NCBI GenBank assembly: GCA_022825675.1
Contig: JAJDWK010000096.1
Location: 11,820 to 75,819 of the forward strand
Length of the DNA: 64,000 nt
Direction of reading: 5' to 3'
Source: Anaerolineae bacterium
GTDB lineage: Bacteria; Chloroflexota; Anaerolineae; Aggregatilineales; Phototrophicaceae
Shown here: in pieces, positions 1 through 64,000 of the stretch
How positions within the stretch are numbered: the stretch's first letter is position 1
How the letters are laid out: each line of letters opens with the position of its first letter
Notes under the pieces: model-generated
Told to the model about the DNA's origin: nothing
Database searches by the model: none
The model's input: the letters and a program-made list of their open reading frames with translations, nothing else
Program-made: the position numbers and the translations under genes

Positions 1-1080
1 TTGCCGCTTCTCGCTGATGGCGGGGCGGGCGCTGCCCGCTGGCTAATCGCCATTGGCGCGCTGACAGGGGCGGGCGGGCTGCATCAATTCTGCCTGCGGC
101 GCAGCGGGCGGCTGGGCGCGGTCATCGGTGGCGTGCTATATATCACGAGCCCGCTGCTGGCATTCAGCATGCAGCTGGCGCCGGCGGACAGCGGTCCGCT
201 GCTGGCGCTGGCATTGACGCCGCCGCTGCTCTGGCGCGTCGACCGGCTGCGTGACCGCCCCAGCGCCTCGAATTTTCTGCTTGCTCTGCCGCTGCAGATC
301 GCGCTGTTGAGCCTGACGGGCAGGCTCGGCATTAGTCTGACGCTTTTTGTCTTCAGCTGGGTCCTTGCCGAGACACTCATCCAGCGCTTCAACCGTGAAG
401 CCAGCCAAGTGGCGGCGGGACCATCGCTTCTGGCGCTGTTGGCGCTGCTTTTGGGCGCAATCGGCAGCGCGCCAATGTGGCTGCTGGCGCTCACATTGCC
501 GGCGGCTGAAAGCCTGTCAGTGGCGCTGGGCTGGGCGCAGGCGCTCGCCGCGCTGCTGGGCGCGGCGCTGGCAGCGCTGCTCTACATTCGCGGCTACCGC
601 AGCCGCCATCCACAGGCATTGCTGGGCACGGCAATTTTCAGTCTGATGGCGCTGGCGCTGCTTCTGAACCACCCGGCATCGCTGGAAACCCCGCTGGCGA
701 ACTTAGCGCCGCTTACACTCTGCATGGCGGCGGTTGGCAGCGCCAATGGCAGTTGGCTGGAACGGCTGCCGCGGCGCGCGAATGTGATTCTTGCCGCGCT
801 CTTTGTCAGCCTGCCGCTAGCCGCCGCCCAGTTCTTGCCGCCCGCCGTGATGCCGCCGGCGTCAGCGGCGCTCCCGCCGGCGCCAGCGGAACTGCCGCTG
901 TCCCTCGCCTGCGCCATTCTGGGCACGGGGTTCATCGCGCTGCGTTTGCGCGGCTTCCCGCTCACCGCGCGCCCCTATTGGCATAGCCCGCCGCTAGCCA
1001 GCAGCGCCGCTATCGGCATCGCCCTGGGAGGGCTGATCGCGCTGGCGCTCGGCATACTCGGGGCGGGCGGCTCGGGCTAG
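1..1080 (+). CDS. Polytopic integral membrane protein, 5'-truncated at window edge
   Basis: Frame open from nt 1 to TAG at 1078-1080. Ala/Leu/Gly-rich with many hydrophobic helices. No family motif recognised. Confidence 0.5.
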   Translation: MPLLADGGAGAARWLIAIGALTGAGGLHQFCLRRSGRLGAVIGGVLYITSPLLAFSMQLAPADSGPLLALALTPPLLWRVDRLRDRPSASNFLLALPLQIALLSLTGRLGISLTLFVFSWVLAETLIQRFNREASQVAAGPSLLALLALLLGAIGSAPMWLLALTLPAAESLSVALGWAQALAALLGAALAALLYIRGYRSRHPQALLGTAIFSLMALALLLNHPASLETPLANLAPLTLCMAAVGSANGSWLERLPRRANVILAALFVSLPLAAAQFLPPAVMPPASAALPPAPAELPLSLACAILGTGFIALRLRGFPLTARPYWHSPPLASSAAIGIALGGLIALALGILGAGGSG

Positions 1081-1094
1081 CCGCCGCCAGCGCC

Positions 1095-1418
1095 TCAGTC
1101 CATGTGGAAGACTTCGTCGATAGTATGCCACCATTCGCCCTCGGCGCGGTCATTGACTGGCTTTTGCATCGGCATGCAGAGCTCCCACCATTTCTGGGTG
1201 GTTTCATCCGCCGCCATCTTCGCCATATCGGCGTCAAAATCATCGCCGTGATATTCCATATAGGCAAAGAGCAAATCGCCGTAACGGTAGATGGAATAAT
1301 TGCGGATGTTGCAGTCCGCGATCTTCTGCAGGACGCCTTGCCATACATCCGCGTGCAGGCGGATGTATTCGGCGGCGTCTTCGGGGCGTAAGCCGATGAC
1401 TTGTCCGAACCGTTGCAT
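1095..1418 (-). CDS. rhaM: L-rhamnose mutarotase family protein
   Basis: MQRFGQVIGLRPEDAAEYIRLHADVWQGVLQKIADCNIRNYSIY...FAYMEYHGDDFDADMAKMA is typical RhaM (about 105 aa). Start moved to the internal ATG (M26 of the track ORF). Confidence 0.8.
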   Translation of the reverse strand: MQRFGQVIGLRPEDAAEYIRLHADVWQGVLQKIADCNIRNYSIYRYGDLLFAYMEYHGDDFDADMAKMAADETTQKWWELCMPMQKPVNDRAEGEWWHTIDEVFHMD

Positions 1419-1435
1419 AATCTGTCTCCTATCCG

Positions 1436-1942
1436 TCAGTCCCGCGCGAAATTTTCGGGATGCCGATACTTCACCGTCTGCAAATGCTCGCAATAAAGCG
1501 CCAGCACGCCTTCGTTCTTGTAGACTTCGTAACTCACTTTGACCAAACCCATCTCGGCATATTTTGGCTCTTTGCTGAGGTGGGTGCGCACGGTGTAGAT
1601 GGTATCGCCGATGAATACTGGCTTGATGAAGCGCAGCCGGTCGTAGCCATAGCTGAAAGTATGCACATTGTTGTGCGCCATCAAACCCAAGCCGATGCTG
1701 AAGACCATCGAGCCCGCCACCAGGCGCTTGTCGAAGATGCCTTCCTCGCGGGCAAAAATCTCATCGGCGACATAGGGGTGCATATCCAGCACGATGGCGT
1801 TGAATATCATGCACTCGCCCTCGGACAGCGTGCGGCGGATTGATTTGATCTTCGCGCCGAGTTCAAAATCCTCGTACATCCAGGTTTCGGTATTAAACAG
1901 CGGCAGGTCTTTGTGCATTTCGACAGGGGTATTTTCAGGCAT
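1436..1942 (-). CDS. MaoC-like (R)-hydratase/dehydratase, hotdog fold
   Basis: 168 aa with single hotdog-domain features (...[32 protein letters not shown]...). Paralogue of 6673..7131. Confidence 0.75.
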
Positions 1943-1950
1943 GATTTTCC

Positions 1951-3159
1951 TCAGTCAGGTATCGCAAATTCGGACAGGATGCGCGTGGTATCTTCGCCGA
2001 TGCGGGGCGCGCCCTTGCGGCTCTTCAAAATTTCGCCATCAATGCGGATGGGGCAGCGCGTGGTATCCAGCTTGACATGTTCATCACGCGCCACTTCCTG
2101 CACCATGTCGATGACCTTGAAGCCCTCGTGCTGCAGCAGGCGGTCCCAGGTCAATACATCGGCGCACCAAATATCCTGCGGCTCCAGGATGCCCAGCCAA
2201 TGCGCCGTGCTGCCCGTCTTGAGATGCTCGACGAGTAGCGCCTTGATGGCATCGCGCTCGCTGAACCAGCTGGCGGTATCGGTATAGTCGAGCAGCGGCG
2301 GGCAGCCCAGCAGCTCGCCAAGAACGGGAATCGAGCCCATCGCCAGCGCCAGATAGCCGTCAGCGGTTTCATAGATGCCGTAGGGCGCGGCGAGGTAGGC
2401 GTGGGCGTTGTTGATGGCGCTGCGGCGCGGCAACTTCCCGCCATCGTTGAGGTGCGTCGTCAGCACCTCAAACTGAAAATCGAGTATCGATTCCAGCAGG
2501 CTCACCTGCACCAGCCCGCCCTCCCCAGTGATGCCGCGGCGGACGAGGCAAGCGAGGATGCCCTGCACCAGGTGCGCGCCCGTGAAGAGATCCACAACTG
2601 CCAAGCCGAAGGGGGTCGGCGGGCGGTCAGCATCGCCATTGAGCCAGACCAGGCCGGAGATGGATTGCAGCAGCAAATCTTGCCCCGGCTTGTAGACCCA
2701 CGGACCTTCGTTGCCATAGCCGGTGATTTCGCCATAGACGATGCCCGGGTTGAGGGCGCGCACCGTCTCGTAATCCAAGCCCAGGCGCGTCATGACGCCG
2801 GGGCGGAAGTTCTGCACCAGCACATCCGCCGAGCGGATTAACGCGGCGACGCGCTCGCGGTCAGCCGTGTCTTTTAAGTTGGCGGCGAAGCTCTCTTTGT
2901 TGCGGTTGATGGAGTGAAAGAGTGTGCTTTCACCGTCCAGCTCCAACTCCGAAATATACAGCTGGCGGCAGAGGTCGCCGCCATCAGGGCGCTCAACCTT
3001 GATGACGCGCGCCCCCAAATCCGCCAGGCGAAGCGCCGCCGACGGTCCCGAAAGAAATATGCTGAAATCCAGTACCAGTAAGCCTTCCAGTGGTCTCATC
3101 GTTTGCCATTTCTCCGCCAGCGGCTGGGGCACCAGCGAGATTCTATTCGGACTTGCCAC
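1951..3159 (-). CDS. Family III (CaiB/BaiF) CoA-transferase
   Basis: N-terminal [35 protein letters not shown] signature. Start uncertain: GTG at 3159 or ATG at 3099. Confidence 0.85.
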
Positions 3160-3190
3160 GCTGCTGCCGCATCATTCGCGCGCAGAACTA

Positions 3191-3226
3191 TTTTGCTTGC
3201 AAAAACATATTTTATCCGTAAAATAT
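3191..3226. promoter_or_regulatory. Candidate operator: palindrome TTTTGCTTGCAAAA (3191-3204), then ATATTTTA-N4-TAAAATAT (3207-3226)
   Basis: Lies in the divergent promoter region between the CoA-transferase operon and the amidohydrolase gene. The same 14-bp palindrome (reverse complement) recurs at 7201-7214 upstream of the MaoC-IclR operon. Confidence 0.4.
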
Positions 3227-3363
3227 AGTCATCAAATCGCAATCTGTCAAATTGCGGGAGAGTGACAATGTATTGTCAGCTGAGGCTCTTTCCCGAATGT
3301 ATGCGGGGCTGGCAGCGCCGAACACTTGAATTGTTGTAAGACGGTTGCTTACGGGAGGTTTTC

Positions 3364-4209
3364 ATGCTTACGGTCGATACCCATCAGCATTTTTGGAACT
3401 TGAGCGAAGTCGCCTATTCATGGCTGGTGCCGGAATATGGTCCGATATACCGCACCTTCACGCCATCGGAGCTGGCGCCGCAGTTGGCAGCCGCTGGCGT
3501 CGACAAAACCGTCATCGTGCAATCCGCCAATTCTTATGCGGATACCGATTCCATGCTGGCAATCGCCGAAGCCCATGACTGGGTCGCCGCTGTGGTCGGC
3601 TGGGTGCCGATTCACGACCCGGCAGAAGCCGCCCGCAAGCTGGAAGACTATGCCGCCAACCCCTATTTTGTGGGCATCCGCCATTTGATTCATGACGAGC
3701 CCAACCCCGATTGGGTGCTGCAGAAACAAGTCATCGAAGGGCTGCAGCTGCTGGCGGAGCGCGACCTGGCTTTTGATGTGGTGGCGGTTTTCCCCAACCA
3801 TCTCAAGCATGTGCCCACCCTGGCGGAGAAGGTGCCCGCGCTCAAAATGGTGATTGACCACTTGGCGAAGCCGCCGCTGGGCGAGCAGGACCGCGCCACC
3901 TGGCGCGAGCAGCTTGCCGCTGCCGCCGAAAGCCCCAATGTCTATGCCAAAGTCTCGGGCTTAAACACGGTGACTCCCGACTTCGAGAATTGGACCGCCG
4001 ACGACATCAAACCGCTGATTGACTTCGCGCTGGAAACTTTCGGCGCCGACCGGCTGATGTTCGGCAGTGACTGGCCCGTTGCCGTGCTGGCGGGGGATTA
4101 CGCCAAAGTCTGGGCGGAAACGAACAAGTGCCTGGCGCAGCTGTCCGCCGAAGAACGGGCTGCCATCCTGGGCGGCACGGCGAATGCCTTTTATCAGTTG
4201 GGCTTGTAG
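3364..4209 (+). CDS. Amidohydrolase-2 family protein (sugar-lactonase-like, e.g. L-fucono/L-rhamnono-lactonase type)
   Basis: MLTVDTHQHFW... metal-binding HxH start; C-terminal ...RLMFGSDWPV motif typical of amidohydrolase_2. Confidence 0.75.
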   Translation: MLTVDTHQHFWNLSEVAYSWLVPEYGPIYRTFTPSELAPQLAAAGVDKTVIVQSANSYADTDSMLAIAEAHDWVAAVVGWVPIHDPAEAARKLEDYAANPYFVGIRHLIHDEPNPDWVLQKQVIEGLQLLAERDLAFDVVAVFPNHLKHVPTLAEKVPALKMVIDHLAKPPLGEQDRATWREQLAAAAESPNVYAKVSGLNTVTPDFENWTADDIKPLIDFALETFGADRLMFGSDWPVAVLAGDYAKVWAETNKCLAQLSAEERAAILGGTANAFYQLGL

Positions 4210-4216
4210 CGGCGCG

Positions 4217-4462
4217 TCATCTTTGGCTTTCAAGCCTTGCAACACGCTTTTCGACACAGTCGAGTTCTCGGCGGCGCTCGCTTAATTTGTATCGCAGCTC
4301 CCGATTTTCGGCACGCAGCGCGGACAGTTCTTCTCGCTGCTCTAAACGGTGTTCCCGCAGAGCTTGGCGTATCTTGTCTTCTACATGCCATGCTGCAAAG
4401 ATGACAAACATGACGAATAGTATGAACACAGATGTAAGTGCAAGTAAATAATGAGAATCCAC
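4217..4462 (-). CDS. Hypothetical small protein, N-terminal TM helix plus coiled coil
   Basis: ORF only. GTG start without a Shine-Dalgarno, lower GC, adjacent to repeat copy R1. Confidence 0.25.
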   Translation of the reverse strand: MDSHYLLALTSVFILFVMFVIFAAWHVEDKIRQALREHRLEQREELSALRAENRELRYKLSERRRELDCVEKRVARLESQR

Positions 4463-4471
4463 ACCGGCAAA

Positions 4472-4587
4472 AATTCAACAGGGATTTTTACCACCGAGGA
4501 CACCGAGGTACACCGAGAAAAGCATGAGAAATCTCTTTAAATCTTTACTCGGCGTGCTCAATTTTCCTCTGTGTTCTCGGTGGTAAG
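4472..4587 (+). repeat. CACCGAG-type palindromic intergenic repeat, copy R1
   Basis: AACAGGGATTTTTACCACCGAGGACACCGAGGTACACCGAGAAAAGCATGAGAAATCTC ... CCTCTGTGTTCTCGGTGGTAA. The two arms are imperfect inverted repeats. Similar to copies at 11751, 57986 and 63151. Confidence 0.8.
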
Positions 4588-4728
4588 GGCTATGTATAGA
4601 CTGCTCAGTAAGCACTAGATTGTCGCATTACTTACTTTCATTTACTGAGGTCCACGATGCGGTAATGTCCATAATGTTTCCTCACTTTCGTCGTAGAACC
4701 GCACAATCATTCCTGGCACAGCACATTT

Positions 4729-5832
4729 CTACACCGCTGGCAGCGGCGTCCCGCCGTGAGCGCTGGAAGCATAGGCGGCTTCCACCGTCGCCATCGTTTG
4801 GATGGCGTCTTCCACCGCGGTTGGCAGCGCTGCCGCCTCGCCATTGACATAACGCATCAGGCTCGCCATCGTGCCGATGAAAGCCTCGGGGAACCAGGAG
4901 CCTTCAATGTCCAGCGTCTGCCAGCTTGGCGCTGCTTGCCCCTCCAGCAGGACATATTCAAAGCGGTCGGGCAAGCCTGTGGGATAATTCATATTCAGCC
5001 CGGCGCGGATTTGGATCGCGCCTTTTTCGCCCTCAAATTTGACATAGGACTGCTGCTTTTCCGCCCCATAAGCGTGGTTGTGGTTGGTCATCACATTGAC
5101 GCGGGGATTGTCGCCATAGTCCATGATAATCATTGAGCGGGTGCCGCCGCGCAGCTCGGGCGCTGTCGGGTGGCTGAGGGTTTTAGCATAGACGCTTTCT
5201 GGCGTACCGCAGAAGGAGCGAATCAAATCCACATAATGAATGCTGTGATACAGGATTTCTACCCGTGGCAGCGGGAAAAGGAAAGACCACAAATGCCAGG
5301 GGGTGTTGACCTGTACGCGGAATTCGATATCGGTGAGCGCGCCCAGCAGCCCGCGCTCGATGATATCGCGGGCGGCGATGATAAAGGGGGCGAAACGCAG
5401 CTGGAAGTTGATGGCTGCTGTCAGCTCGCGCTCGTGGCAGATTTTGAGGATATTTTGCGCCTGCGCCAAATCATCGCCCATCGGCTTTTGTATCAGCGCG
5501 GCGGTGCCCCGCGGCAGCTCACGCAGGATGCCGGCGATGGCGACGCCAGGCACAGCGATATCAAAGACGGCATTTGCGGGCGCTTCGGCGATGGCATGCT
5601 CCAGCGAAGTGTAGAGGGCGGGCAGGGCAAATTTCTCTTGCATCATCTTGGCGCGCTCGGCATCAATATCAAAGCCGCCGATGACATCAAAGCCGGCAAT
5701 GGCATACGCGGGATAATGCGCGTCATGCACGATGCCGCCCAAGCCGATGCTGACGACAGGCAGCGGATTCTGCGGCAGTTGCGCGCTTTGCTGGTAGGGG
5801 AAGGGGGACATATTTCTATCCCTTTCTATCAC
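4729..5832 (-). CDS. Gfo/Idh/MocA family NAD(P)-dependent oxidoreductase
   Basis: N-terminal Rossmann segment VVSIGLGGIVHDAHYPAY...; length 367 aa; 1 nt after the IclR stop, consistent with an operon. Confidence 0.8.
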   Translation of the reverse strand: MIERDRNMSPFPYQQSAQLPQNPLPVVSIGLGGIVHDAHYPAYAIAGFDVIGGFDIDAERAKMMQEKFALPALYTSLEHAIAEAPANAVFDIAVPGVAIAGILRELPRGTAALIQKPMGDDLAQAQNILKICHERELTAAINFQLRFAPFIIAARDIIERGLLGALTDIEFRVQVNTPWHLWSFLFPLPRVEILYHSIHYVDLIRSFCGTPESVYAKTLSHPTAPELRGGTRSMIIMDYGDNPRVNVMTNHNHAYGAEKQQSYVKFEGEKGAIQIRAGLNMNYPTGLPDRFEYVLLEGQAAPSWQTLDIEGSWFPEAFIGTMASLMRYVNGEAAALPTAVEDAIQTMATVEAAYASSAHGGTPLPAV

Positions 5833-5833
5833 T

Positions 5834-6724
5834 TCAATCGTAATGCAAAGACTGTTCGTGGATGCGGGCTGGCAGGCTTAAGCCGGCGCGCTGGTGTATC
5901 TGCTCGGCGCAGCGGCGCAGCGCCGCCCGCACTTTCGCCGGCTCGCTGATGGCGCGTGAGGCCGTCAACTGGGTTACCGCCACCGCCGCCATGACATCCG
6001 CCGCCGGGTCGCCCACCAGCACCGCTGTATCTTGCAAGCCGATGAAAGATTCATCAGCGGCGACAGAAAAGCCATCGCGGCGGATGGCGGCGATGCGCTG
6101 CCAGAAGCGCGCCCGCTCGCCCTCGGGCATAGTTTGATACTCGCCATCTTCGTCCAGGATGGCGCGCAGGCGGCTTGGCTCCAGCGCCGCCAGCAGCAAA
6201 CGCCCCGAAACGGTGGCGACCAGGGGGAAGGACGCGCCGACCGAAACGGTAATCTGCACCGCTTCCGGGCTTTCCACCTGCCCCACTACCAGCAGCTGCC
6301 GATGCTGCATGATGCTGATATGGCAGGACTCGCGGATGGACCATGCCAGCTCCTGCATCGGCGGCTTGGCGGCTTGCAGCAAGTGCTTCAGCGGCGAATG
6401 GCGGTTCGCCAATTCAAAGAGTTTGAGCGTCAGCACATATTTGCCCGAGATTTCGTCTTTTATGACATAGCCGCTTTGCGCCAGGCAGTTCAAAGTGCGG
6501 AAGAGCTGGCTGGCGCTGTTGGCGGTGCTTTCCGCGATTTGGGAAAGCGAAAGCGGCTCGGACGCCTGCGCCAGCAATTCCAGGACCGACAGCCCTTTTT
6601 CCAAAGCCGGTACTGTATAGTTGGGCTCGGCTCTTAAATCGTTCACAAGCGCCTCGTCAAGTGTGGCAGGCGCTATGCCTCGGTGGCAGCGGCTTTGCGC
6701 TGCACCAGATACAAATGCTGGCAA
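5834..6724 (-). CDS. IclR family transcriptional regulator
   Basis: w[53 protein letters not shown] plus a C-terminal effector domain. The true start is probably GTG at 6646, which avoids overlap with the upstream MaoC gene. Confidence 0.85.
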
Positions 6725-7131
6725 GCAAGCACAATCTGCCCGCGCTGGTTGAAGATTTCCACTTTTTCCACCAGGTAGCCCAACTCCGGGCGCTTGGCAT
6801 ATTCACGCTTTTCGGCGATGGTGGCTTTGATGGTGATGGTATCGCCGATGAAAACCGGGCGGATGAAGCGTACGCGGTCGTAGCCATAAGAGAAGGCGAC
6901 CGGGTTAATTTCATTGGCGGTCATGCCGATGCCGATGCTGAGTATCAAAGTGCCATGGGCGATGCGCTCTTTGAACTCCTGGGTTTTGACCCATTCCGCG
7001 TCCATGTGATGGGGGAAGAAATCGCCAGTCTGCCCGGCGTGCAGCACGATATCCGCTTCGGTGATGGTGCGTCCCGTCGTCTCGCGGCTGGCACCGATTG
7101 TGTACTCTTCAAAATAGGTAGTATTGATCAT
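6673..7131 (-). CDS. MaoC-like dehydratase, hotdog fold
   Basis: [44 protein letters not shown]...[12 protein letters not shown], 152 aa. Confidence 0.8.
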
Positions 7132-7181
7132 GGCAGCATTCCCGGCGCATTCAATTCACAGGCGGCAAATCACTCTCTATA

Positions 7182-7214
7182 TTTTGCATACAAAATCAAG
7201 TTTTGCAAGCAAAA
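7182..7214. promoter_or_regulatory. Candidate IclR operators: TTTTGCATACAAAA (7182-7195) and TTTTGCAAGCAAAA (7201-7214)
   Basis: Two 14-bp palindromes 51-83 nt upstream of the MaoC-IclR-oxidoreductase operon. The second is the exact reverse complement of the site at 3191-3204. Confidence 0.4.
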
Positions 7215-7265
7215 CGGTGGCGGCGCGGAAGTGATTGCTTTGCCAACAGCGCCGGCTCGCCCCCG

Positions 7266-8516
7266 TTACCAGCCGATGCCGGCGGTGGATGAGGGATTTT
7301 GCGGCTCGTTGCGATACCGGATCTCGAAGTGAAGGTGCGGTCCCGAAGAATTGCCGGTGCTGCCGACATAGCCGATGACCTGCCCCGCATAGACCGACTG
7401 CCCGCAGCGGACGGCGATGCTGCTCATGTGCCCGTACAGCGTCGACCAGGGACCATGCCCGATGACCACTGTGCGGCCATAGCCCCAGTTGTTCCAGCCC
7501 GAATAAAGGATGGGACCGCCATTGGCGGCGTAGATTGGCGTACCCGTGGCGGCGGCGATGTCGATGCCGCTGTGCCCGGCATAATAGCCGCGCACAAAAG
7601 TGCCATTCGGCAAGGGATTCACCCAGGCGGTGCCGCCGCCGCTGCGCGCGCCGCAGCTGTAGGGGCTGCCGGGGTCAAATGCAACCACATTGCCAGCGCC
7701 ATCCTGCTGCACCGGCGCGTTCCAAGTGATGACCTTGCCCTCGCCCCCGGGGATGAAAAGCTGATAATTGCTGGGCAGCAAGGTCTCTGGCGAAACATCG
7801 GTCAAGCCATTGGCAGGCGCGTCGATGATGGCGAAGGGGTCGTCCACGCCGTATTCTTCGGCGATATCGCGGATAGTTTTGCCCTGCGTGCGCAGCACTT
7901 GGTGGCAAGCGCCATCCGCCGGCGGGATCGTAACTTCATCGCCCGGGCGCAAAATCTGCGCGATGATGGGCGGGTTGCACCAGGCGATGGACTCCCGCTT
8001 AAGCCCATAGCGGTAGGCGATGCCATCAATGGTATCGCCGCGCTGCGCCGTATAGCTCGTCATTTGCATGCGCGCGCGGTCGGGAATGATGGTGAAGGGG
8101 TCGATGCGCCAGCCCGCATCGGCGTTATCGGCAGGTGTCGGCAGCGGCGGCGTCAAGAGCAGCGCTGACAACTGCGCCGCGCTGACCGTTGGCAGCGGCA
8201 TGCCGCCGCTGGCGGCAGCCGCCACTTCCTCGGCGGCATCGCTGGCTGGCGGCAAGCTGACAGTGGGCGCGCTGCCAGCGGCATCAGGAACGGCAGCGCT
8301 TTGCGCCGGGGGCGGCGCGGTGAGTACCAATCCCAGCGCCAGCAGCAAGAGGCTGAGCGCCGCCAGCAGCATCAGCCAGCCCAAGCCGCGCCGCCAGCGC
8401 GGGACGCTCTCGACGACTGGATAGGGCGAAACCCGTATCGCTTCGCTGCGTTTCTGCGCTGGCTGCTGGCTCATCTTTCGCTCGCGGGGTGGCTGGGGCG
8501 GGGCTGCTTCCTTCAA
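7266..8516 (-). CDS. LysM domain-containing M23 family metallopeptidase
   Basis: TM anchor; LysM (YTAQRGDTIDGIAYRYGL...); M23 motifs HSGIDIAA...YGHMSS...GSTGNSSGPHLHFEIR. Confidence 0.85.
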   Translation of the reverse strand: MKEAAPPQPPRERKMSQQPAQKRSEAIRVSPYPVVESVPRWRRGLGWLMLLAALSLLLLALGLVLTAPPPAQSAAVPDAAGSAPTVSLPPASDAAEEVAAAASGGMPLPTVSAAQLSALLLTPPLPTPADNADAGWRIDPFTIIPDRARMQMTSYTAQRGDTIDGIAYRYGLKRESIAWCNPPIIAQILRPGDEVTIPPADGACHQVLRTQGKTIRDIAEEYGVDDPFAIIDAPANGLTDVSPETLLPSNYQLFIPGGEGKVITWNAPVQQDGAGNVVAFDPGSPYSCGARSGGGTAWVNPLPNGTFVRGYYAGHSGIDIAAATGTPIYAANGGPILYSGWNNWGYGRTVVIGHGPWSTLYGHMSSIAVRCGQSVYAGQVIGYVGSTGNSSGPHLHFEIRYRNEPQNPSSTAGIGW

Positions 8517-8556
8517 GCTTAGCCGAGGCGCTTATCGCGGTCAAGCGGGTGCCGGC

Positions 8557-9576
8557 TCATGCGCCTGCTGCCGGCGGCAGCGCCAGTACATCAATGGCGA
8601 AGGGCAGCTGCGGGCGCGTACCAAAACCGAGGCTGAACTGATTCCAATTGCTGACATAGAGCCGCTCCCGCGCGGGGTCCAATGCCACATCGCTGGCGCC
8701 GCGGAAATCACGCGCCAGCAAGGTCAGCGCGTCGCCATCCAGCCGCGCCGCGCGGTTCCAGTTGAGCAGCGCCAGGTAGATTTCGCCCGCAGGGCTCACT
8801 GTGATGCCATCCAAGCCGTAGTCCTGGCGGGCGGCATCGTCGAAGAGCAGCTCGCTTTCGCCGCTGCCGATGTCAATGCGATATACCGCATCCCGCTCGC
8901 TGTCGGTGAGCAGCAGAGCATCGCGCGCGGCATCATAAGCCAGCCCGGTCGGCGCGGTCTTGACGCCGGGCGCTGCCTGCCAAAATATGCCGAGATTGAC
9001 GCCCTCATGGCTGTAGCGCCAGATGCGGGCGGGCGCGCGATCGCTGATGTAGATGCGGCGCTCGCTGTCGATGGCGATGTCATCCGGCAGCATGACGCCC
9101 ACAGTCGCATCGGCGGGTATCTCAACCAGCGTGGTGAGCGCGCCCGCAGCATAGCGCCAGAGGACCGCCCCTTGCGCCTCCAGCGGCGTCACGCGGTCCA
9201 AGATGTAGAGCGCGCCGTCAAGTCCCGCGTCCAAGCCTGTAACCGCGCCGATGACATCACGCGCGCCGGGGATTTCCCGCACCGCGCCCTCGGGGCTGAT
9301 AGCCCATAACGCGCCGCTTTGATAGCTGCCAGTATACAGTGTGCCCTCGGCATCCAGCGCCAGCGCCGCCGGGTAGGCATCATCATCCGGCAGGACGGCA
9401 AATTCCGTGACGGTGACGCCCTCAGACTCGGCGATAGCGCGGCTGCGCCCCGGCGAGCCGATGACAAACCATGTCAAGCCTACCATGAGCGCCGCGCCTA
9501 CCAGCAAAGTCACAACAAGAACGAGCAAGGCGCGCAGGCGGGTGAAAGGGGCGGGTTGCGCTTCGGCTTCAGTCAT
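8557..9576 (-). CDS. Membrane-anchored beta-propeller protein (SMP-30/gluconolactonase/LRE or NHL-like)
   Basis: N-terminal TM, then repeated ...LYISD/LLLTD/LYVSN blade-like motifs. Confidence 0.65.
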   Translation of the reverse strand: MTEAEAQPAPFTRLRALLVLVVTLLVGAALMVGLTWFVIGSPGRSRAIAESEGVTVTEFAVLPDDDAYPAALALDAEGTLYTGSYQSGALWAISPEGAVREIPGARDVIGAVTGLDAGLDGALYILDRVTPLEAQGAVLWRYAAGALTTLVEIPADATVGVMLPDDIAIDSERRIYISDRAPARIWRYSHEGVNLGIFWQAAPGVKTAPTGLAYDAARDALLLTDSERDAVYRIDIGSGESELLFDDAARQDYGLDGITVSPAGEIYLALLNWNRAARLDGDALTLLARDFRGASDVALDPARERLYVSNWNQFSLGFGTRPQLPFAIDVLALPPAAGA

Positions 9577-9720
9577 GGCGCGAGTGTAGCATGGGAATGC
9601 GCAGCGCTATAGACACTATTTTGCCGGCGCGTACAATGCATCCGGCTGATGTGAGTTCATAATGTCACCACAGAGAAACCGAGGATTCCGCTGCTGAGTC
9701 AAATGTGAAGAAACCGTAAT

Positions 9721-9748
9721 TTGACGATTTCCATATCTTTGATACAAT
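9721..9748 (+). promoter_or_regulatory. Sigma70-like promoter (TTGACG - 16 nt - TACAAT)
   Basis: Near-consensus hexamers about 36 nt upstream of ORF 9784. Confidence 0.35.
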
Positions 9749-9783
9749 AGCTGTGCAGCCGGCTATAGAACACGGATCATCTC

Positions 9784-10050
9784 ATGACAGACTCTGAACA
9801 GATTACACGGCACGAACGCGAAATTGGCGAGTTGCGCGGCAAACTTGACGCATTGGCGACAAAAGAATTTGTTCGCATTGTGGTGCAAGAGCAGACACAG
9901 GAATTAGGCACGAAATTTGACGCGATCAACAGCAGTCTAAAAGAAATTAGCGATCGCCAGCAAAGGTACAAAGGCATCGGGCAAGCGATTTCATTCGGGT
10001 TGCCATTCCTGGTTAGCGCGCTGGCGCTTGTAGCCGTGCTCTTGAAATAG
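9784..10050 (+). CDS. Hypothetical small coiled-coil protein with C-terminal TM anchor
   Basis: ATG ORF, lower-GC segment, promoter-like hexamers upstream; tail anchor GLPFLVSALALVAVLL. No SD. Confidence 0.4.
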   Translation: MTDSEQITRHEREIGELRGKLDALATKEFVRIVVQEQTQELGTKFDAINSSLKEISDRQQRYKGIGQAISFGLPFLVSALALVAVLLK

Positions 10051-10077
10051 CCCCTCGTGGCGTAGCGAGATTAGCTT

Positions 10078-11730
10078 CTAAACCTGAACTTCTGTCCCCG
10101 GCACGCTGACGGGCGACTTGCCGCTCGCCTCCGCTTGCCCCAACAACGCTTCCGCCGCCGCTCGCGCCGCGCAGGGACGAAAGCTGAAAGCGCAGACAAA
10201 CCCATGTACATCGGGGTATTCCGCCAGCTGATAAGGCTCGCATAAAGCGAGCACAAGCAGCCGTTCGCCGGCGCGGGCATAAAGAGCTCGCACAATCTCA
10301 ACCTGGCGCGAGCGGTCAAAATCCATGCCGGGCAAGGTGTAATTTTCGCTTACGGCGATAACTGCGCCTGCCGCCGGGATGACAGCGGCGGCGAAGTCTT
10401 CAGCGGCGATGACAAGCAGCTGCTGGCATTCGGCGCGCATGGCATCGGCAAAAACATCAAAAGCGGGCGCCGCCTGGTTGGGACCGATGCCGCGAGTTTT
10501 GGTCAAGACTTCGTAGGCGCTGCGCTCGGTCGTGTTGACAAGCGTGATAGGCGCGCCCGCATCCAGCGGCAGCAGGCGCTGCCGATCGCGAAGTATGCTG
10601 ATAGCGCGGCGGGCGACCGTCAGCTCGATTGCGCGATGCTCCTGCCCGCCAACTGACAGCGCCGTTGCTGGCAGCGGCTCAGTTGTCCAGCCGGCTTCGG
10701 TTTTCAAGCGCAATACGCGCCCGACCGCTTCGTCCAGCCGCGCCTGGCTTATGCGCCCGTCTTCTACCGCGCCTGTCACCGCGCGAATGAGAGCGCGCTG
10801 ATTCGCGAGGTACTGCCCGGCGTCATGGTCATAATGCTCTTCGGCGAGCATCATCAAATCGACGCCCGCGTTGATGCCCTGAATGGCGGCATCCGCCGCG
10901 GCATAATTGCGCTTCATCGAGTGCATATTCATGCTGTCAGAGACGACCAGCCCCTCAAAGCCGAGCTCGCCGCGCAGCAAACCCTTCAAAATTGTGGGCG
11001 ATAGCGTGGCGGGACGGGCGGGGTCAAGCGCGCTGAAGATGATATGCGAGGTCATGACAATTTTGGCGCCAGCCTCAATGCCAGCGGCGAAAGGGCGCAG
11101 GTCAATGCGCCGCAGGTCCTCGCGGCTGCGATTGACAGTGGGCAAGCCGCGATGGCTATCAAGACGGGTATCGCCATGCCCGGGGAAATGTTTGAGCGCG
11201 GCGACGCTGCCGTTGTCTTGCAAGCCACGCGTGGCGGCGGCGGTCATCGCGGCGACCAATTCCGGCGCTTCGCCAAAAGCGCGCATGCCGATTATGGAAT
11301 TGAAAGGGTTGGAGTTGCAATCGGCGGCGGGACCCAAAATCACATTCAAGCCCACGGCGCTGGTCTCACGGGCGAGCACGCGGTACATCGCGTAGGCTTG
11401 CTCGGGGTCGCCAGTGGCGCCCAGCGCCAGATTGCCCGGTCCCATCGCGCTCTCCGCCGTCATCACCGACCAGGTGCCTTCCTGGTCCGCCCCCAGCAGC
11501 AGCGGGATGCCCAGCCGCGTCGCTTGCGCGAAGCCTTGCAGCTGGTTGCAGAGGCGGCGCGCGGCGGCGGCGGTCGGCACATTTTCATCGCTGATGTACG
11601 CGCCGCCGACGAGGTGCTCCTGCATCAATATGCGCGCTTCGTCAAGCTGGTTGCCGGCGAAAGCGAGCATGAAAAGCTGCCCCACTTTCTCCTCGACGCT
11701 CATGTTGACGATTGTGGCTTGTATTGTCAT
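10078..11730 (-). CDS. Glycoside hydrolase family 3 (beta-N-acetylhexosaminidase/beta-glucosidase-like)
   Basis: EEKVGQLFML..., KHFPGHGDTRLDSH, SDSMNM motifs of the GH3 N-terminal domain. Confidence 0.85.
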   Translation of the reverse strand: MTIQATIVNMSVEEKVGQLFMLAFAGNQLDEARILMQEHLVGGAYISDENVPTAAAARRLCNQLQGFAQATRLGIPLLLGADQEGTWSVMTAESAMGPGNLALGATGDPEQAYAMYRVLARETSAVGLNVILGPAADCNSNPFNSIIGMRAFGEAPELVAAMTAAATRGLQDNGSVAALKHFPGHGDTRLDSHRGLPTVNRSREDLRRIDLRPFAAGIEAGAKIVMTSHIIFSALDPARPATLSPTILKGLLRGELGFEGLVVSDSMNMHSMKRNYAAADAAIQGINAGVDLMMLAEEHYDHDAGQYLANQRALIRAVTGAVEDGRISQARLDEAVGRVLRLKTEAGWTTEPLPATALSVGGQEHRAIELTVARRAISILRDRQRLLPLDAGAPITLVNTTERSAYEVLTKTRGIGPNQAAPAFDVFADAMRAECQQLLVIAAEDFAAAVIPAAGAVIAVSENYTLPGMDFDRSRQVEIVRALYARAGERLLVLALCEPYQLAEYPDVHGFVCAFSFRPCAARAAAEALLGQAEASGKSPVSVPGTEVQV

Positions 11731-11750
11731 AGCGCGCTCCCATCACAGAC

Positions 11751-11844
11751 GAATATTCACCACAGAGACACTGAGGGCACAGAGATTTTCTTATATTTTC
11801 TCGGTGTATCTCGGTGTACTCGGTGGTAAATTCCCTGTTTAATC
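11751..11844 (-). repeat. CACCGAG-type palindromic intergenic repeat, copy R2 (inverted orientation)
   Basis: Its reverse complement, AACAGGGAATTTACCACCGAGTACACCGAGATACACCGAGAAAAT...CTCTGTGCCCTCAGTGTCTCTGTGGTGAATATTC, aligns with copy R5. Confidence 0.8.
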
Positions 11845-11898
11845 TCCGCTCCTGAAAATTCCAACCGCTTTGTTACACTCACTTCGGTGCTGAATCAC

Positions 11899-12825
11899 TC
11901 AGCCGCCGTGATAATAGACGCGCTTTGCCGAGCTGCGGAAGATGAGGAATGTCAGCACCAGTATCACCAGGAAGAGCAGCCATGCCATCGCCGAGGCGTA
12001 GCCCATCTTGAAATAGGCGAAGGCGTTATTAAACAGATAGAGAGAATAGAAGAGCGTCGAATCGCCAGGACCGCCTTCGGTGATGACATAGGCTTCCGTG
12101 AAATACTGGAAGGCGCCAATCAAGCCGACGATGGTGTTGAAGAGGATGATGGGGCTAATCATCGGCACGGTAACATGGCGGAACTTGCGCCACAGGCTGG
12201 CGCCATCCAAGGAGGCCACATCATAGAGCTCCTGCGGCACATCTTGCAGCGCGGCGAGATATATCAGCATCATCCAGCCGGTGCCCCACATGCTCATCAA
12301 AATCAGCGCCGGTTTCGCCCAGGCGGGGTCGGCAAACCAGCTGATAATCGGCAGCCCCAGCTCCGCCATTATCGCGCTGACGATGCCATATTGCGGGTGC
12401 AGCAGCCAAGTCCAGACGATGCTGGTGGCGACCAGCGGCAGGATGCTGGGCAGATAAAATATCGTGCGGAAGAGCGCCAAGCCGCGCACTTTTTGGTTGA
12501 GCAGAACTGCCAATGCCAGCGCCAGCGCGTTGCCCAGGGGCACGGCAAATACAACAAAATACAGGGTATTCTTCAAAGCGGTGATGAAAAGCGGGTCAAA
12601 AAAAAGCAGCCGCTCGTAATTTAACAAGCCGATGAATCGCGGCGATGAAATGGGCGAATAGCGCGTCAAGCTGTAATAGAAAGACGCGCCAATCGGGTAC
12701 ACATTAAACGCGAGGAAGCCGATTATCCAGGGCGATATGAAAAGCAAGCCCAGCGCAATCTTGCGCAGCTCGCGGCGGTTTCGCGGGGATAAAAGCGGCT
12801 GCGGTGGCTTTTTGACGGCGCTCAC
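11899..12825 (-). CDS. Carbohydrate ABC transporter permease (MalF-like)
   Basis: Six-TM binding-protein-dependent permease with an EAA-type loop (...AALQDVPQELYDVASLDGAS). Confidence 0.9.
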   Translation of the reverse strand: MSAVKKPPQPLLSPRNRRELRKIALGLLFISPWIIGFLAFNVYPIGASFYYSLTRYSPISSPRFIGLLNYERLLFFDPLFITALKNTLYFVVFAVPLGNALALALAVLLNQKVRGLALFRTIFYLPSILPLVATSIVWTWLLHPQYGIVSAIMAELGLPIISWFADPAWAKPALILMSMWGTGWMMLIYLAALQDVPQELYDVASLDGASLWRKFRHVTVPMISPIILFNTIVGLIGAFQYFTEAYVITEGGPGDSTLFYSLYLFNNAFAYFKMGYASAMAWLLFLVILVLTFLIFRSSAKRVYYHGG

Positions 12826-12828
12826 TGC

Positions 12829-13677
12829 CTAGCCTTTCAACCCGGTGAGCGAGATGCCCTGGATGAAGACGCCCTGCATGAAGAAAAAGATGATGATGAT
12901 TGGCACAACCGCCATTGTCGACGCCGCCATCAAAATGCTGAAATCGGTGATGCCCTGCGAATTGTGATAGAGCGCCAAGCCCAAGGACATCGGGTAGAGC
13001 GAGCGCTCGTTGAGGTAAATCAAGGGACCGATGAAGTCGTTCCAAGACCAGATGAATTGGAACAGGGCGACAGTCGCCAGGGCGGGCTTGCACAGCGGCA
13101 GGATGATGCGCGTCAGCAAAATCCACTCGGAGCCGCCATCGATGCGCGTCGCTTCCGACAGCTCCTTCGGGATGCCCAGCATAAATTGCCGCAGCATGAA
13201 GATGAAAAAGGGATGCCCAAAATAGGCGGGCACTATCAGCGGCAGCCAGGTGTTGACCCAGCCGATTTTGCTGAAGCTGACAAAAAGCGGGATCATCACC
13301 ACATGATAAGGCAGCATCAAGGTCGAGAGCACCAGCACAAAGATGACATCGCGCCCCTTCCAGTCAATGCGGGAAAAGCCATAGGCGATCAAACTGTTGG
13401 AGAGCAGCGCGCCCAGCACCGCCGCCACCGCGATTTGCAGCGAATTGCCCAAATATTGCAAGAAGGGCTGCTCTTCCAGCGCGTTGGGATAATTGTCAAA
13501 TTCCAGCGGGTTGGGCACCCATTTCGGCGGATCCAGCAGCAGTTGGTCGATGGGTTTTAGAGAAGTGGAAATCATCCAAAACAGCGGCAGGATAAAGGAA
13601 GCCGACAGGGCGAGCAGCAAGGCAAATGCCAAGGCATTGTTGAGATTGGCGCGCTTTATGCCGAGGTTTAGGCTCAT
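12829..13677 (-). CDS. Carbohydrate ABC transporter permease (MalG-like)
   Basis: ...LRQFMLGIPKELSEATRIDGGSEWILLTRIILPL... typical MalG-type EAA loop. Confidence 0.9.
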   Translation of the reverse strand: MSLNLGIKRANLNNALAFALLLALSASFILPLFWMISTSLKPIDQLLLDPPKWVPNPLEFDNYPNALEEQPFLQYLGNSLQIAVAAVLGALLSNSLIAYGFSRIDWKGRDVIFVLVLSTLMLPYHVVMIPLFVSFSKIGWVNTWLPLIVPAYFGHPFFIFMLRQFMLGIPKELSEATRIDGGSEWILLTRIILPLCKPALATVALFQFIWSWNDFIGPLIYLNERSLYPMSLGLALYHNSQGITDFSILMAASTMAVVPIIIIFFFMQGVFIQGISLTGLKG

Positions 13678-13816
13678 CGTTTATTGTGGTGGCTGGCGGG
13701 CGGCTGCCAGCGCCGCCCTATCTATGACTGCAAAGACTGCAAGGGCGCATGCTGCCGAGAGTATGCGCCCGCGAGCGTAAAGTTTCTGTGCTCGCAGGCG
13801 CGGCAAGTGGTGCAAC

Positions 13817-15193
13817 TTAGAACTGCCGATATTCGTTTTCGACGGCGGTCTGCACGGCGTCAAGCGCTTCTTGCGCCGATTTTTCCAAACGCAGCGCTTG
13901 GTCGATTTCCGCCTGCAGCCGGTCCATATAGAAGTTCGCCACCGGTATCATCGGCGTGGTCAAGCCGCGCGGGCTGCCCATGCTATCGAAGAAGGTGCGA
14001 TAGTCGGGATAATCTTCAAAGAGGGCGGCGATGCGCGGCACTTCCAACGCGGCGAGCGAGCCGGTGGTTGTGCTCGGCGTATCTTTCCAGGCGGCGACAG
14101 TCGCCATAACGCTGGCATCGGTGATGCCAGACCAGAACTTGGCGAATTCATAACCAGCGGCGGGGTTGGGCGCGCCCGTGGGGATGATTTGGTAGTTGCC
14201 CCAAATCCAGGTGCCCCCGCCGGTGCTGTCTTCTTCACCCGCGACTGGCGGCAAATGCGTGACGCCCCAGCGGAAGCCATCGGCGGCAAAGCGCTGGAAA
14301 TCCCCCAATTTCCAAGGACCGATAAGCTGCATCGAAAGCCGCTCGGAGACGAAGGGGTCCTGCGTGCCGCCGCGCTCGCCAGAAAGCCCGGATTGGAAGC
14401 GCTGCAGCCGCTCAACGCCATACTGTTCGCTGTAGCTCATCATCCATTCGAGCGCGCGCACATTATTCGGGTCATTGGCGGTGATGGCGTCCATCTCGGC
14501 ATCATAGAGTTTGCCGCCGAAGTTGCCCAGCCACGAGCGGGGGATGCCGCCGCCTTGACCCAGGTGCAGCAAACCCATGCGGTCATAGTTGCCGTCAGCG
14601 TCTTCTACTGTCAGCAGCGCCGCCATTTCGTCAAGCTCGGCAATCGTACGCGGTCCCACTTCCGGGTCCAAGCCGACTTCTTCAAAGTGGGCTTTGTTCC
14701 AGGCGAGGTCATAGACGCCGAAGCCGCTGGGCGTACCATACAGCGTACCATCCACGACGCCGCCATTGTACGCGGCGGGCGTCAAAAATGCTTCGAAAGC
14801 CTGCAACTCTTCGGGCCTGCCCAAGTCGGCATAAGGCGTGATGCCGCCCAGCGCCGCCAGCCCCGGCAACTCGTTGGAGCCGAAGAAGGTCGCGACATCC
14901 GGCGGGCTGCCCGAGGCGATAGCGGCGGTCAAACGGACAAGGAAATCGGCATAGGGCACAACCAGCGGCTCGACCCGTATCGCGTCCTGATGCTCGTGGA
15001 ATTGGTCAACGATGTCTTGCACATAATTTTCCCATTGTTCGGTCCAGCCATGCCAATAGGTGATGGTGACGGGGTCATCCTGGGCGATGACGCTGGCGAC
15101 CGGCAGTTGGCTCAGCGCGAGAGCACCAGTGCCGCCCGCCATCGCTTTCAGCATATCACGGCGCGATAAGCCGTTTTTCTTCGCTTGAGACAT
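13817..15193 (-). CDS. ABC transporter extracellular sugar-binding protein (family 1), Tat-type signal
   Basis: SRRDMLKAMAGGTGALAL twin-arginine leader; SBP_bac_1-like body. Confidence 0.9.
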   Translation of the reverse strand: MSQAKKNGLSRRDMLKAMAGGTGALALSQLPVASVIAQDDPVTITYWHGWTEQWENYVQDIVDQFHEHQDAIRVEPLVVPYADFLVRLTAAIASGSPPDVATFFGSNELPGLAALGGITPYADLGRPEELQAFEAFLTPAAYNGGVVDGTLYGTPSGFGVYDLAWNKAHFEEVGLDPEVGPRTIAELDEMAALLTVEDADGNYDRMGLLHLGQGGGIPRSWLGNFGGKLYDAEMDAITANDPNNVRALEWMMSYSEQYGVERLQRFQSGLSGERGGTQDPFVSERLSMQLIGPWKLGDFQRFAADGFRWGVTHLPPVAGEEDSTGGGTWIWGNYQIIPTGAPNPAAGYEFAKFWSGITDASVMATVAAWKDTPSTTTGSLAALEVPRIAALFEDYPDYRTFFDSMGSPRGLTTPMIPVANFYMDRLQAEIDQALRLEKSAQEALDAVQTAVENEYRQF

Positions 15194-15292
15194 GAGAAAT
15201 CTCCTGTTTTCTTATGTTATCTTCAGCAAAGGCAACGCTTTTCTCTTGCATACATTTCGGTGAATCACCTCCCCCTGGCGGCTGCGCCCAGC

Positions 15293-16204
15293 CTATTGGA
15301 AATCATCAAAAGACCAGTGATTGTTCCAACGAATGTCAATCTCTTCGCGCACCCGTTGATAGCGAATATCGGTCGAAAGGCGGATGCGATTGTCCGCCGA
15401 GACATTTGTGGTCGAAGCGTGGGTGGTGTACGCGCCATGCACGACCATATCGCCCGCTTCGTAATCCGCCATCAGCCAGCGCGCATCCAGGCGTTCGGCC
15501 AGGGATGGCAGGTCTTTGGTCAGCCAGCCGCCTTTGCCCATATTTTTGTTGTAGGCGCTGATGCGCTCCGCTGGCGGCAAATCGGCATTCATGGCGCTGA
15601 ACTCGGCTTCGGTGCGGCGGCCGAAATGGTGCGAGTTTTCCAGGTAGACCAAGCCGCCCTGCGTATGCGGGATATCGCCGATGGGTATCCAACTGGTGCA
15701 GACAGAATCCGTCCCGCCGCGCAAATACACCAGGTCATAATGGGCACCGGTGGAAACTGCCTCCCGCGGGCGGATGTGGCGGATGAGCTTGCGTTTGTGC
15801 AGGTAGACGGGACCTTCGAGGAAGGCTTCATAAAATTGCCAGATGGGCGCTGCCAGGCAGAAGGCTTCGTATGCCGCCCAGCGGTGCGTTTCCATTTGCA
15901 GCTTGCGTATCAGGTTTTTGTTTTCCTGTGCGCCGTCATATATGCCTTCGACCGGGTCGATGTCGCGGCGGACCATTCCCGTAGCGCGAAAAGCGTCAAA
16001 ATAGCGGCGGCGGAAGGCGAGCACGGCGTCACGGTCGAGCAGGTTCTTCAGCCAGAGGTAGCCCTGCTGCTGATATTGCGCTCGCAGCGCTACCATGGGC
16101 GCGCCGGGGTCAGACGGACACAGCCAGCCGAGGCGATTCGGCGCGGCGGAAAGGGTATAGCCGTTGCTGGTTAGGGCTTGCGGTATAATTGCTGTGTCTT
16201 GCAT
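15293..16204 (-). CDS. Phytanoyl-CoA dioxygenase (PhyH) family Fe(II)/2OG oxygenase
   Basis: ...YQQQGYLWLKNLLDRDAV...; HxD...H-type residues (AHYDLVY ... VVHGAYTTHAS). Confidence 0.75.
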   Translation of the reverse strand: MQDTAIIPQALTSNGYTLSAAPNRLGWLCPSDPGAPMVALRAQYQQQGYLWLKNLLDRDAVLAFRRRYFDAFRATGMVRRDIDPVEGIYDGAQENKNLIRKLQMETHRWAAYEAFCLAAPIWQFYEAFLEGPVYLHKRKLIRHIRPREAVSTGAHYDLVYLRGGTDSVCTSWIPIGDIPHTQGGLVYLENSHHFGRRTEAEFSAMNADLPPAERISAYNKNMGKGGWLTKDLPSLAERLDARWLMADYEAGDMVVHGAYTTHASTTNVSADNRIRLSTDIRYQRVREEIDIRWNNHWSFDDFQ

Positions 16205-16408
16205 GGAAACTTTACTTTGAGCTGCTGATTAAACAAATATACCGAGAGTGTCAGCGCGATGCAAATTAGACACTCCCCATATAGTTCCCAAAATTTGGCA
16301 CTGCCTCTATCAGATCAGCCCGCGATTGGATGTATCAGCCCGCGCGCTATCTGTATGGACACCTGCGCGGCGAAAAGTACCGCTGAATTTGACGAGATAA
16401 ACAGCGCA

Positions 16409-17476
16409 TCAATCCGCGCTCGGCATCAGCGAGAGATATTCCAGGAACTCTTCGTCCAAAGCGCAGATGAAATGCGCCAGCAAGCGCCCGCAGCGCTCAA
16501 TATCTTTGAGGTCCAGCGTCTCCACAGGCGAGTGCATATTACGCAGCGGGATGCTCAGCAGCGCGGTTGGCACACCCGCGCGTGAAACTTGAATTGCCCA
16601 GGCATCCGTGCCCGTGCGCGCCGGCATGATATCCGGCTGCCAGGCGATGTCGAAATACTCCGCCACCGCTTGCAGGCGCGCCACCATCTTGGGGTGGAAG
16701 TTGGCGCCGATGCCCAATTGCGGTCCGCCACCCAGCTTGCCAGCGCCAGTGCTCACGCCAGGCTGCTCGGCAAAGCCGACATCGAGGGCGACCGCGCAAT
16801 CGGGCGCGATGTGATTGGCGGCAGTGGTCGCGCCGCGCAAGCCCACTTCTTCCTGCACGGTTGCGACCGCGCAGACATCCCAAGCATGCGTCATCGTGCG
16901 CAGCAGCTCCAGACAAGTGGTGATGACGGCGATGCAGGCGCGGTCGTCCATGGCTTTGGCGGCGACGCGGCGTCCATCAAGCTCTATCAGCGGTCCTTCC
17001 ACCGTAACCAGATCGCCGACACGGACCAGACTTTGCACTTCCGCCGCTGGCAAGCCGAGATCCACCACCAGCGCCTCAATGCCCGGGTAACGGCGCGTCT
17101 CGCCAGCGCGCAGCATGTGGGGCGGTTTGCTGGCGATGACGCCGGGCAGCGCCCGCGCGCCATGCACCAGCACCGGCTGCGCCAGCATGACCCGCGGGTC
17201 GATGCCACTGACGCGATGCAGGTACACAAAGCCGCCTTCAATCGCCCGCACCATCAGCGCGATTTCGTCCATGTGCGCCGCCAGCATGATTTTGCGCCGC
17301 GGCACGGCTTTAGAGTTGCCGCGTTTGATGCCAATCAAACTGCCGAGGCGGTCGCTATCGAAGTCATCTACCAAATCCGCCCATTCTTCACGCAGCAGCG
17401 CCGCCACCGGCGCTTCATAGCCGCTGGGCGCATCGGTCTCGACCAAGCGTTTGAGGTGATCTTTGGGGTTGTACAT
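16409..17476 (-). CDS. M42 family aminopeptidase (FrvX/CelM-like)
   Basis: MYNPKDHLKRLVETDAPSGYEAPVAALLREEW...AHMDEIAL... Start moved to the internal ATG. Confidence 0.85.
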   Translation of the reverse strand: MYNPKDHLKRLVETDAPSGYEAPVAALLREEWADLVDDFDSDRLGSLIGIKRGNSKAVPRRKIMLAAHMDEIALMVRAIEGGFVYLHRVSGIDPRVMLAQPVLVHGARALPGVIASKPPHMLRAGETRRYPGIEALVVDLGLPAAEVQSLVRVGDLVTVEGPLIELDGRRVAAKAMDDRACIAVITTCLELLRTMTHAWDVCAVATVQEEVGLRGATTAANHIAPDCAVALDVGFAEQPGVSTGAGKLGGGPQLGIGANFHPKMVARLQAVAEYFDIAWQPDIMPARTGTDAWAIQVSRAGVPTALLSIPLRNMHSPVETLDLKDIERCGRLLAHFICALDEEFLEYLSLMPSAD

Positions 17477-17617
17477 AGCGGGCGCTCTCTGTTCTTGGCG
17501 GGCATCGGCAGGATTGTACCACAGCGCCCGCCGCCCGCGCTGATGAAAACAGCGGGGCGACACAAAGCATCGCCCCGGCAGATAGTCTTATGCTGCGCCT
17601 GCGCTTAAAGCAGCGGG

Positions 17618-18304
17618 CTAGCGCATGCCATCCACGCGCACGCCGGGACCCATGGTGGAGGTCAAAGTCAGGCGGCGGATATAAGCGCCCTTTTGAGACT
17701 CCGGCTTGACCGACTGCACCGTATCCAGCACCGCGCCCATATTCTCACTCAGCTGCTCATACGAGAAGCTGGCTTTGCCCACGGGGATATGCAGGTTGCC
17801 GGTGCGGTCGTTGCGGAATTCGACTCGGCCCGCCTTCAACTCGCTGATGACGCGCGGGATATCATCGGCTGGCACCACCGTGCCCGCTTTGGGGTTGGGC
17901 ATCAGCCCGCGCGGACCCAAGATACGGGCGATGGGACCCACTTTTCGCATCATCGGCGGCGTGGCGATGGTGGCGTCAAAACCCAGCCAGCCGTCATTGC
18001 GAATCTGGCTGATGACCTCATCGGTGCCGATGATATCAGCGCCAGCCGCCAGGGTCGATTCTTCCTGCCCTTCTTCCACAAATGCCAGGATGCGAATCGA
18101 TTTGCCGGTGCCATGCGGCAGCATCACCGTCGTGCGCACCTGTTGGTCGCTATGGCGCGGGTCAATGCCCAGGCGGAAATGCGCTTCGATCGTCTCGTCA
18201 AATTTTGCTTTGGCGTTGGCTTTGACCAACTGCAGCGCCTCTGGGAGCGGGTACTCTTTGCCCCTGTCAAAAGAGTGCAGCGCCGCTTTATATCGCTTGC
18301 CCAT
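17618..18304 (-). CDS. rplA: 50S ribosomal protein L1
   Basis: MGKRYKAALHSFDRGKEYPLPEALQLVKANAKAKFDETIEAHFRLGIDPRHSDQQVR. Confidence 0.95.
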   Translation of the reverse strand: MGKRYKAALHSFDRGKEYPLPEALQLVKANAKAKFDETIEAHFRLGIDPRHSDQQVRTTVMLPHGTGKSIRILAFVEEGQEESTLAAGADIIGTDEVISQIRNDGWLGFDATIATPPMMRKVGPIARILGPRGLMPNPKAGTVVPADDIPRVISELKAGRVEFRNDRTGNLHIPVGKASFSYEQLSENMGAVLDTVQSVKPESQKGAYIRRLTLTSTMGPGVRVDGMR

Positions 18305-18366
18305 TATTTCGTCTCCTCGTGGTACGCGGGCGTTTGCGCCCTCCCACAATCACATCACAGACCGCG

Positions 18367-18792
18367 CTATTGCTCGACGCGGATGCCCATTTGGCGGGCG
18401 GTGCCTTCAACCTGGCGCATGGCGCCTTCAATATCAATGGCGTTCATATCATTCATCTTGACTTGGGCGATCTCCCGCACCTGGTCGCGCTTGAGGGTGG
18501 CGACCGTCTCCGTCAGCGGGTTGGATGCCGCCTTTTTTAAGCCAGCCGCCCGCTTTATCAAGAAGGAAGTCGGCGGACTTTTGAGGGCGAACTTAAAAGA
18601 GCCGTCCGAAAATATGGTGATTTCCGCCGGCACAATATCGCCCATGCGGCTTGATGTGCGCCCGTTGTATTCTTTGCAGAATTGCATCAGGTTGATGCCG
18701 TGCTGCGCCAAAGCGGGCCCAATCGGCGGCGCGGGGTTGGCTTTGCCGGCTGGTATCTGCAATTTGACAATCGCTTTGATTTTCTTCGCCAT
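18367..18792 (-). CDS. rplK: 50S ribosomal protein L11
   Basis: [43 protein letters not shown]. Confidence 0.95.
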
Positions 18793-18883
18793 GATTTCCT
18801 CCAGGTTGCCGCCGCCCCGCTGCCGCAAACCCGGCAGGGGATATATGCTTATGCGCTACATGCCAGCTTGCTGAGGCGCGAAC

Positions 18884-19594
18884 TTACATCCGCTCCACTT
18901 CCATAAAACTGAGGGTGACCGCCGTCTCGCGCCCAAAGAAATCAACTAGAACCCGCACCTTCTCGCGCCCGGAATCGATAGTGGCGACTGTGCCCGGGAA
19001 GTCGTTGAAAGGACCGCCAACAATGCGGATGCGCTCGCCGATTTTGTAATCGACCTTGACCACCATGTCTTCCGATTCCATGCGGTCCATGATGCGTTTG
19101 ACTTCTTCGGGGCGCAGGGGGGTGGCTTGGATGCCAGCTTCGTGGTCCGCGCCGACAAAGCCGACAACGCCCGGCGTATTGCGCACCACCCACCAGGCGT
19201 CATCATGCAGGCGGTACTCTTCCTTATTCTCTTCCAGCTTGTCCTCGTCCAGGAACCAGCGCATCTGCACCATGACATAGCCGGGGAAGACACGCTTTTC
19301 TACTGTGCGGCGCTTGCCGTCTTTGACTTCGATTTCGTCTTCAGTCGGGATGAGCACATCAAAGATTTCGTCGCTCATGCCCATGCTCTCGATGCGGCTT
19401 TCCAGGGCGTTCTTGACCTTGGCTTCGTAGCCGGAATAGCAGTGGATGAAGAACCACTCACGCTCTTTTTCGACCTCGCCCGCTTCTTCTTCCGGCGCGA
19501 TGTTCACATCAGCGGCGTCTTCTCCGTCTTCGAGATAGACGGGGGCGGGGTCATAGTCGGTCAAGCTGAAGGTGTCGCGTATGCGTTCGCTCAT
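18884..19594 (-). CDS. nusG: Transcription termination/antitermination factor NusG (N-terminal acidic extension and NGN insertion)
   Basis: WFFIHCYSGYEAKVKNALESRI... NGN domain; C-terminal KOW (GERIRIVGGPFNDFPGTVATID). Conserved position after secE. Confidence 0.9.
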   Translation of the reverse strand: MSERIRDTFSLTDYDPAPVYLEDGEDAADVNIAPEEEAGEVEKEREWFFIHCYSGYEAKVKNALESRIESMGMSDEIFDVLIPTEDEIEVKDGKRRTVEKRVFPGYVMVQMRWFLDEDKLEENKEEYRLHDDAWWVVRNTPGVVGFVGADHEAGIQATPLRPEEVKRIMDRMESEDMVVKVDYKIGERIRIVGGPFNDFPGTVATIDSGREKVRVLVDFFGRETAVTLSFMEVERM

Positions 19595-19625
19595 CGTGCA
19601 TTTTGTCCAAACTAGGCGGCTGCGC

Positions 19626-20015
19626 CTAAATCGAGCCGCGGCGTATCATCGCGAAGGCGGCGCCCACCATCGCCACAACCACCGCCAGCAGCATCCAGGC
19701 GTTGCCGGGGTTTAAGCCGATGCGCATGAATTCGGACCAGACAACCGCCAGGAATCCCAGAAATAAGGCGGAGGCGATGGTCACATTGATGCAGAGGATC
19801 GTCAGGCGGCGGGTATCGTAGCGGCTGGGCCAAGCAACTTTGTTTAACTCGGAGCGCACATCGGAAAAATACTCCACTGTCATATACAGCGGACGGGTTA
19901 TGGCATTGCCTTGCGGCTCAGCTTTCGTTTTTTTGACCTTGCGCGTTCGCCGTCCGGGGGTCGCCTTACCTTTTTTTTCGGTAATCGCGCCCCTCGCGCC
20001 TTCTTCTACCGCCAT
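19626..20015 (-). CDS. secE: Preprotein translocase subunit SecE
   Basis: ...YFSDVRSELNKVAWPSRYDTRRLTILCINVTIASALFLGFL... plus position between tRNA-Trp and nusG. Confidence 0.8.
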   Translation of the reverse strand: MAVEEGARGAITEKKGKATPGRRTRKVKKTKAEPQGNAITRPLYMTVEYFSDVRSELNKVAWPSRYDTRRLTILCINVTIASALFLGFLAVVWSEFMRIGLNPGNAWMLLAVVVAMVGAAFAMIRRGSI

Positions 20016-20108
20016 GCGCGCTTACTCCTCACTGTCCTTTGAACGCCGCGTTTCCGCTTTTCAATTAGCGATTGCGCCTGAGCCTGCTGGCGGCGTCTTG
20101 CCTATCGA

Positions 20109-20181
20109 CAGGGGCAGGAGGGCTCGAACCCCCGACCTACGGTTTTGGAGACCGTCGCTCTACCAACTGAGCTATACCCCT
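20109..20181 (-). tRNA. tRNA-Trp (anticodon CCA)
   Basis: Hand-folded cloverleaf AGGGGTATAGCTCAGTTGGTAGAGCGACGGTCTCCAAAACCGTAGGTCGGGGGTTCGAGCCCTCCTGCCCCTG. Confidence 0.9.
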
Positions 20182-20220
20182 AAGCTGCTTCCATACTGTA
20201 CATCAATACGCGGGGAAAAT

Positions 20221-20382
20221 CTACTTGGTTTCTCGATAGAGAACATGCCGGCGCAGATAGGGGTCATACTTGCGCAACTGCAAGCGCCCCTGGGTATTGC
20301 GGCGGTTCTTCTCGGTGATGTAGATATGCCCGCTTTCTGTGCTGCGCATTTTGACGACAATGCGCTGCCCCCGCTTTGCCAT
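20221..20382 (-). CDS. rpmG: 50S ribosomal protein L33
   Basis: 53-aa ORF below the track cutoff: [66 protein letters not shown] upstream. Confidence 0.9.
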
Positions 20383-20470
20383 ACCCTTCCTCCTTATCCG
20401 CCAGCCTTTTCCTTATCCGCTATGCGGCGGGCGGCTGGCGCTCGTATTCCTATGCCGCGGTCCCGTCAAG

Positions 20471-20542
20471 AGCCTCCGATGAGATTTGAACTCATGACCT
20501 CGCCCTTACCAAGGGAGCGCTCTACCCCTGAGCTACGGAGGC
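20471..20542 (-). tRNA. tRNA-Thr (anticodon GGT)
   Basis: GCCTCCGTAGCTCAGGGGTAGAGCGCTCCCTTGGTAAGGGCGAGGTCATGAGTTCAAATCTCATCGGAGGCT. One mismatch in the anticodon stem. Confidence 0.8.
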
Positions 20543-20581
20543 AATGCCCCGCCCATGCAAGCGCGGCGGGGATGAAACAAG

Positions 20582-20664
20582 TGGGCCGGACTGGATTCGA
20601 ACCAGTGTAGGCTCTCGCCAGCGAATTTACAGTCCGCCCCCTTTAGCCACTCGGGCACCGACCC
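20582..20664 (-). tRNA. tRNA-Tyr (anticodon GTA), long variable arm
   Basis: GGGTCGGTGCCCGAGTGGCTAAAGGGGGCGGACTGTAAATTCGCTGGCGAGAGCCTACACTGGTTCGAATCCAGTCCGGCCCA. Confidence 0.9.
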
Positions 20665-20687
20665 ATTTGATTCGGCTGTTAAGCCCT

Positions 20688-20759
20688 AGCCACCACTGGG
20701 ATTCGAACCCAGAACCCCCTGTTTACAAAACAGGCGCTCTGCCATTGAGCTATGGTGGC
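20688..20759 (-). tRNA. tRNA-Thr (anticodon TGT)
   Basis: GCCACCATAGCTCAATGGCAGAGCGCCTGTTTTGTAAACAGGGGGTTCTGGGTTCGAATCCCAGTGGTGGCT. Confidence 0.9.
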
Positions 20760-21001
20760 GCGAGCGCAGTCTACCATAGCAACAGAGCCTGCTCAAGGTT
20801 AGTTTCCCATGATGCGCGCTGATTGTAGGGACGGGCTGGCGGCATGTCAAGGGCGAAGGGCGAGCCTGTGGCACTTATATCCGCCGACATCCCGCAAGGA
20901 ATCCCAAGCCCAAACAGGGGAAGGGAAAACTGCAAATGCGCAGTCAAGAATCCCTCCCTCATATTATTGAGGGAGGGGTTTGGGGTAGGGTAAGCTAACC
21001 T

Positions 21002-21799
21002 CTAGCGGCGCCAGCCCGGACGACGCCCGCGCCGACCGTCAGTTGTCACCAGCGATTCCGCGCTCATGTACTGCGATTGGTAGGCGTAGGCTTCCATCTG
21101 CATGGCGCTGGATTGCGCCGCGAGCACCATCGCGCAGCCTTCGCTGAAGCAGCGCAGCACATCATCGCCCGGTCCTGTCTGCGTCAAGACGATTTGCGTG
21201 CGCTCGGCAACTTTGAGATGCTGCTCGGATTCGTGCAGGGCTTGCCGGGATTGATAAACGAAAGAGCCGCCTTCACCAGCGCCCGCCACCTGCGTCTCGG
21301 AAGCGGCGAAGAGCTCGCGCTTGCTCGCTTGCAGGACGCGCTCAGTAGTCACGACCATGCTGAGCTTGGGCTGCTGCTGATAACGCTCCAGCGCCGATTC
21401 GGCTTCACGCCGCGCCAAGGCTTCTTGCTCGAGCTGATCGGTCTGCTCCGCCAGGGCGGTAACCGCTTGGCGGAAGCCATTGCTCAGCCGCGCCTTTTGT
21501 TCGAGCAGGCGGTCGATTTGCGCGTCAGCAAATCGGAGCGACTGCGCGCTCTTGTGCAGCGCAAACGCTTGCGAATCCAGCGTTTGCTGCGCTTTGTGGA
21601 GCTCGCCGCGCGCCGAGGCCAGGTCATCCTGCGTGGCGATGAGCTCCATTTGGCTGGCGGCCAAGGCATGATGCAGCGCGGAAAACTCGCTCATCACTTT
21701 ATCGACCCCGCCAGCGACCATCAGCGCGATGATGGCGCAGGCGATTGTCAAGCCGAGCAGCCGCGACCAGAACGATGAACTTCGTTTACTATGTTTCAT
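21002..21799 (-). CDS. Hypothetical membrane-anchored coiled-coil protein
   Basis: Start at MKHSKRSS with SD GGAGGG 4 nt upstream; one TM, then a long Gln/Ala/Leu-rich coiled coil. No family recognised. Confidence 0.55.
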   Translation of the reverse strand: MKHSKRSSSFWSRLLGLTIACAIIALMVAGGVDKVMSEFSALHHALAASQMELIATQDDLASARGELHKAQQTLDSQAFALHKSAQSLRFADAQIDRLLEQKARLSNGFRQAVTALAEQTDQLEQEALARREAESALERYQQQPKLSMVVTTERVLQASKRELFAASETQVAGAGEGGSFVYQSRQALHESEQHLKVAERTQIVLTQTGPGDDVLRCFSEGCAMVLAAQSSAMQMEAYAYQSQYMSAESLVTTDGRRGRRPGWRR

Positions 21800-21922
21800 G
21801 TCGCCCTCCAAATACATGATTTTCTTTTCACCCAAGCGCCGGATACGCAGGCACCAGGGGATGTTGCCCTTTAGTGTATCGCATTAGTTTTGGCAATGCC
21901 AACAATTTGACCGTTTTCGTCG

Positions 21923-22783
21923 TCAATTGGGCTGTTGGGGTCGCGGATAGTCGGCTGCCGCCCACACCTTCGCGATAGTGTGGAACTCTCCGTTTTCACC
22001 GAAGCGGTCCAAGCCTGGCGGCAATTGCATCATCACCTCGCGGTCGAAGCGCTCGCCCACGGCGAGAGCGCCCCGCGCCGCCGCCGTCACCGCGGAGACC
22101 TCGCAAGGGACGGCGCTCGCCTCCAGGTCCGCCATCAAAGTTTCGTAAGGCAACTGCCAAATGGGGAAATACAGGGTTGCGCCGCGGCTCTCCGCGATTT
22201 CTCGGAATGCTTCCGTACGCCACTCACGAACATGTTCCAGATGCAAATCGCCGAAGACGAAGCGGGCGATTGCGGGCATCAGCTTGATGGCGTCGGCGAT
22301 GCGCGCTTCGTAGGCGGCGCTGGGATAGAGGGGGATGCCCAACAGCGGCAGCCGCAGGTGTTCGGCTTGGCGTTTCACCAGCTGCAGGCGCAGCTCTTGA
22401 TGAGCGACGATCTCGCTGGCGGCGTCAAATGTCGTCAGAAGAACTATCGGGCGCGCGCGCTCGCGCTTGAGGGCGCGATAGGCGAGAAAGCTATCCTTGC
22501 CTCCGCTCCAGAAGAGCAAATCGGCGGGGTCGGCTGGGGGGCGCTGACGGGTCAGCCAACGGGGAGGCGTGACCGCCGGGGCGACTTGCCCCGGCGTGTA
22601 GGGGCAGTGGCGGCAACCGCTGCCGCAGCATTTGCCCCGCTGGCGCAAGCCGAACTCGGTGAAGACCGCCAGCCCGCTGTCTGGATCGGGGTAGAATGTC
22701 TCCCGCTTGCGGGATGCCGCGTCATGGATGCGCTGCCAGCGGGCGGGTTCACGGGATGGGCGCGTCAAATGCGGGCGGGGCAT
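21923..22783 (-). CDS. Fusion protein: Cys-rich CCGSGCRHCPY module (DUF5522-like) plus Dph6/MJ0570-type PP-loop ATP pyrophosphatase
   Basis: N-terminus ...FYPDPDSGLAVFTEFGLRQRGKCCGSGCRHCPY; then LLFWSGGKDS (SGGKDS PP-loop). The ATG overlaps the sdhB stop (TGATG). Confidence 0.7.
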   Translation of the reverse strand: MPRPHLTRPSREPARWQRIHDAASRKRETFYPDPDSGLAVFTEFGLRQRGKCCGSGCRHCPYTPGQVAPAVTPPRWLTRQRPPADPADLLFWSGGKDSFLAYRALKRERARPIVLLTTFDAASEIVAHQELRLQLVKRQAEHLRLPLLGIPLYPSAAYEARIADAIKLMPAIARFVFGDLHLEHVREWRTEAFREIAESRGATLYFPIWQLPYETLMADLEASAVPCEVSAVTAAARGALAVGERFDREVMMQLPPGLDRFGENGEFHTIAKVWAAADYPRPQQPN

Positions 22784-23526
22784 CAGTGAATCGCATGAGG
22801 TTGCACAATGCCAACGGTTGACCGTTTTCGTATCGCCAATTTGACTTCGCCGATGGCTTTGGTAACTTCTATATCCCGCGGGCAGGCGGGCGTGCAATTG
22901 AATATCGTGCGGCAGCGCCAGACGCCATTGGGCTCGCCGAGGATGTTGAGCCGCTCCTGCCCTGCCTGGTCGCGCGTATCAAAGATGAAGCGGTGCGCCT
23001 GCACGATGGCGGCGGGACCAACATAATGCCCATTCGCCCAAAAGCTGGGGCAAGAAGTGGTGCAGCAGGCGCAGAGGATGCACTTGGTGCTGTCATCAAA
23101 AAGTTCGCGGTCGGCTTGGGTTTGCAAGCGCTCGCGCCCATCTGCGGGCAGGGGACTGTCGTTGACGAAGTAAGGCATCACCCGCTTGTAATGGTCGAAG
23201 AAAGGCTCCATATCAACGATGAGATCTTTGACCACCGGCAGCCCCAGAATCGGCTCAATTTGGATGCGCTCGCCAAGATCGCGCACGAGGATTTTGCAAG
23301 CCAGCCGATTGACGCCGTTGATGCGCATGGCGTCAGAGCCGCAGATGCCATGCGCGCAGGAACGGCGCAGCGACAATGTCCCGTCCTGCTCCCATTTTAT
23401 GCGATGCAGCATCTCAAGAATGCGGTCAGTCGGCTCGACATCCGCCAGGACAAATTCTTGCCAGTAGGGCTTTTCCTTGCCGGGCACCTCGGGGTTTTGC
23501 CGTTTGATTTTGAAAGTTACCTTCAT
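22783..23526 (-). CDS. sdhB: Succinate dehydrogenase/fumarate reductase iron-sulfur subunit
   Basis: CAHGICGSDAMRINGVNRLAC (2Fe-2S), CILCACCTTSCPSFW (4Fe-4S), CRTIFNCTPACPRDI (3Fe-4S). Confidence 0.9.
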   Translation of the reverse strand: MKVTFKIKRQNPEVPGKEKPYWQEFVLADVEPTDRILEMLHRIKWEQDGTLSLRRSCAHGICGSDAMRINGVNRLACKILVRDLGERIQIEPILGLPVVKDLIVDMEPFFDHYKRVMPYFVNDSPLPADGRERLQTQADRELFDDSTKCILCACCTTSCPSFWANGHYVGPAAIVQAHRFIFDTRDQAGQERLNILGEPNGVWRCRTIFNCTPACPRDIEVTKAIGEVKLAIRKRSTVGIVQPHAIH

Positions 23527-23991
23527 GCCTTCAAGTCCCGTCTATATGCGGATATTGACATTAAACACCAGAAGATAGAGTGAAAATACAATGCAAGCCG
23601 CCAAAATAACGCGGTTTTCTCTTGATAGCAAGCGGACGAAGTATTCGATTTTCACGGCTTCTCTCAGCACTGTGCGCAACACTATCAGCAGACAGTATTG
23701 CAAGACCAGGAAGAAATACTGAATATGCAAATAGATATAGCGTATGAACAAGCGGAAGATTCGACCTTGGCTGCGGATGATGTTGACGATGGGTCTATCT
23801 TGCATGGCAGGCTTCTCTAGCTATTTGGCAAAGGCGCTGGGAATGACGCTCGCTTGTTCCGTGTGAAGCTTAGGTGGCATTATGCTCTAAAATCACTTGC
23901 CGCGCAAACCTGCTTTTGGCGGAGCCTACACTTACCCGCGAGCGCCTGTGCTATACTAGCGCTATCGAATTTCCAGCAGCGAGGGCAGCCC

Positions 23992-25329
23992 GTGAGCACA
24001 GTCATCCAGATTAAAGACATCGCCGAACACGAGGGGCAGGAAGTCACCCTGCGCGGCTGGGTGCATCGGCGCACGGGCAAGGGGCGGCTGCAATTCATCC
24101 TGCTGCGCGATGGCAGCGGGCAGGCGCAGTGCGTCGCCTTCAAGCGGGAGCTGGACGCGGCGCAGTTTGAAATTGCCCGCGGGCTCTCACAGGAATCGGC
24201 GGTTGTCATCCAGGGCGAAGTGCGCGCCGATGAGCGCGCGCCCGGCTTCCCTGGCGGTTACGAAATTGGCATCAAGCGGCTGGAATTGCTGCAGCAGGCG
24301 GCTGAGTACCCCATCAGCCCCAAAGAGCATGGCACCGAATTCTTGATGAACCACCGCCATCTGTGGCTGCGCAGCAATCGCCAATGGGCAATCCTGCGCA
24401 TCCGCGCCACCATCATCAAGGCGATGCGCGACTGGCTGGATGACCAGGGTTTCCTGCTGGTTGATACGCCGATAATCAGCCCCGCCGCTGGCGAAGAGAC
24501 GACAACCCTGTTCGAGCTGGATTATTTCGGCGAATCGGCATATCTGGCGCAGACGGGGCAGCTCTACAACGAAGCGAATATCATGGCATTTGGCAAGGTT
24601 TATTGCTTCGGTCCCACATTTCGCGCCGAAAAATCCAAGACGCGCCGGCATTTGATAGAGTTTTGGATGCTGGAGCCGGAAATCGCCTTCTGCAGCCTGG
24701 AAGAATTGATGCAGATTGAAGAGCAGCTGGTGGTATACGCTGTCGAGCAGGTGCTGACGCAGCGCCAGCAAGAGCTGGCTATCATCGGGCGCTCGCTGGA
24801 GAAGCTGGAGGCAATCCAGGCGCCCTTCGCCCGGATCACTTATGATGAGGCGGTCGCGCGCTTACAAGCGCTCAGCAGCGAGTGTGATGACCCGGCGCTG
24901 CGGGCGGAGCTCAGCATTGAATGGGGCGAGGATTTTGGCAGCCCGCAGGAAACGGCGCTGGCGGACAGCTTTGACCGCCCCGTCTTCGTCACCCACTATC
25001 CATCGGCGATCAAAGCCTTTTATATGACGCCGCTGGAAGGCCGCCCGGAAGTCTGCCGCAGCGTCGATTTGCTGGCGCCCGAGGGCTATGGCGAGATAAT
25101 CGGCGGCAGCGAGCGCATCCATGACCTGGCGCTGCTGGAGCGGAATATCGAGGCGATGGGCTTGGGGCGCGAGGCGTATGAGTGGTATCTCGACCTGCGC
25201 AAGTTCGGCAGTGTGCCGCATGCCGGCTTCGGCATCGGCATCGAGCGCACAGTCGCCTGGATTTGCGGCTTGAGCCATGTGCGCGAGACAATACCCTACG
25301 CCCGCCTGCTCAACCGCAAATACCCCTGA
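23992..25329 (+). CDS. asnS: Asparagine--tRNA ligase
   Basis: GTG start after GAGGGCAG. Class IIb motifs [57 protein letters not shown] resemble AsnRS rather than AspRS. Confidence 0.85.
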
Positions 25330-25335
25330 GGCGCT

Positions 25336-26706
25336 TCACTCCCGCGGCAGGGCGATGCGCAGCGCCTCCGCCAGGCTGCGCGCCTCAAGCAGGCTGATGC
25401 CCGTAATTGCCTTGCGATTATCGCGGGGCAGCCGCGGTGCCAGCGCGCGCTTGAAGCCGATTTTGCGCGCTTCGTTGAGGCGCGCCTCCAGCTGTCCCAC
25501 GCGCCGCAGCTCGCCGCTCAGCCCGACTTCGCCGACAATCGCCAAATCCGCTGGCAGCGGGCGATCGTAATAGCTGGAGGCGATTGCCAGCGCCATCGCC
25601 AAGTCCAGCGCCGGCTCGCGGATGCGCAAGCCGCCGATGACATTAACAAAGATGTCCTGCTCCCAAAGTTTCAAGCCGACGCGTTTGCTGAGCACGGCGC
25701 TAATCAGCAGCAGGCGGTTCATGTCGACGCCATTGGGCGTGCGGCGCGGATTGCCAAAAGCGGTCGGGCTGGTCAAGGCTTGCAGCTCCACCAGCAGCGG
25801 GCGGCTGCCTTCCATGGTGACGGCGATAGCGGAGCCGGAAGCGTTGATAACGCGCTCTTCCAGGAAAATCTGCGATGGATTTGTCACCTCGCTCAAGCCG
25901 CTGTCCCGCATTTCAAAGACGCCGACTTCGCTGGTCGCGCCGAAGCGATTCTTGACGCCGCGCAGCAGCCGATATTGCTGGAAAGGGTCGCCTTCGAGGT
26001 AGAGCACGATATCCACAATATGCTCCAGCACGCGCGGGCCGGCGATGCTGCCCTCTTTGGTAACATGCCCGATGAGCAAGATGCTGACGGCGCTCGCCTT
26101 CGCCAGCCCCTGTAATTTGCCGGCGCATTCACGCACTTGCGCAACCAAACCGGGCGAGCCCGTGACCTCGGCGCTGCGCATGGTTTGCATGGAATCTATC
26201 ACCACCAATGCCGGCTTGACCGCGTCAATCTGCGCGGAAATGCTGTCCAGGTCAGTCTCCGCCAAGAGGAAGAGTTCTGCCTCGTCCAGCCCGAGCCGCC
26301 GCGCCCGCAATTTGATTTGGCGCAGGCTCTCTTCGCCGCTGATGTAGAGCACGCGCGTGCCCTCCGCCGCCAGCGCCGCCGACAATTGCAATACCAGTGT
26401 GGACTTGCCGATGCCAGGCTCGCCGCCCAGAAGTATCAAACTGCCCGGCACCAGCCCGCCGCCAAGCACGCGGCTGAACTCCTGCAGGGGCACTGCCAGC
26501 CGCGCCGCCGCCTCCAAGCTGACTTGACGCAGCGGAATCGCCGTGGACGGCTCGCCGCTGGCTTCACGGCGCTTGACGGCGGTACGGGGTTCTTCGACAT
26601 GCTCCACCATCGTGCCAAATTCGCCGCATTGCGGGCAGATTCTGAAGAAGCCAGCGCTGCGCTTGCCACAGTTGGAGCAGACATAAGCGCTGCGTTTTTT
26701 GCTCAT
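25336..26706 (-). CDS. radA: DNA repair protein RadA/Sms
   Basis: MSKKRSAYVCSNCGKRSAGFFRICPQCGEFG zinc finger; GGEPGIGKST Walker A; KNRFG motif; Lon-like C-terminus. Start moved to the internal ATG. Confidence 0.95.
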   Translation of the reverse strand: MSKKRSAYVCSNCGKRSAGFFRICPQCGEFGTMVEHVEEPRTAVKRREASGEPSTAIPLRQVSLEAAARLAVPLQEFSRVLGGGLVPGSLILLGGEPGIGKSTLVLQLSAALAAEGTRVLYISGEESLRQIKLRARRLGLDEAELFLLAETDLDSISAQIDAVKPALVVIDSMQTMRSAEVTGSPGLVAQVRECAGKLQGLAKASAVSILLIGHVTKEGSIAGPRVLEHIVDIVLYLEGDPFQQYRLLRGVKNRFGATSEVGVFEMRDSGLSEVTNPSQIFLEERVINASGSAIAVTMEGSRPLLVELQALTSPTAFGNPRRTPNGVDMNRLLLISAVLSKRVGLKLWEQDIFVNVIGGLRIREPALDLAMALAIASSYYDRPLPADLAIVGEVGLSGELRRVGQLEARLNEARKIGFKRALAPRLPRDNRKAITGISLLEARSLAEALRIALPRE

Positions 26707-26743
26707 GGCGGAGGCTTCTCCTTCGTCATGCGCCGCTGGGGTT

Positions 26744-28174
26744 TCACGGACTGACCACTCGCTCACAGCGGGCGAAATCCCCATGACTGTAGAATAGCTC
26801 GATGCAGGCATGCAGCAGCCTGCCGACCAATTGATGCCCGGCGCTGTTCCAATGCACATCCTCGCCGCCGGCATAATCGCGCTGCAGCCCCAGCGCGTCA
26901 ATCGGATTGAAGTAGGGGATAGCCAAAGATTCGAAGAGCGCGATAGCGGCGTTGAATTGCGCGCCGGGCGCCGCCAAATCCGCCTTGGAGGGTATCAGCA
27001 TGATGAGCAGGGCACTGTCCTGCGCCGCTGCCGCCGCTTGTAAGTCCGTCAAATAGCCCCGCGTGAGCGCGATTTTGCGCTGGAAGAGCGAACGCTGGGC
27101 GAAGCCCAATTGCTTGCCCGCATTCTCCAGCGAGCGCAGAAAAAGCGAACCCAGCCGCGTCAAGCCGGCTATGCGCTCAAACTCGTTGACGGGCGCTTCG
27201 ACGCCATGCAGGCGATAATAGAGCGCTGTATGCCCCGCCAGTTTTGTGGTGTTGCCCCAGGGGTCTACATGATATTGCTGCACGGAGAAGGTATCGCCAT
27301 CTTCGTCAATGCCAACAAAATAGCCATCAACTGGACTTAGATTGTCTTCAAAATCATTTGTGTAGAAGCCGTAGATTGTGAGCTGCGGCTGCAATATCGG
27401 CGCCACGCGGCGGAAAGCGGCGAGCGCCTGGTTCGTGCCGGTGCTGGAAATGCCGGTATTCCAGACCAGCGCCGCCGGCATCAGCGCCTCGATAGTTTCG
27501 ATGTAGGATGCGCCGATAGCCGCCGACAAGCCAAAGGTGAAGGAATCGCCCAGCGCCAGGATGCGCCGCCGCGTCCTATCGCCCTCGCTGAGGGCAAATT
27601 CCTGCCGGTCGTGATAACCCATTTGATTCACGATGCAGCGGCGGTCTTGCATGCTGCCCGCTTGGCAAGCCGCCGCCATCGCCTCGGCGATGAAATGGCA
27701 GCCTTGCTCGCCACAGGTCCACCAGGGCGCGGGCTGGAGGGCGTCCGTCGGCACCTCCGCCGGATAATAGGTAGGGTAGCCACTGGCAATCAGCGCTAGT
27801 TCCAGCGCCGCCAGCGTCAGCAGGGTGAGCAGCAGCGCCTTGCCCAAAACGGGCAGCAGCTTGCCCCCGCCGCGACCCAGCCAGCGGCGCGCCAGGGATG
27901 CCAACAGCGCCAGCGCCAGCCCGCCAGCCAAGGCGGCAATCTGCAGGGAATGGAAGCCGGGGCGCGAGCCTGGCAACAGGTCAAATGCCAGGCTGGCGGC
28001 GGCGATGATTAAGCCAAGCGCAATCAGCGCGCGGAAGCCAAGCTGGCGGCGGGATGAGGCGCGTTCGGCAGCTGCCAAGGTACATGCCCGTAACTTGCTG
28101 GCAAAAAGCTGCTGCCAGTGTACAGCCCTGGCGGTGGCGGCGCAAGCTGTAGCGATTGCCCGCGCCACCAGCAT
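26744..28174 (-). CDS. Membrane-anchored SGNH/GDSL-like hydrolase
   Basis: N-terminal TM helices, block I ILALGDSFTFG, C-terminal DVHWNSAGH (DxxH). Start uncertain (ATG at 28174 chosen; the track ORF extends to 28330). Confidence 0.65.
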   Translation of the reverse strand: MLVARAIATACAATARAVHWQQLFASKLRACTLAAAERASSRRQLGFRALIALGLIIAAASLAFDLLPGSRPGFHSLQIAALAGGLALALLASLARRWLGRGGGKLLPVLGKALLLTLLTLAALELALIASGYPTYYPAEVPTDALQPAPWWTCGEQGCHFIAEAMAAACQAGSMQDRRCIVNQMGYHDRQEFALSEGDRTRRRILALGDSFTFGLSAAIGASYIETIEALMPAALVWNTGISSTGTNQALAAFRRVAPILQPQLTIYGFYTNDFEDNLSPVDGYFVGIDEDGDTFSVQQYHVDPWGNTTKLAGHTALYYRLHGVEAPVNEFERIAGLTRLGSLFLRSLENAGKQLGFAQRSLFQRKIALTRGYLTDLQAAAAAQDSALLIMLIPSKADLAAPGAQFNAAIALFESLAIPYFNPIDALGLQRDYAGGEDVHWNSAGHQLVGRLLHACIELFYSHGDFARCERVVSP

Positions 28175-28253
28175 ATCTCTAGCATAAGCGTAACTTCCTT
28201 GTAAGATGCAGGGCTTAGGCTCAACGGTATTCACGGAATTTGGAGAGCAAGGC

Positions 28254-29426
28254 ATGCTAAAGCGAATTCGACCCAATCCGCTGCTGCTGTTTACCTTTGC
28301 CCCGCTGATTCTGCTGCTCTTGATAGCCAATCTGCCCTCCCCCGAGGTCTCTCAAGCCGAGCGGTCCTGCGCGCCCCAGCACCTGAGAACTGTCAATTGG
28401 AGCACCGATTTCTGCAACAGCGCTGTTGATTATGCCGACATATTGGTGGGCAATCCGACAAAAGATGGCATCCCCGCTTTGAGCGAGCCGCGGCTGGAAT
28501 CCATTGAAGAAGCGGCGGAGTGGCTGGTCGAGCGCTCGCCCGTCATCGCGCTTGCCCTGGGCGAAGAAGCGCGCGCCTATCCCCTGGCAATTCTGATGTG
28601 GCACGAAATTGCCAACGACAGCATCGGCGGCATACCAGTAGCCGTGACCTTTTGCCCGCTCTGCAACAGCGCCATCAGCTTCGACCGCCGCGTTGATGGC
28701 ATTGAGCTGGAATTTGGCGTCAGCGGTTTGCTGCGTAACAGCGACCTCATAATGTATGACCGCGAGACCGAATCCTGGTGGCAGCAATTGACGGGCGCGG
28801 GCTTGGCGGGCGCATATACCGGCGCGGCGCTGGATATCCTGCCCTCCCAACTGCTTAGCTTCGGCGCTTTTGCCGAGCGTTACCCGGCGGGATTGGTGCT
28901 ATCCCGCGATACTGGCTACAGCCGCCAATACGGCATCAACCCTTACAACGGCTATGACAGCCGCGCTGGGCAGCCCTTCCTCTTCCGCGGCGCGGTGGAC
29001 CCGCGGCTGCAATCGCCAGTTGCGCGGGTGCTGGCGGTCGCGCTTGATGATGTCGCCAAAGCCTATCCCTTTGCGCTGCTGCGCGAGCGGCTGGCGCTCA
29101 ATGATCAACTGGGCGAGGTGCCGGTTGTCATCTTCTATCAGAGCGGGGTCGCCAGCGCTTTGGACGAGCGCGCCATCGATACCGCGCGCGATGTCGGCAG
29201 CGCCGGCATGTACCGCGCGGAAGTGGATGGGCAGCGGCTGACTTTCCACAGCGAGGCGGCGGGCGGCTTCCGCGATGCCGAGACCGGCAGCAGTTGGAAC
29301 GCCTTTGGCGAGGCGATTGCCGGCGAGTTATCCGGCGCGCAGCTGCAATGGATTGACGCCTTCCCGCATTTTTGGTTTGCCTGGGCGGCATTCTACCCAG
29401 AAACGGAACTGTATACCCTGCCCTGA
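28254..29426 (+). CDS. Secreted DUF3179 domain protein (paralogue 1)
   Basis: Signal/TM MLKRIRPNPLLLFTFAPLILLLL; hallmark VAVTFCPLCNSAISFDRRVDG...FGVSGLLRNSDLIMYD...WWQQLTG. Confidence 0.8.
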   Translation: MLKRIRPNPLLLFTFAPLILLLLIANLPSPEVSQAERSCAPQHLRTVNWSTDFCNSAVDYADILVGNPTKDGIPALSEPRLESIEEAAEWLVERSPVIALALGEEARAYPLAILMWHEIANDSIGGIPVAVTFCPLCNSAISFDRRVDGIELEFGVSGLLRNSDLIMYDRETESWWQQLTGAGLAGAYTGAALDILPSQLLSFGAFAERYPAGLVLSRDTGYSRQYGINPYNGYDSRAGQPFLFRGAVDPRLQSPVARVLAVALDDVAKAYPFALLRERLALNDQLGEVPVVIFYQSGVASALDERAIDTARDVGSAGMYRAEVDGQRLTFHSEAAGGFRDAETGSSWNAFGEAIAGELSGAQLQWIDAFPHFWFAWAAFYPETELYTLP

Positions 29427-29472
29427 AGCAGGCGCATATCGCGCCGAGTAGACGATACAAAAAGGAAATCCC

Positions 29473-30645
29473 ATGTGCAAACGAAGCCTGAGCTTTGCCC
29501 TGATTCTTTGGCTCTGCGCCGCCTGGATGATGCCGCTGGGCGCATCGGCGCAGCTTTCTTGCGAAGAGCCGCCGCCACCCTTTGATAATACGCAGCTGCT
29601 GGAAAATTGGCAGCGGGTTTGGAACCTGACCGATGTCTGCCGCAGCGTTGACGGCGTTTTCAGCGAGATACTCTCGGGCGGCGTCGGGCGCGATGGCATC
29701 CCGCCGATCGATGCCCCCCAATTTGAAGACATCGCTGACGCTGATGCCTGGCTGCAGCCCGCTTCGCCCGTGATTGCGCTGGAAGTTGCCGGCGCTGCCC
29801 GCGCCTATCCACTGGCGATTTTGACGCGGCACGAAATCGTCAACGATGTTTTCGGCGATGTGCCAGTCGCGGTTACATTTTGCCCGCTTTGCAACAGCGC
29901 GGTTGTCTTCGACCGCCGCGTTGATGGCGAGCGGCTGCGCTTCGGCGTCAGCGGTTTGCTGCGCAACAGCGACCTCATCATGTGGGATGATGTAACCCAA
30001 TCGCTCTGGCAGCAGTTGACGGGCGAGGGCATTGTCGGCGCGTATACGGGGCACCTGCTGGATATTGTGCCATCGCAGCTGGTTGGCTACAGCGCCTTCA
30101 AAGAGCGCTATCCCGAGGGGCAGGTTCTCTCGCGGCAGGGGCGGCTCTATGGCAGCAATCCCTATGTCAACTATGACAGCAGCGAACAGCCCTTCCTCTT
30201 CCGCGGTACGCCGGATGCCCGCTTGCATGCGACCGAGCGCGTGCTTGGCGCGGTTGTCGCTGGCAGCAGCGTCGCCTACCCTTTCAGCCAATTGTCAGAA
30301 ATGGCGCTGATCCAAGACGAAATTGCCGCGCTGCCGGTTGTCGCGCTGTGGCAGCCGGGCGCTGTCAGCGCGCTGGACGCCGCCCTTATCGACAGCTCCC
30401 GCGATGTCGGCATGGCGGCGCTCTTCGACCGCACCGTAGCGGGCGAAGCGCTGGATTTTCAGCTAAGCGATGGGCGCATCACCGATGAACAGACTGGCAG
30501 CCAATGGGATATCTTTGGGCGCGCGACAGCGGGCGCGCTGGCGGGGACGCAGCTGCGCCTGCTCAACGCCTTCCCGCATTTTTGGTTCGCCTGGGCGGCA
30601 TTTTATCCGGATACGCTTGTCTATGGCATCGACAGCGGCGAGTGA
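29473..30645 (+). CDS. Secreted DUF3179 domain protein (paralogue 2)
   Basis: Signal peptide, VAVTFCPLCNSAVVFDRRVDG...FGVSGLLRNSDLIMWD...LWQQLTG. Collinear with paralogue 1 along its whole length. Confidence 0.8.
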   Translation: MCKRSLSFALILWLCAAWMMPLGASAQLSCEEPPPPFDNTQLLENWQRVWNLTDVCRSVDGVFSEILSGGVGRDGIPPIDAPQFEDIADADAWLQPASPVIALEVAGAARAYPLAILTRHEIVNDVFGDVPVAVTFCPLCNSAVVFDRRVDGERLRFGVSGLLRNSDLIMWDDVTQSLWQQLTGEGIVGAYTGHLLDIVPSQLVGYSAFKERYPEGQVLSRQGRLYGSNPYVNYDSSEQPFLFRGTPDARLHATERVLGAVVAGSSVAYPFSQLSEMALIQDEIAALPVVALWQPGAVSALDAALIDSSRDVGMAALFDRTVAGEALDFQLSDGRITDEQTGSQWDIFGRATAGALAGTQLRLLNAFPHFWFAWAAFYPDTLVYGIDSGE

Positions 30646-30651
30646 TTGCAG

Positions 30652-30963
30652 CTAGGCGCAGTCCACGAAATCACCGCGCGCGAAGAAGGCGCGCAGGCAC
30701 TGTTCGAGCAGCCCGGCAATTTTCTGATGCCCGGCGCTGCTCCAATGCCCATCGGGCGCGTAATCCCGCTGCGCATCAAGCGCCTCCCTGGGGTTGAGAT
30801 AGCTGAGATGCAGCGCTTCCAACAGGTGCAGCGCATTGCGGAAAAGCGCGCTGGGGCTGGCGCTCGGCAGCAGGTCCAGCCCGATGCCGATGAGGGCAAT
30901 CACAGCGCCGAGCACGGCAAGCAGGCGCAGCGCCGCATCCCGCGGCGGCAGCAATGGGCGCAT
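30652..30963 (-). pseudogene. Internally deleted paralogue of the SGNH hydrolase (N-terminal TM fused to C-terminal DxxH block)
   Basis: The 103-aa ORF LLAVLGAVIALIGIGLDLLPSASP... + ...YLNPREALDAQRDYAPDGHWSSAGHQKIAGLLEQCLRAFFARGDFVDCA matches only the two ends of 26744..28174 (FDLLPGSRPG...; YFNPIDALGLQRDYAGGEDVHWNSAGHQLVGRLLHACIELFYSHGDFARCE). Confidence 0.5.
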
Positions 30964-31005
30964 TAGCGCTGCTGGCGGCTGCCTGCCTTAAAACAGGGCG
31001 CGCGG

Positions 31006-31794
31006 CTAAAGAATTTGATCGAGAAATTCTTGCGTGCGCGGGTGATGCACAATTTCGGGGCTGAAGAAATTCTCTGGCGGTCCCTCTTCGACGATATAGC
31101 CCATATCCATGAAGATGATGCGGTCGGCGACTTCGCGGGCGAAGCCCATCTCATGCGTTACCACCAGCATGGTCATGCCAGTTACCGCCAGTTCTTTCAT
31201 CACATCCAACACTTCTTTGATCATCTCGGGGTCGAGCGCGGAGGTGGGCTCGTCAAAGAGCATAATCTTGGGTTCCATCGCCAGCGCGCGGGCGATGGCG
31301 ACGCGCTGCTGCTGCCCGCCCGAAAGCTGCCCGGGGTACTTAAACGCCTGCTCGGGGATTTCGACGCGCTCCAGCAATTCCATCGCCCGCTGCTCCGCCC
31401 GTTCGCGCGCCCAGTGGCGCACTTTCATGGGCGCCAGCGTGATATTGTCCATCACTGTCAGATGCGGGAAGAGGTTAAATTGCTGGAAGACCATGCCCGT
31501 CTCGCGGCGGATTTCGGCGATATTTTGCACATCGTGGCTGAGCTCGATGCCATTGACGATAATGGTGCCATCTTGATGCTCTTCCAGGCGGTTGATGCAG
31601 CGGATTAAGGTGGATTTGCCGGAGCCGGAAGGACCGATAATCACCAGCACTTCCCGCGGCATCACCTCCAGCGAGATATTGCGCAGCACATGAAAGTCGC
31701 CGAACCATTTGTTCATTTCGCGACAGATGATAATGGGCTCGTCCCCGGGCATCATTTGATTGCCTTGGTCTTGCATGCGCCCCTCCTTAGACAT
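31006..31794 (-). CDS. aapP: Polar amino-acid ABC transporter ATP-binding protein
   Basis: [15 protein letters not shown] Walker [16 protein letters not shown] signature, [11 protein letters not shown] Walker B. Confidence 0.9.
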
Positions 31795-31805
31795 GAGAAA
31801 TGCGG

Positions 31806-34800
31806 CTAGAGCTGCTGCGCCCGCGTCGCGCCGGAGCCGGTCGCCTCTATGCGCCGGCTGATGTAAGACATGATATAGCTAAATACAAAAAACAGGATAG
31901 CGGCATAGAGGAAGGTCTCCTGCCGCCGCTGCAGGAATTCTGGCTGCGCGACCACGCGCACGGCGATGCCCATAATCTCCGCCAAGCCAACGATGAAGAC
32001 CAGCGAGGTATCTTTGAAGAGGGAAATAAATTGCCCGACCAGCGCCGGGATGACCGCCCGCAGCGCTTGCGGCAGCAGAATGTGAAGGGTGGTCTGCCAG
32101 CCGGATAAGCCAATTGCCTGCGCCGCTTCGACTTGGCCGCGGTCTATCGATTGCAAGCCGCCGCGCACATTTTCCGCCAGATAAGCGGCGCTGAACATGG
32201 TGATGCCCACCCAGGCGCGCACCGCCTGTTCAATGGTCGCCAAAGTTGGGTCGACCAAAGGCACCACCAGGGTCGCCAGGAAGAGCAGCGTAATCAAGGG
32301 TACGCCGCGCACGACCTCGATATAGAGGATGCAGGCGTATTTGACCGCCGGCAGATTGCTGCGCCTGCCCAGCGCCAGCGCCAAGCCAATCGGGAAAGAT
32401 GCGCCGATGCCGAGGATTGTCAGCTGCATGGTCAGCATCAAGCCGCCCCAGAGCCGCTTGTCCGAAAGCGGGAGCAGGTCTCCTGGCGGGACTTGTAAGA
32501 CGCCTTGCCCATCCAGCAGCAGCACAAAAGCGGGCACGAGCAGCAGCGCCGCCACCCAGGCGGCAGCAACCGCCGCCATACGCTTGGACTGCGGGTCGAT
32601 GCCATTAAGGTCCCGCGGCTTGATTGCGTCCGCCTGCCCGCTTTCACCGCGCTTGAATGCGGCCGCGCCCGCCGCCAGCCATAGCAGAAAATAGATGCTG
32701 GACCAGCGGTCAAGCCCCGTGAACATGCCCAGCCAAAGCAATGTCAGCAACAGCAAGCCGACAATGATGCTGTTGGAAGCCCACATGGACGCGCCCGAGA
32801 AGAACATCCATCCCAGCCATAGTAGCAGCGCGGCAGCCGCCAGCAGCGGCGCATTGGCATCGCCGCCCGCCGCCACAATGTTGATATTGGCAAAAGCCAA
32901 AACAAAGGCGCTGCAGCATATCAGATAGCCGAAGCGCTTTGCCGACAGCGACAGCCGGCTGGCGGCGGCGCGCCCCTGCAAGCCAGCAACAATGCCGATG
33001 CCCGCCAGCAGCAGCCAGGCAAAGCCATACGCGGCTTGGCCGCTATGCCAGCCATCCCAAACAAAATTGATAATTGAGGCTTGCATTATCTGCAGGAAGA
33101 AGCCGCCCAGCAGCAGCGCGTAGCCCCAGGTGCCGCGATAGTGCAAGCCGATGAAATACATCAGCAGCAGCCAGAGTATGCCGCCCACGATGCTGCCCAG
33201 CGCCGCCCCCGAAAGCCCGCCCACGCCCGATGCCAGCAGGAACATCACCAGGGGGAAGCTGCCCCAGCCATAGACCATAATGCGGTTGAGCGCGCCTTCG
33301 GCATCTTCGCCCGCGTTGCGGCGTTTGAGCCAACTTTCAAGCCGCCGCGCCAGCCAGACAAGCACGAAGGCAATCGCGATCCTGAGGGCGACCACGACAG
33401 CGCCGCCACTGGCGAAGGTATCGGCGAGAAAAACGAAGTAGGCAATCACAATCAGCAGGGGTGAAAGCGCCGCTGATGCCACCAGCGCCCGCGCCTGGCG
33501 GCTGCTGAAGACAGTCTGCTCGCCCAGCAGATGCGCCAGCGCCCGCCCCAGCGCAAAACCCCAAACCGCCGTCAGGAACAGGGGCAGAAACAGCGCTTCC
33601 AGCTGCCGAAAGAATGGCGGGATGAAATGCACCAGATAGGTCTGCAAGCTGCGGAAGCCGCGGAATTGATTGTCGATGAGCACGACGAATGGCGCTTCTT
33701 TGCCGTTTATCAGCGGGCGGGAGGCGGTCACAACCAGGTCATTGTCGGTCAAGCGCACATAGCGGGATTCAGTCGCGCTGAGCGTGCGCTGGACGATGGG
33801 GTAGATGCCTGTCGCCGCCAGGATGGCGCTGCCTTCTTCGCCTTCGATGGCATTCTTGGAGAGCAGATACCAGCCATCTTGCGGGATATCAAAAGTGAGC
33901 GCATCCCCCGCCGCGCTCAAAACGCCTTCAGCCAGCGCGTCCAGTGTCTGCGCGTCGCGGATGGCGACTCGCATCGGCGTCGCGCCCAGTTCATAAACCG
34001 CCAGCACCGATTGCGGCTTCAGCAGGCGCACAAAGAGGTCGCGCAAGAAAGTGGCTTCCCGCGGGCTGGGGTTGATAAGCTCTTCGTCATCATCGGCTTG
34101 ATCGGGCTCGCCAATCAAATCTTCCGTCAGCTGCTGCACCAGCGTTTCGCCCAGGTCTTCCAACTGCTCGCTGGCGAGGGTGATGGCGGAGAGAGCGTCG
34201 ATATCAACGCTGATGCCCGCTGGCAGCGCGTCCGCCAGCGACAGTTCTATGACGGCGGCTTCCAGCGTTTCCAGCGCCGCCAGGATGGGCGCTGCCGGCG
34301 GGTCCAATGCCTGCGCCGCCCGCTCCAGCCGCCCCAGCCAATAGCGCAGGTCGGCGACAGTCGCATCCGGCGCGGTCAGGCGGGACTTGATATCGGCGAC
34401 AGTCTCCGCAGTGGCGGCGAGCATATTGTTGGTGCGCATGAAAGTGCGGATGGACAGGCGCGTCCGCTCTTCCAGGTTCTCGGTCAACTCGCCACTGAGC
34501 ATGCTGTCGAAGGTATCGCCAGTTTTGATTTGCTGCTCCAGCCGGTTGCGCGCCGCGTTTGCCAGGGCGTTAGTAGCCCGGTCAGAAAAGCCTGCCAGCT
34601 CGCTTAAGGTATTCAAATCGGCAACTTCGTCCAGCGCCAGGCGGACAGAGACAGTCTCGCCCTCTTGGGCGATGAATGCCAGATTCTCCTGGGGTTTGAG
34701 GGTGCTGGCGCGGTCGATGATATGCACATTGCCGGCGGTGAAATAGGAAGGCGGATGCGGGATGAGCGCTTCTATCAGCGGCGGCAATACCGCGAGCAGG

Positions 34801-35192
34801 GCAAGCGTCCCCAGCGAGAACAGCGCCAAAGCGCGCGCAATGCCCCGCCCCCAAGCCGCCAGGCTGAGGCCCGTCAGCAGCGCCGCCAGCAATGTTGTGA
34901 GCGCGAGCCGCCATTCAAAAATCGGCTCGAAGGATTCCATCATGAACAGGCGCTGGTTGTTGATGATGGCATACCAATTGGCGGAGCGCACCGCCCACAG
35001 TACAAAGCCGATGAGCATCGCCAAAATCAGCAAGCCGGAAACCGCCGATACCACAATATCAACTGGCGAGCCGAAAAGGTTCTGACGCATCCAGCCCGCC
35101 AAACCAACTTCCAGCGTGGGCGGCGGCAGCGCCGTCTCATCGTGCTCGTGGATGACGGTTATGCCGGCATCACTGCGGATTTGCTGCGACAT
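31806..35192 (-). CDS. aapM: AapM-like amino-acid ABC permease with a roughly 760-aa insertion (1128 aa)
   Basis: The N-terminal ~150 aa ([28 protein letters not shown]...SANW) and C-terminal ~216 aa (HisM/GlnP-type core ...[15 protein letters not shown]...[12 protein letters not shown]...) are AapM-like. Between them lie a ~380-aa non-hydrophobic segment and many extra TM helices. Confidence 0.8.
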
Positions 35193-35199
35193 CGGGCAA

Positions 35200-36723
35200 T
35201 TACCTCGTCACCAATTGGAAGCGCTGATTGACAAGGTTCATAATCAAGGCAATACACAGGCTGATTAACAGATAAGACAGCAGAACCATCACGATGCCGG
35301 TGACCGACTGTCCCGACTGATTGATGATGGTATAGGTAACCTGATAGATATCGGTGTAGGAGACGGCGATCGCCAGGCTTGAGTTTTTTGACAAATTGAG
35401 GAATTGGTTGCCCAGCGGCGGGATGATGACGCGCAGCGCCTGCGGCAGGATTATCAGCCGCAGGGTATCGCTTTGCGACAAGCCCACGGCACGCGCCGCT
35501 TCCAACTGCCCTTTGGGCACCGCCTGGATGCCGGCGCGCACAATCTCGGCGATGAAGGCTGAGGTGTAAATCACCAAGCCCAAAAATACGGCGAGATACG
35601 GCGGGGAAATCTCGATGCCGGTCTCGACATTGCGCCCGCGCCGGTCGAGGCTGGGCGGGCGGAAAAGCAGCGGCTGACGAGTATGCGTCAATTCCTGCTC
35701 GATGGTCAGCATGCCGGAGGCGAAGGCCTCATCGTATTCCATTTCGACAATGCTGTCGCGTCCGTCATCATAAACGGGGATTTCTGGCGGTGTCGGGCGC
35801 ATGCCGACAATCAGCCAGCCGAAGAGCGTAAAGCCGATGACGGTCATGGCGGCGTAGCGACTGCGCGGGGCGGGCTTGCCGGTGGCTTCGGTGATGTAAC
35901 CGTAATAGCGCCAAAGCGCCAGCGCCACAATCACACCCAGCACCACAAAAAGCGCCCAAACGCCAAAGTGCGCCGAGGGTATCAGCTCAAAGATTGCCAC
36001 GCCTTTGATGCTGATGTAGATGCCGGGGCGGAACTCAATCGGCGTGCCGCTGCCGACAACTACAATGCCCAGCAGATTCACCAGCAGCAGCAGCGCGATG
36101 CCAAGCTGGCGCAAGCGCGAGCGCCATAGCTGGCTGCGCAAATTGCCGGTGAGCTGCCAAAGCAGCACTATGAGGAACAAAGACAGCGCGTATTGCAGCA
36201 GCGGCAGGCTGCGGATGCCTTCTTGCGGGAAGGCGATCGCCTCTTGCTGCTGCGGCAGCGAGAAGATGGCGATGAAATACCAGGCGATGATTTGCAGCAG
36301 CACTGGCGTATTGCGCAATATCTCAACATATATGCGCGAAAGCGTGCGCAGCAGGAAATTGCGATTCAGCAGGAAAATGCCGACCAGGATGCCGAGCACC
36401 GTGCTGGCGAGCAAGCCTATCAGCACCACGCGCAGCGTATTCACAAAGCCGACGCGGAACGCGTCGATATAACGGTCGTTGGAAGAATAGCTGCCGGAAT
36501 CCGCCAGGTCGAAGCCGGCGCGGTTCTGCAGAAATTCAAAATTCGGCGATTGATTGGTGGATTCCAGCGCGCTGTTGATGCGAGTGCCGAGGTCGTTCAT
36601 CACGACGGCGACAATCAATACAAAAAGGATTTGCGCGATGCCTTGCAAGATGCGCCCATCGCGGAGGATGGCGGGGAAGAAAATATCTTGTTTGCTATTT
36701 TCGCTGCGCATGGCGCGCCCCAT
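35200..36723 (-). CDS. aapQ: AapQ-like amino-acid ABC permease (extended, 507 aa)
   Basis: ...FLQNRAGFDL...YVEILRNTPVLLQII... and the C-terminal core ...IAEIVRAGIQAVPKGQLEAARAVGLS...PPLGNQFLNLSKNSSLA. Confidence 0.85.
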   Translation of the reverse strand: MGRAMRSENSKQDIFFPAILRDGRILQGIAQILFVLIVAVVMNDLGTRINSALESTNQSPNFEFLQNRAGFDLADSGSYSSNDRYIDAFRVGFVNTLRVVLIGLLASTVLGILVGIFLLNRNFLLRTLSRIYVEILRNTPVLLQIIAWYFIAIFSLPQQQEAIAFPQEGIRSLPLLQYALSLFLIVLLWQLTGNLRSQLWRSRLRQLGIALLLLVNLLGIVVVGSGTPIEFRPGIYISIKGVAIFELIPSAHFGVWALFVVLGVIVALALWRYYGYITEATGKPAPRSRYAAMTVIGFTLFGWLIVGMRPTPPEIPVYDDGRDSIVEMEYDEAFASGMLTIEQELTHTRQPLLFRPPSLDRRGRNVETGIEISPPYLAVFLGLVIYTSAFIAEIVRAGIQAVPKGQLEAARAVGLSQSDTLRLIILPQALRVIIPPLGNQFLNLSKNSSLAIAVSYTDIYQVTYTIINQSGQSVTGIVMVLLSYLLISLCIALIMNLVNQRFQLVTR

Positions 36724-36819
36724 TAGCGACCGCCGCCCTAAGGTCTCGTCAGCGGCTAGCGGAAATTCTTAAGTAGATTGTATTCAAGAGTCGACAGCAT
36801 GGCAAATTTTTTGGCGGGC

Positions 36820-36862
36820 AAAGCAAAACGGGGCTTGCCACCCGCCTGGATGACAAGCCCCG
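36820..36862 (-). terminator. Hairpin after the binding-protein gene (GGGGCTTG-N16-CAAGCCCC, then GTTTTGCTTTG)
   Basis: 8-bp GC-rich stem 33 nt downstream of the aapJ stop, followed by a T-rich run on the minus strand. Possible intra-operon attenuator. Confidence 0.4.
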
Positions 36863-36894
36863 CTCGCATTTCTGATAGGTGAAGCGGCTCCGAT

Positions 36895-37932
36895 TTAGCG
36901 GAAGGGAGCGGCGTAGAGCAAGCCGCCGCGGGTCCACAAATCGTTCAAACCGCGTTCCAGCCCGAAAATGGTATCGGGACCGAGGTGGCGATCATAAATC
37001 TCGCCATAATTGCCCAGCTGCGAAATCACATCGACCATGAACTCGTCATTGATGCCGAGGTATTCGCCAGCGACATTGTCGCCCAAGCCCAGCAGACGGC
37101 CGATGCCAGCATCTTCACTTTCCATGTGATCGCCGATGTTCATGCTGTCGATGCCAAATTCTTCTGCTTGTACCAGACCCCACACCGTCCAGCGGATGAT
37201 ATCGGCGAAGCGGGCGTCGCTCTGCGGGCTGACGGGACCGAGAGGCTCTTTGCTGATGGCGCCGGGCAGGATGGTATGCGCGGCGGGATCAGCCGAAGTG
37301 GCTTTGCGCGAAACCAGGCTGCTGATATCGCTGGTGAAGGCGTCACAAGCGCCAGCTTCGTAGGCGTCCATGATGGCGTCAAAATCGGGGAAGGTGCTCA
37401 ATTCCCAATCAGCGCCCAGCTCGTTCGCCTTGTCGGTGATATTCAGCTCGGTGGTGGTGCCGGCGGTGGCGCACATCACGATGCTTTCTTCGCCGAGCTC
37501 CGCAATGGTGCTGACGCCGAAATCAACCTTGACCATGATGCCCTGGCCGTCATAGAAAGTTGTGGGACCAAAGGTGGCGCCCCATTCGGTATCGCGGCTC
37601 ATCGTCCAGGTGGTGTTGCGGCTGAGCATGTCAATCTCGCCACTGGCGAGCGCGGTCGGGCGTTCCGCCGCTGTCAGCGGGCGGAAGGCGATAGCGCCGG
37701 CATCGCCGAGGATAGCGGCGGCGACAGCGCGGCAAATGTCCGTATCAAAGCCGACAAATTCGCCGGCGTCATTCTGGGTGCCGAAGCCCGGCAGAACCGA
37801 GTTCACGCCGCAGATAAGCTCCCCGCGTTCCATGATACGGTCGACAATGTGGCCATCTTGCGCCGAGGCGAAGCCCACGCCAAGCGCGAGCGCGACAAGC
37901 ACTACAATCGATAACAAGCGTAAACGATACAT
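36895..37932 (-). CDS. aapJ: General L-amino-acid ABC transporter substrate-binding protein
   Basis: Signal peptide; ...ELICGVNSVLPGFG...GFDTDICRAVAAAILGD...SGEIDMLSRNTTWTMSRD...FYDGQGIMV. The J-Q-M-P gene order matches Aap/Bzt systems. Confidence 0.9.
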   Translation of the reverse strand: MYRLRLLSIVVLVALALGVGFASAQDGHIVDRIMERGELICGVNSVLPGFGTQNDAGEFVGFDTDICRAVAAAILGDAGAIAFRPLTAAERPTALASGEIDMLSRNTTWTMSRDTEWGATFGPTTFYDGQGIMVKVDFGVSTIAELGEESIVMCATAGTTTELNITDKANELGADWELSTFPDFDAIMDAYEAGACDAFTSDISSLVSRKATSADPAAHTILPGAISKEPLGPVSPQSDARFADIIRWTVWGLVQAEEFGIDSMNIGDHMESEDAGIGRLLGLGDNVAGEYLGINDEFMVDVISQLGNYGEIYDRHLGPDTIFGLERGLNDLWTRGGLLYAAPFR

Positions 37933-38225
37933 CTTCCCCCTCCTCCTTCATTAGACATGGTACATTTGGCTTGCCAATCCTGCGGGACTTTACGCGCTCC
38001 CGCGGGAATGGCTGCATAACTTTAGTAAATACCAAATTGTAAAATCTGTCAAGATACAGCGCGGTCGGGGAGCAGGGCAATCGTACAGGATAATGCGCCA
38101 CAAGGGCGCAGAGTTTTGCCTTTGTGCGTTGCATGCCGGCAACGCAAACCGCCCGGCACAGTTGCCTGCCCCGGGCGGATATGTTCTTGATGGGCGCGCC
38201 AGCCGCGGCGCGCATGCGGATGCTG

Positions 38226-38519
38226 TTAGCTGCCGGCTACAGCCATTTCAGCCGGGCGGATTGCCGCCAGCGCTTGCAAGATGCCCGCGCGCACTTCGCC
38301 CGGCTCGGCATGGCGTCCCACTTCTTTCTTGGAGAATATCAGGTCGCCATTGACCCAGACATCAAAGACGCCGCCGCCGCCAGGAACCAGCTTCCAGCTG
38401 TTGATGTAATACTCAATGTCGCGTTCGTTCAAAATTTCGTCCGTCAAACTGACGGCATTGGGTTGGTGCCCTCAAGCCGCGCAATACTTGACGACAATGT
38501 CCATTCCACCTTCTTGCAT
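38226..38519 (-). CDS. selW: SelW/Rdx-family selenoprotein; in-frame UGA (Sec) at 38474..38472
   Basis: ATG at 38519 with SD GGAGGAG 7 nt upstream: MQEGGMDIVVKYCAA-U-GHQPNAVSLTDEILNER...LVPGGGGVFDVWVNGDLIFSKKEVGRHAEPGEV. The CxxU motif and core align with SelW (VVYCGAUGY ... GFFEVMVAGKLIHSKK). Confidence 0.8.
38441..38455 (-). promoter_or_regulatory. Candidate bacterial SECIS hairpin (CCGUCA-GUU-UGACGG)
   Basis: Perfect 6-bp stem starting 16 nt 3' of the in-frame UGA, with G/U in the apical loop. Confidence 0.5.
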
Positions 38520-38561
38520 GAGAAATCTCCTCCGCTGCCACTTTATTTTGCCGATGCGCAT

Positions 38562-38590
38562 AGCATAACGCAAAGACAAGAGATATGCAA
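38562..38590 (-). promoter_or_regulatory. Sigma70-like promoter for the selenoprotein gene (TTGCAT - 17 nt - TATGCT)
   Basis: Hexamers in the 84-nt spacer between the leuS stop and the selW-like start. Confidence 0.3.
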
Positions 38591-38603
38591 ACTTCAAGCC
38601 GGC

Positions 38604-41375
38604 TCACAGCACGATATTCACTTTCGGGCTGGTTTTGTTGCGCCCGGGGATGAAGATGCTGCGTTTGGGCGGCTTGCCGCCGAGGCTGCGCTGCGCCGCC
38701 GCGCTCGCCAGCGCCAGCTCCTGCGCCTGCTCGCGCGCGATATCCGCCGCCACCGCAATCGTTTCGCGCGGTTTTCCATTTATCATCACCACCAGCTCGA
38801 CGGTGTCTTCACGCGCTTTTTCGGCGTCATATTCGAGCCAGGGCTGGGTATGCACGCTGTAGTCCCCGCCCAGGCGCTCCCAGCATTCTTCGGCGATATG
38901 CGGGGCGAAAGGCGCCAGCAAGCGTATCATCGCGCTGACGGTCTCTTGCCAGAAGCCCGCGCCGATGCCGCCCGCGCGCAGCGCCGCCTTAAAAGCGTTC
39001 TTGAACTTCATCTGCTCGGCGATGGCGGTGTTGAAGCTGAACGCTTCCAGCCCGCGGTCGATGACGGCGATGGTCTGGTGCAGCTTGCGCTCGATATCGC
39101 GCTCGGCAGCGGGGTCGCCGCTGCCAGTTGGCGCGCCGGCGGCAACAATCTCCCAGACATCGTGCAGCCAGCCCTGCGGACCTTTGATGTTATTTTCGTT
39201 CCACGGTCCGCCCTTCTGCCAATCGAAATTGAACATCAGGTAACAGCGCACGACATCAGCGCCATATTGCTCGACCAATTCATCGGGGTTGACGACATTG
39301 CCCTTGCTCTTGGACATGCGCTGGATATCCAGGTGATGCCGCAGCTGATTGACGGTGTTCTCGCCGGGGATATCGGGGATGATGACCTCAGCGCTTGGCA
39401 GGACTTCGACAAATTGCGTGACGCCCGCCATAGTCACATGCAGCACATTTTCGGTGCGGTGGGCAATCTCGCCGAAGACGCCGTCAAAACCGGCGGGCAC
39501 GGCATTCCAGTCGACAACTTCCACCCGCCGCGCCAGCAGCTTCTCGCCAGCTTGAGCGCCGCTGCAGAGCACAAAATCGCCTTGCCGTTCCGCGCCGAGG
39601 ACCTGCCCCTGGTTGCGCAGGACGGTCATCGGCTCGTCAAAAGCGCCGGCGGGGTCACGCCCGTGGCGGCGCATGGCGGCGGCGGCGTCATCATAGACGC
39701 CGATATCGCGCAGCACTTTGGTGAAGAAGCGCGTGTAGAGCAGGTGCATCACCGCGTGCTCGGCACCGCCGGTATAGACATCAACCGGCAGCCAGTAAGC
39801 CGCTTCTTCGGGGTCGAAGGGAGCGCTATCACAGCGGGGCGAGAGATAGCGCAGCTGATACCAGGACGAGCACATGAATGTATCCAGAGTATCCGTCTCG
39901 CGGCGGCGGGTTGCGTCCACTTTGTAGAAGGGCTCGTGATAGGTCAGCGGGCTCCGTCCGGTGGGCATGAAATCGACATCTTCCGGCAGCTCGACTGGCA
40001 GCTCGGCGTCTGGCACGGGGATAATCTCGCCGCCCTCATACATCATCGGGATGGGACCGCCCCAATAGCGCTGGCGGCTGATGAGCCAATCGTGCAAGCG
40101 GTAATTGACCGCTTCCTGCCCCTTGCCGGTCGCCTCCAGCCAATCCAGTACGCGGCTGATTGCCGCGTTCGCCCGCCCCTTGGCCTGGCTGCTGACGCTG
40201 CCATCCATCGGGGCGGAATTGACCATGGTGCCGGGTCCATCATAGGCGGCGTCCATATCAGCGGCTTGCAGCGGCTCCTGCATAGCCTCGGGCTGGATGA
40301 CCACCCGTATCTCCAGGTCATGGGCGCGGGCGAATTCAAAATCGCGTTGATCGTGGGCGGGCACCGCCATAATCGCGCCGGTGCCATAGGTAATCATGAC
40401 ATAATCGGCGATCCAAATCGGTATCCGCTCCTCATTCACGGGATTGATGGCATACGCGCCCGTGAAGACGCCAGTCTTTTCGCGATGTTCCTTCATGCGC
40501 TCGACTTCGGTTTCGACAGCGACTTCGTCGATATAACGCTCGACAGCGGCGCGCTTTTCCGCCGTGGTGATTTTGCTGACCAAATCATGCTCTGGCGCCA
40601 GCACCATAAAGGTCGCGCCCCAGAGCGTATCGGGGCGGGTGGTGTAGATTTCGATTTTATGCCCGCCGTCAGCGGTATGGAAGGTGGCGCGCGCGCCTTC
40701 GCTGCGTCCAATCCAGTTGGTCTGCATGATTCGGATGGCGTTGGGCCAATCCAAACCTTCAAAGTTCAGCAGCTCATCGGCGTATTTGGTGATGGCGAAG
40801 AACCATTGCTCCATCATCTTGTGTATGACGGGCTGGCCAGTGCGCTCATCCTTGCCATCGATGACCTGTTCATTCGCCAGCACGGTCTGCAAACTCTCTG
40901 ACCAATTCACCAGCGCCGAGCCGCGGTAAGCGATGCCATTTTCATAAAAGCGCTTGAAGAACCACTCCGACCATTTGTAATACTCGGGCGTGCAGGAGAT
41001 GGCTTCCCGCTCCCAATCGAACATGGCGCCCATGCTGCGCAGCTGCTCGCGCATGCGCTCGATATTGGCGTAAGTCCACTTCCAGGGGTGGATATTGCGC
41101 GAGATCGCCGCTTGCTCGGCGGGCAAGCCAAAGGCGTCAAAGCCCATGGGGAAAAGCACATTGTAGCCCTTCATGCGCATCCAGCGGGCGCGGGCATCTG
41201 ACGGCGTCATCGCGAACCAGTGGCCGATATGCAAATCGCCCGAGGGGTAAGGCAGCATCGTGAGGGCGTAATGTTTGGGCTTGTCCCAATCAACAGTGGC
41301 GCGGTAGAGCTGGGTCGCTTCCCATTTTTGCTGCCATTTGCCTTCAATGGCTCGCGGTTGATACGCTGCTGACAT
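38604..41375 (-). CDS. leuS: Leucine--tRNA ligase
   Basis: ...LTMLPYPSGDLHIGHWF (HIGH), ...RMSKSKGN (KMSKS); 923 aa. Confidence 0.95.
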   Translation of the reverse strand: MSAAYQPRAIEGKWQQKWEATQLYRATVDWDKPKHYALTMLPYPSGDLHIGHWFAMTPSDARARWMRMKGYNVLFPMGFDAFGLPAEQAAISRNIHPWKWTYANIERMREQLRSMGAMFDWEREAISCTPEYYKWSEWFFKRFYENGIAYRGSALVNWSESLQTVLANEQVIDGKDERTGQPVIHKMMEQWFFAITKYADELLNFEGLDWPNAIRIMQTNWIGRSEGARATFHTADGGHKIEIYTTRPDTLWGATFMVLAPEHDLVSKITTAEKRAAVERYIDEVAVETEVERMKEHREKTGVFTGAYAINPVNEERIPIWIADYVMITYGTGAIMAVPAHDQRDFEFARAHDLEIRVVIQPEAMQEPLQAADMDAAYDGPGTMVNSAPMDGSVSSQAKGRANAAISRVLDWLEATGKGQEAVNYRLHDWLISRQRYWGGPIPMMYEGGEIIPVPDAELPVELPEDVDFMPTGRSPLTYHEPFYKVDATRRRETDTLDTFMCSSWYQLRYLSPRCDSAPFDPEEAAYWLPVDVYTGGAEHAVMHLLYTRFFTKVLRDIGVYDDAAAAMRRHGRDPAGAFDEPMTVLRNQGQVLGAERQGDFVLCSGAQAGEKLLARRVEVVDWNAVPAGFDGVFGEIAHRTENVLHVTMAGVTQFVEVLPSAEVIIPDIPGENTVNQLRHHLDIQRMSKSKGNVVNPDELVEQYGADVVRCYLMFNFDWQKGGPWNENNIKGPQGWLHDVWEIVAAGAPTGSGDPAAERDIERKLHQTIAVIDRGLEAFSFNTAIAEQMKFKNAFKAALRAGGIGAGFWQETVSAMIRLLAPFAPHIAEECWERLGGDYSVHTQPWLEYDAEKAREDTVELVVMINGKPRETIAVAADIAREQAQELALASAAAQRSLGGKPPKRSIFIPGRNKTSPKVNIVL

Positions 41376-41794
41376 CAGATTCTTACTCCCTCATCACTTT
41401 GCGGATACAGGGCGGCAGCCGCCGATAGCGGGCGCGCCCGCATGCGAGTGGAATAGAGTGCGTTTCTTGAGGAAAATATCACAAGAGGCGCGGGGGGCGC
41501 AGCCGCAAGCGGCTAGGTAAGGAAAGAGCGGGCCACCCCAAAGCCCACTGCCGCATTGACTTTCATCATGCTTGCCTCCAGCGCATTGGCGGGCAGTCTA
41601 ACATGGGCGGCACGGCTTGTAAAGCGGGGATACGCCAGCATTTTCCCAAAATGACTGACGAGGGGACACCTTTTTCTACCCCATCCCCGGCCCTTCCCCG
41701 TATCAACGGAGAAGGGTGACTCGTCGCTGAATCTGGGTATTTGTTGGTGATATGTATGAGAATGAACGCTAATGCAAACTTATTTTTAGCGATT

Positions 41795-41820
41795 CCCCTC
41801 TCCGATGATTCGGAGAGGGG
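41795..41820. terminator. Perfect 11-bp hairpin CCCCTCTCCGA-TGAT-TCGGAGAGGGG
   Basis: 65 nt downstream of the uxaA-like stop. T-run only on the plus-strand side (GCGATTTTC). Possible factor-independent or bidirectional terminator. Confidence 0.35.
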
Positions 41821-41884
41821 GCGATTTTCAACAGCCTCTGGCGGCTCACTCTCTTGTACAACGATGCAGGAGCGCGGGCAGCGG

Positions 41885-43057
41885 CTAGATGCTGGGACCA
41901 ACGCGGTGGATGGCGAAGCTGTTGTTGTCACGCAGCGCCTCGGACTTGGTCAAATAGCCATTGCAGACGCGCGCGACCTCGTCATAGACTATGCGCCCGG
42001 CTTCCGCCAGCGTCAGCTCGCCAGTGAAGACGCCGCTGACATCGACATCGACAGTATCGCGCATCAGCTCGTAGGAGCCGCGATTGCCAGTAACTTTGAC
42101 TGTCGGCATGATGGGATGGTTGGAAGTATGCCCGCCGCCCGTGCAGAAGGTGAGCACCTGGCAGCCCGCCGCCGCCATGCTGCTGATGCTCTCCGCGCCC
42201 ATGCCGGGACCGTACATCACATAATTGCCGGGCTCGCGGCTGGTTGGCGCTTCGGCGATTTCGAGATATTCGATGATGGCATCGCCGCCGATTTTTTTGA
42301 CTGCGCCCATGGATTTCTCTTCGATGGTGGTCAAGCCGCCCGCCATATTATCGCCCGTGGGCTGGGAGCCGCGGATGTCCTCGCCGCTGGCGAGGGCGCG
42401 GCGCTCCATGTGCTGGACGCCATCAAGGATGGCTTGGGCGACAGTGGGGCTGGCGGCTTTGTCAGTCAGCCAATTTTCGCAGCCCATCCATTCGGTGCAT
42501 TCCGCCATCAGCATGCGCCCGCCTTGGGCGATGAGAATTTCGCCGGCGATGCCATTGGCGGGGTTGCTCGCCAAGCCCGAAGTGGTATCGGAAGTGCCGC
42601 ATTCGGTGCCGAAGAGGATGTGGCTCATCGGCGCTGGTTCGCGCTGATGCAGGCTGATTTGCCGCGCGAAATCCTGGGCATAGCGGGTGGCTTTTTCGAC
42701 AGCGCTGATGAAGCCGCCAGCGCCGCGGATGTTGACAGTGGCGATGGGCTTGCCCGTCGGCGCGATATCTTCGGCGAGGTCGTCAGCGGTCATGCCCTCT
42801 TCTTTGAAATGGTCGATGATGACAACCGCGCCGACATTGGGGTTCATGGCGGTGCCAGCGAGGAAGCGGCGGGTCACGCGCAAATCGGGCGCGACTTGGC
42901 AGCGCCCATTGGCATGCGTGATGGGCACCGCGCCGTGGATGGTATCGGCGACGCGCTCGCAGACGCCATTGGCATAGACTGTGCCCGAGAGTATCAGCAG
43001 GTGGTTGCGCACCCCGACAGCGCCATCGGGGCGGTAATAGCCCATAAATTCTGACAT
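41885..43057 (-). CDS. UxaA family sugar-acid dehydratase, large (catalytic) subunit
   Basis: MSEFMGYYRPDGAVGVRNHLLILSGTVYANGVCERV... typical of the altronate/galactarate dehydratase C-terminal domain family. Confidence 0.85.
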   Translation of the reverse strand: MSEFMGYYRPDGAVGVRNHLLILSGTVYANGVCERVADTIHGAVPITHANGRCQVAPDLRVTRRFLAGTAMNPNVGAVVIIDHFKEEGMTADDLAEDIAPTGKPIATVNIRGAGGFISAVEKATRYAQDFARQISLHQREPAPMSHILFGTECGTSDTTSGLASNPANGIAGEILIAQGGRMLMAECTEWMGCENWLTDKAASPTVAQAILDGVQHMERRALASGEDIRGSQPTGDNMAGGLTTIEEKSMGAVKKIGGDAIIEYLEIAEAPTSREPGNYVMYGPGMGAESISSMAAAGCQVLTFCTGGGHTSNHPIMPTVKVTGNRGSYELMRDTVDVDVSGVFTGELTLAEAGRIVYDEVARVCNGYLTKSEALRDNNSFAIHRVGPSI

Positions 43058-43069
43058 GTTGTCTCCTTC

Positions 43070-43384
43070 CTATTCCGCGGCGACTTGGGCGCGCCCCGCG
43101 AGGTCGCCACGTCCGCGATTGCTTTCGACATTATGGGCATGCACATGCTCGCCAGCTTTGATATCGCGGCTGGCGGAGCCGATGCTGAGCCCGTATTTGA
43201 GCACGGTATCGCCGGCGGCGATGTCCATCAGGGCGATTTTGTGCCCATAGGCGATATCGGCGAGGGCGATGACTTCGAGGTCGCTGCGTTCGCCATTGCT
43301 GGCGACATGGTCGCCGGTGTGGATGGCTTCAAGCACGGCGGTGCCGACATTGTCGGTGGCGTAGACGACGAATACTTTTTTCAT
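43070..43384 (-). CDS. UxaA family dehydratase, small SAF-domain subunit
   Basis: ...DNVGTAV..., IAYGHKIALMDIAAGDTVLKYGLSIGSASRDIKAGEHVHAHN (SAF domain). Confidence 0.85.
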   Translation of the reverse strand: MKKVFVVYATDNVGTAVLEAIHTGDHVASNGERSDLEVIALADIAYGHKIALMDIAAGDTVLKYGLSIGSASRDIKAGEHVHAHNVESNRGRGDLAGRAQVAAE

Positions 43385-43451
43385 AGGGGGACCTTTCCGG
43401 GTGATTTAGAGAGTATCGTGACGAAATTTTGCTTAACGAAAACGACACAGG

Positions 43452-43493
43452 TATTTTCACCACAAAGAACACAAAGAACACAGCGAATTTCTG
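43452..43493 (-). repeat. Half-copy or variant of the CACCGAG-type repeat (R3)
   Basis: TATTTTCACCACAAAGAACACAAAGAACACAGCGAATTTC resembles the ATTCACCACAGAGACACTGAGGGCACAGAGATTTTC arm of R2. Lies at the edge of the R-M cassette. Confidence 0.55.
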
Positions 43494-43538
43494 ACTGCTC
43501 AGCGGAGTTTTCTATTCCATGAAATAAACTGCTTTCGA

Positions 43539-44432
43539 TTACGGTAGAGATGGGCGAAAAAGTGGTAAATTGAGTACACTCTGTTTTCCAAGCTCGATAT
43601 TTCCGTTCCAAATTTCGTCCAGATTTTCCGTAAAGCGATAGTCGTCGCGGAAGCGCGCGATAGCGTCAGCGGGACGAATTGCGCGCAGGCGCTCGCGGAT
43701 GCAGGCGGCATTATCCGGGTCAATCTCTACACCCAGCCCTGCCCGCCCCAACTGCTGGGCAACAACTAATGTCGTGCCTGTACCCGCGAAGGGATCAAAC
43801 ACCACATCGCCAGCCACCGTCGAGCTGAGCATTATGCGCAGCAGCAGGGCGATGGGCGCTTGCTGCTTGTGAAAGCGCATACCGTCGTCAGCGCGCAGGG
43901 CTTCGTCCCCAGCGAAATAGCCCGCTGTCAGCTCGCGTATGTCGTGCCAAATATCAGTAACATATAAGCCATTTTCGCGCTTGTGGCGATAATTTGCGGG
44001 CAGGGGCGGGTCAATGCGCAGGCGATGAAATACCCGCGCCCGCGGGCCTTTGGTGGCGTAGGCGATGATTTGATATTGCTTGCCAAAGCGCCGGCTCATG
44101 GGCACGGCGGATGTCAGCTTCTTCCAGATGATGAGGTTTTGCAGCGTCCAGCCGGTTTCGCGCAGGCAGGCAAGAACTTGCTCGCTGTTCTTCTCCCGCT
44201 GCATGAAATACACAGCGCCACCGTCAGCAGTCTGCGCACAGACGGCGCTGCAGACACGCTTCATCCAAGCCCAGTATTCGTCTGCGGGCATGTCGTCATT
44301 GTGCGAGGCGTAGTCTTTGGCTTGGTTAAAGGGGGGGTCAAGGAAGGTCAGGTTAAGCTCGCGCTCGGCAAAAGCGTCAGAAGCCAAAAAGTCGTTTATA
44401 TCATTTTGAAAAACGCGGCTAAGCTCACTCAT
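43539..44432 (-). CDS. Beta-class N6A/N4C DNA methyltransferase
   Basis: Motif IV LTFLDPPFN near the N-terminus and motif I VVFDPFAGTGTT near the C-terminus (IV-to-I order indicates beta class). Confidence 0.85.
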   Translation of the reverse strand: MSELSRVFQNDINDFLASDAFAERELNLTFLDPPFNQAKDYASHNDDMPADEYWAWMKRVCSAVCAQTADGGAVYFMQREKNSEQVLACLRETGWTLQNLIIWKKLTSAVPMSRRFGKQYQIIAYATKGPRARVFHRLRIDPPLPANYRHKRENGLYVTDIWHDIRELTAGYFAGDEALRADDGMRFHKQQAPIALLLRIMLSSTVAGDVVFDPFAGTGTTLVVAQQLGRAGLGVEIDPDNAACIRERLRAIRPADAIARFRDDYRFTENLDEIWNGNIELGKQSVLNLPLFRPSLP

Positions 44433-44568
44433 TATTTCTGAGTTTCAGTCGTATTGATAATGCCCCAGCAAATCATCGTCAATCATGCGCCTTCTGTTGA
44501 AGCACGATGAAGTGTGGGAGCCATCGCAAAGCTGACGCCACACACAAGGCCACAGCAGGCGGAGAAAT

Positions 44569-45378
44569 TCAATAGTTCTTGATGAAAAGTTCTTTTCCTT
44601 TTTCAGCCTTGCCTTGCATATAATTGTTCATCCCATATTGCAGCGTCCATTCGCTGATCTTCGCGAAGCTGAACAGGTCGCGGATTCGTGGCGAATCATC
44701 ATAAGTTATCAGCCACTTGTGCGGACAGCGGCGCATATTCTCGGCAAATCGTTCATGGTCAAATCCGGTGTGCAGCTTTCCATTGACGCCATAGAGCCGC
44801 GATTGCGTGGCTTTCCAATAAGGCGGGTCAAGGAAGATGAAGACTTTTTCTCCTGTCGCATGCAGCAGAGGCTCATAATCTCCGTGACAAATCTCGACCT
44901 CTTGCAGCAGCGGCTCAATCCGCCATAATCTGCCAATTGAGGATTGAGTGAAACGGCGTTCAAAAGCGTATTGCGAATAACCGCCCGAATCCACTACGCC
45001 GGAAAATGTGATGCGATTCAAGACAAAATACCGCGTCGCCCGCTGCAAATCACTTGTCATTGTGCCATCTGTGTGCAAGAAGCGCCAAAGTTCGCGCCCG
45101 TCATCATAGCAATCCTTAAACGATTGTACGCTTCGCGCCAAGTCGTCGAGATTTGTTTGCGCCGCCCGCCAGAAGTGGATGAGATCTTCGTTTAAGTCAT
45201 TTATCACATAGCGGCGTATGCGGCGTCCGAAGAGGCGTCGAATCGCCAGAAATACCGAACCGCCACCGATGAAGGGCTCGCGGTATTCTTCAATATGCGC
45301 GGGCACATGCTGGAGGATTTGCCTTATGGCGCGGGATTTGCCGCCGGGGTAACGCAGCGGACTTTTGGCAGCTTTCAT
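44569..45378 (-). CDS. Alpha-class (D12/Dam-like) DNA adenine methyltransferase
   Basis: LRYPGGKSR, motif I EPFIGGGSVF, motif IV FIFLDPPY. Confidence 0.9.
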   Translation of the reverse strand: MKAAKSPLRYPGGKSRAIRQILQHVPAHIEEYREPFIGGGSVFLAIRRLFGRRIRRYVINDLNEDLIHFWRAAQTNLDDLARSVQSFKDCYDDGRELWRFLHTDGTMTSDLQRATRYFVLNRITFSGVVDSGGYSQYAFERRFTQSSIGRLWRIEPLLQEVEICHGDYEPLLHATGEKVFIFLDPPYWKATQSRLYGVNGKLHTGFDHERFAENMRRCPHKWLITYDDSPRIRDLFSFAKISEWTLQYGMNNYMQGKAEKGKELFIKNY

Positions 45379-46511
45379 GAGTTTGGCGCGATTTCTATGC
45401 TGAGACCGTGGTTGGCAGCAGTTTCCTTATGTAACAGTTCAATAAGCTCACGCTTTGCCGGCCTCAATTCATTTCGGTCGGCAAAACGAGCAATTGCTGT
45501 TAGGTCATCATCTGGTAATTTCAAAGTATCCTTTACGTTGCCAGTTAGCTTAAGGCGAGTCATGAACTTTATCTGATTGTCACCCAGGTACAGTTCGTCG
45601 ACATTGTAAAACAGGATATTCTTGAAAAGACCATCTTGGATATCCGTCAGGGAGGGTAACCGTCCCCGCCCACTATTCTTTGACTCTTGGATTATCAGTG
45701 TATCGTTTTCCCAATATACTTCATCGGCGGTTACATGGTATATGCCGCCAAGATAATTCTTCAGTTCAAAGGTCGCTTTGCCACCATCCGCCAAGTGCTC
45801 CAATTCATGTGTAGTCATTGATTCCCTACGCGCGGCAGAGGCTGAACGCGGTACTGAACTTTCGCGGAACGCGTCAATGCTGAACTCGCCATTTACCAGA
45901 TATTTTTCAAGTATTTTCAAGTGGTTTTCGGCTGAATTCATCACTACATTATACCGCTTGCCAATTCTTTGATAGCATTCCACTGCATTTCGAAAGACAT
46001 TTTCGAAATCACGCTTAAAGTGCATACAGTTCCAATGTAAAGCTGTTGACTTGTAGCGCTTAACTTCGAGAATTCGTTCACGAACGAAAGCATTGTTGAG
46101 TCGTTGCTCTGTGATGCGGTTCGGAAGACTAGCATGAGGTTTCGCGCTTTCATACCAACTCAATAAAATGTACACATTCATCAAATTCATACGCGACAAT
46201 GTCATGAACATGATGCGGTCATTATTTAGCGTTCCAGAGCCTTCGTCCTTGATTAAAGGGATGACCGTTATTGGCTTTGGGAGATGGTATGTTCTGTAAA
46301 TTCGCGCTGACGGATACGAACGGCTGGGTTTAGGCGTTAGCCACTTGGATGCAGCAAGCGTTGTACCATCAGCAAATTCAATTATTCCCGACGACGGAGC
46401 AGAATTGATGTCAAATCCCTCATACTTCTCAGTCTTCAACGCCGAGCTATGAACAAGAGGATCATAATCAAGGTTGCGGATAACACCGCGCAAGTGTATT
46501 GCTTTAGCCAT
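45375..46511 (-). CDS. Putative restriction endonuclease (uncharacterised; C-terminal PD-(D/E)XK-like D...ESK)
   Basis: 378 aa and AT-rich. ATG at 46511 with SD GGGAGAA. 4-nt ATGA overlap with the Dam-like MTase gene. HVTADEVYWENDTLIIQESK resembles a D-X13-ExK nuclease core. No family recognised by eye. Confidence 0.5.
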   Translation of the reverse strand: MAKAIHLRGVIRNLDYDPLVHSSALKTEKYEGFDINSAPSSGIIEFADGTTLAASKWLTPKPSRSYPSARIYRTYHLPKPITVIPLIKDEGSGTLNNDRIMFMTLSRMNLMNVYILLSWYESAKPHASLPNRITEQRLNNAFVRERILEVKRYKSTALHWNCMHFKRDFENVFRNAVECYQRIGKRYNVVMNSAENHLKILEKYLVNGEFSIDAFRESSVPRSASAARRESMTTHELEHLADGGKATFELKNYLGGIYHVTADEVYWENDTLIIQESKNSGRGRLPSLTDIQDGLFKNILFYNVDELYLGDNQIKFMTRLKLTGNVKDTLKLPDDDLTAIARFADRNELRPAKRELIELLHKETAANHGLSIEIAPNS

Positions 46512-46524
46512 TTCAATTTCTCCC

Positions 46525-47934
46525 TCACCCAAACTGCGGCAGCCACTGCGCATTCGCCGCCAGCAGCTCCTCCAGCATCGCCCGCCCGGCGTCAATATCC
46601 CGCACCATCGGGTCCAGCAGCAGCGCCTGCAGCGCCAATTCGCGGTCGCCCGTCAGCGCCGCTTCTACATAAAGCTCGCTCAGCGCCAGCTCCCGCCGGC
46701 AGAGCTCGGCGATGGGCGCGGGCAGCGGCGGGCAGGCGTCGCCGAGGAAGCCCGCCCCGCTCACCGCGCCGGGCACTTCGACTATCGCATCCGCGGGCAA
46801 ATTTGTGATATAGCCACGGTTGGGGATATTCAGCTGGGGATGCGGCGTTTCGCGGTCATAGTGGGCGGCAGCCACCATTTCCGGGATGCCTTCGTCCAGC
46901 ATGCCGTGGCGGCTGAGGTCGCGCAGGCTGTCGACATCGACGCGCCCCGCGACAATATCACGCGCCAGCTTGCCGCGGTAGGCGCGGCGGCGACGGTTGC
47001 CCTCCCAGCTTTGCAGCTTGAGTTCATACTTCTTCCAGGGCTGCGCCACCGGGTCGCTGACCCAGGCGAGATATTCGCAGAGGTGGCTGTCGCCGGCGGT
47101 CGGCATCAAGCCATAAATCTCAAAGATGGCGCGGCTGAGCGGCTCAAAATCGCGCCGATACTGCTTCAGCCAGCGTTCGCGCAGCTCTGGATAGAGGTCT
47201 TCGCCCGTATGTTTATCGCGGATTTCGTAGACCCAGGAGAAATGGTTGATGCCACCCGCCTTGATTTCCAGGCGCTTCACCGCTTCTTGCGCCACCGAAA
47301 GGAAGGCGGGCATATTATCGGCGTCCGTATGCACATGGAAGCCCTCAGGCACGGCGATGCCCCAGCGCTCCGCCAGCACCGCCGCCGCCATCGTATAGCC
47401 CCAGAGCAGTTGATGGCACAAGCCAACAACTTTGATTTTGCTATGCCGATGCACGGCCGTGGTCAGCCGAATCAGCGGATTCACCAGATTGAGATAATAG
47501 GCATCGGGGCAGAGCGCCTCCATATCGCGGGCGATAGCCAATATCAGCGGCAGGTTGCGCGCGGTATGGGCGAAGGAGCCGGGACCGCCATTTTCGGCGT
47601 AAGGCTGCCGCAAGCCATGCCGCAGCGGGATGCGCCAATCACTCTCCCAGACTGCTTCGCGCTGCCCAACCTGGATCGACACCAGCACAAAATCGGCTTC
47701 GGGCAGCAGCTCACGGCGCTCGGTCGAAGCGCTGATGGTCATCTCGGCATGCCAGGCGCGGTTCATACTCTCGGCGAGCTGGCGGATGACCGCCAAGCCC
47801 TCGGCGTTGATATCACAGAGCGCCAGCTGCGCGCCCCGCATCGCCGGGTGCTGGATGATGGTGGAAAGCGCGCCTAAGCCGAAGATGGCGCTGCCCGCGC
47901 CGATGACCACTATTTTTGGAGGCTTGGTATTCAT
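46525..47934 (-). CDS. Glycoside hydrolase family 4 (NAD+/Mn2+-dependent alpha-glucosidase/galactosidase-like)
   Basis: KIVVIGAGSAIFGLG Rossmann start, ...KVVGLCHQ motif. Start among ATGs 47934/47946/47973. Confidence 0.85.
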   Translation of the reverse strand: MNTKPPKIVVIGAGSAIFGLGALSTIIQHPAMRGAQLALCDINAEGLAVIRQLAESMNRAWHAEMTISASTERRELLPEADFVLVSIQVGQREAVWESDWRIPLRHGLRQPYAENGGPGSFAHTARNLPLILAIARDMEALCPDAYYLNLVNPLIRLTTAVHRHSKIKVVGLCHQLLWGYTMAAAVLAERWGIAVPEGFHVHTDADNMPAFLSVAQEAVKRLEIKAGGINHFSWVYEIRDKHTGEDLYPELRERWLKQYRRDFEPLSRAIFEIYGLMPTAGDSHLCEYLAWVSDPVAQPWKKYELKLQSWEGNRRRRAYRGKLARDIVAGRVDVDSLRDLSRHGMLDEGIPEMVAAAHYDRETPHPQLNIPNRGYITNLPADAIVEVPGAVSGAGFLGDACPPLPAPIAELCRRELALSELYVEAALTGDRELALQALLLDPMVRDIDAGRAMLEELLAANAQWLPQFG

Positions 47935-48098
47935 ATCAGGCACCATTTTCTTCTTTAATATCGATTCTCGCATAGCGATTGCAGGCTGCACAGATGATAC
48001 CGCTTGCGCAAGCGCGCGCCACTTCCCGCCAGCATTAGCGGCTGAGGACTTCGCGGCGGCAGCCGTGTAGAAAGCTATCCAGACAGAAGGAGGCAATC

Positions 48099-48824
48099 AT
48101 GCTGCGAATAGCAACTCTCCACAAAAAGAAAGCATCTGTCCAAGCCAGCCTGCTCTGCTTTCTGCTCGGCTGGCTTGCTATCTGGGCGGCGGATCTCGTC
48201 TTTAGCCAGCAATTCTTCGCGGGGTGGCGCGGTGCCATCAGCTTGCCGCTTTGGGCTGCCATCAGCGCGCTGCGCCCGGCGCTGCAAATACTGTGGATAC
48301 GCTGGGCATTGAAGCTGCGCTTGCTCTGCTGGCTGCCGCTCGCCCTGCTGGGAGAATTTGTCGGCAGCTATCTGATGACGCAATTCATGAAGCATGTCGG
48401 GCAGAGCGCCGTTGCTCCGGCTCACGGCGCTGGCTTTTTCCCGGTGTCGTCAGTGCCGCCGGGCTACGACCTTCACATGCTCACGACAATGTTTCTGCTG
48501 GTGACCGTGCCTTTGGCAATCCAATGGCTGGCATTGTTTCGGCGCTTTCACGCGCATGCTTTGTGGCTGCTGGCGGCGCTTGTTGTCTGCCCGCTCAGCG
48601 CGATGCTGATTGGCGGCGCTGGCGTCTTCAAAGCGGCGCTGCGCCTGCTTGACAGCGCCAGCGGGCATGCCCTGCTCAGAAGCCCGCATTCGGGCGCGCT
48701 GGCGGAACTCAGCCTGCGCCTGGATGAGGCGATTCCCGTCGCGATTATGGGCATGGTGCTGTATTATGCGCTGCGGCGCGGCGCAAAGACCAAAGCGCCG
48801 CCAGCGCCGGGCGCTTCACCGTGA
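48099..48824 (+). CDS. Hypothetical polytopic membrane protein
   Basis: ATG ORF with 5-6 hydrophobic helices. No motif recognised. Confidence 0.45.
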   Translation: MLRIATLHKKKASVQASLLCFLLGWLAIWAADLVFSQQFFAGWRGAISLPLWAAISALRPALQILWIRWALKLRLLCWLPLALLGEFVGSYLMTQFMKHVGQSAVAPAHGAGFFPVSSVPPGYDLHMLTTMFLLVTVPLAIQWLALFRRFHAHALWLLAALVVCPLSAMLIGGAGVFKAALRLLDSASGHALLRSPHSGALAELSLRLDEAIPVAIMGMVLYYALRRGAKTKAPPAPGASP

Positions 48825-48842
48825 GATATGAGCGAAGGTGGC

Positions 48843-50963
48843 TTATTTCATGCCAGTGGTTGCGATGCCGGTGGTGATGTACTTCTGCAAAAAGCCGAAG
48901 ACAAAGGTAATCGGCAGCGCCGTCAGCACCGTCATCGCCAGGATGAGGTCCCATTGCAGCGTCAAATCGCCCTGAAAAGTCTCCAGCCCGACTTGCAGGG
49001 TGAACATTTCGTCGCGCGTCATCACGATTTTGGGCCAGAGGAAATCGTTCCAGCGCCAGATGGTCGAAAATATCGCCAGCACCGCCAGCGCCGGCGCCGC
49101 CAGCGGCAGGATGACCTGCCAATAAATCCGCCATTCGCTGGCGCCGTCAATGCGCGCCGAATCCAGCAATTCGTCAGGAATCGTCAGCATGTATTGCCGC
49201 AGCAGGAAGACGCCCGTTGGTGTGCCGATGGTCGGGATGATGATGCCGATGAGCTGATTGTTCCAGCCCAGCGCGGTAATGAGCAGAAATGCGGGCACGA
49301 GGATGACCGAAAGCGGCACCATCAAAGTGCTGATGATGAGCATGAATATCACGCTGCGGCCGCGGAAGCGATATTTGCTAAGCGCGAAAGCCGCCATGCT
49401 GTTGACGAAGAGCGTCAAAATGGTCGCCGCCGCCGTAACCGTGACGCTGTTGGCGAGGTAACGCCAGAAGTTAAAGCTCTCAACGCCGCGGCGGTAATTG
49501 TCCAAGCTGAAGCGCACACTCTCGACCGGCTCGCGGTCGCCCAGCTTGACGCGAATGACGCCAGCATCGGGGTCGGCGGGGTCAAGCATCTGCGCTTCCA
49601 AGCCGACGCGCCGCCGCTGCGCGAGCTGCGCGCTGCTGCCATCTTCCAGGCGCACATTGTAGAGCGGCAGCGGCTCATCATAGCCAGCCACTGCCACCAG
49701 TTCTTGATGATAGGGCAGGAAACGCGGCGGGAAACGTTGGATATCGCCCGAGCTTTTGAACGACGACATCACCAGCCACAATACGGGACCGAACATCACC
49801 GCCACGCCCAGCAGCAGATAGCCATAAGTGAAAAATGCGCGCCGCCGCACTGTGCTGAAGAGCCAGCCGAGGGCATTGCCGACAGCATCAAGCAGCGCTT
49901 GCAGCAGCACGAACAGCGGCGCGAGCGCCCGCGCCAGGCTGGCGAGCAAGCTGCTGACGGAAGAAGGCGGGGCAGTCTTTGGCTTGTCGTCGGTTTCAGC
50001 TTCCAAGCCGGTGCCTTGCACGCGGATTTGCACAATCGTCAGCACAATCAGCACCGCCGCCATCACCAGCGAGGTCGCCGCCGCCAAGCCATATTCGCGG
50101 AAGGGGCTGGCGAAGCCGTTGTTGTAAATATAATGCACGATGTAAAGGGTGGCGGAGCCGGGTCCACCGCCGGTGAACGCAAAAACGACATCAAATATCT
50201 GCACGGCGCGGATGGTAGAAAGCACGATGACCACCAGCATCGTCGGCGCCAGCAGCGGCAGGGTAATCGAGCGGAAAGCGCGCCAGCTGCTCGCGCCGTC
50301 AATCGCCGCCGCTTCGTATAAATCAGCGGGGATGGCTTGCAAGCCGGCGAGCAATATCAAAGTGTAGAAGCCCATCAGCGACCAGACGCTGACCATGACC
50401 ACCCAAAAGCGCGCCCAATTGCGGTCGGTTAGGAAGCGCATTTTCTCGCCGCCGAGGCTGACGATGACGGCGTTGAAAAGCCCGTTTTCCTGCAGCATCC
50501 AGCGCCAAATCAGCGCGACTACAATGGGAGAAAGCAATACGGGATAAAAGTATACGCTGCGGAAGAAACCGCGGGCGCGGATTTTGCCATTGAGCACCAC
50601 CGCCGTCAGCAGGGAGACGGCAATCATCACCGCGACTTGGGTGATAACAAAGCCGGCGGTATTCAAGACGGCTGAGGCGAAGAGGTCTTCGTCACAGGTG
50701 GCGGGGCGCAGAAAATCGCCACAGTCGAAGAGCCGTTCCAGGTTCTGCGCGCCGACATACGGGCGCTGATACAGGAATAGCTTGTCGCTGCCGGTGAAGG
50801 TATAGACAAAATTGAAGAGCATCGGGAAGAGGATAAAAATGGAGAATACCAGCATATTCGGCGCGACAAAAATGTATGCCATGCCGGATATGCCGGTGAA
50901 ACTTTGTATGCGGTTGAAGAGCCCGTCAAAGAGGTTGACGAAACTTTCGAGTACCTGGTTCAT
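48843..50963 (-). CDS. Fused sugar ABC permease (MalF-like N-half plus MalG-like C-half)
   Basis: Two EAA loops: ...GLQAIPADLYEAAAIDGASSWRAF... and ...LRQYMLTIPDELLDSARIDGASEWRIY..., joined by an ~80-aa linker, in one 706-aa ORF. Confidence 0.85.
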   Translation of the reverse strand: MNQVLESFVNLFDGLFNRIQSFTGISGMAYIFVAPNMLVFSIFILFPMLFNFVYTFTGSDKLFLYQRPYVGAQNLERLFDCGDFLRPATCDEDLFASAVLNTAGFVITQVAVMIAVSLLTAVVLNGKIRARGFFRSVYFYPVLLSPIVVALIWRWMLQENGLFNAVIVSLGGEKMRFLTDRNWARFWVVMVSVWSLMGFYTLILLAGLQAIPADLYEAAAIDGASSWRAFRSITLPLLAPTMLVVIVLSTIRAVQIFDVVFAFTGGGPGSATLYIVHYIYNNGFASPFREYGLAAATSLVMAAVLIVLTIVQIRVQGTGLEAETDDKPKTAPPSSVSSLLASLARALAPLFVLLQALLDAVGNALGWLFSTVRRRAFFTYGYLLLGVAVMFGPVLWLVMSSFKSSGDIQRFPPRFLPYHQELVAVAGYDEPLPLYNVRLEDGSSAQLAQRRRVGLEAQMLDPADPDAGVIRVKLGDREPVESVRFSLDNYRRGVESFNFWRYLANSVTVTAAATILTLFVNSMAAFALSKYRFRGRSVIFMLIISTLMVPLSVILVPAFLLITALGWNNQLIGIIIPTIGTPTGVFLLRQYMLTIPDELLDSARIDGASEWRIYWQVILPLAAPALAVLAIFSTIWRWNDFLWPKIVMTRDEMFTLQVGLETFQGDLTLQWDLILAMTVLTALPITFVFGFLQKYITTGIATTGMK

Positions 50964-51023
50964 AGTGTCACTTCTTGCGCCGGGGCATAAAAGCGGCGGC
51001 GGCCCCGGCGCTATTTTCAGGCG

Positions 51024-52199
51024 CTAGCCGCCCGCCGCCATATTCGCGGCGGCTTCGTCCAATTGCTCTTGCAGGCGCGCCATCGCTTCATCCAGCGTCA
51101 GCTCGCCGGCGAAGTATTGCCGCGAGTAGGTATTGGAGGCTTCATAGTAGACTGGTGCCAGAGGATGCGAACCCAGCGCTATTGCTTGCCGTTGCAGTTT
51201 CGGCACCTCGCGGGCGAATCCGTTGAGCGCGGCCGCGATGACCGGATTGTCGGTATGATAGTCAATCGTTTCAGCGTAAGGGTTACTTTGGGCTGGCACG
51301 GTTAATGTCCTGGCGGCGAACTCGGCGGCGATAGCTGGCGCATATAGATACTCAAAGACCTGGTCGACCGCGTCTGGATGTTCCGAATCGACGAAAGTCA
51401 CCAGCTCGGTAAATTGCGCCACGCCCGTTGCGCCGCCTGGACCCGCCGGATTAGGCACAATCTGCCATGCGAAGTCATCGCCGACCTGCGCCGCCACTTC
51501 TTCCACTTTCCAGCTTCCACAGATGTACATCAAAGTTTCGCCGCGCACAAAGTATTCCTGCGACTTGCCGGTTCCCAGCAAAGTATCGGCCGGCGTCTCG
51601 CCAGCTTGCATCAAGCTTTGCAGGATTTCGAGGAAGTCGCGCAAGCCAGTGGCATCAGGCAGGGTCAAAAAGCCCGCCTCGTCGAAATAGCGCGCGCCCA
51701 GGCTCATCGCCGGACCTACCAAACGATGATCTTTGTTGTCCACCGCCAGCATATAGGGCGTATTGGTCGCCTCACTGACTTGACGCAGCGCGAGCAGCCA
51801 ATCGTCCCAACTGGCTTCTGCGCTAGGCAGAGCCACGCTCGCTTGCTCAAAGAGAGATGTATTGACAAACGGGGCGACCACCGCGGCTGTATCGGCAAAA
51901 CCGTAACGCAAGCCAAGATCGCGGCTTTGCATGACATTTTGGTCGGCGATGCGCGCGATATCCAGCCCGTTCACTGGCGCGGACAGCCGCTCGTGAATCT
52001 CCGCTGCCGGCACAGTCTCCACAGTGACTTCAATCGCCGGGTTCTCCTGAGTGAAGCGCGCCAGCAAGTCAGCGTAAACATCGCACTCGTTGCCATCCTG
52101 AAAGCAGGCGAAGCGCAGCGCCACCGATTCTTGCGCCGCGCTCATGCCTGTGCTGACAGCTAGCAGGAAAAGCAAAACTATGGGCACTGCTCTGTTCAT
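51024..52199 (-). CDS. Sugar ABC substrate-binding protein, paralogue 1
   Basis: Signal MNRAVPIVLLFLLAVSTGMSAAQ. The C-terminal ~35 aa are nearly identical to paralogue 3. Confidence 0.85.
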   Translation of the reverse strand: MNRAVPIVLLFLLAVSTGMSAAQESVALRFACFQDGNECDVYADLLARFTQENPAIEVTVETVPAAEIHERLSAPVNGLDIARIADQNVMQSRDLGLRYGFADTAAVVAPFVNTSLFEQASVALPSAEASWDDWLLALRQVSEATNTPYMLAVDNKDHRLVGPAMSLGARYFDEAGFLTLPDATGLRDFLEILQSLMQAGETPADTLLGTGKSQEYFVRGETLMYICGSWKVEEVAAQVGDDFAWQIVPNPAGPGGATGVAQFTELVTFVDSEHPDAVDQVFEYLYAPAIAAEFAARTLTVPAQSNPYAETIDYHTDNPVIAAALNGFAREVPKLQRQAIALGSHPLAPVYYEASNTYSRQYFAGELTLDEAMARLQEQLDEAAANMAAGG

Positions 52200-52281
52200 C
52201 TTTTTTCCATCTTCCAACTTGAGAGCTAAGCAAGTGTCTGTGGGGTGGCTCTGCCAGCCGCCCCACAGAGTTGAACTCCCG

Positions 52282-53577
52282 CTAGCCGCCCGCCGCCAGG
52301 TTGGCAGCCGCTTGATCCAGATCTTCTTGCAGGCGCGCCATCGCCTCGTCCAGGCTGAATTCGCCAGCGAAGTACTGCGCCAGGCGCGTGTTGGAAGCGT
52401 CATAATAGGCGAAAGCCAGCGGGTGCAGGTTCATCGCCACGCCGTTTTCGGTAACTTTGGTGCCATCGACGCCCGCCTGGTTCAGCGCCGCCGATATCGC
52501 CGCGTTATCGGTATCAAACTCGACGCCCAATGCCACCACCGGCGGGTTCGGCGGGATCAAAAGCGTGCGTGAAGCGAACTCTTGCCCGACTTCTGGCTGC
52601 AAGAGATATTCCATCACGCGCGCTACCGCCTCGGGATGCTCGGTTTGGGCATAGCCGACGATGGATGCGCCGCCAGACGCGCCGGCGCTGCCGCCGGGAC
52701 CTACCGGGTTCGGCACCAGCACCCAGTCAAAGGCATCGCCGATTTCGCTGCCGAAGCCGTTGATTTGCCAACTGCCCGAATACAGCATGACCACCTCGGC
52801 ATTCACGAAATAATCGCGAGCGGAGGAATACTGCCCGCCGCCCAGCCAGACTTCGGCTGGCGTCAAGCCATTATCGAACCAGGCTTTCATCCATTCGGCG
52901 AAGGCGCGATAGCCGGGGTCATCTTCCAGGGCGAAGTTGCCGTCTTCGTCAAAGAGCTCAATGCCCAGCGCGAAGCCGGCGGAAGCGAAGCGGTGCCCCT
53001 TGTTGTCGATGGCAAAAGCGTAGGGCGTGCCGGTGGCTTCCGCCACGGCGGTGATGGCATCGGTCCAGGTCGCCCAGTCAACTTCGCCGCTCATATCACT
53101 GGGCACATCGATGCCCGCCTGGTCAAAGAGCGTGCGGTTGATGAAAGCGGCAGTCACCGAAAGCTCATCGGGGAAGGCATAGAGGCCATCGTCATCATCG
53201 CCAGCGCGGAAGGCTTGCAGATAGGGCGCGGAAAATGCGCCTTCGATTATTGCCGCGTCCGAAAGCAGGGGGCGCAGGTCCAAATAGAAGCCAGCCATGC
53301 CGCCGAAATCGGTGATGCGCGCCATATCAGGCGCTTGCCCCGCCTCCACCTGTACGCGCAGCTGATCGCGCACGGTGTTGTAGGGCACGGTATTCACCGA
53401 GACGGCAATATCCGGGTTATCGGCAGTGAAGCGCGAAAGCAGGTCATCATAAACCTGGCATTCGATGCCGTTGTTGTAGCACATGAAATTGAGCTCGACC
53501 ATATCCTGCGCCAGCGCCGCCGCCCCCAGCGACAGCATCAGGACGCTGAGCAGTAGAAAAGTTGTGAAGCGTTTCAT
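52282..53577 (-). CDS. Sugar ABC substrate-binding protein, paralogue 2
   Basis: Signal MKRFTTFLLLSVLMLSLGAAALAQD. Collinear with paralogue 3. Confidence 0.85.
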   Translation of the reverse strand: MKRFTTFLLLSVLMLSLGAAALAQDMVELNFMCYNNGIECQVYDDLLSRFTADNPDIAVSVNTVPYNTVRDQLRVQVEAGQAPDMARITDFGGMAGFYLDLRPLLSDAAIIEGAFSAPYLQAFRAGDDDDGLYAFPDELSVTAAFINRTLFDQAGIDVPSDMSGEVDWATWTDAITAVAEATGTPYAFAIDNKGHRFASAGFALGIELFDEDGNFALEDDPGYRAFAEWMKAWFDNGLTPAEVWLGGGQYSSARDYFVNAEVVMLYSGSWQINGFGSEIGDAFDWVLVPNPVGPGGSAGASGGASIVGYAQTEHPEAVARVMEYLLQPEVGQEFASRTLLIPPNPPVVALGVEFDTDNAAISAALNQAGVDGTKVTENGVAMNLHPLAFAYYDASNTRLAQYFAGEFSLDEAMARLQEDLDQAAANLAAGG

Positions 53578-53680
53578 GGTGGTGTCTCCTGTATTACTAC
53601 TGATAAAAGATACAAAATGTTGGCATCGCCCTAGCCGATACACCGGCTGGAGCGATGCCAATGCTATCAGGCTGAGCTGG

Positions 53681-54976
53681 CTAGCCGCCCGCCGCCATAT
53701 TCGCGGCGGCTTCGTCCAACTGCTCTTGCAGGCGCGCCATCGCTTCGTCCAGCGTCAGTTCGCCGGCGAAGTATTGCGCCAGGCGCGTGTTGGAAGCGTC
53801 ATAATAGGCGAATGCCAGCGGGTGCGGGTTGAGCGCGACCGCCTGGTCTTGCAGCTTGGGCACTTCGGAGGCGAAGCCGTTAAGCGCCGCCGCTACCGCT
53901 GGCGATGCTGACGGATAATCAACGCCCATGGATGCCACAGCATTATGCCCGGGGATGCCCAGGGTGCGCGAAGAAAATTCGCCGTAGACCTCCGGCTGCA
54001 AGAGATATTCCATCACCGCCGCTACCGCTTCCGGATGCTCGGTGGCGCTGTAGCCGACAAGCGCGGCACCGCCAGCGACGCCGGTGCTGCCACCGGGACC
54101 GTAGGGATTCGGCACAACAATCCAGTCAAAGGCATCGCCGATATCCGCCGAGAAGCGGCCAATCTGCCAACTGCCGCTGAAATACATCACCGCCTCGACA
54201 TTGATGAAATAATCCTGAGCGCCGCTGTATTGGCTGGTGCCCAGCCAAGTCTCGGCGGGGGATTTGCCAGCGCTGATCAGGTCATTGAGGATCATGGCGA
54301 AGGCGCGGAAGCCCTCTTCATCTTCCAGGTCGAAGTTGCCGTCTTCATCAAAGAAGTTGGCGCCCATGCTCATGGCGGGACCGGCGAAGCGATGCCCCTT
54401 GTTGTCAATCGCCATGGAATACTGGACGCCGGTCGCGCTGGCGACTTCGTCCAGCGCCATCAGCCAGTCTTGCCAGCTGGGCTCATCCATGACATCGCTG
54501 GGCATATCGACGCCCGCCTGCTCAAAGAGCGTCGCGTTGACATAGGGCGCGGTGACTGTCGCCGCGTCCGGGAAGCCATACAAGCCATCCATATCGCCCT
54601 CGGCGCGGAAAGACGCCAGAATCGCCGCCGGCACATTGTCTTCCAGCAAAGCGGGATCGTCCATCAGCGGGCGCAGGTCCAGGTAGAAGCCCGCCATGCC
54701 GGCAAAATCGGTGATGCGCGCGATATCGGGCGCTTGCCCCGCCTCGACTTGTACGCGCAACTGATCGCGCACGGTGGTATAAGGCACCGTATTCACAGCG
54801 ACGCTGATGCCGGGGTTCGCCTCGCTGAAGCGGCTGAGCAGGTCGTCATAGACCGTGCATTCATTGCCATTTTCATAGCACATGAAGTCGAGCTCGACCA
54901 TGTCCTGCGCCAGCGCCGCTGCCCCCAGCGACAGCAGCAGGGCGCTGAGCAGTAGAAAAGTGGTGAAGCGTTTCAT
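53681..54976 (-). CDS. Sugar ABC substrate-binding protein, paralogue 3
   Basis: Signal MKRFTTFLLLSALLLSLGAAALAQD. Confidence 0.9.
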   Translation of the reverse strand: MKRFTTFLLLSALLLSLGAAALAQDMVELDFMCYENGNECTVYDDLLSRFSEANPGISVAVNTVPYTTVRDQLRVQVEAGQAPDIARITDFAGMAGFYLDLRPLMDDPALLEDNVPAAILASFRAEGDMDGLYGFPDAATVTAPYVNATLFEQAGVDMPSDVMDEPSWQDWLMALDEVASATGVQYSMAIDNKGHRFAGPAMSMGANFFDEDGNFDLEDEEGFRAFAMILNDLISAGKSPAETWLGTSQYSGAQDYFINVEAVMYFSGSWQIGRFSADIGDAFDWIVVPNPYGPGGSTGVAGGAALVGYSATEHPEAVAAVMEYLLQPEVYGEFSSRTLGIPGHNAVASMGVDYPSASPAVAAALNGFASEVPKLQDQAVALNPHPLAFAYYDASNTRLAQYFAGELTLDEAMARLQEQLDEAAANMAAGG

Positions 54977-55053
54977 AGTGGTTCTCCTAAACTTATACAG
55001 ATGTCAAAGGCTGCGGTCCTTATCAAAACCGCCCCGCAAAGAGCGCCTGGCTT

Positions 55054-56397
55054 TCACAGGCGCAGAACAGGCATATCGAGTTGCCGCGCCAGCGCTGCCA
55101 GCGCGCCTTGATGCTCGCCATAGACCAGCGATATATGATGCTCCAGCCCCTCGCGCAGGATGCGCTCCATGGCAGCGGCGGCACCGCTGTCAAAGCGGAT
55201 GCGGCCGCTGGTGCCGCTGAAGGCGGGCGGCGCTTTCAACATTTCGCCGCCGCCGATGACCAGGCGGAATTGCCCGGTCGCTTCGCTCAAACGGGCGAGG
55301 GTCACGCGCCCCGGCTTGAGCGGGAATTGCAGCAGCAGCGGCTCCGCGCGGTTGGAGTGGATGGTGGCGCTGGGCTGCACCTCCGGGTCCGCCATCGAAA
55401 GCGGTGCCAAGCCACAATGCCAGAGCGTCGCTTCGTCCGCCGCGGCGTCAATCGCGACAATATCGCTGCCAAAAGCGGGCGCGCCGCCCAGCCATTGCAA
55501 GATGAGCTGCGTTATCGTGCCATTGACATCGGCTTCGCAGCTGCAGGGCGTCAGCGCATCGCTGAGCAGGGACATGGCGCCGCATGCCGAACAGCCCAAA
55601 TCGGTGAAGAATTCGGGCCAGCAGCGCACCGCCATGCCGCTTAGATTGTGCTCGCGCGCCAGCTCTTTCAACGCGACGCAAGCGCCGAGCGTACCTTGCG
55701 TTGGTCCCGGTTCCATTTTGTCGAAATCCGCCAGGGTCGCGCGTAAGTCCGCCGTCAGCGCCGTTACTTCGCCGGCATCAGCGGCGCGCGCCCGCGCAAA
55801 AAAGGACGGCAGCTCGAAGTGCCGCAGCTCCAGCCCCAGCTGTTGGCGCAGCGCCGACTCATTGACGCGGCAGGTATCGAAGCCGTCTGGCGGCGCGCCC
55901 AGCCGCCCGATGCGCGCGCCTGTCAGCCGCCGCTTGACGCCCGCGGCAACTGCGAAATCGCGCACTTTTGTCAGCGCCGCCGCGTCTTCTGGCGCGCCAT
56001 GCACATAGTCATAGCCGATGCCCGCCCGCCGCAAGCCATGCGCCGCCAGGTTGACGCCGCAGAAGGAATTGATGCGCAGCCGCCCGCCGACCTGCGCCTC
56101 CGGCAGCGCCCAGAGCAGCAGCGGCACCGGCAAAGCCCGCGCCAACTCCAATGCCATCGTGCTATCGGCGAAGCTGGCTTGCAGCAGCAGCAGCATATCA
56201 ATAGCGCCCGCCGCCAATTGCTCGCTGCGCGCTTCGACGGCGGCGGCATCCATCAGCAGCGCCTGCCCGCCAAGCAGCTGATAGCCCGCCTCATCAAGTT
56301 GCTGATAGACGCGCCGCGTCAGCTCATGCGCCAAGCCAAGGTCGAATGTCGGGCGGGCGATTGGCGCGAAGCCGATGCGAATATCAGCGGGTTTCAT
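55054..56397 (-). CDS. L-fucose/L-arabinose isomerase family protein (sugar isomerase-like)
   Basis: MKPADIRIGFAPIARPTFDL... start and ~450-aa length are typical of the FucI-like superfamily. Assignment is from recall only. Confidence 0.6.
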   Translation of the reverse strand: MKPADIRIGFAPIARPTFDLGLAHELTRRVYQQLDEAGYQLLGGQALLMDAAAVEARSEQLAAGAIDMLLLLQASFADSTMALELARALPVPLLLWALPEAQVGGRLRINSFCGVNLAAHGLRRAGIGYDYVHGAPEDAAALTKVRDFAVAAGVKRRLTGARIGRLGAPPDGFDTCRVNESALRQQLGLELRHFELPSFFARARAADAGEVTALTADLRATLADFDKMEPGPTQGTLGACVALKELAREHNLSGMAVRCWPEFFTDLGCSACGAMSLLSDALTPCSCEADVNGTITQLILQWLGGAPAFGSDIVAIDAAADEATLWHCGLAPLSMADPEVQPSATIHSNRAEPLLLQFPLKPGRVTLARLSEATGQFRLVIGGGEMLKAPPAFSGTSGRIRFDSGAAAAMERILREGLEHHISLVYGEHQGALAALARQLDMPVLRL

Positions 56398-56466
56398 CGC
56401 AAGCGACCTGGCAGCGGAGCCATAAGCGGACTTCCTTTCGATCTTGATGCTAGCTTGATGCCAGCG

Positions 56467-57885
56467 CTAGCTCAAATTGACCACCATCAGGCGCAGGTGG
56501 GTCATATCTTCGATGGCGTATTTGATGCCCTCGCGCCCATAGCCGGAGGCTTTGATGCCGCCGTAAGGCATGTGGTCGACGCGGAAGGTCGAGACGGCGT
56601 TGACCTGCAAGCCGCCGACATCCACGCGCTCCCAGGCGTCCATGATGCGTTTGATATCCTTGGTGAAGACGCCCGCCTGCAAGCCATAGGGGCTGTCGTT
56701 GATGGTCGCCACCGCCTCGTCCCACTCGTCATAGGGGCTGAGCGTAACCACTGGCGCGAAGACTTCTTCGCAGTTGACGCGCATGTCGGGCGCGGTCTCC
56801 GTCATCACCGTCGGCGGGAAGAGCGTGCCAGCGCGCTCGCCGCCATAGAGCAGCGAAGCGCCGGCCGCCTGCGCCTCGCGCACCCAGCTTTCGGCGCGCT
56901 CGGCATCTTTTAAAGTAATCATGGGACCGATGTCAACCTCGGGGTCGCGCGGGTCGCCCAGTTTCAGCGCTTTGACTTCGTCGATAAAGCGGTCGGTGAA
57001 GTCTTCAAAGACATCACGCTGGATCAAAACGCGCTGCACCGAGATGCAATTCTGCCCGGCATTGGCGAAGCCGCCCGCCGCCGCCTGGCTGGCGGCAGCC
57101 GCCAGATCGGCGTCATCATGCACAATCAAGCCGGCGTTGCCGCCCAGTTCCAGCGTTACTTTTTTCTGCCCGGCTTTGCTCTTCAGCATCCAGCCGACAG
57201 CGCCGCTGCCGGTGAAGCTAATCATGGCGATGCGCGGGTCGGTAACCATTATCTCGCTGTCGCGCCCCCAGGCGTTAAGCATGCTGAAGGCGGCTGGAGG
57301 GTAGCCTGATTCCAGCGCGATTTCCGCCAAAATCACCGAAGACAGCGGCGTTTTTTCCGCCGGTTTGATGATGATGGGGTTGCCAGCGGCGATGGCGGGA
57401 CCAATTTTGTGGCAAGCCAGGTTGACCGGGTAATTAAAGGGCGTTATGCCCAGCACCGTGCCCACCGGGCTGCGGCGGGTGAAGCCCTGGCGGTTGACGC
57501 CGGCGGCTGTCCAATCGATGCTGAAGACCTCGCCGCCGATGCGCCGCGCCTCTTCCGCCGAGACTTTGAGCGTCTCCAGCGCGCGCGCCGTCTCGCCGAC
57601 AGCCGTTTTGCGGTTCTTGCCGCCTTCGAGGATCATCGCCTCGACCACTTCATCAAAGCGCTCGCGCAGCAGCTGGCGGAACTTCTCCAGAATCTCGGAG
57701 CGGCGGTAGCTGGGCAAGGCGCGCGTCTCTTCGAAGCCGGCGGCAGCCGCCGCCATCGCGTCCTGCATATCCTGGGCGCTCGCCATCGAGACGGCGTCAA
57801 CCACGCTGTCGTCATAGGGGAAGCGCACCTCCAGCACATCGCCGCTGCCACGCCATTCGCCGCCGATCAAATTCTTCTTTACCAT
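56467..57885 (-). CDS. NAD(P)+-dependent aldehyde dehydrogenase
   Basis: ...FTGSGAVG..., ELGGNAG, catalytic GQNCISVQR. Confidence 0.9.
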   Translation of the reverse strand: MVKKNLIGGEWRGSGDVLEVRFPYDDSVVDAVSMASAQDMQDAMAAAAAGFEETRALPSYRRSEILEKFRQLLRERFDEVVEAMILEGGKNRKTAVGETARALETLKVSAEEARRIGGEVFSIDWTAAGVNRQGFTRRSPVGTVLGITPFNYPVNLACHKIGPAIAAGNPIIIKPAEKTPLSSVILAEIALESGYPPAAFSMLNAWGRDSEIMVTDPRIAMISFTGSGAVGWMLKSKAGQKKVTLELGGNAGLIVHDDADLAAAASQAAAGGFANAGQNCISVQRVLIQRDVFEDFTDRFIDEVKALKLGDPRDPEVDIGPMITLKDAERAESWVREAQAAGASLLYGGERAGTLFPPTVMTETAPDMRVNCEEVFAPVVTLSPYDEWDEAVATINDSPYGLQAGVFTKDIKRIMDAWERVDVGGLQVNAVSTFRVDHMPYGGIKASGYGREGIKYAIEDMTHLRLMVVNLS

Positions 57886-57985
57886 GTCAGGTCCCTAAAT
57901 CTTTCCGCCGATATGCTTGCAGTATAGCAAATAAATGCTGATTTGTTCAAAGCCGACTGGCTGGGGCAATCGCATCACATTTTTA

Positions 57986-58123
57986 TTCACCACCGAGACG
58001 CAGAAGTAAATCCAACAAAGTAATTGGAATTTGCAAGCGCGAAGATTCGACAAGGATTTTTACCACCGAGTACACCGAGAAAAGCACGAGAAAATCTCTG
58101 TACGCGCAACAAAGTAATTGGAA
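57986..58123 (+). repeat. Composite copy (R4) of the CACCGAG-type repeat, flanked by 17-nt direct repeats
   Basis: TTCACCACCGAGACGCAGAAG (inverted arm), then CAACAAAGTAATTGGAA (58013-58029), then a core ...GATTCGACAAGGATTTTTACCACCGAGTACACCGAGAAAAGCACGAGAAAATCTCTGTA, then CAACAAAGTAATTGGAA again (58107-58123). Confidence 0.75.
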
Positions 58124-58219
58124 ATGTAGGGGCGAGCCTTGGCTCGCCCTCTTGAACCAAGGCGGAGGAGTAACGTCGCTTAACCGCCCGCACTATCAAG
58201 GCGAATTTTGTGGGTGCCC

Positions 58220-59053
58220 CTACCCTTGGGACGCGCTGCGATGGCTCTGGGCGGCATAGGCGGAGAAGCTGGTAATCCGGCTGTCGGGCAGCGCCAGCGC
58301 TTCGCCGACAAAAGCGTTCCAAGCGGCGATGGCGCGCGGGTTTGGCTGCTCGCGCCAGGGGTGAAAGAACATCCAGTAATGGCTGCTGACGATGGTCAGC
58401 GCATTTTCCGCCAGCGCCATCCGCGCCCGCCGCAGCGATTCGGCGGGGTCGCGCTGGTAGCTGAAGAGATAGTCATCACAGACGAAGAGCTGCTGCCGCC
58501 GGTTCATCGCGCCCGCGGCAAAGCCGGCAAGCTGCGGCAATTCGGGCAGGGGTGCCAGGTTATGCGACATGGTGCTGATGTGAAAGCCGCGCCGCAGCAG
58601 CTCGCGCAGGGCTGTTGGCGAAATTCGGTCATAGGGCGGGATGAAAGTGCGTATCGGCGCTGCCGGGAAGGCGCGCTCCAGCAGCGCCATGCCCCGGTCC
58701 AGCATCTCGGCGATATAAGCGCGGTCCTGGCTGATGAACTCAAAGAAGCTGTGCGCCCAGCCATGCAGGCAGATTTCGACCAATCCCGCCGCCGCCAATT
58801 CGTTGAGGAATACGCAAAGCTCAGGATTATCGAGGATGGGATAGCGGCGCTGTTGACCGCGGTAGGCGGGCGGGATAGCGGGGTCATGCGGGTTGCCAGC
58901 CGTCCAATAGACGCGGGTATCGGCAGCGACTGCCGGTATCACCGCCAGGCAGACGGGCGCGCCCGCCGCCCACAGCGGCGCATAGACCGCTTGCAGGCGC
59001 TGCGGCGAAGTGAAGAAACTGGTATCATCATCGCGAAAGAGTATCGTTCGCAT
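58220..59053 (-). CDS. Hypothetical protein, possibly a carbohydrate deacetylase-like (NodB/DUF2334-type) enzyme
   Basis: MRTILFRDDDTSFF...ICLHGWAH... pattern. The functional call is tentative. Confidence 0.45.
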   Translation of the reverse strand: MRTILFRDDDTSFFTSPQRLQAVYAPLWAAGAPVCLAVIPAVAADTRVYWTAGNPHDPAIPPAYRGQQRRYPILDNPELCVFLNELAAAGLVEICLHGWAHSFFEFISQDRAYIAEMLDRGMALLERAFPAAPIRTFIPPYDRISPTALRELLRRGFHISTMSHNLAPLPELPQLAGFAAGAMNRRQQLFVCDDYLFSYQRDPAESLRRARMALAENALTIVSSHYWMFFHPWREQPNPRAIAAWNAFVGEALALPDSRITSFSAYAAQSHRSASQG

Positions 59054-59120
59054 TCAAGTCTCCGTCCGCGCGGCAGGCGGCTCAAGTATAGCCGCGGCGG
59101 CGGGCGCAGCGCCAAAAGGC

Positions 59121-59960
59121 ATGACGCGCAAAGAAGAAATCCGCCGCCTTAATCAGATGACGCCGCAGCAGGTCATTGATGCCGCTGGCGAGCGTCTTGT
59201 CGTTTGTGATACTGTCGCCGCCTTGCATCAGCGCCTGGCGGAGCTTATTTTCGCCGAGATTGAGCGCAACAATCAGGCGGGTCGCGCGACCCGCATCATC
59301 CTGCCGGTTGGTCCCAGCGGGCAGTATCCGCCGCTCGCGCGCATGCTGAACGCGGCGGGCACCTCGCTGGAGCGCTGTCACTTTTTCTTCATGGACGAGT
59401 ATTGCGCCGACGATGGCGCTGCCCTGCCCCGCTCCCACCCTTTGAGCTTCCGCGGCATTGCCCAGTCGCTTTTCCTGGATGCGCTGGATGAGAGCCTGGG
59501 GCTGGTGCCGGCGCGTGTGATTTTCCCCGATGAGCGCACTATCGCGCAGCTGCCGGCGCTGCTGGCGGCTGAGGGCATCGACACCTGTTATGGCGGCATC
59601 GGCATCCACGGGCATGTCGCCTTCAACGAGCCGGAGCCCGGCGTCAGCGCGCTGGCGAGCCGCAAGCTGCGGCTCAACGATTTCACAGTTACCATGAACG
59701 CGCTGCGGGCGGGCGTCGGCGGCAATTTGCAGGGCTTCCCGCGTTATGCCTACAGCATCGGCATGCGGGAGATTTTGGCGGCGCGGCGCATCCGCCTGGT
59801 TTGCCGCAATGGCATCGCGCTTGATTGGGCGAATACGGTGCTGCGCCTCGCCCTTTTTGGCGCGCCGGGCGATGACTACCCGGTGACGCATATCCGCGGC
59901 AAGGACTATGTCATCTATGCCGATTGGCATACCTTGCGCTCGCCGCGCGTCCTGCTGTGA
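59121..59960 (+). CDS. Glucosamine-6-phosphate deaminase/6-phosphogluconolactonase (NagB/SugarP_isomerase) family protein
   Basis: ...FFFMDEYC...GGIGIHGHVAFNEPEPG... Start uncertain (ATG at 59121 or 59157). Confidence 0.75.
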   Translation: MTRKEEIRRLNQMTPQQVIDAAGERLVVCDTVAALHQRLAELIFAEIERNNQAGRATRIILPVGPSGQYPPLARMLNAAGTSLERCHFFFMDEYCADDGAALPRSHPLSFRGIAQSLFLDALDESLGLVPARVIFPDERTIAQLPALLAAEGIDTCYGGIGIHGHVAFNEPEPGVSALASRKLRLNDFTVTMNALRAGVGGNLQGFPRYAYSIGMREILAARRIRLVCRNGIALDWANTVLRLALFGAPGDDYPVTHIRGKDYVIYADWHTLRSPRVLL

Positions 59961-60044
59961 GCGTATGCGAATAGGCGCTGTTACACGGGTGGAAGATTAA
60001 ATATAATCACGCTACGACAATCCATCAACAAGTGGGAGCGGCGC

Positions 60045-60512
60045 ATGACAGACAAGGCAAATTGGGGCGAGAACGGCGTGCGCATCGTACGCAGCCACGA
60101 GCTGGACAGCAACACGCCGCAGACGCCGGGCATGAGCCGCGCCGCCGCCATCACCTTCGCCAAAGCTGGCGCCAAGAAATTATGGGCGGGCACCGTCAAC
60201 ATCCAGCCGGATGCCAAGACTGGCGCCCATCATCATGGCGAGCTGGAGAGCGTCATCTATGTGCTGAGCGGGCGGGCGCGCATGCGCTGGGGCGAGCGGC
60301 TGGAATATGTCGCCGAAGCCGAGGCGGGCGATTTTATCTATGTGCCGCCCTATGTGCCGCATCAAGAGATTAACGCCCAGCCGGATGAGCCGCTGGTCTG
60401 TGTGCTGGTGCGCAGCGACCAGGAAGCGGTTGTGGTGAATTTAGACATCGACGCCGTGGAAAGCGCAAAGGCGATTTGGGTTGGTCCCAACCACCCGGCG
60501 GCTAGCGGCTAG
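60045..60512 (+). CDS. Cupin domain protein
   Basis: GAHHHGELESVIYVLSGRARMRWGE...GDFIYVPPYVPHQEIN (the two cupin motifs). Confidence 0.75.
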   Translation: MTDKANWGENGVRIVRSHELDSNTPQTPGMSRAAAITFAKAGAKKLWAGTVNIQPDAKTGAHHHGELESVIYVLSGRARMRWGERLEYVAEAEAGDFIYVPPYVPHQEINAQPDEPLVCVLVRSDQEAVVVNLDIDAVESAKAIWVGPNHPAASG

Positions 60513-61543
60513 AGCGCCGGCAGCAGCAGCACTTTGGATACCGCGCCGGGCGTGTCCAGCAAGCGCTCGAACCAAGCGCCGCCATCCCCCAGCGGCGCTT
60601 CTTCAATCCATGGGTCCAGCGTGATTTTGCCCTGGCTCAGCAGCTCCAGGGCGCGGGCGAAGTTGGCGGGCGAATAAGCGAAAGCGCCTTGCGCGTGGAT
60701 TTCTTTGCGGATCATCTCGGCGACGGGCATGGCGCTGGATTCTTCGTGCAAGCCACTGAGGATGAGCTTGCCGCTGGCGCGGGTGGCGGCGACGCATTGC
60801 GCGCGCGTCACCGCGCTGCCGACAGCATCCACCGAGACGGCGACCCCGGCACCCGCAGTCGCCGCCAGCACCGCCGCCACGGGGTCAGTTTCGCGCGGCT
60901 GCAGCGGGATGCCGCCCAGCGCCGCCCCCATTTCCAGGCGCGCCTCATCGATCTCGGCGATGAAAACGCGGGCAGCGCCGTTATAGCGCAGCATCTGCAA
61001 GCTAAGCAAGCCGATAGGACCAGCGCCCACTATCAGGCAGTCGACATCGGCGACCGCGCCCGCCAGATCGGCGATGCGCACAGCGCAGCCCACGGGCTCG
61101 GTCAAAGCGCCGGCGCGCGTATCCATGCCCGCTGGCAGCCGATGCACCTGCTTGGCGGGGGCGCATATCAGCTCGGCAAAGGCGCCGGGACGATGCGCGC
61201 CCAGCAGGCGGCGGCTGACGCAGAGCTGATTCAAGCCCGCGGCGCAGGCGGCGCAGACGCCACAATACCAGAGCGGGTTCACGGTCACCAGCTCGCCGAG
61301 CGTTAAATCAGGGCGGAAGGCGGGCACAAGCGGACCCAGCGCCACAATTTCACCAGCGAATTCATGCCCCATAATCAGCGGCGGCACGCGCAAAGCATTA
61401 TGCCCGAGGTAGCCGCTCAGCTCGGAGCCGCAGATGCCAGCATGGCGCACCTTGATAAGGACTTCATCGGCCGCCGCGGTTGGCTCTCGCTCTTCGCGCA
61501 GGCGCATCGCGCGCGCCGCTTCCCAGACTAGCGCTTTCATCAT
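60509..61543 (-). CDS. Zn-dependent medium-chain alcohol/sugar dehydrogenase
   Basis: ...HAGICGSELSGYLG...GHEFAGEIV..., GAGPIGLL Rossmann. Its stop overlaps the cupin stop within CTAG. Confidence 0.9.
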   Translation of the reverse strand: MMKALVWEAARAMRLREEREPTAAADEVLIKVRHAGICGSELSGYLGHNALRVPPLIMGHEFAGEIVALGPLVPAFRPDLTLGELVTVNPLWYCGVCAACAAGLNQLCVSRRLLGAHRPGAFAELICAPAKQVHRLPAGMDTRAGALTEPVGCAVRIADLAGAVADVDCLIVGAGPIGLLSLQMLRYNGAARVFIAEIDEARLEMGAALGGIPLQPRETDPVAAVLAATAGAGVAVSVDAVGSAVTRAQCVAATRASGKLILSGLHEESSAMPVAEMIRKEIHAQGAFAYSPANFARALELLSQGKITLDPWIEEAPLGDGGAWFERLLDTPGAVSKVLLLPAL

Positions 61544-61931
61544 GCTTGCCCTTCGGTATTGATGTGCAAAGTAAACACTATTTCACACAATCCCAAGCAC
61601 AGAAGTACATGCAACTACATATCGAGACATCGTACAGGCGAGACGGCGGCTCGCGCTCGCAAACCACGATGCGGGGAAGTCTCGCCGAGACGCCGCGCCT
61701 ACATCGCCACCGCCAGGTCGTTTCAGCGAAACGCCCTTACCTGTTGGGGGATTGTGGGCGAGCCTCCCGCGCGGAAGCCATACATTCGCATTAGTAACCT
61801 GGTAGTATTCCTATGTTTCTGTGCTGAAAGTACTTGATGCAATCACAACTCCGCCCAGTCTAACAAGGTTTGCCCTGCATTCCGTAACTGCATTATACTC
61901 GGCAGCGAGCGCGGCGAGTGCGGAGCGAGCG

Positions 61932-63098
61932 ATGAAAATCAAGCGAATTGAAGCGGCGCGCGTAACTTTGCCCCAGCGCGAGCTCAGCGTCCCGCCGCGG
62001 CGCGCCAGCTGGCAGAAAACTGCCGAAGTCGCCAACCCGATGTCCCGCTACCCCCATGTCAAGCGCCATCGCGATATGTGGACGAACACTGGCTGGGGCA
62101 AGGTCTTCGCCAAAGTCACGCTGGAGGACGGCACCTGGGGTTTGGGCTCGTCGATGCACGGCAAGCCAGTCGCCGCCATCATCGACGACCACCTGGCGCC
62201 GCAGCTGGAAGGGCAGGATGGCTTCGCCAGCGAGCGGCTGGCGGATATGATGTTCCGCTTGACCAAGTTCTACGGCTCGACCGGGCTGGCTGCCTACGCC
62301 GTCAGCGCGGTTGATTTGGCGCTGTGGGACGCCAAGGGCAAGGCGCTGGGGCAGCCGGTCTACAGTCTCATCGGCGGCAAGCGGCAAGAGCGCCTCTTCT
62401 GTTATTCCACTGGCAACGACATCGACTGGTATCAGGAAGTTGGCTTCCGCGCGCACAAGCTCGCCTGCCCCTACGGTCCCGCCGATGGCGTGGCGGGCTT
62501 AAATAAGAATGTTGAGCTGGTCGCCGCCGCCCGCGAGCAGGTCGGCGACAGCTGTGAGTTGATGCTCGATTGCTGGATGGCATTTGATGTCGACTACACA
62601 GTGCGCCTGGCGGAGGCGCTGCGCCCTTACAAACTCAAATGGATTGAAGAATGCCTGCTGCCCGAAGATTTTGACGCCCATGCCGAGCTGCGGGCGCGCC
62701 TGCCCTGGCAGACTTTGAGCAGCGGCGAGCATTGGTATACCCACCTGCCCTTCCAATACGCCATCAAACATAATTTGGTGGATATTTTGCAGCCGGATAT
62801 CGAGTGGGTCGGCGGTTTGACGACTTGCCTGAAAATCGCCCATGCTGCCGAAGCCGCTGGCAAAACTGTCATGCTGCATGCTGGCGCGCGCACGCCCTAT
62901 GGGCGGCATTTCTCTTTTGCCATGCCCGCCGTGCCTTGGATTGAATACTTCATCGGCGAGGACCCGGGCGTGCCGCTCAGCGAGGGCACTTGGCTGCCGG
63001 GCATGAAGCCGGCGGTTGATGGCTGGTTGGAGATTGACGATGCGCCCGGCTTTGGCTTGGGCATCGAAGAAAGCTGGATCGAGCCGTTTTGGGGCTGA
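61932..63098 (+). CDS. rhmD: L-rhamnonate dehydratase-like enolase-superfamily enzyme
   Basis: ...AVDLALWDAKGKALGQPVYSLIGG..., LMLDCWMAFDV, LKWIEECLLPED, SSGEHWYT, LQPDIEWVGGLT match the E. coli RhmD/YfaW pattern as I recall it. Start at ATG 61932 (SD GGAGCGAG). Confidence 0.8.
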   Translation: MKIKRIEAARVTLPQRELSVPPRRASWQKTAEVANPMSRYPHVKRHRDMWTNTGWGKVFAKVTLEDGTWGLGSSMHGKPVAAIIDDHLAPQLEGQDGFASERLADMMFRLTKFYGSTGLAAYAVSAVDLALWDAKGKALGQPVYSLIGGKRQERLFCYSTGNDIDWYQEVGFRAHKLACPYGPADGVAGLNKNVELVAAAREQVGDSCELMLDCWMAFDVDYTVRLAEALRPYKLKWIEECLLPEDFDAHAELRARLPWQTLSSGEHWYTHLPFQYAIKHNLVDILQPDIEWVGGLTTCLKIAHAAEAAGKTVMLHAGARTPYGRHFSFAMPAVPWIEYFIGEDPGVPLSEGTWLPGMKPAVDGWLEIDDAPGFGLGIEESWIEPFWG

Positions 63099-63150
63099 GC
63101 AGCCAAAATATCTCAGCAGTTTCAACAAAAACGAGACTCTTTATAGCCAA

Positions 63151-63234
63151 GATTCAACAGGGATTTTTACCACCGAGTACACCGAGTAAAGCATCAGAAA
63201 ATCTCTGTGCCCTCTGTGTCTCGGTGGTGAATAC
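63151..63234 (+). repeat. CACCGAG-type palindromic intergenic repeat, copy R5
   Basis: GATTCAACAGGGATTTTTACCACCGAGTACACCGAGTAAAGCATCAGAAAATCTCTGTGCCCTCTGTGTCTCGGTGGTGAATAC. Confidence 0.8.
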
Positions 63235-63248
63235 TGGTGAACAATAAT

Positions 63249-63277
63249 TTGACAAAGGTGCGGAGCTGCGGTACAGT
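63249..63277 (+). promoter_or_regulatory. Sigma70-like promoter (TTGACA - 17 nt - TACAGT)
   Basis: Consensus -35 and a good -10, 40 nt upstream of the LacI-family start. Confidence 0.4.
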
Positions 63278-63316
63278 CGCAGAAATCGTTTTCCGACAGG
63301 TGGAGCGAGCAGCCAG

Positions 63317-64000
63317 TTGGCGTCAAAAGCCACAATTCACGATGTTGCGCAGCAGGCGCAGGTTTCCGCCGGCTCGGTTTCCCGCGCTTTGAACAATTAC
63401 CCCCATGTCTCTGAAGAACTGAAGAACCGCGTATTGGCGGCGGCGGTGGCGCTGGACTATCAGCCAGCCTATTTGGCGCATGGCTTGCGCCGCGGGCGCA
63501 GCAACTCGGTAGGATTTTTGGTGGGCACCATCGCCAATCCGGTTATCTCCACCATATTCGAAGCGGCGGCGGAAGCGCTTTCCACCGAGGGCTTCACGAT
63601 AACTTTGGTTTCGTCACGCAATCAGGCGGAGCTGGATGTCGCCTGTTTGCGCCTGCTCGCCAGCCGCCAGGTCAGCGGCTTGATGGTCTCGTCAGCGGCG
63701 GAAGCGCCCGAGCCAGCGCGGGAACTCATCGCGGAATTGGGCATCCCAACGGTGCTGCTTGACCGCGAAGCGAGCGCGGAAGCGCATGTACACGCGGTGC
63801 AGTCCGACCATGCCAGCAGCATCAAAGAAGCGGTCGCGCATCTCACCGAGCAGGGGCATCGGCAGGTCGCTTTTCTTGGGGGACCGGCGGATTTCTATCC
63901 GACGCGGCAGCGCTATGCCGCCTATCGCGATGCCTTGCGGGCGTTGGACTTGCCGCGCCGGCGGGAGCTTTGCCGCTTCACCTCTTTCACCGAGCGCGCC
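63317..64000 (+). CDS. LacI family transcriptional regulator (3'-truncated at window edge; absent from the ORF track)
   Basis: TTG start; (M)ASKATIHDVAQQAQVSAGSVSRALNNYPHVSEELKNRVLAAAVALDYQP HTH, then a periplasmic-binding-protein-like sugar-binding domain. The frame is open to nt 64000. Confidence 0.9.
   Translation, partial: MASKATIHDVAQQAQVSAGSVSRALNNYPHVSEELKNRVLAAAVALDYQPAYLAHGLRRGRSNSVGFLVGTIANPVISTIFEAAAEALSTEGFTITLVSSRNQAELDVACLRLLASRQVSGLMVSSAAEAPEPARELIAELGIPTVLLDREASAEAHVHAVQSDHASSIKEAVAHLTEQGHRQVAFLGGPADFYPTRQRYAAYRDALRALDLPRRRELCRFTSFTERA

Follow-up and report, generated by a model that had tools for sequence, protein, structure and literature searches.

Type I ABC importers generally have compact membrane subunits of 5-8 helices. 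AapM, BztC, NatH and YhdY, the permease subunits of Aap-type general L-amino-acid importers, belong to the PAAT family (TC 3.A.1.3), and proteins of the AapM type comprise 360-430 aa with ~8-10 TM helices. In the GlnPQ-type PAAT importers of monoderm bacteria, by contrast, the substrate-binding domains are fused to the permease. An extracytoplasmic domain of another kind is found in the E. coli maltose importer MalFGK2-E, where the P2 loop between TM3 and TM4 of MalF adopts an Ig-like fold, extends about 3 nm and binds MalE, a feature described as a unique periplasmic elaboration (PMC6906923).

The window analysed here, a stretch of 64,000 nucleotides from an Anaerolineae bacterium (Chloroflexota), contains a tight aapJ-Q-M-P operon with a greatly enlarged aapM-like gene:

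36895..37932, minus strand: aapJ-like gene for a solute-binding protein of 345 aa (SPase-I-type signal peptide, no lipobox Cys)
35200..36723, minus strand: aapQ-like gene for the partner permease of 507 aa (~110 extra residues between the core halves)
31806..35192, minus strand: giant aapM-like permease gene (ORF; homologue clusters; intact in 29 of 30 genus genomes)
31006..31794, minus strand: aapP-like gene for an ABC ATPase of 262 aa

The reading frame of the giant gene is uninterrupted, as noted in a preliminary description of this locus, and encodes a product of 1128 aa, followed by a stop codon. Its ATG start codon lies 7 nt past the stop codon of the upstream aapQ-like gene. The gene order aapJ-Q-M-P is kept in all 21 loci examined. 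The importer (aapJ-aapQ-aapM-aapP) is a polar/general amino-acid ABC system that depends on a binding protein, and the giant gene accounts for its AapM-type membrane subunit. AapJ homologues are named 'general L-amino acid transport system substrate-binding protein' in public sources; a broad L-amino-acid range of the importer is putative. As the giant protein is the only AapM-type permease of the genome, it must be a working importer subunit. Genes of this kind are currently labelled just 'amino acid ABC transporter permease', leaving 80% of the protein unannotated. An RNA library yielded contigs that extend over 2.45 kb of the giant ORF. Their depth on aapJ far exceeds that on the permease genes, a difference not seen in the flat DNA depth of this sample; given that contig depths cannot rank genes and that DNA carry-over is possible, these contigs provide only a hint that the giant gene is transcribed. 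The AapQ-like partner is likewise enlarged, as previously suspected, with its ~110 additional residues counted relative to E. coli YhdX. Its length ranges from 504 to 645 aa across the family, compared with 400 aa in two sister families. No co-variation was seen between the sizes of AapQ and AapM, and the genus with the giant AapM has the shortest AapQ of the family.

Both ends of the giant protein match normal-size AapM-like proteins of 367-418 aa, whereas the region in between is organised into several distinct segments:

34755..35192, minus strand: AapM/YhdY-type N-terminal extension, residues 1-146, with a cytoplasmic N-terminus and TM1-TM3 (BLASTP, hydropathy)
34581..34754, minus strand: N-terminal strands of a predicted extracytoplasmic β-sandwich, residues 147-204 (AF2, strands spanning model positions 4-58, pLDDT ~90-96)
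33993..34580, minus strand: helical bundle within the β-sandwich, residues 205-400, with an acidic loop at 361-372 (AF2 helices, model positions 60-255)
33615..33992, minus strand: C-terminal β-sandwich strands, residues 401-526 (AF2 strands, model positions 262-366)
32508..33614, minus strand: 12 transmembrane helices, TM4-TM15, residues 527-895 (12 helices in AF2, pLDDT 84, pTM 0.71)
31806..32507, minus strand: periplasmic linker and 5-TM PAAT-type permease core with EAA loop, residues 896-1128

The permease core is complete at residues 914-1118, with matches to Pfam BPD_transp_1 (PF00528; 5.2e-17 at 933-1116), TIGR01726 (1.2e-18) and GltK/GlnP/TcyL-type NCBIfam models (~1e-30 to 1e-32 at 914-1118), although all NCBIfam scores fall below the equivalog cut-offs. 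It is 43% identical to E. coli YhdY over 206 residues (3e-54) and also matches the Art(QN)2 permease 4YMS (4.7e-24). At the other end, hydropathy and AF2 place three TM helices at residues 39-145, and residues 14-146 align to positions 13-136 of a 418-aa AapM-like paralogue (BLASTP, 27% identity, 3e-9), whose positions 163-408 align to residues 868-1118. In addition, residues 34-73 align to YhdY 23-62 (BLASTP, 30% identity, E 0.02). The giant thus shares with AapM and YhdY a C-terminal 5-TM core with an EAA loop and a homologous N-terminal 3-TM extension. Unlike AapM, it has a total of ~20 TM helices and ~720 inserted residues between TM3 and the helix preceding the core, comprising a 380-aa extracytoplasmic domain and 10 TM helices that lack any sequence match in Pfam, NCBIfam or the PDB. 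The preliminary description was therefore right about a large insertion but overestimated its size (~760 residues) relative to the alignment with the 418-aa paralogue. To our knowledge, no larger membrane subunit of a type I importer is known. The insertion is nested at two sites: the loop joining TM3 to TM4 contains the β-sandwich, and the 10 helices follow TM4, ahead of the final helix that precedes the core.

The ~380-aa soluble segment with its acidic stretch, first noticed in the preliminary description, corresponds to residues 147-526. It is Cys-free and acidic (58 D+E vs 30 K+R), includes a 12-residue acidic stretch at 361-372 and is modelled as a β-sandwich with an inserted helical bundle (AF2 pLDDT 92). 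Its C-terminal strands contain the conserved motifs PxDGWY, GIxP and NQ(F/Y)RGxR, which form near-invariant columns in the family-wide alignment, and match the order-level forms with an hhalign probability of 99% (E 5e-18). The N-terminal strands are homologous to the order-wide 606-660-aa forms as well, whereas the helical block 205-400 coincides with gaps in the aligned 580-1000-aa forms and is mostly missing from smaller relatives. Residues 146-535 gave no match to any Pfam family, PPC (PF04151) included, up to an E of 10, a PDB sequence profile search with residues 146-908 returned only noise (E of 0.2 or more), and an ESM Atlas feature search gave no usable match. The closest fold neighbours of the β-sandwich, namely PliG, PPC/collagen-binding, GOLD and CUB domains, are tied at Z of 6 or less, within the band (Z under 8) in which a match may reflect a common arrangement alone. 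The layout is reminiscent of C3, C5 and α2-macroglobulin, in which a CUB domain is split by the thioester domain, such that β-sandwich strands flank an inserted helical domain (Foldseek, CD109, E 3.5e-4; VIA, C5 residues 938-1367, Z 5.5-5.8). However, this similarity is an analogy of layout only: ~95-100 sandwich residues superpose, but overall TM-scores are 0.14-0.20 with an rmsd above 19 Å, and the helical part of the giant's domain is not an α/α-barrel.

The preliminary description had counted about ten extra helices, and indeed residues 527-895 form 12 helices where smaller relatives have 2, i.e. 10 more. For residues 526-912, no Pfam family was found at E of 10 or less, and NCBIfam models matched the core only. 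The soluble domain probably lies outside the cell, because the 12 helices separate it from the N-out TM1 of the core, whose EAA loop must be cytoplasmic, and because the predicted topology of the 12-helix region places 20 K+R inside vs 1 outside (means of 19.1 vs 1.3 over 64 sequences).

Relatives of the giant form a graded, genus-by-genus series of lengths (606-668, ~680-720, ~800-830, 850-950, 990-1065 and ~1130 aa), with 606-668 aa in sister families of the same order and ~640-1065 aa in the remaining genera of the giant's own family. These smaller proteins, which are likewise uncharacterised, share the N-terminus, the β-sandwich, the core and the operon with the giant but are devoid of most of the helical bundle and have ~2, 6 or 10 helices at the position of its 12. 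The β-sandwich is common across the order, while the helical bundle inside it and the 10 helices represent genus-specific growth. Outside the family, class and phylum samples yielded almost nothing. Moreover, no standalone homologue was detected among 1.84 billion representatives; every match retrieved and inspected, short matches left out, was an AapM-type permease. The architecture is specific to one group of Chloroflexota. A search of the literature on AapM in Chloroflexi or on AapM/AapQ loops retrieved nothing relevant, and we found neither a family nor a paper describing such proteins. By its size and helix number, the giant is an AapM variant and not a typical member of the type.

Within the genus, which is sponge-associated and whose member studied here was found in sponge metagenomes, an intact frame of the same length is present in 24 of 24 and 29 of 30 genomes, single-contig genomes included. 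Neither a frameshift nor a stop codon was detected that would split the ORF into separate genes: one contig of 10,390 bp, assembled in an independent study of sponge metagenomes, covers positions 31291-38000, with only two indels listed, both outside the ORF. Homologues with 1126-1145 aa and 56-99% identity make up more than 120 clusters. The occurrence of the intact frame across genus genomes and independent contigs is far beyond chance. Mean identity within the genus amounts to 89% in the core, 75% and 69% in the N- and C-terminal sandwich halves, 56% in the helical middle and 51% in the extra TM helices, and many Trp, Gly and charged residues within the insertion are invariant. The giant protein is real and under clear purifying selection.

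What function could such an insertion serve? The best explanation, which we put forward tentatively and by analogy, is an importer permease with a docking platform for its binding protein, comparable to the MalF P2 loop. In anatomical terms, the normal AapM body has been split open after TM3, so that the periplasmic-side TM3/TM4 loop now holds a 380-residue domain predicted to be extracytoplasmic. Its β-sandwich arose no later than the order itself, with the ~200-residue helical bundle growing inside it later, in this genus, and 10 helices have been gained on the cytoplasmic side, where TM4 connects to the final helix before the core. The core would still import amino acids together with AapJ and the ATPase, and the soluble domain may act as a platform that is carried by the permease, stands above the mouth of the transporter and serves to capture, orient or retain the soluble binding protein. 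The extra helices would then support this domain in the membrane, as a pedestal or scaffold, and would not form a second transport pathway.

The soluble domain is predicted to occupy the same site as MalF P2. Like MalF, the giant has an N-terminal 3-TM extension and, according to its predicted topology, a folded domain in the TM3/TM4 extracytoplasmic loop of a type I importer subunit. However, it belongs to the polar amino acid family and not to the carbohydrate family, its domain is twice as large and carries an inserted helical bundle, and MalF has no extra helices after P2. A sequence or fold relationship between the two domains was not detected, MalF being absent among the Foldseek and VIA matches listed for the soluble domain. 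The likeness to P2 is thus one of position, and binding of AapJ in the manner of MalE, for which P2 has a Kd of 7-22 µM, is a proposal. A complex prediction for AapJ (residues 26-345) and the soluble domain gave a score of 0.00, which is below the mark for a verdict in either direction. The β-sandwich is a conserved, order-wide element, as expected of a functional part.

A platform of this type could be useful in a cell apparently without an outer membrane. Omp85/BamA was not found in the 95%-complete genome, while the same search was positive in all seven diderm control genomes, and the cell thus appears to lack an outer membrane. AapJ has a cleavable type of signal peptide without a lipobox. 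The giant would resemble GlnPQ in having an extracytoplasmic domain covalently joined to a PAAT-family subunit in such a cell, but the fused domains of GlnPQ are N-terminal binding-protein folds, whereas the giant combines a separate aapJ gene with an internal sandwich/helical bundle. We considered whether AapJ might be special in lacking a lipid anchor and rejected this idea: Lgt is present, and three sugar-binding proteins encoded in the window also have SPase-I-type signal peptides without a lipobox. These sugar-binding proteins also weigh against docking, since their permease was not seen to carry a comparable domain, and any need for retention would thus not be specific to the Aap system. 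Two further points speak against docking. Fold searches matched the sandwich to small, generic sandwiches alone (Z no higher than 6). In addition, conservation is lowest in the helical bundle and the extra TM helices, whose size differs strongly from genus to genus, a pattern that fits relaxed constraint as well as function. The analogy also leaves the need for 10 extra helices unexplained. It is tempting to go further and speculate that one order of Chloroflexota independently evolved a class of 'mega-permeases', in which an extracytoplasmic β-sandwich/helical domain on a 12-helix bundle tethers and hands over the free binding protein, replacing the lipid anchor or fused binding domain used by other bacteria without an outer membrane. 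The MalF-P2 principle would then have been invented twice, the second time without relation to the first and on a far larger scale, but this extended scenario is decidedly unlikely to hold in full.

Largely neutral accretion is an alternative that we consider unlikely. It assumes that the TM3/TM4 loop and the TM4/TM5 link tolerate insertions and that the bundle and hairpins arose by constructive neutral evolution, now having structural roles only, in an importer that works like any other Aap system. The graded series of lengths from 606-668 to ~1130 aa would be in line with this notion, as would the variation of the partner AapQ (400-645 aa), which does not track AapM size, the position of the extra TM helices and the helical middle as the least conserved parts, and the lack of a fold or family match pointing to a borrowed functional module. 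However, the length of the protein is nearly fixed in this genus (1126-1145 aa) down to 56% identity. Together with the invariant Trp, Gly and charged residues in the insertion and the confident, compact AF2 models, this fixed length argues for purifying selection on a folded module rather than drift.

Alternatively, the sandwich could bind envelope components or polymers, anchoring the importer to matrix, sheath, S-layer or sponge-host polymers, or it could recruit a secreted peptidase that couples extracellular proteolysis to uptake. Among its best fold neighbours are pre-peptidase C-terminal domains and the collagen-binding domains of collagenases (5sv5, Z 5.4, rmsd 3.0 Å, 91/105 residues; 1nqd, Z 4.7; 3jqw, Z 4.8), whose Z-scores are nevertheless in the noise band. 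A PPC-bearing Atlas cluster gives, by row, a TM-score of 0.41, and the 'DGWY' motif presumably resembles a motif in PPC domains, but the Pfam PPC family itself gave no match at E of 10 or less. Nor is a peptidase gene conserved in the operon across 20 loci, and although this organism occurs in sponge metagenomes, the domain is order-wide, and the habitat was checked for this genus only. On balance, we regard such a role as improbable.

Less probable again is a sensor or regulatory module, a 'transceptor' whose outward-facing domain and accessory helices would respond to a signal from outside or to the state of the membrane, either by gating the importer or by relaying the signal. Sensors typically have large extracytoplasmic domains flanked by TM helices, and the helical bundle weakly resembles four-helix bundles of the HPt/CheA-P1 type (Z of 5.4 or less), but these matches are at noise level for helical proteins, the protein contains no signalling output domain (kinase, GGDEF, HAMP), and the 20 loci examined share no conserved regulator gene.

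The preliminary description had also raised the possibility of a second transport domain, with the 12-helix bundle acting as a channel or secondary transporter in its own right within the ABC permease. Twelve helices are usual for secondary transporters and the AF2 model is compact, yet our results make this highly improbable. The TM4-TM15 model had no Foldseek match at E of 0.001 or less, its best rows being MFS entries with E 0.24-0.3, TM-scores of 0.16-0.17 and an rmsd above 20 Å, and the VIA matches, generic three-helix bundles with Z not above 9.2, extend over only ~100 residues. Comparisons between sub-blocks with hhalign revealed no internal repeat or pseudo-symmetry (best probability 40% over 25 columns). 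Moreover, relatives have ~2, 6 or 10 helices at the same place, a variation that a defined transporter fold would not tolerate, and no standalone homologue was seen among the matches inspected. Finally, the ORF might be an artefact, produced by chimeric assembly, by an overlooked frameshift or by chance read-through of a pseudogene. We found no support for this apart from a family member outside the genus whose gene is split into two overlapping frames, and an artefact is ruled out for practical purposes by the intact genus genomes, the contig without indels in the ORF and the homologue clusters described above.

Collectively, our findings indicate that an entire bacterial order has an unrelated folded domain at the MalF-P2-equivalent loop of an amino-acid importer and that one sponge-associated genus has enlarged this subunit to 20 helices and 1128 residues. 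Should the additions prove mostly neutral, the size series would illustrate cleanly how a membrane protein can become more complex step by step. If, on the other hand, the domain handles the binding protein, as proposed in the docking-platform model, it would be relevant to the retention of soluble binding proteins near the transporter in cells that have no outer membrane, and the natural size series of about 610 to 1130 aa may then serve to dissect the function of accessory domains in ABC importers.

The giant AapM-like architecture of P0001, a permease of 1128 aa, is genuine, clade-restricted and uncharacterised. Its uninterrupted ORF lies in a tightly packed operon (aapJ, 171 nt, aapQ, 7 nt, the P0001 gene, 11 nt, aapP), whose gene order is kept in all 21 of the 21 loci compared.

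Features of the operon and its downstream neighbourhood
36895..37932, minus strand, aapJ-like binding protein gene, first in operon order
36805..36777, minus strand, promoter-like site TTGCCA-17-TACAAT, inside the 171-nt aapJ-aapQ gap (36724-36894)
35200..36723, minus strand, aapQ-like permease gene, second, between the aapJ-like gene and the P0001 gene
31806..35192, minus strand, giant aapM-like ORF, encoding P0001
31006..31794, minus strand, aapP-like ATPase gene, last in operon order
28206-30645, plus strand, two tandem DUF3179 genes (406 and 390 aa; Pfam E ~1e-98 to 1e-101), opposite strand, directly downstream of the operon

Hits to Pfam and NCBIfam models are confined to residues 914-1118 of P0001, an entire His/Glu/Gln/Arg-opine (PAAT) permease core. 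Core, N-terminus and operon liken the protein to AapM/YhdY-type permeases, whereas its size and helix count fall outside the norm of that family, so that it is a variant rather than a typical member. Since a search of the window's own genome returned no other AapM-type permease, P0001 must act as the functional subunit of an amino-acid importer that depends on AapJ.

The extent of the insertion is evident from comparison with a 418-aa AapM-like paralogue of a genus-mate, which aligns in two blocks, residues 14-146 (27% identity, 3e-9) and 868-1118 (44%, 2e-55), separated by just ~26 residues of its own. E. coli YhdY (367 aa) aligns in the same two-block manner, so that the added sequence, placed after TM3 and before the helix preceding the core, amounts to ~720 residues. 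The preliminary description had thus recognised a real insertion, although its estimate of ~760 residues was too large. The layout it proposed, including an acidic 12-residue stretch (residues 361-372), agrees with the Pfam/NCBIfam core and with the hydropathy profile, which comprises three helices (39-145), a non-hydrophobic stretch of 380 residues, a long hydrophobic block (~530-900) and then the core. The genus-mate (G012) carries the normal-size paralogue (L011, G012:C14:42000-44500, 536-1792) besides its giant gene. The AapQ-like partner, expected to be ~100 aa longer than usual with extra helices, indeed has ~110 residues more than E. coli YhdX, forming two more helices and a soluble loop of ~50 aa between the two core halves. 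AapQ (loci L019-L038) measures 504-645 aa in the family; the forms of two sister families have 400 aa, and YhdX has 393 aa. Its size does not track that of AapM, and the shortest AapQ in the family belongs to the giant-AapM genus.

An assembly artefact can be dismissed with near certainty, because the frame is intact in 24/24 and 29/30 genomes of the genus in two samples, public data hold more than 120 full-coverage protein clusters of 1126-1145 aa (56-99% identity), many on contigs of 3-4.4 Mb, and a 10,390-bp contig from an independent study spans 31291-38000 with 117 substitutions and two listed indels (31788, 37958), both outside the ORF; the chimera for which a check had been advised was thus not found in these data, nor was the frameshift or stop named as refuting. 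Against homologues from the genus, identity averages 89% for the core, 75% and 69% for the two ends of the soluble domain, 56% for the middle of that domain and 51% for the additional helices, and numerous Trp, Gly, Arg and Asp residues of the inserted parts are invariant. The stretch is present in sponge metagenomes from two studies. In another family member, G487 (L029, G487:C1 5443-7540), two overlapping frames of 644 aa (N-terminus) and 260 aa (core) stand in place of a single AapM-like gene, owing to a frameshift or else to a sequencing error. RNA-library contigs from the sample of the independent 10,390-bp contig extend over 31853-34305 and some other segments, which is no more than a hint of transcription. 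Their depth is ~10-fold higher over aapJ (36883-37807; 147-185) than over the permease genes (~10-24), with flat DNA depth in that sample, which suggests an excess of binding-protein mRNA, contig depths not being a safe measure. A 10- to 100-fold depth spike of metagenome contigs with many loose ends, in the Walker/signature region of the ATPase gene (31137-31373), was rejected as a feature of the locus, because this conserved ABC ATPase sequence draws contigs of other organisms.

An AlphaFold2 model of residues 146-535, built with a 65-sequence alignment (pLDDT 92, pTM 0.82), predicts a β-sandwich (strands 149-203 and 407-511) with a helix bundle (205-400) inserted between the strand sets; the domain is acidic and free of Cys. 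Residues 526-912 are modelled as 12 helices (pLDDT 84, pTM 0.71), in line with the about ten noticed at first; smaller relatives have ~2. Two constraints, a necessarily cytoplasmic EAA loop and a first core helix that runs from outside to inside, lead to the predicted topology: an N-in protein of 20 helices (3+12+5) whose soluble domain lies outside. The positive-inside rule is in strong agreement, as loops of the 12-helix block contain 20 K+R inside and 1 outside (means 19.1 and 1.3 over 64 sequences). Searches of the inserted module against Pfam, NCBIfam and PDB sequences gave no match. With Foldseek, the soluble model best matched CD109, α2-macroglobulin and C3-C5 (E 3.5e-4, TM 0.14-0.20), in which a sandwich is likewise split by a helical domain. 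VIA-align scores all fell within the tool's stated noise band, both for the ~90-100 sandwich residues (PliG, Z 6.0; DeCLIC N-domain, 5.9; subtilisin C-domain, 5.7; PPC domain, 5.4, rmsd 3.0 Å over 91/105 residues; GOLD domains, ~5; collagen-binding domains, 4.7-4.8) and for the bundle helices against HPt-like bundles (Z ≤5.6). The nearest ESM Atlas cluster was an 827-aa Chloroflexota BPD_transp_1 cluster. The 12-helix model matched no transporter fold (Foldseek E ≥0.24; VIA Z ≤9.2 over ~100 residues of generic bundles). The fold searches initially proposed thus yielded weak, generic matches for the soluble part and no transporter fold for the helices. A literature search for enlarged AapM proteins found no paper.

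An exhaustive profile search with residues 146-908 against 1.84 billion representatives found just 69 proteins, several of them short; inspection covered 31 larger hits, which were retrieved and are all AapM-type permeases (581-1065 aa). Close relatives are labelled as Chloroflexota or Phototrophicaceae MAGs. The N-terminal strands and the C-terminal sandwich half (motifs PxDGWY, GIxP, NQ(F/Y)RGxR) recur in the retrieved proteins, and the helical bundle is mostly missing from them. Among relatives, the span from soluble domain to core is ~70, 130-145, 190-225, 320 or 385-413 residues, roughly 2, 4, 6, 10 or 12 helices. The homologue survey suggested at the outset revealed clade restriction: the domain occurs in 183/201 genomes (38/42 genera) of the family, mostly in open frames of ~640-1180 aa, as against 2/401 genomes phylum-wide, both in the family. 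An order-level profile, different from that of the other samples, detected it in 8/301 genomes of the class, seven in the family. Within the genus, 29/30 genomes have it, all at ~1130 aa, a size unmatched by the other genera sampled. In sister families of the order the corresponding proteins measure 606-668 aa, with three helices followed by a domain of 190-220 aa, two further helices and the core; this domain and the sandwich are homologous (hhalign probability 99%, E 5e-18, 184 columns). The nested size series and the shared sandwich therefore indicate a nested history. A β-sandwich has occupied the TM3/TM4 loop since the origin of the order or before; the helical bundle later grew within it, and helix pairs piled up after TM4, ahead of the final helix before the core. 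This genus shows the greatest extent of both expansions.

The closest functional precedent is the P2 loop of MalF, a type I importer subunit: this folded domain sits in the periplasmic loop between TM3 and TM4, extends ~3 nm and stays bound to MalE during the whole transport cycle (PMC6906923). By its corresponding position, the P0001 domain may work alike, and we tentatively favour a role in which the sandwich would dock or retain the binding protein AapJ, with the extra helices as its possible membrane pedestal. The signal peptide of AapJ is of the cleavable type and has no lipobox, and Omp85/BamA was not found in the 95%-complete genome by a search that detects it in 7/7 diderm controls; the cell presumably lacks an outer membrane, a context that fits docking or retention. 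Lgt is present. However, the three sugar-binding proteins of the window (51024-54976) likewise have SPase-I-type signals and no lipobox Cys (4/4 binding proteins examined), which weakens the docking reading. Neutral accretion of the added parts is about half as probable. It appears unlikely that a PPC-like sandwich binds polymers or recruits a partner, and a sensor role slightly more so. The second transport domain envisaged in the preliminary description is very improbable, as the helix block has neither a matching transporter fold nor a detectable internal repeat, and helix number varies among relatives.

Follow-up and report, generated by a model that had tools for sequence, protein, structure and literature searches.

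Gene organization and genomic context

A gene predicted to encode a SelW-like selenoprotein of the Rdx family is found on the minus strand at 38226..38519 of the window, by which we mean the whole 64-kb stretch of DNA that was analysed. The gene comprises 97 codons and a TAA stop (38228..38226), with selenocysteine (Sec) assigned to codon 16. Its ATG start codon (38519..38517) is preceded, at a spacing of 7 nt, by the Shine-Dalgarno-like sequence GGAGGAG (38527..38533, minus strand). GGAG or AGGA is observed in orthologues at the same distance from a conserved Met-Gln start. The frame translates as MQEGGMDIVVKYCAA, meets an in-frame TGA at 38474..38472 and continues as GHQPNAVSLTDE and beyond; the whole part behind the TGA reads GHQPNAVSLTDEILNERDIEYYINSWKLVPGGGGVFDVWVNGDLIFSKKEVGRHAEPGEVRAGILQALAAIRPAEMAVAGS. 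This TGA, which is UGA in the mRNA and would be read as Sec, forms codon 16, and its column is kept in orthologues. Upstream of it on the same strand, the TGC codon at 38481..38483 encodes Cys13, the resolving Cys of a CxxU motif that is C13-A-A-U16 in the window protein. Cys13 is invariant across all orthologues.

The upstream ATG with its GGAGGAG at 7 nt, and the in-frame TGA leading on into the called ORF, had been described in a first-pass annotation of this DNA. Both are present in the minus-strand sequence, and translation gives one frame of 97 codons. The mechanically called ORF at this place (38226..38447, 73 aa) starts from an internal TTG, also as described, and represents the post-TGA fragment only. 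The same annotation called the gene unannotated. In the literal sense this does not hold, as public records do call the gene; its substance stands, as these records cut the product to 68–73 aa under the name 'Rdx family protein', which is the shortening by gene callers that had been anticipated.

The window itself matches metagenomic contigs and the NCBI MAG GCA_022822645.1. The gene follows leuS (38604..41375) at a distance of 84 nt, and roughly 290 nt separate it from the SBP_bac_3 amino-acid ABC-transporter operon (36895..37932 and further) on its downstream side. Among the 42 genome loci described below, 39 retain the transporter as neighbour and 33 have leuS upstream. A scan for sigma-70 promoters detects none between leuS and the gene. 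On the 3' side of the gene, a candidate intrinsic terminator is observed at 38141..38178 on the minus strand, where a CCGCCCGG/CCGGGCGG stem with an inner stem is followed by UUUGCGUU. This element folds at −28 kcal/mol (z = −3.0). A simple terminator scanner reported no terminator at 38141..38178 on the minus strand, and we only tentatively suggest that the hairpin together with UUUGCGUU may terminate the transcript.

Family assignment and predicted fold

For profile scoring of the 97-aa product, the UGA position was substituted with Cys. The product reaches 52.9 bits against Pfam Rdx (PF10262, cut-off 22.6), with residues 8–78 of 97 covering profile positions 2–70 of 74, and 44.2 bits against the NCBIfam family TIGR02174 CXXU_selWTH (cut-off 34.2). 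The shortened 73-aa product still lies above the Pfam Rdx threshold with 32 bits; about 21 bits of the family signal are contributed by the segment before the TGA. Against the Campylobacter-type equivalog NF041051 the score is 70 bits, below the cut-off of 88, and the protein therefore belongs to a different subfamily.

The best matches in a sequence search of the PDB are all Rdx proteins (2ljk, 3dex, 2fa8, 2p0g, and mouse SelW, 2npb); for the Cys-type bacterial structures the E-values go down to 1e-5. Of the two Cys residues in the CxxC motif of the Rdx proteins, the first is matched by Cys13 and the second by U16. In particular, C13-A-A-U16 is aligned with CEPC of 2ljk and with CTQC of 3dex. 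The membership in the SelW/Rdx family and the position of CxxU at the redox centre, both claimed in the first-pass annotation, are thus confirmed by the two profile scores and by the solved Rdx structures, respectively.

A structure model was calculated for the orthologue P0002, which is 65% identical to the window protein, by AlphaFold with a 24-sequence alignment. The model has a mean pLDDT of 74.8 and shows the topology beta1 (8–14), alpha1 (16–30), beta2, beta3, beta4, and alpha2, with CxxU at the junction of beta1 and alpha1. In a Foldseek comparison of this model with the PDB, the best 22 matches are all SelW-related structures, and thioredoxins come next. The closest structure is 2fa8, with a TM score of 0.85 and an rmsd of 1.3 Å. 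As judged on this 65%-identical orthologue, the predicted fold is the thioredoxin-like beta-alpha-beta-beta-beta-alpha fold. The closest structures are Cys-type SelW-related proteins (TM up to 0.86, rmsd about 1.3 Å), namely 2fa8 (Agrobacterium Atu0228), 2p0g (Vibrio), and 3dex (Streptomyces SAV_2001); 2oka, 2obk, and 2ojl are further structures of this type close to the P0002 model. These proteins carry CxxC instead of CxxU and therefore need neither recoding nor a SECIS element. The Rdx fold with CxxU or CxxC at the same structural position is also shared with mammalian SelW (2npb) and MIEN1/C17orf37 (2ljk), although the sequence identity to these two is only about 19–25%.

A conserved UGA with conserved protein segments on either side

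Orthologues were collected from one representative genome per species, which gave 42 loci. All of them come from MAGs labelled Anaerolineae, Chloroflexota, Aggregatilineales or Phototrophicaceae. Every one of the 42 sampled Aggregatilineales/Phototrophicaceae species has the Sec form, and in none of them is it replaced by Cys.

The tblastn alignments of these loci start at residue 1 and pass through the stop. TGA occupies the codon-16 column in 42 of 42 loci, within the motif C-A-[T/A/S]-U-G, and the consensus sequence flanking it is MQEGGMDIVVKYCAT on the N-terminal side and GHQPNAVSLTDE on the C-terminal side. A scan of metagenomes with the family alignment adds 80 more divergent loci (41–76% identity), 77 of which were parsed. 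The same column holds TGA in 76 of these 77. The single exception, L051, has TGT (Cys) in the context CAPCGY. With Cys at the UGA-aligned position both in L051 and in the PDB Rdx proteins, a Sec/Cys pair is observed at this site. The segment upstream of the TGA is conserved as well. The amino acids Gly4 and Ala14 are fixed, while their codons vary with synonymous entropies of 1.46 and 1.66 bits, which argues that the region upstream of the TGA is translated. The first-pass annotation had proposed an alignment to the Rdx family with a comparison of Cys- and Sec-containing orthologues, and it would have given up the selenoprotein if orthologues lacked a conserved Cys or Sec at this position or conservation upstream of the TGA. 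The comparison instead yields a family match, orthologues that keep both features, and one Cys homologue.

At least 121 Rdx homologues were retrieved from a large protein collection. Nearly all of them are 68–73 aa long and called from an internal TTG, and the few 'full-length' database entries have W or R at the U position. At the DNA level, L005 has TGA at this position, evidently read as Trp by the table used for translation; L004 has AGA (Arg) instead of TGA and yet keeps the hairpin described in the next section. In the entries P0044 and P0093 the homologous TGA is rendered as Trp, evidently because the translation table used reads TGA as Trp. Of the 37 window genes supported by Pfam, 14 end in TGA, among them the neighbouring leuS. 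TGA is thus an ordinary stop codon in this genome; a genome-wide reassignment is excluded and recoding would be site-specific.

The hairpin downstream of the UGA

A hairpin that forms the candidate core of a bacterial SECIS element is located at 38441..38455 on the minus strand. It consists of the 5' arm CCGUCA (38455..38450), a GUU loop (38449..38447), and the 3' arm UGACGG (38446..38441), giving a 6-bp stem with a 3-nt loop. The spacer between the UGA and the hairpin is 16 nt, and the distance from the UGA to the loop is 22 nt (the 16-nt spacer plus the 6-nt 5' arm). The stem and its distance from the UGA agree exactly with those given in the first-pass annotation.

The consensus of Zhang and Gladyshev for bacterial SECIS elements, as presented in PMC13188914, describes an apical loop of 3–9 nt on an upper stem of 4–16 bp, a G in the first two loop positions within N1-G-[G/U]-N-N2 where N1 and N2 are paired, a distance of 16–37 nt from UGA to loop, and an MFE of −7.5 kcal/mol or lower; some bacterial SECIS elements lie outside this consensus (PMC13188914). 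The window hairpin agrees with all of these features. Its 3-nt GUU loop sits on 6 bp, or alternatively a 5-nt AGUUU loop on 5 bp. Counting the U of the UGA as position 1, the loop region reads A-G-U-U-U with A25 and U29 paired, the 22 nt from UGA to loop fall within 16–37 nt, and the MFE of −7.8 kcal/mol is close to the −7.5 threshold. That energy was obtained for the isolated 21-nt hairpin (z = −3.2), where 2 of 200 shuffled sequences fold as well. The UGA plus 42 nt folds at −11.6 kcal/mol. In a 60-nt context the fold is no better than that of shuffled sequences (z = −0.48). Energy alone is therefore weak, with only the isolated hairpin being notable, and the SECIS case rests on comparative evidence.

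This comparative evidence has to separate an RNA signal from another explanation, in which coding or codon-usage reasons preserve the hairpin at 38455..38441 even though the gene does encode a selenoprotein, and the true SECIS element lies elsewhere or has another shape. The hairpin does overlap a highly conserved peptide, A-V-S-L-T-D, and GTC is generally the preferred Val codon in the gene; that some known elements deviate from the consensus also leaves room for another shape. Against this, the synonymous codon usage in the hairpin is unusual. In a set of 36 distinct gap-free orthologues, codons 22–26 (GCC GTC AGT TTG ACG) show synonymous entropies of 0, 0, 0, 0.18, and 0 bits, whereas the median of 34 other conserved codons that have at least four synonyms is 1.30 bits (Mann-Whitney p = 3e-4). 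Synonymous change is thus nearly lacking over five codons in a row, each with four or six synonyms, while similarly conserved codons vary. The mean pairwise difference at third positions is 0.00 in the hairpin versus 0.43 in codons 29–97.

Covariation was analysed in 112 distinct, gap-free sequences of the Sec type, aligned on the UGA, with positions 20–25 pairing with 29–34. At least five of the six pairs are kept in 100 of the 112 sequences and all six in 81, and 31 distinct stem sequences are found. Pair 21–33, which joins two wobble positions, is CG in 92 sequences, UA in 9, and GC in 2, so that C-G switches to U-A or G-C together on both sides. Pair 22–32 is GC in 93, AU in 7, and GU in 7 sequences, and pair 23–31 is UA in 83, UG in 18, and CG in 10. 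Canonical pairs make up 92.3% of the cells, compared with 87.1 ± 0.4% when the partners are shuffled, and none of 1000 shuffles reaches the observed value. When the partners are slid by 1–3 nt, the pairing falls to 21–54%. Changes on both sides of a pair are observed in 34 cells versus 5.9 ± 2.1 in shuffles, again with 0 of 1000 shuffles reaching 34. Furthermore, compensation occurs by non-synonymous changes on both arms, where Val23/Thr26 is replaced by Ile/Met (L049), Thr/Val (L079), or Ala/Ala (L094 and L046). In these cases the encoded residue differs in either arm of the stem. All 112 sequences have G26, the first base of the loop, even though the residue encoded there varies between Ser, Arg, and Gly. 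Loop position 27 is U in 85 sequences, C in 15, and G in 12. In the single Cys form (L051), the hairpin is absent at its normal place.

Two observations could be taken in favour of the coding explanation. Twelve of the 112 sequences have the hairpin shifted by about 5 nt towards the UGA, with the stem at 15–20/26–31 and the loop CGUGA, and RNAalifold on all 112 sequences gives three central pairs only. The shifted hairpin of the 12 sequences also covaries (alifold −9.3 kcal/mol), and the RNAalifold result is limited to three pairs because the two hairpin registers are mixed. Pairs were therefore counted directly, with the shuffle and slide controls given above. Taken with the near-invariant codons, the coordinated wobble positions, the protein-altering compensation, the invariant loop G and the Cys form that lacks the hairpin at this place, we consider it very improbable that the hairpin is kept for coding reasons. 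Covariation and synonymous constraint argue strongly for selection on the RNA structure; together with the fit to the published consensus they bear out the candidate SECIS element of the first-pass annotation.

A pairing of the upstream sequence GUCGUCAAG (codons 9–11) with the 3' arm was also considered and set aside, since GTC is in any case favoured for Val throughout the gene. Searches of Rfam return nothing at the locus, either with gathering thresholds over the whole window or with E ≤ 10 over 38150..38650. To our knowledge, Rfam contains no curated bacterial SECIS family, and this null result is therefore judged uninformative.

Predicted selenocysteine machinery and proposed decoding of the UGA

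ARAGORN, run on the 64-kb window and on 45 loci of relatives, detected no tRNA-Sec. SelA, SelB, and SelD were not found in Pfam scans of 30 window ORFs and in precomputed annotations of the central ~20 kb. ORFs with a length like that of SelD or SelA proved to encode an alcohol dehydrogenase and solute-binding proteins. Given the conserved recoding signal in the sequence, selA, selB, selC, and selD are presumably present in the genome, in line with the Sec-decoding machinery that the first-pass annotation expected. Reports of selenoproteins, the Sec trait and tRNA-Sec in Chloroflexi (PMC1794560, Table 2; PMC5389517) support the presumed presence of this machinery.

With these searches in mind, it could be argued that the UGA is read through without selenium, by insertion of Trp, Cys or Gly via near-cognate decoding or a suppressor tRNA, and that the hairpin acts as a read-through stimulator or pause element. 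The absence of Sec machinery from the 64-kb window would suit this, as would the Trp in P0044 and P0093, which reflects the translation table of the gene caller. However, TGA is the normal stop for 14 of the 37 window genes, and codon 16 corresponds to the redox Cys of CxxC in family members and is a Cys codon in one homologue, the classic Sec/Cys signature. The hairpin moreover carries SECIS-specific features, with an invariant loop G followed by U at the expected spacing, and selenoproteins are well established in this family (PMC1088965). Selenium-free read-through is accordingly judged highly unlikely.

Least probable of all is that the locus makes nothing but a 68–73 aa Rdx fragment from an internal TTG (38447 or 38432), with the upstream part a decayed remnant or an untranslated leader of a pseudogenised or N-terminally truncated gene. 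Gene callers and NCBI records do give such a product, and its 32 bits suffice for Pfam Rdx, but it would be without strand beta1 and the whole CxxU active site. The 15 upstream codons are conserved as protein in 42 species while varying synonymously (Gly4, Ala14) behind a conserved ATG and Shine-Dalgarno sequence, and decay could not have left a TGA at precisely the same column in about 118 loci.

We therefore read the locus, with a probability of roughly 90%, as the gene of a 97-residue SelW-like (Rdx) selenoprotein with an in-frame bacterial SECIS element. In the mechanism that we propose for this selenoprotein gene, translation would start at the ATG at 38519, and the UGA at codon 16 would not be read as a stop. 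The mRNA just past the UGA would fold into the 6-bp stem with its G-U-U loop, 22 nt from the UGA, and serve as the bacterial SECIS element. SelB carrying GTP and Sec-tRNA(Sec) would then bind the apical loop as the ribosome approaches and insert Sec at codon 16, in analogy to E. coli and Moorella. In the protein, Cys13-x-x-Sec16 would cycle between the selenolate/thiol and the selenenylsulfide form, and the most likely function is that of a thiol-dependent oxidoreductase. As the SECIS element would be situated within the coding sequence (codons A22-V-S-L-T-D27), the RNA structure would constrain both codon choice and amino acids there.

Relation to known selenoproteins and significance

With 48 genes, SelW-like CxxU proteins ranked first in abundance among the prokaryotic selenoprotein families of the Sargasso Sea data of 2005, and the bacterial SECIS elements of SelW-like genes were shown in a figure of that study (PMC1088965). 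Bacterial SelW-like selenoproteins are described in both the Sargasso Sea and the GOS selenoproteome studies (PMC1088965, PMC2398784). They occur in several bacterial phyla, with few Cys homologues in Sec-using organisms (PMC1794560), and the physiological substrate of the bacterial proteins is not known (PMC1088965). The gene described here resembles them in its length (~90–100 aa), in the thioredoxin-like fold with CxxU after beta1 near the N-terminus, in the in-frame UGA followed by a coding-region hairpin with an apical-loop G, and in the rarity of Cys homologues. Nothing fundamental sets it apart from them; it is the copy of a Chloroflexota clade that is shortened in public annotation.

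A difference is seen from eukaryotic SelW, which depends on a SECIS element in the 3'-UTR, SBP2, and eEFSec, whereas the element proposed here would follow the UGA directly within the coding sequence, the arrangement typical of bacteria. The SECIS elements of E. coli fdhF and of Moorella thermoacetica, which are recognised by SelB, are coding-region hairpins immediately 3' of the UGA in which an apical G and U are exposed. The hairpin of the SelW-like gene shares with them its place in the coding region just 3' of the UGA and the G and U in the loop. It is much shorter and simpler (6 bp with a 3-nt loop) and shows no obvious bulged U.

The gene is thus a newly recognised and systematically mis-annotated SelW-like selenoprotein gene of the ordinary, well-known SelW/Rdx family. 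The current understanding is unchanged, since the in-frame SECIS elements of bacterial SelW-like CxxU proteins have been catalogued since 2005, and the practical value lies mainly in the correction of annotation. As the gene is called either as a 68–73 aa fragment without the active site or with Trp at the Sec position, censuses of selenoproteomes or redox proteins in these Chloroflexota miss the SelW-like gene. The locus also offers a clean example of a coding-region RNA signal that suppresses synonymous change and steers amino-acid substitutions. For the organisms themselves, the presence of the gene predicts selA, selB, selC, and selD and a need for selenium. A more speculative idea, which we regard as unlikely, goes beyond a housekeeping redox role: this clade might keep the costly Sec machinery mainly or solely for the SelW-like gene, possibly in connection with amino-acid uptake. 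It draws on the fixed Sec form in the 42 species, the amino-acid ABC-transporter operon that directly follows the gene in 39 of 42 loci, the correlated amino-acid swaps attributed to the in-frame SECIS element, and the two registers of this element across the family. If that were true, the clade would provide a clean natural system for the co-evolution of an RNA signal and a protein in the same nucleotides.

Genomic surroundings of the SelW-like gene

The gene order around the SelW-like gene is largely kept among the 42 genome loci. An SBP_bac_3 amino-acid ABC-transporter operon (window 36895-37932, minus strand; L006-L047) lies directly downstream in 39 of them and leuS is found upstream in 33. 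About 50 nt past the SelW-like stop codon, a strong hairpin followed by UUUGCGUU is observed on the minus strand at 38141-38178 (-28 kcal/mol, z = -3.0), which is a candidate intrinsic terminator. A simple terminator scanner did not report this hairpin on the minus strand, probably owing to its nested stem and long loop.

Upstream of leuS, the minus strand carries a pair of neighbouring genes for DNA methyltransferases at 43539-45378, one coding for a 297-aa N6_N4_Mtase and the other for a 269-aa MethyltransfD12. This region is variable among contigs that are near-identical elsewhere (the window compared with L001, L002 and L003): L001 carries wholly other genes, and L003 is without the N6_N4_Mtase gene. 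Because gene content differs among such close contigs, the region looks like a variable island. Two tandem DUF3179 genes of 390 aa stand side by side at 28206-30645 on the plus strand. The short ORF beside this pair is present in L002 and L003, and in L001 its place is taken by a single 427-aa GDSL-lipase-like gene. A tRNA cluster, Thr(TGT)-Tyr-Thr(GGT)-Trp, is found at 20107-20759 on the minus strand and contains no tRNA-Sec. With the adjoining nusG (18884..19594) and ribosomal protein L1 gene (17618..18349), it forms a usual translation-gene neighbourhood.

Sequence context and exceptions at the Sec codon

The codon 5' of the UGA (window 38475-38477, minus strand) is ACT, GCT or TCT, that is always NCT, in all 36 close orthologues, and every Thr codon at this site is ACT (31/31). 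The UGA is therefore invariably preceded by U in this group. The preference is weaker in the divergent set (U 37, C 29, G 9, A 1). The preferred U may reflect an influence of the immediate sequence context on Sec insertion.

Two relatives depart from the UGA. In L004, a 65% identical orthologue (locus positions 442-735; ENA PANK22-1 scaffold_43795; protein P0002), the Sec codon is AGA (Arg) instead of TGA, and the perfect SECIS hairpin GCCGTCAGTTTGACGG is nevertheless retained. Either an error in sequencing or assembly or an inactivating or bypass mutation of very recent origin could account for the AGA. The sole Cys form (TGT) among the 77 metagenomic relatives is L051 (locus positions 601-852; Ga0170475_115041954), in which no hairpin is found at the usual site. 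Another perfect 6-bp hairpin, GAGCGA-GUUC-UCGCUC, lies about 7 nt nearer to the codon, and it could be a relic SECIS or have arisen by chance.

SECIS registers and constraint on the protein

In 12 of the 112 Sec-type family members (L072, L077, L082-L085, L098, L099, L108, L111, L122 and L127), the hairpin is displaced by about 5 nt towards the UGA, occupying positions 15-31 after it, and has a 5-nt loop of CGUGA type. Its stem covaries (CGGGC/GCCUG, CGAGC/GCUUG, CGCGC/GCGCG and CGUGC/GCACG), and thus two SECIS registers exist within one protein family.

Compensatory changes in the SECIS stem (window 38441-38455, minus strand; homologous positions in L046, L049, L079 and L094) are partly non-synonymous in both arms, and through them Val23/Thr26 are replaced by Ile/Met, Thr/Val or Ala/Ala. 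Protein evolution at the SECIS-stem residues is visibly steered by RNA structure.

Follow-up and report, generated by a model that had tools for sequence, protein, structure and literature searches.

The locus analysed here lies in a 64,000-nt stretch of DNA from an Anaerolineae bacterium (GCA_022825675.1 JAJDWK010000096.1:11820-75819), which is called the window in the following and from whose first letter all positions are counted. It comprises a restriction-modification (R-M) cassette of three genes, termed R (nuclease), A (alpha-class methylase) and B (beta-class methylase), together with the genes of the host on either side and the remnant of a fourth gene, X, which elsewhere encodes a nuclease-like protein of 275 aa and is paired with B. 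The features are arranged as follows:

41885-43057, UxaA-like dehydratase gene, following the SAF-domain gene
43070-43384, minus strand, SAF-domain gene of the host flank
43407-43534, filler of 128 bp standing in place of X, including the repeat fragment 43444-43482
43535-43579, minus strand, remnant of gene X, first 15 codons (VYSIYHFFAHLYRNR), overlapping the 3′-end of B
43539-44432, minus strand, B, beta-class methylase of 297 aa
44433-44568, spacer of 136 nt between A and B, with the boundary of the sister-strain deletion inside it at 44544
44569-45378, minus strand, A, alpha-class methylase of 269 aa
45375-46511, minus strand, R, nuclease of 378 aa counted from the ATG at 46511
46525-47934, minus strand, GH4 glycoside hydrolase gene of the host flank (PF02056 and PF11975), its start at 47934 being inferred from the point where orthologues begin to align

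A preliminary description of this DNA had reported three co-oriented genes on the minus strand, and open reading frames were recovered for all of them at the coordinates listed above. Two further details of this description were likewise found in the sequence, namely the ATGA overlap of R and A and the start of R only 13 nt past the TGA of the GH4 gene. A Shine-Dalgarno sequence (GAGGGAG) overlaps this stop codon. The GC content amounts to 0.444 for R, 0.510 for A and 0.562 for B versus 0.61-0.64 in the flanking genes, and the corresponding values at third codon positions are 0.46, 0.57 and 0.64 versus 0.73-0.78. The characterisation of the cassette as AT-rich is thus appropriate for R and A, whereas B has an intermediate composition. 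A repeat fragment noted near 43452-43493 is real and can be placed at 43444-43482, where the window matches a piece of a dispersed, REP/MITE-like repeat that yields over 70 short hits genome-wide. A scan for promoters and terminators revealed no excess over the shuffled expectation.

The R-A-B cassette is inserted into an 18-nt spacer of a sugar-acid operon with the gene order GH4-SAF-UxaA. This was deduced from synteny with a relative of the same genus in which the site is empty and the GH4 and SAF genes are separated by 18 nt only, in agreement with the insertion suspected earlier. The GH4 orthologues in same-genus genomes share 81-87% identity, and R is carried by 8 of the 24 genomes of the genus. 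A near-identical sister strain, known from a contig of another sponge sample (DNA run X3), shows the order GH4-R-A-SAF; B is absent, and 52 nt stand where the window has positions 43388-44543, that is, B and the filler. Strains are therefore polymorphic for B. At the same site, another same-genus relative (G012) harbors a broken R next to an intact A. Metatranscriptome contigs cover both A and R, and one of them crosses the GH4-R junction (46106-46582), although RNA libraries of this kind may contain DNA. The R-A pair would probably be read through from the GH4 transcript, with R translated from the Shine-Dalgarno sequence at the GH4 stop codon and A by ATGA coupling to R.

For the nuclease R, the preliminary description had recognised no family and had considered an undescribed family of restriction endonucleases. 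The former remains true of Pfam, NCBIfam, PHROGs and PDB sequence searches, in which R had no match, but not of the PADLOC collection, and the latter has to be given up: R matches the REase_II profile PDLC03572 with an E-value of 1.3e-48 (residues 50-325 on profile positions 49-323 of 371) and a second REase_II profile, PDLC03474, with 3.3e-18. Among 14 control genomes, these two profiles have matches in Sulfolobus acidocaldarius only, the host of SuaI. Most likely, R is a SuaI-family Type II restriction endonuclease, the link being an indirect one through a profile that matches the SuaI host genome. The family is large: 448 relatives occur among species-representative genomes, and clustering at 50% identity gives 481 groups. 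Its members are frequent in sponge symbionts (Chloroflexota, Poribacteria) as well as in cyanobacteria, and neither a Pfam model nor a solved structure is available for it. Two other candidate relationships were discarded. A representative of 371 aa (P0382) that was considered as a candidate for SuaI itself proved to be a protein from a marine metagenome. Membership of R in the CbeI/HaeIII group was dismissed on the basis of a BLASTP E-value of 1.1 and an hhalign probability of 0.1% against CbeI; none of 30 R-family members matches the RE_HaeIII model (PF09556) even at E <= 5, and this model found no match in the host genome and likewise none in the control genomes, so that the genome-wide search is uninformative.

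A PD-(D/E)XK core had been proposed for the C-terminal part of R, and both sequence conservation and modelling speak for it. Residues D263, E276 and K278, which form the motif D-x12-E-x-K and are invariant in 30 homologues, are located on the strands 257-268 and 271-279 of a model with a pLDDT of 90.8. For residues 233-378, every one of the top structural (VIA) matches is a PD-(D/E)XK protein, including XisH, AF1548, McrC, SduA, PaqCI and BsoBI, though these matches are weak (Z 5.0-6.0), and Foldseek returned nothing from the PDB at E <= 0.001 for R. For the homodimer, the prediction gave an ipSAE of 0.75 compared with 0.00 for the best control, a mark which is reached by 20 of 30 one-chain-pair structures and by one of 23 single-chain structures; at least 75% of the contacts agree between runs, with a partner pLDDT of at least 86. 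The assignment of R as a PD-(D/E)XK-type restriction nuclease, in which a C-terminal PD-(D/E)XK domain would be combined with an N-terminal domain for dimerisation or recognition, is supported, and R probably forms a homodimer through its N-terminal domain. The family evolves under purifying selection (dN/dS ~0.17). In the window, R is full length and every invariant residue is kept.

The methylase A belongs to the alpha class, as had been recognised before, and matches the Pfam model PF02086 (D12) with an E-value of 1.3e-36 as well as two PADLOC profiles, MTase_II (4e-120) and an orphan-methylase profile (2.7e-91). The comparison with Dam probably does not extend to the product, however, since the characterised members of the family of A make N4-methylcytosine (m4C) in GGCC and not m6A. 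Among PDB sequences, A matches M.CbeI (7M6B; E 3.2e-100), which aligns over the full length of A (residues 5-269). M.CbeI, DmtB and M.Ssp6803II are D12-type enzymes that were shown by experiment to produce GGm4CC (PMC3425538, PMC6105098), the characterised relatives modifying this palindrome on both strands (PMC6105098). The DPPY motif is compatible with m4C formation, as the M.CbeI-type family demonstrates (PMC3425538). By homology, A is probably an M.CbeI / DmtB / M.Ssp6803II-type methylase of the alpha class with GGm4CC as the predicted product. It would turn the inner cytosine of GGCC into N4-methylcytosine and in this way protect the host, while R would cut unmethylated GGCC at its C-terminal PD-(D/E)XK site (D263, E276, K278). 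At an identity of about 60%, specificity can change.

A follows directly after R in every one of the 80 related genome loci, and D12 methylases also adjoin distant relatives of R. B was present in three of these loci only, the other 77 having R and A without it. The nuclease R and the alpha methylase A therefore constitute the core system; the term R-M cassette remains appropriate, but not the view that both methylases belong to one system. None of the 256 tetramers is more strongly depleted in the host genome than GGCC, whose ratio of observed to expected occurrences (O/E) is 0.075, and GGCC holds the same rank around both modules elsewhere. Pooled over loci, this ratio amounts to 0.16 for 62 R-A loci outside the Chloroflexi, to 0.11 for 61 loci with B-X only, and to 0.67 for relatives without R. 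Apart from B, some 27 PF01555 genes are present in the host genome, along with several D12 genes and a single m5C methylase gene, so that the extreme avoidance of GGCC cannot be credited to the cassette alone. Within the genus, GGCC depletion did not follow the presence of R when 17 samples (5-20 kb each) were compared (0.30-0.74 with R and 0.27-1.02 without), a test that argues neither way because avoidance outlives the systems. We have high confidence that R and A together represent a GGCC system.

The third gene was correctly described as a beta-class methylase: B matches PF01555 (N6_N4) with an E-value of 9.5e-34, and its DPPF motif precedes FDPFAGTGTT in the order typical of this class. 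In NCBIfam and the PDB, the best characterised matches of B are m6A enzymes, namely PRK11524 (YhdJ-like; 4e-26), M.BceJIV (4e-20) and CcrM (3e-18). The two best PADLOC profiles (PDLC03299 and PDLC03371) match 7-8 of the control genomes and do not discriminate. More can be deduced from the neighborhood of B. In most of 79 metagenome loci, X is located directly downstream of B. A subset of 61 metagenome X loci has no match to R or A, and most of these contain a B homologue (55-85% identity) immediately upstream of X, the remainder being mostly contigs that end just upstream of X. No profile in Pfam, PADLOC or PHROGs and no PDB sequence matched X. Its motif GGELIELK is intact where B adjoins and altered in every locus without B. 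The dipeptide PD upstream of this motif was rejected as a catalytic element, as FPF or FPY is found at this place in many loci with B, and structural comparison did not yield an identity for X, the model being mediocre (pLDDT 71) and the restriction-enzyme-like matches to SwaI, EcoRV, NaeI and Hjc (Z ~4) lying amid noise.

One relative (L013) also shows the order R-A-B and carries an X pseudogene of 781 bp where the window has 128 bp, the nucleotide homology between the two ending at position 43535. In the window, the nuclease gene X is thus deleted except for 15 codons beside the REP/MITE-like repeat, and B is now solitary. Because this remnant of X lies in the window, B is taken to have arrived as part of a B-X pair. 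There is good reason for confidence that B is the methylase relic of a separate module, and it would belong to a widespread B-X pair of which X was lost in this strain. In sister lineages, X genes with an altered motif are found beside R-A under purifying selection, a hint that X may have taken on a novel role other than catalysis.

The target of B was approached through word counts in the B-X-only loci. There, no word is nearly as depleted as GGCC, with 105 observed versus 976 expected occurrences, and its O/E is below 0.3 in 27 of the 32 loci with a testable flank. Some 6-mer palindromes are also low (GTCGAC 0.20, GGATCC 0.23), on counts of 8. We rather favor the view that B targets GGCC as well, in which case the locus would have arisen by decay from two systems of the same specificity. 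The most serious competitor holds that B is an unrelated m6A methylase, a relic of a B-X module with an adenine site, which is now solitary or regulatory and has no link to GGCC. This would agree with the DPPF sequence of motif IV, with the adenine methylases among its best matches, with the low values of GTCGAC and GGATCC and with a host genome full of beta-class methylases. It nevertheless appears somewhat unlikely in view of the scarcity of GGCC around B-X and of the recurrence of B-X modules beside GGCC-type R-A modules; moreover, DPPY can go with m4C in the family of A (PMC3425538). Going one step further, B-X may constitute an undescribed and widespread GGCC-specific R-M family, with the window as the end state of a merger of two isospecific systems in which one nuclease was lost while the alpha and beta methylases were both kept on the same target; this extended proposal is put forward tentatively, as a possibility somewhat short of even.

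A different kind of shared target was implied by the earlier suggestion of a DpnII-like arrangement, in which both methylases act on one palindrome and B has a special role, for example on single-stranded or incoming DNA. The idea of a common palindrome may be right, if only by accident, in view of the strong depletion of GGCC around the R-A and the B-X modules alike. Alpha- and beta-class m4C methylases for GGCC are both known (PMC3425538), and R-family genes sometimes adjoin B without A, as in the locus L117. A conserved three-gene unit is not what the loci show, however: nearly all R-A loci lack B, as does the sister strain, and the conserved neighbor of B is X, of which the window retains a remnant, and not R. 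We regard this arrangement as unlikely. It is more improbable still that R is inactive or repurposed and that the locus effectively consists of two solitary methylases. Precedents exist in the broken R of G012 and in the solitary regulators M.Ssp6803II and DmtB of cyanobacteria (PMC6105098), but R in the window is complete in length and in its invariant residues, its family is constrained, the adjacency of R and A is without exception, and contigs from RNA libraries cover R. Least probable is a single Type IIS-like system of three genes with one methylase for each strand of an asymmetric site, as first envisaged, since its attractions (co-oriented and tightly spaced genes, methylases of different classes, the R-A-B order also in L013) are outweighed by the lack of B in 77 of 80 R-A loci and in the near-identical strain, by the action of A relatives on both strands of the palindrome GGCC (PMC6105098), by a homodimer prediction for R that passed its controls, and by the separate partner X of B.

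As a whole, the locus is likely to consist of two juxtaposed Type II R-M modules, an intact R-A module and the remnant of a B-X module. For genome annotation, this reading suggests replacing "hypothetical protein" by putative SuaI-family restriction endonuclease for R, and "DNA adenine methylase" by predicted GGCC N4-cytosine methylase for A. In transformation experiments with these organisms or in the reading of their methylomes, GGm4CC is predicted and should be expected. The R-A cassette of the window is in itself an ordinary bacterial DNA-defence cassette and a matter of routine annotation, and it is not of Type IIS. A candidate new family of restriction enzymes is represented by the B-X pair and by those X relatives in which the motif is altered, and the occurrence of B-X beside R-A provides a way to study the meeting of two systems of the same specificity.

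Several known systems invite comparison. SuaI is a Type IIP system with the target GG/CC, protected by GGm4CC. It resembles the R-A module in the two PADLOC profiles that are shared by R and the SuaI host, in the predicted target and in the predicted m4C protection. SuaI/M.SuaI has been described as the only R-M system of S. acidocaldarius (PMC5809426, PMC10609329), whose genome avoids GGCC with 570 sites (PMC5809426), and the host of the window shows a strong avoidance of this word, too. In contrast to A, the conserved alpha-class partner of R, M.SuaI is reported to be a beta-class methylase (PMC3425538), and the two hosts differ, one being a thermoacidophilic archaeon and the other a mesophilic, sponge-associated bacterium of the Chloroflexota. 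With regard to B, a place among the beta-class GGCC m4C methylases of the M.SuaI / M.PhoI type may be considered, GGCC having an O/E of 0.11 around B-X modules, yet B has a DPPF motif and m6A enzymes as its best characterised matches. The DpnII system (DpnM of the alpha class, DpnA of the beta class and R.DpnII; GATC) likewise has an alpha and a beta methylase beside one nuclease, possibly with one palindrome in common here as well, but it is a conserved unit of three genes, whereas B is an accessory from another module that 3 of 80 loci possess, and in the window it adjoins what is left of its own nuclease gene. M.Ssp6803II (Sll0729) and DmtB of cyanobacteria belong to the D12-type family of A with proven GGm4CC activity (PMC6105098); they are solitary and regulatory, while A has a tightly coupled nuclease at each of the 80 loci examined. 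A parallel for the methylase is offered by CbeI/M.CbeI of Caldicellulosiruptor bescii (GG/CC), where the nuclease gene also precedes the methylase gene and M.CbeI is a full-length homologue of A with the DPPY and FxGxG motifs. CbeI, however, is a RE_HaeIII enzyme of 326 aa (PF09556) to which R has no similarity, and thus one methylase family is combined with two unrelated nucleases. The M.CbeI-type methylase being paired with a HaeIII-like nuclease in Caldicellulosiruptor and with a SuaI-like one here, the two loci present a clear case of module swapping.

The locus consists of three minus-strand genes, and their ORF coordinates confirm the positions assigned to them in the preliminary description:

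45375-46511, minus strand, R, nuclease gene of 378 aa counted from the ATG at 46511
44569-45378, minus strand, A, alpha-class methylase gene (D12 class, Pfam PF02086)
43539-44432, minus strand, B, beta-class methylase gene (N6_N4_Mtase, Pfam PF01555)

R and A overlap by ATGA, 13 nt lie between the TGA of the host GH4 gene and the ATG of R, and GAGGGAG spans the GH4 stop just ahead of R. The GC content is 0.444 in R, 0.510 in A and 0.562 in B, and 0.61-0.64 in the flanking genes. The locus very probably holds a GGCC-type Type IIP R-M system with a SuaI-family nuclease and an M.CbeI-family m4C methylase.

For the methylase A, the PDB entry 7M6B matches residues 5-269 (E 3.2e-100) and represents the structure of M.CbeI from Caldicellulosiruptor bescii (PMC8616854). 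M.CbeI, which belongs to the alpha class and bears a DPPY motif, makes N4-methylcytosine in GGCC and confers protection of DNA against CbeI; DmtB of Anabaena was grouped with it, and both were set against the beta-class GGCC m4C methylases M.SuaI and M.PhoI (PMC3425538). For another D12-domain enzyme, M.Ssp6803II (Sll0729), GGm4CC modification was proven by knockout, SMRT and bisulfite sequencing (PMC6105098). Since A falls into this GGm4CC family, the earlier term “Dam-like” is right for its fold but probably wrong for both its chemistry and its target.

The nuclease R has no match in Pfam or NCBIfam. A word-indexed search revealed 512 homologues, nearly all unnamed, and profile searching across 1.8 billion representatives yielded 481 clusters. 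An alignment of 30 homologues shows D263, E276 and K278 to be invariant, along with the blocks IPxxKDEG and HWN. The confident AlphaFold model (pLDDT 90.8) gave no significant match in Foldseek; in an exhaustive structural scan with residues 233-378, PD-(D/E)XK proteins ranked first with weak scores (Z 5-6), headed by XisH, AF1548, McrC, SduA, PaqCI, Can2 and BsoBI. A relationship to CbeI itself was rejected: in the fetched C. bescii locus, the gene directly upstream of M.CbeI encodes a 326-aa RE_HaeIII (PF09556) protein unrelated in sequence to R.

The R-M profiles of PADLOC are derived from REBASE sequences, and two of its REase_II profiles match R, namely PDLC03572 (E 1.3e-48) and PDLC03474 (E 3.3e-18). 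Among 14 named control genomes, the sole match of both was Sulfolobus acidocaldarius, whose only described R-M system is SuaI/M.SuaI, with a GGCC site and GGm4CC protection (PMC5809426, PMC10609329). By way of these profile matches to the S. acidocaldarius genome, R is best called a putative SuaI-family enzyme, which would indicate GGCC for R independently of the methylase evidence. A two-copy prediction of R reached an ipSAE of 0.75 (best control 0.00); among proteins of solved structure, 20 of 30 one-chain pairs and one of 23 single chains attain that mark. Agreement between runs was at least 75% of contacts, and the partner's pLDDT was 86 or higher. The modelling supports a symmetric homodimer formed through the N-terminal domain, and such a predicted dimer fits a palindromic site. 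In three R-family proteins of about 1000 aa (P0279, P0289, P0293), the nuclease domain occupies the C-terminal 360 residues and is fused to an N-terminal von Willebrand A domain.

A scan of species-representative genomes detected 448 R relatives. In the best 80 of these 448 loci, an A homologue directly follows R in every case and B occurs in only three; D12 methylases adjoin distant R relatives too. The Type IIS system once considered is not borne out, B being absent from 77 of the 80 R-A loci. The locus was also found in public sponge metagenomes, and a DNA contig from a second study reads GH4-R-A-SAF (SAF being the other host flank gene), with 52 nt in place of 43388-44543 (B plus filler); thus B is dispensable for a strain keeping R. 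R changes far more quickly than A: identities are 52-77% for R and 83-89% for A across the nearest 17 Chloroflexota loci, and the respective dN/dS values from eight closely related loci are 0.17 and 0.05.

Most Chloroflexota loci carry after A an ORF of 274-286 aa, termed X, for which searches in Pfam, PADLOC, PHROGs and PDB sequences gave no match. At the GH4-SAF position, the same-genus genome G002 has a gap of 18 nt, locus L013 has R-A-B-X with three stops in X, and G012 (G012:C19; L091:8418-9543) has R broken into two frames, followed by A and X. The A of G012 is intact and 89% identical to that of the window: the nuclease is lost and the methylase kept. In L001, R-A-X lies upstream of the same SAF-UxaA pair with different upstream neighbours. 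Among 24 genomes sampled from the genus, just eight have R, at 48-77% identity to the R of the window. Metatranscriptome contigs from the B-less sample cover A and R, one of them (46106-46582) across the GH4-R junction, which is compatible with read-through transcription from GH4, bearing in mind that RNA libraries can carry DNA.

L077 and L080 carry overlapping genes in the order B-X-R-A. A match to R or A was absent from 61 of 79 X loci in a metagenome scan; most of these 61 have a B homologue (55-85% identical) immediately upstream of X, and where a B match is missing, the contig mostly ends shortly before X. All loci with adjacent B have an X with an intact GGELIELK motif, which is changed in all B-less loci (e.g. 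GGELIKLK, GGEMVKIK, GGEFVEIID). We read B-X as a putative second R-M pair, and B in the window is likely the orphaned methylase of such a module. Nucleotide homology between the window and L013 extends across B and 15 codons into X, ends at 43535 and resumes 22 nt ahead of the SAF start; between these points, L013 has 781 bp of X and the window 128 bp, including a fragment of a repeat dispersed throughout the genome. This REP/MITE-like repeat (CACCGAG/CACAGAG type; present at 43444-43482 and at over 70 further sites in the host genome) is located exactly where X was lost, and may have mediated the deletion.

After R-A without B, X retains an intact ORF with an altered E-x-K motif at:

L001:7999-8823
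L091:6684-7544
13 other Chloroflexota loci
L138, L140, L143, L153 and L157

Its dN/dS of about 0.23 (eight closely related copies) is similar to that of R and, together with the intact ORF, suggests that X is kept for a possibly non-catalytic role rather than decaying. R-family genes also lie directly beside B-X without an alpha methylase, at L117:1942-4828 (full-length, 32% identical, E-T-R replacing E-S-K), L111:3117-5471 (reduced to a C-terminal fragment) and L191. R, A, B and X appear to be freely reassorted by recombination.

Of the 256 tetramers, none is as under-represented in the host genome as GGCC (O/E 0.075, 2382 sites). When pooled, R-A loci gave a GGCC O/E of 0.16 outside the Chloroflexi (62 loci) and of 0.43 within the Chloroflexota (18 loci), and relatives lacking R gave 0.67; within the genus, the depletion does not track the presence of R. 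The 3.66-Mb genome of this sponge-associated host holds about 27 other PF01555, five to six PF02086 and one PF00145 (m5C) methylase genes, which calls for caution with any argument from GGCC composition. It also strongly avoids ACGT (O/E 0.12) and GATC (0.24), ACTAGT occurs once, and its R-M load is unusually heavy. In the 61 B-X-only loci, GGCC O/E was 0.11, the same from flanks alone, and below 0.3 in 27 of the 32 with enough flank to test; no GGCC-free 5-mer or 6-mer was nearly as depleted at comparable counts. On these grounds we lean towards GGCC as the target of B as well, with the caution that its DPPF motif and nearest characterised relatives point to adenine. The B-X module is probably isospecific with R-A.

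The undescribed nuclease family of the preliminary description gives way to the PDLC03572 match of R, and the locus joins known kinds of R-M systems. The less ordinary leads, namely the B-X family and the X with an altered motif that persists beside R-A, lie mostly outside the window.
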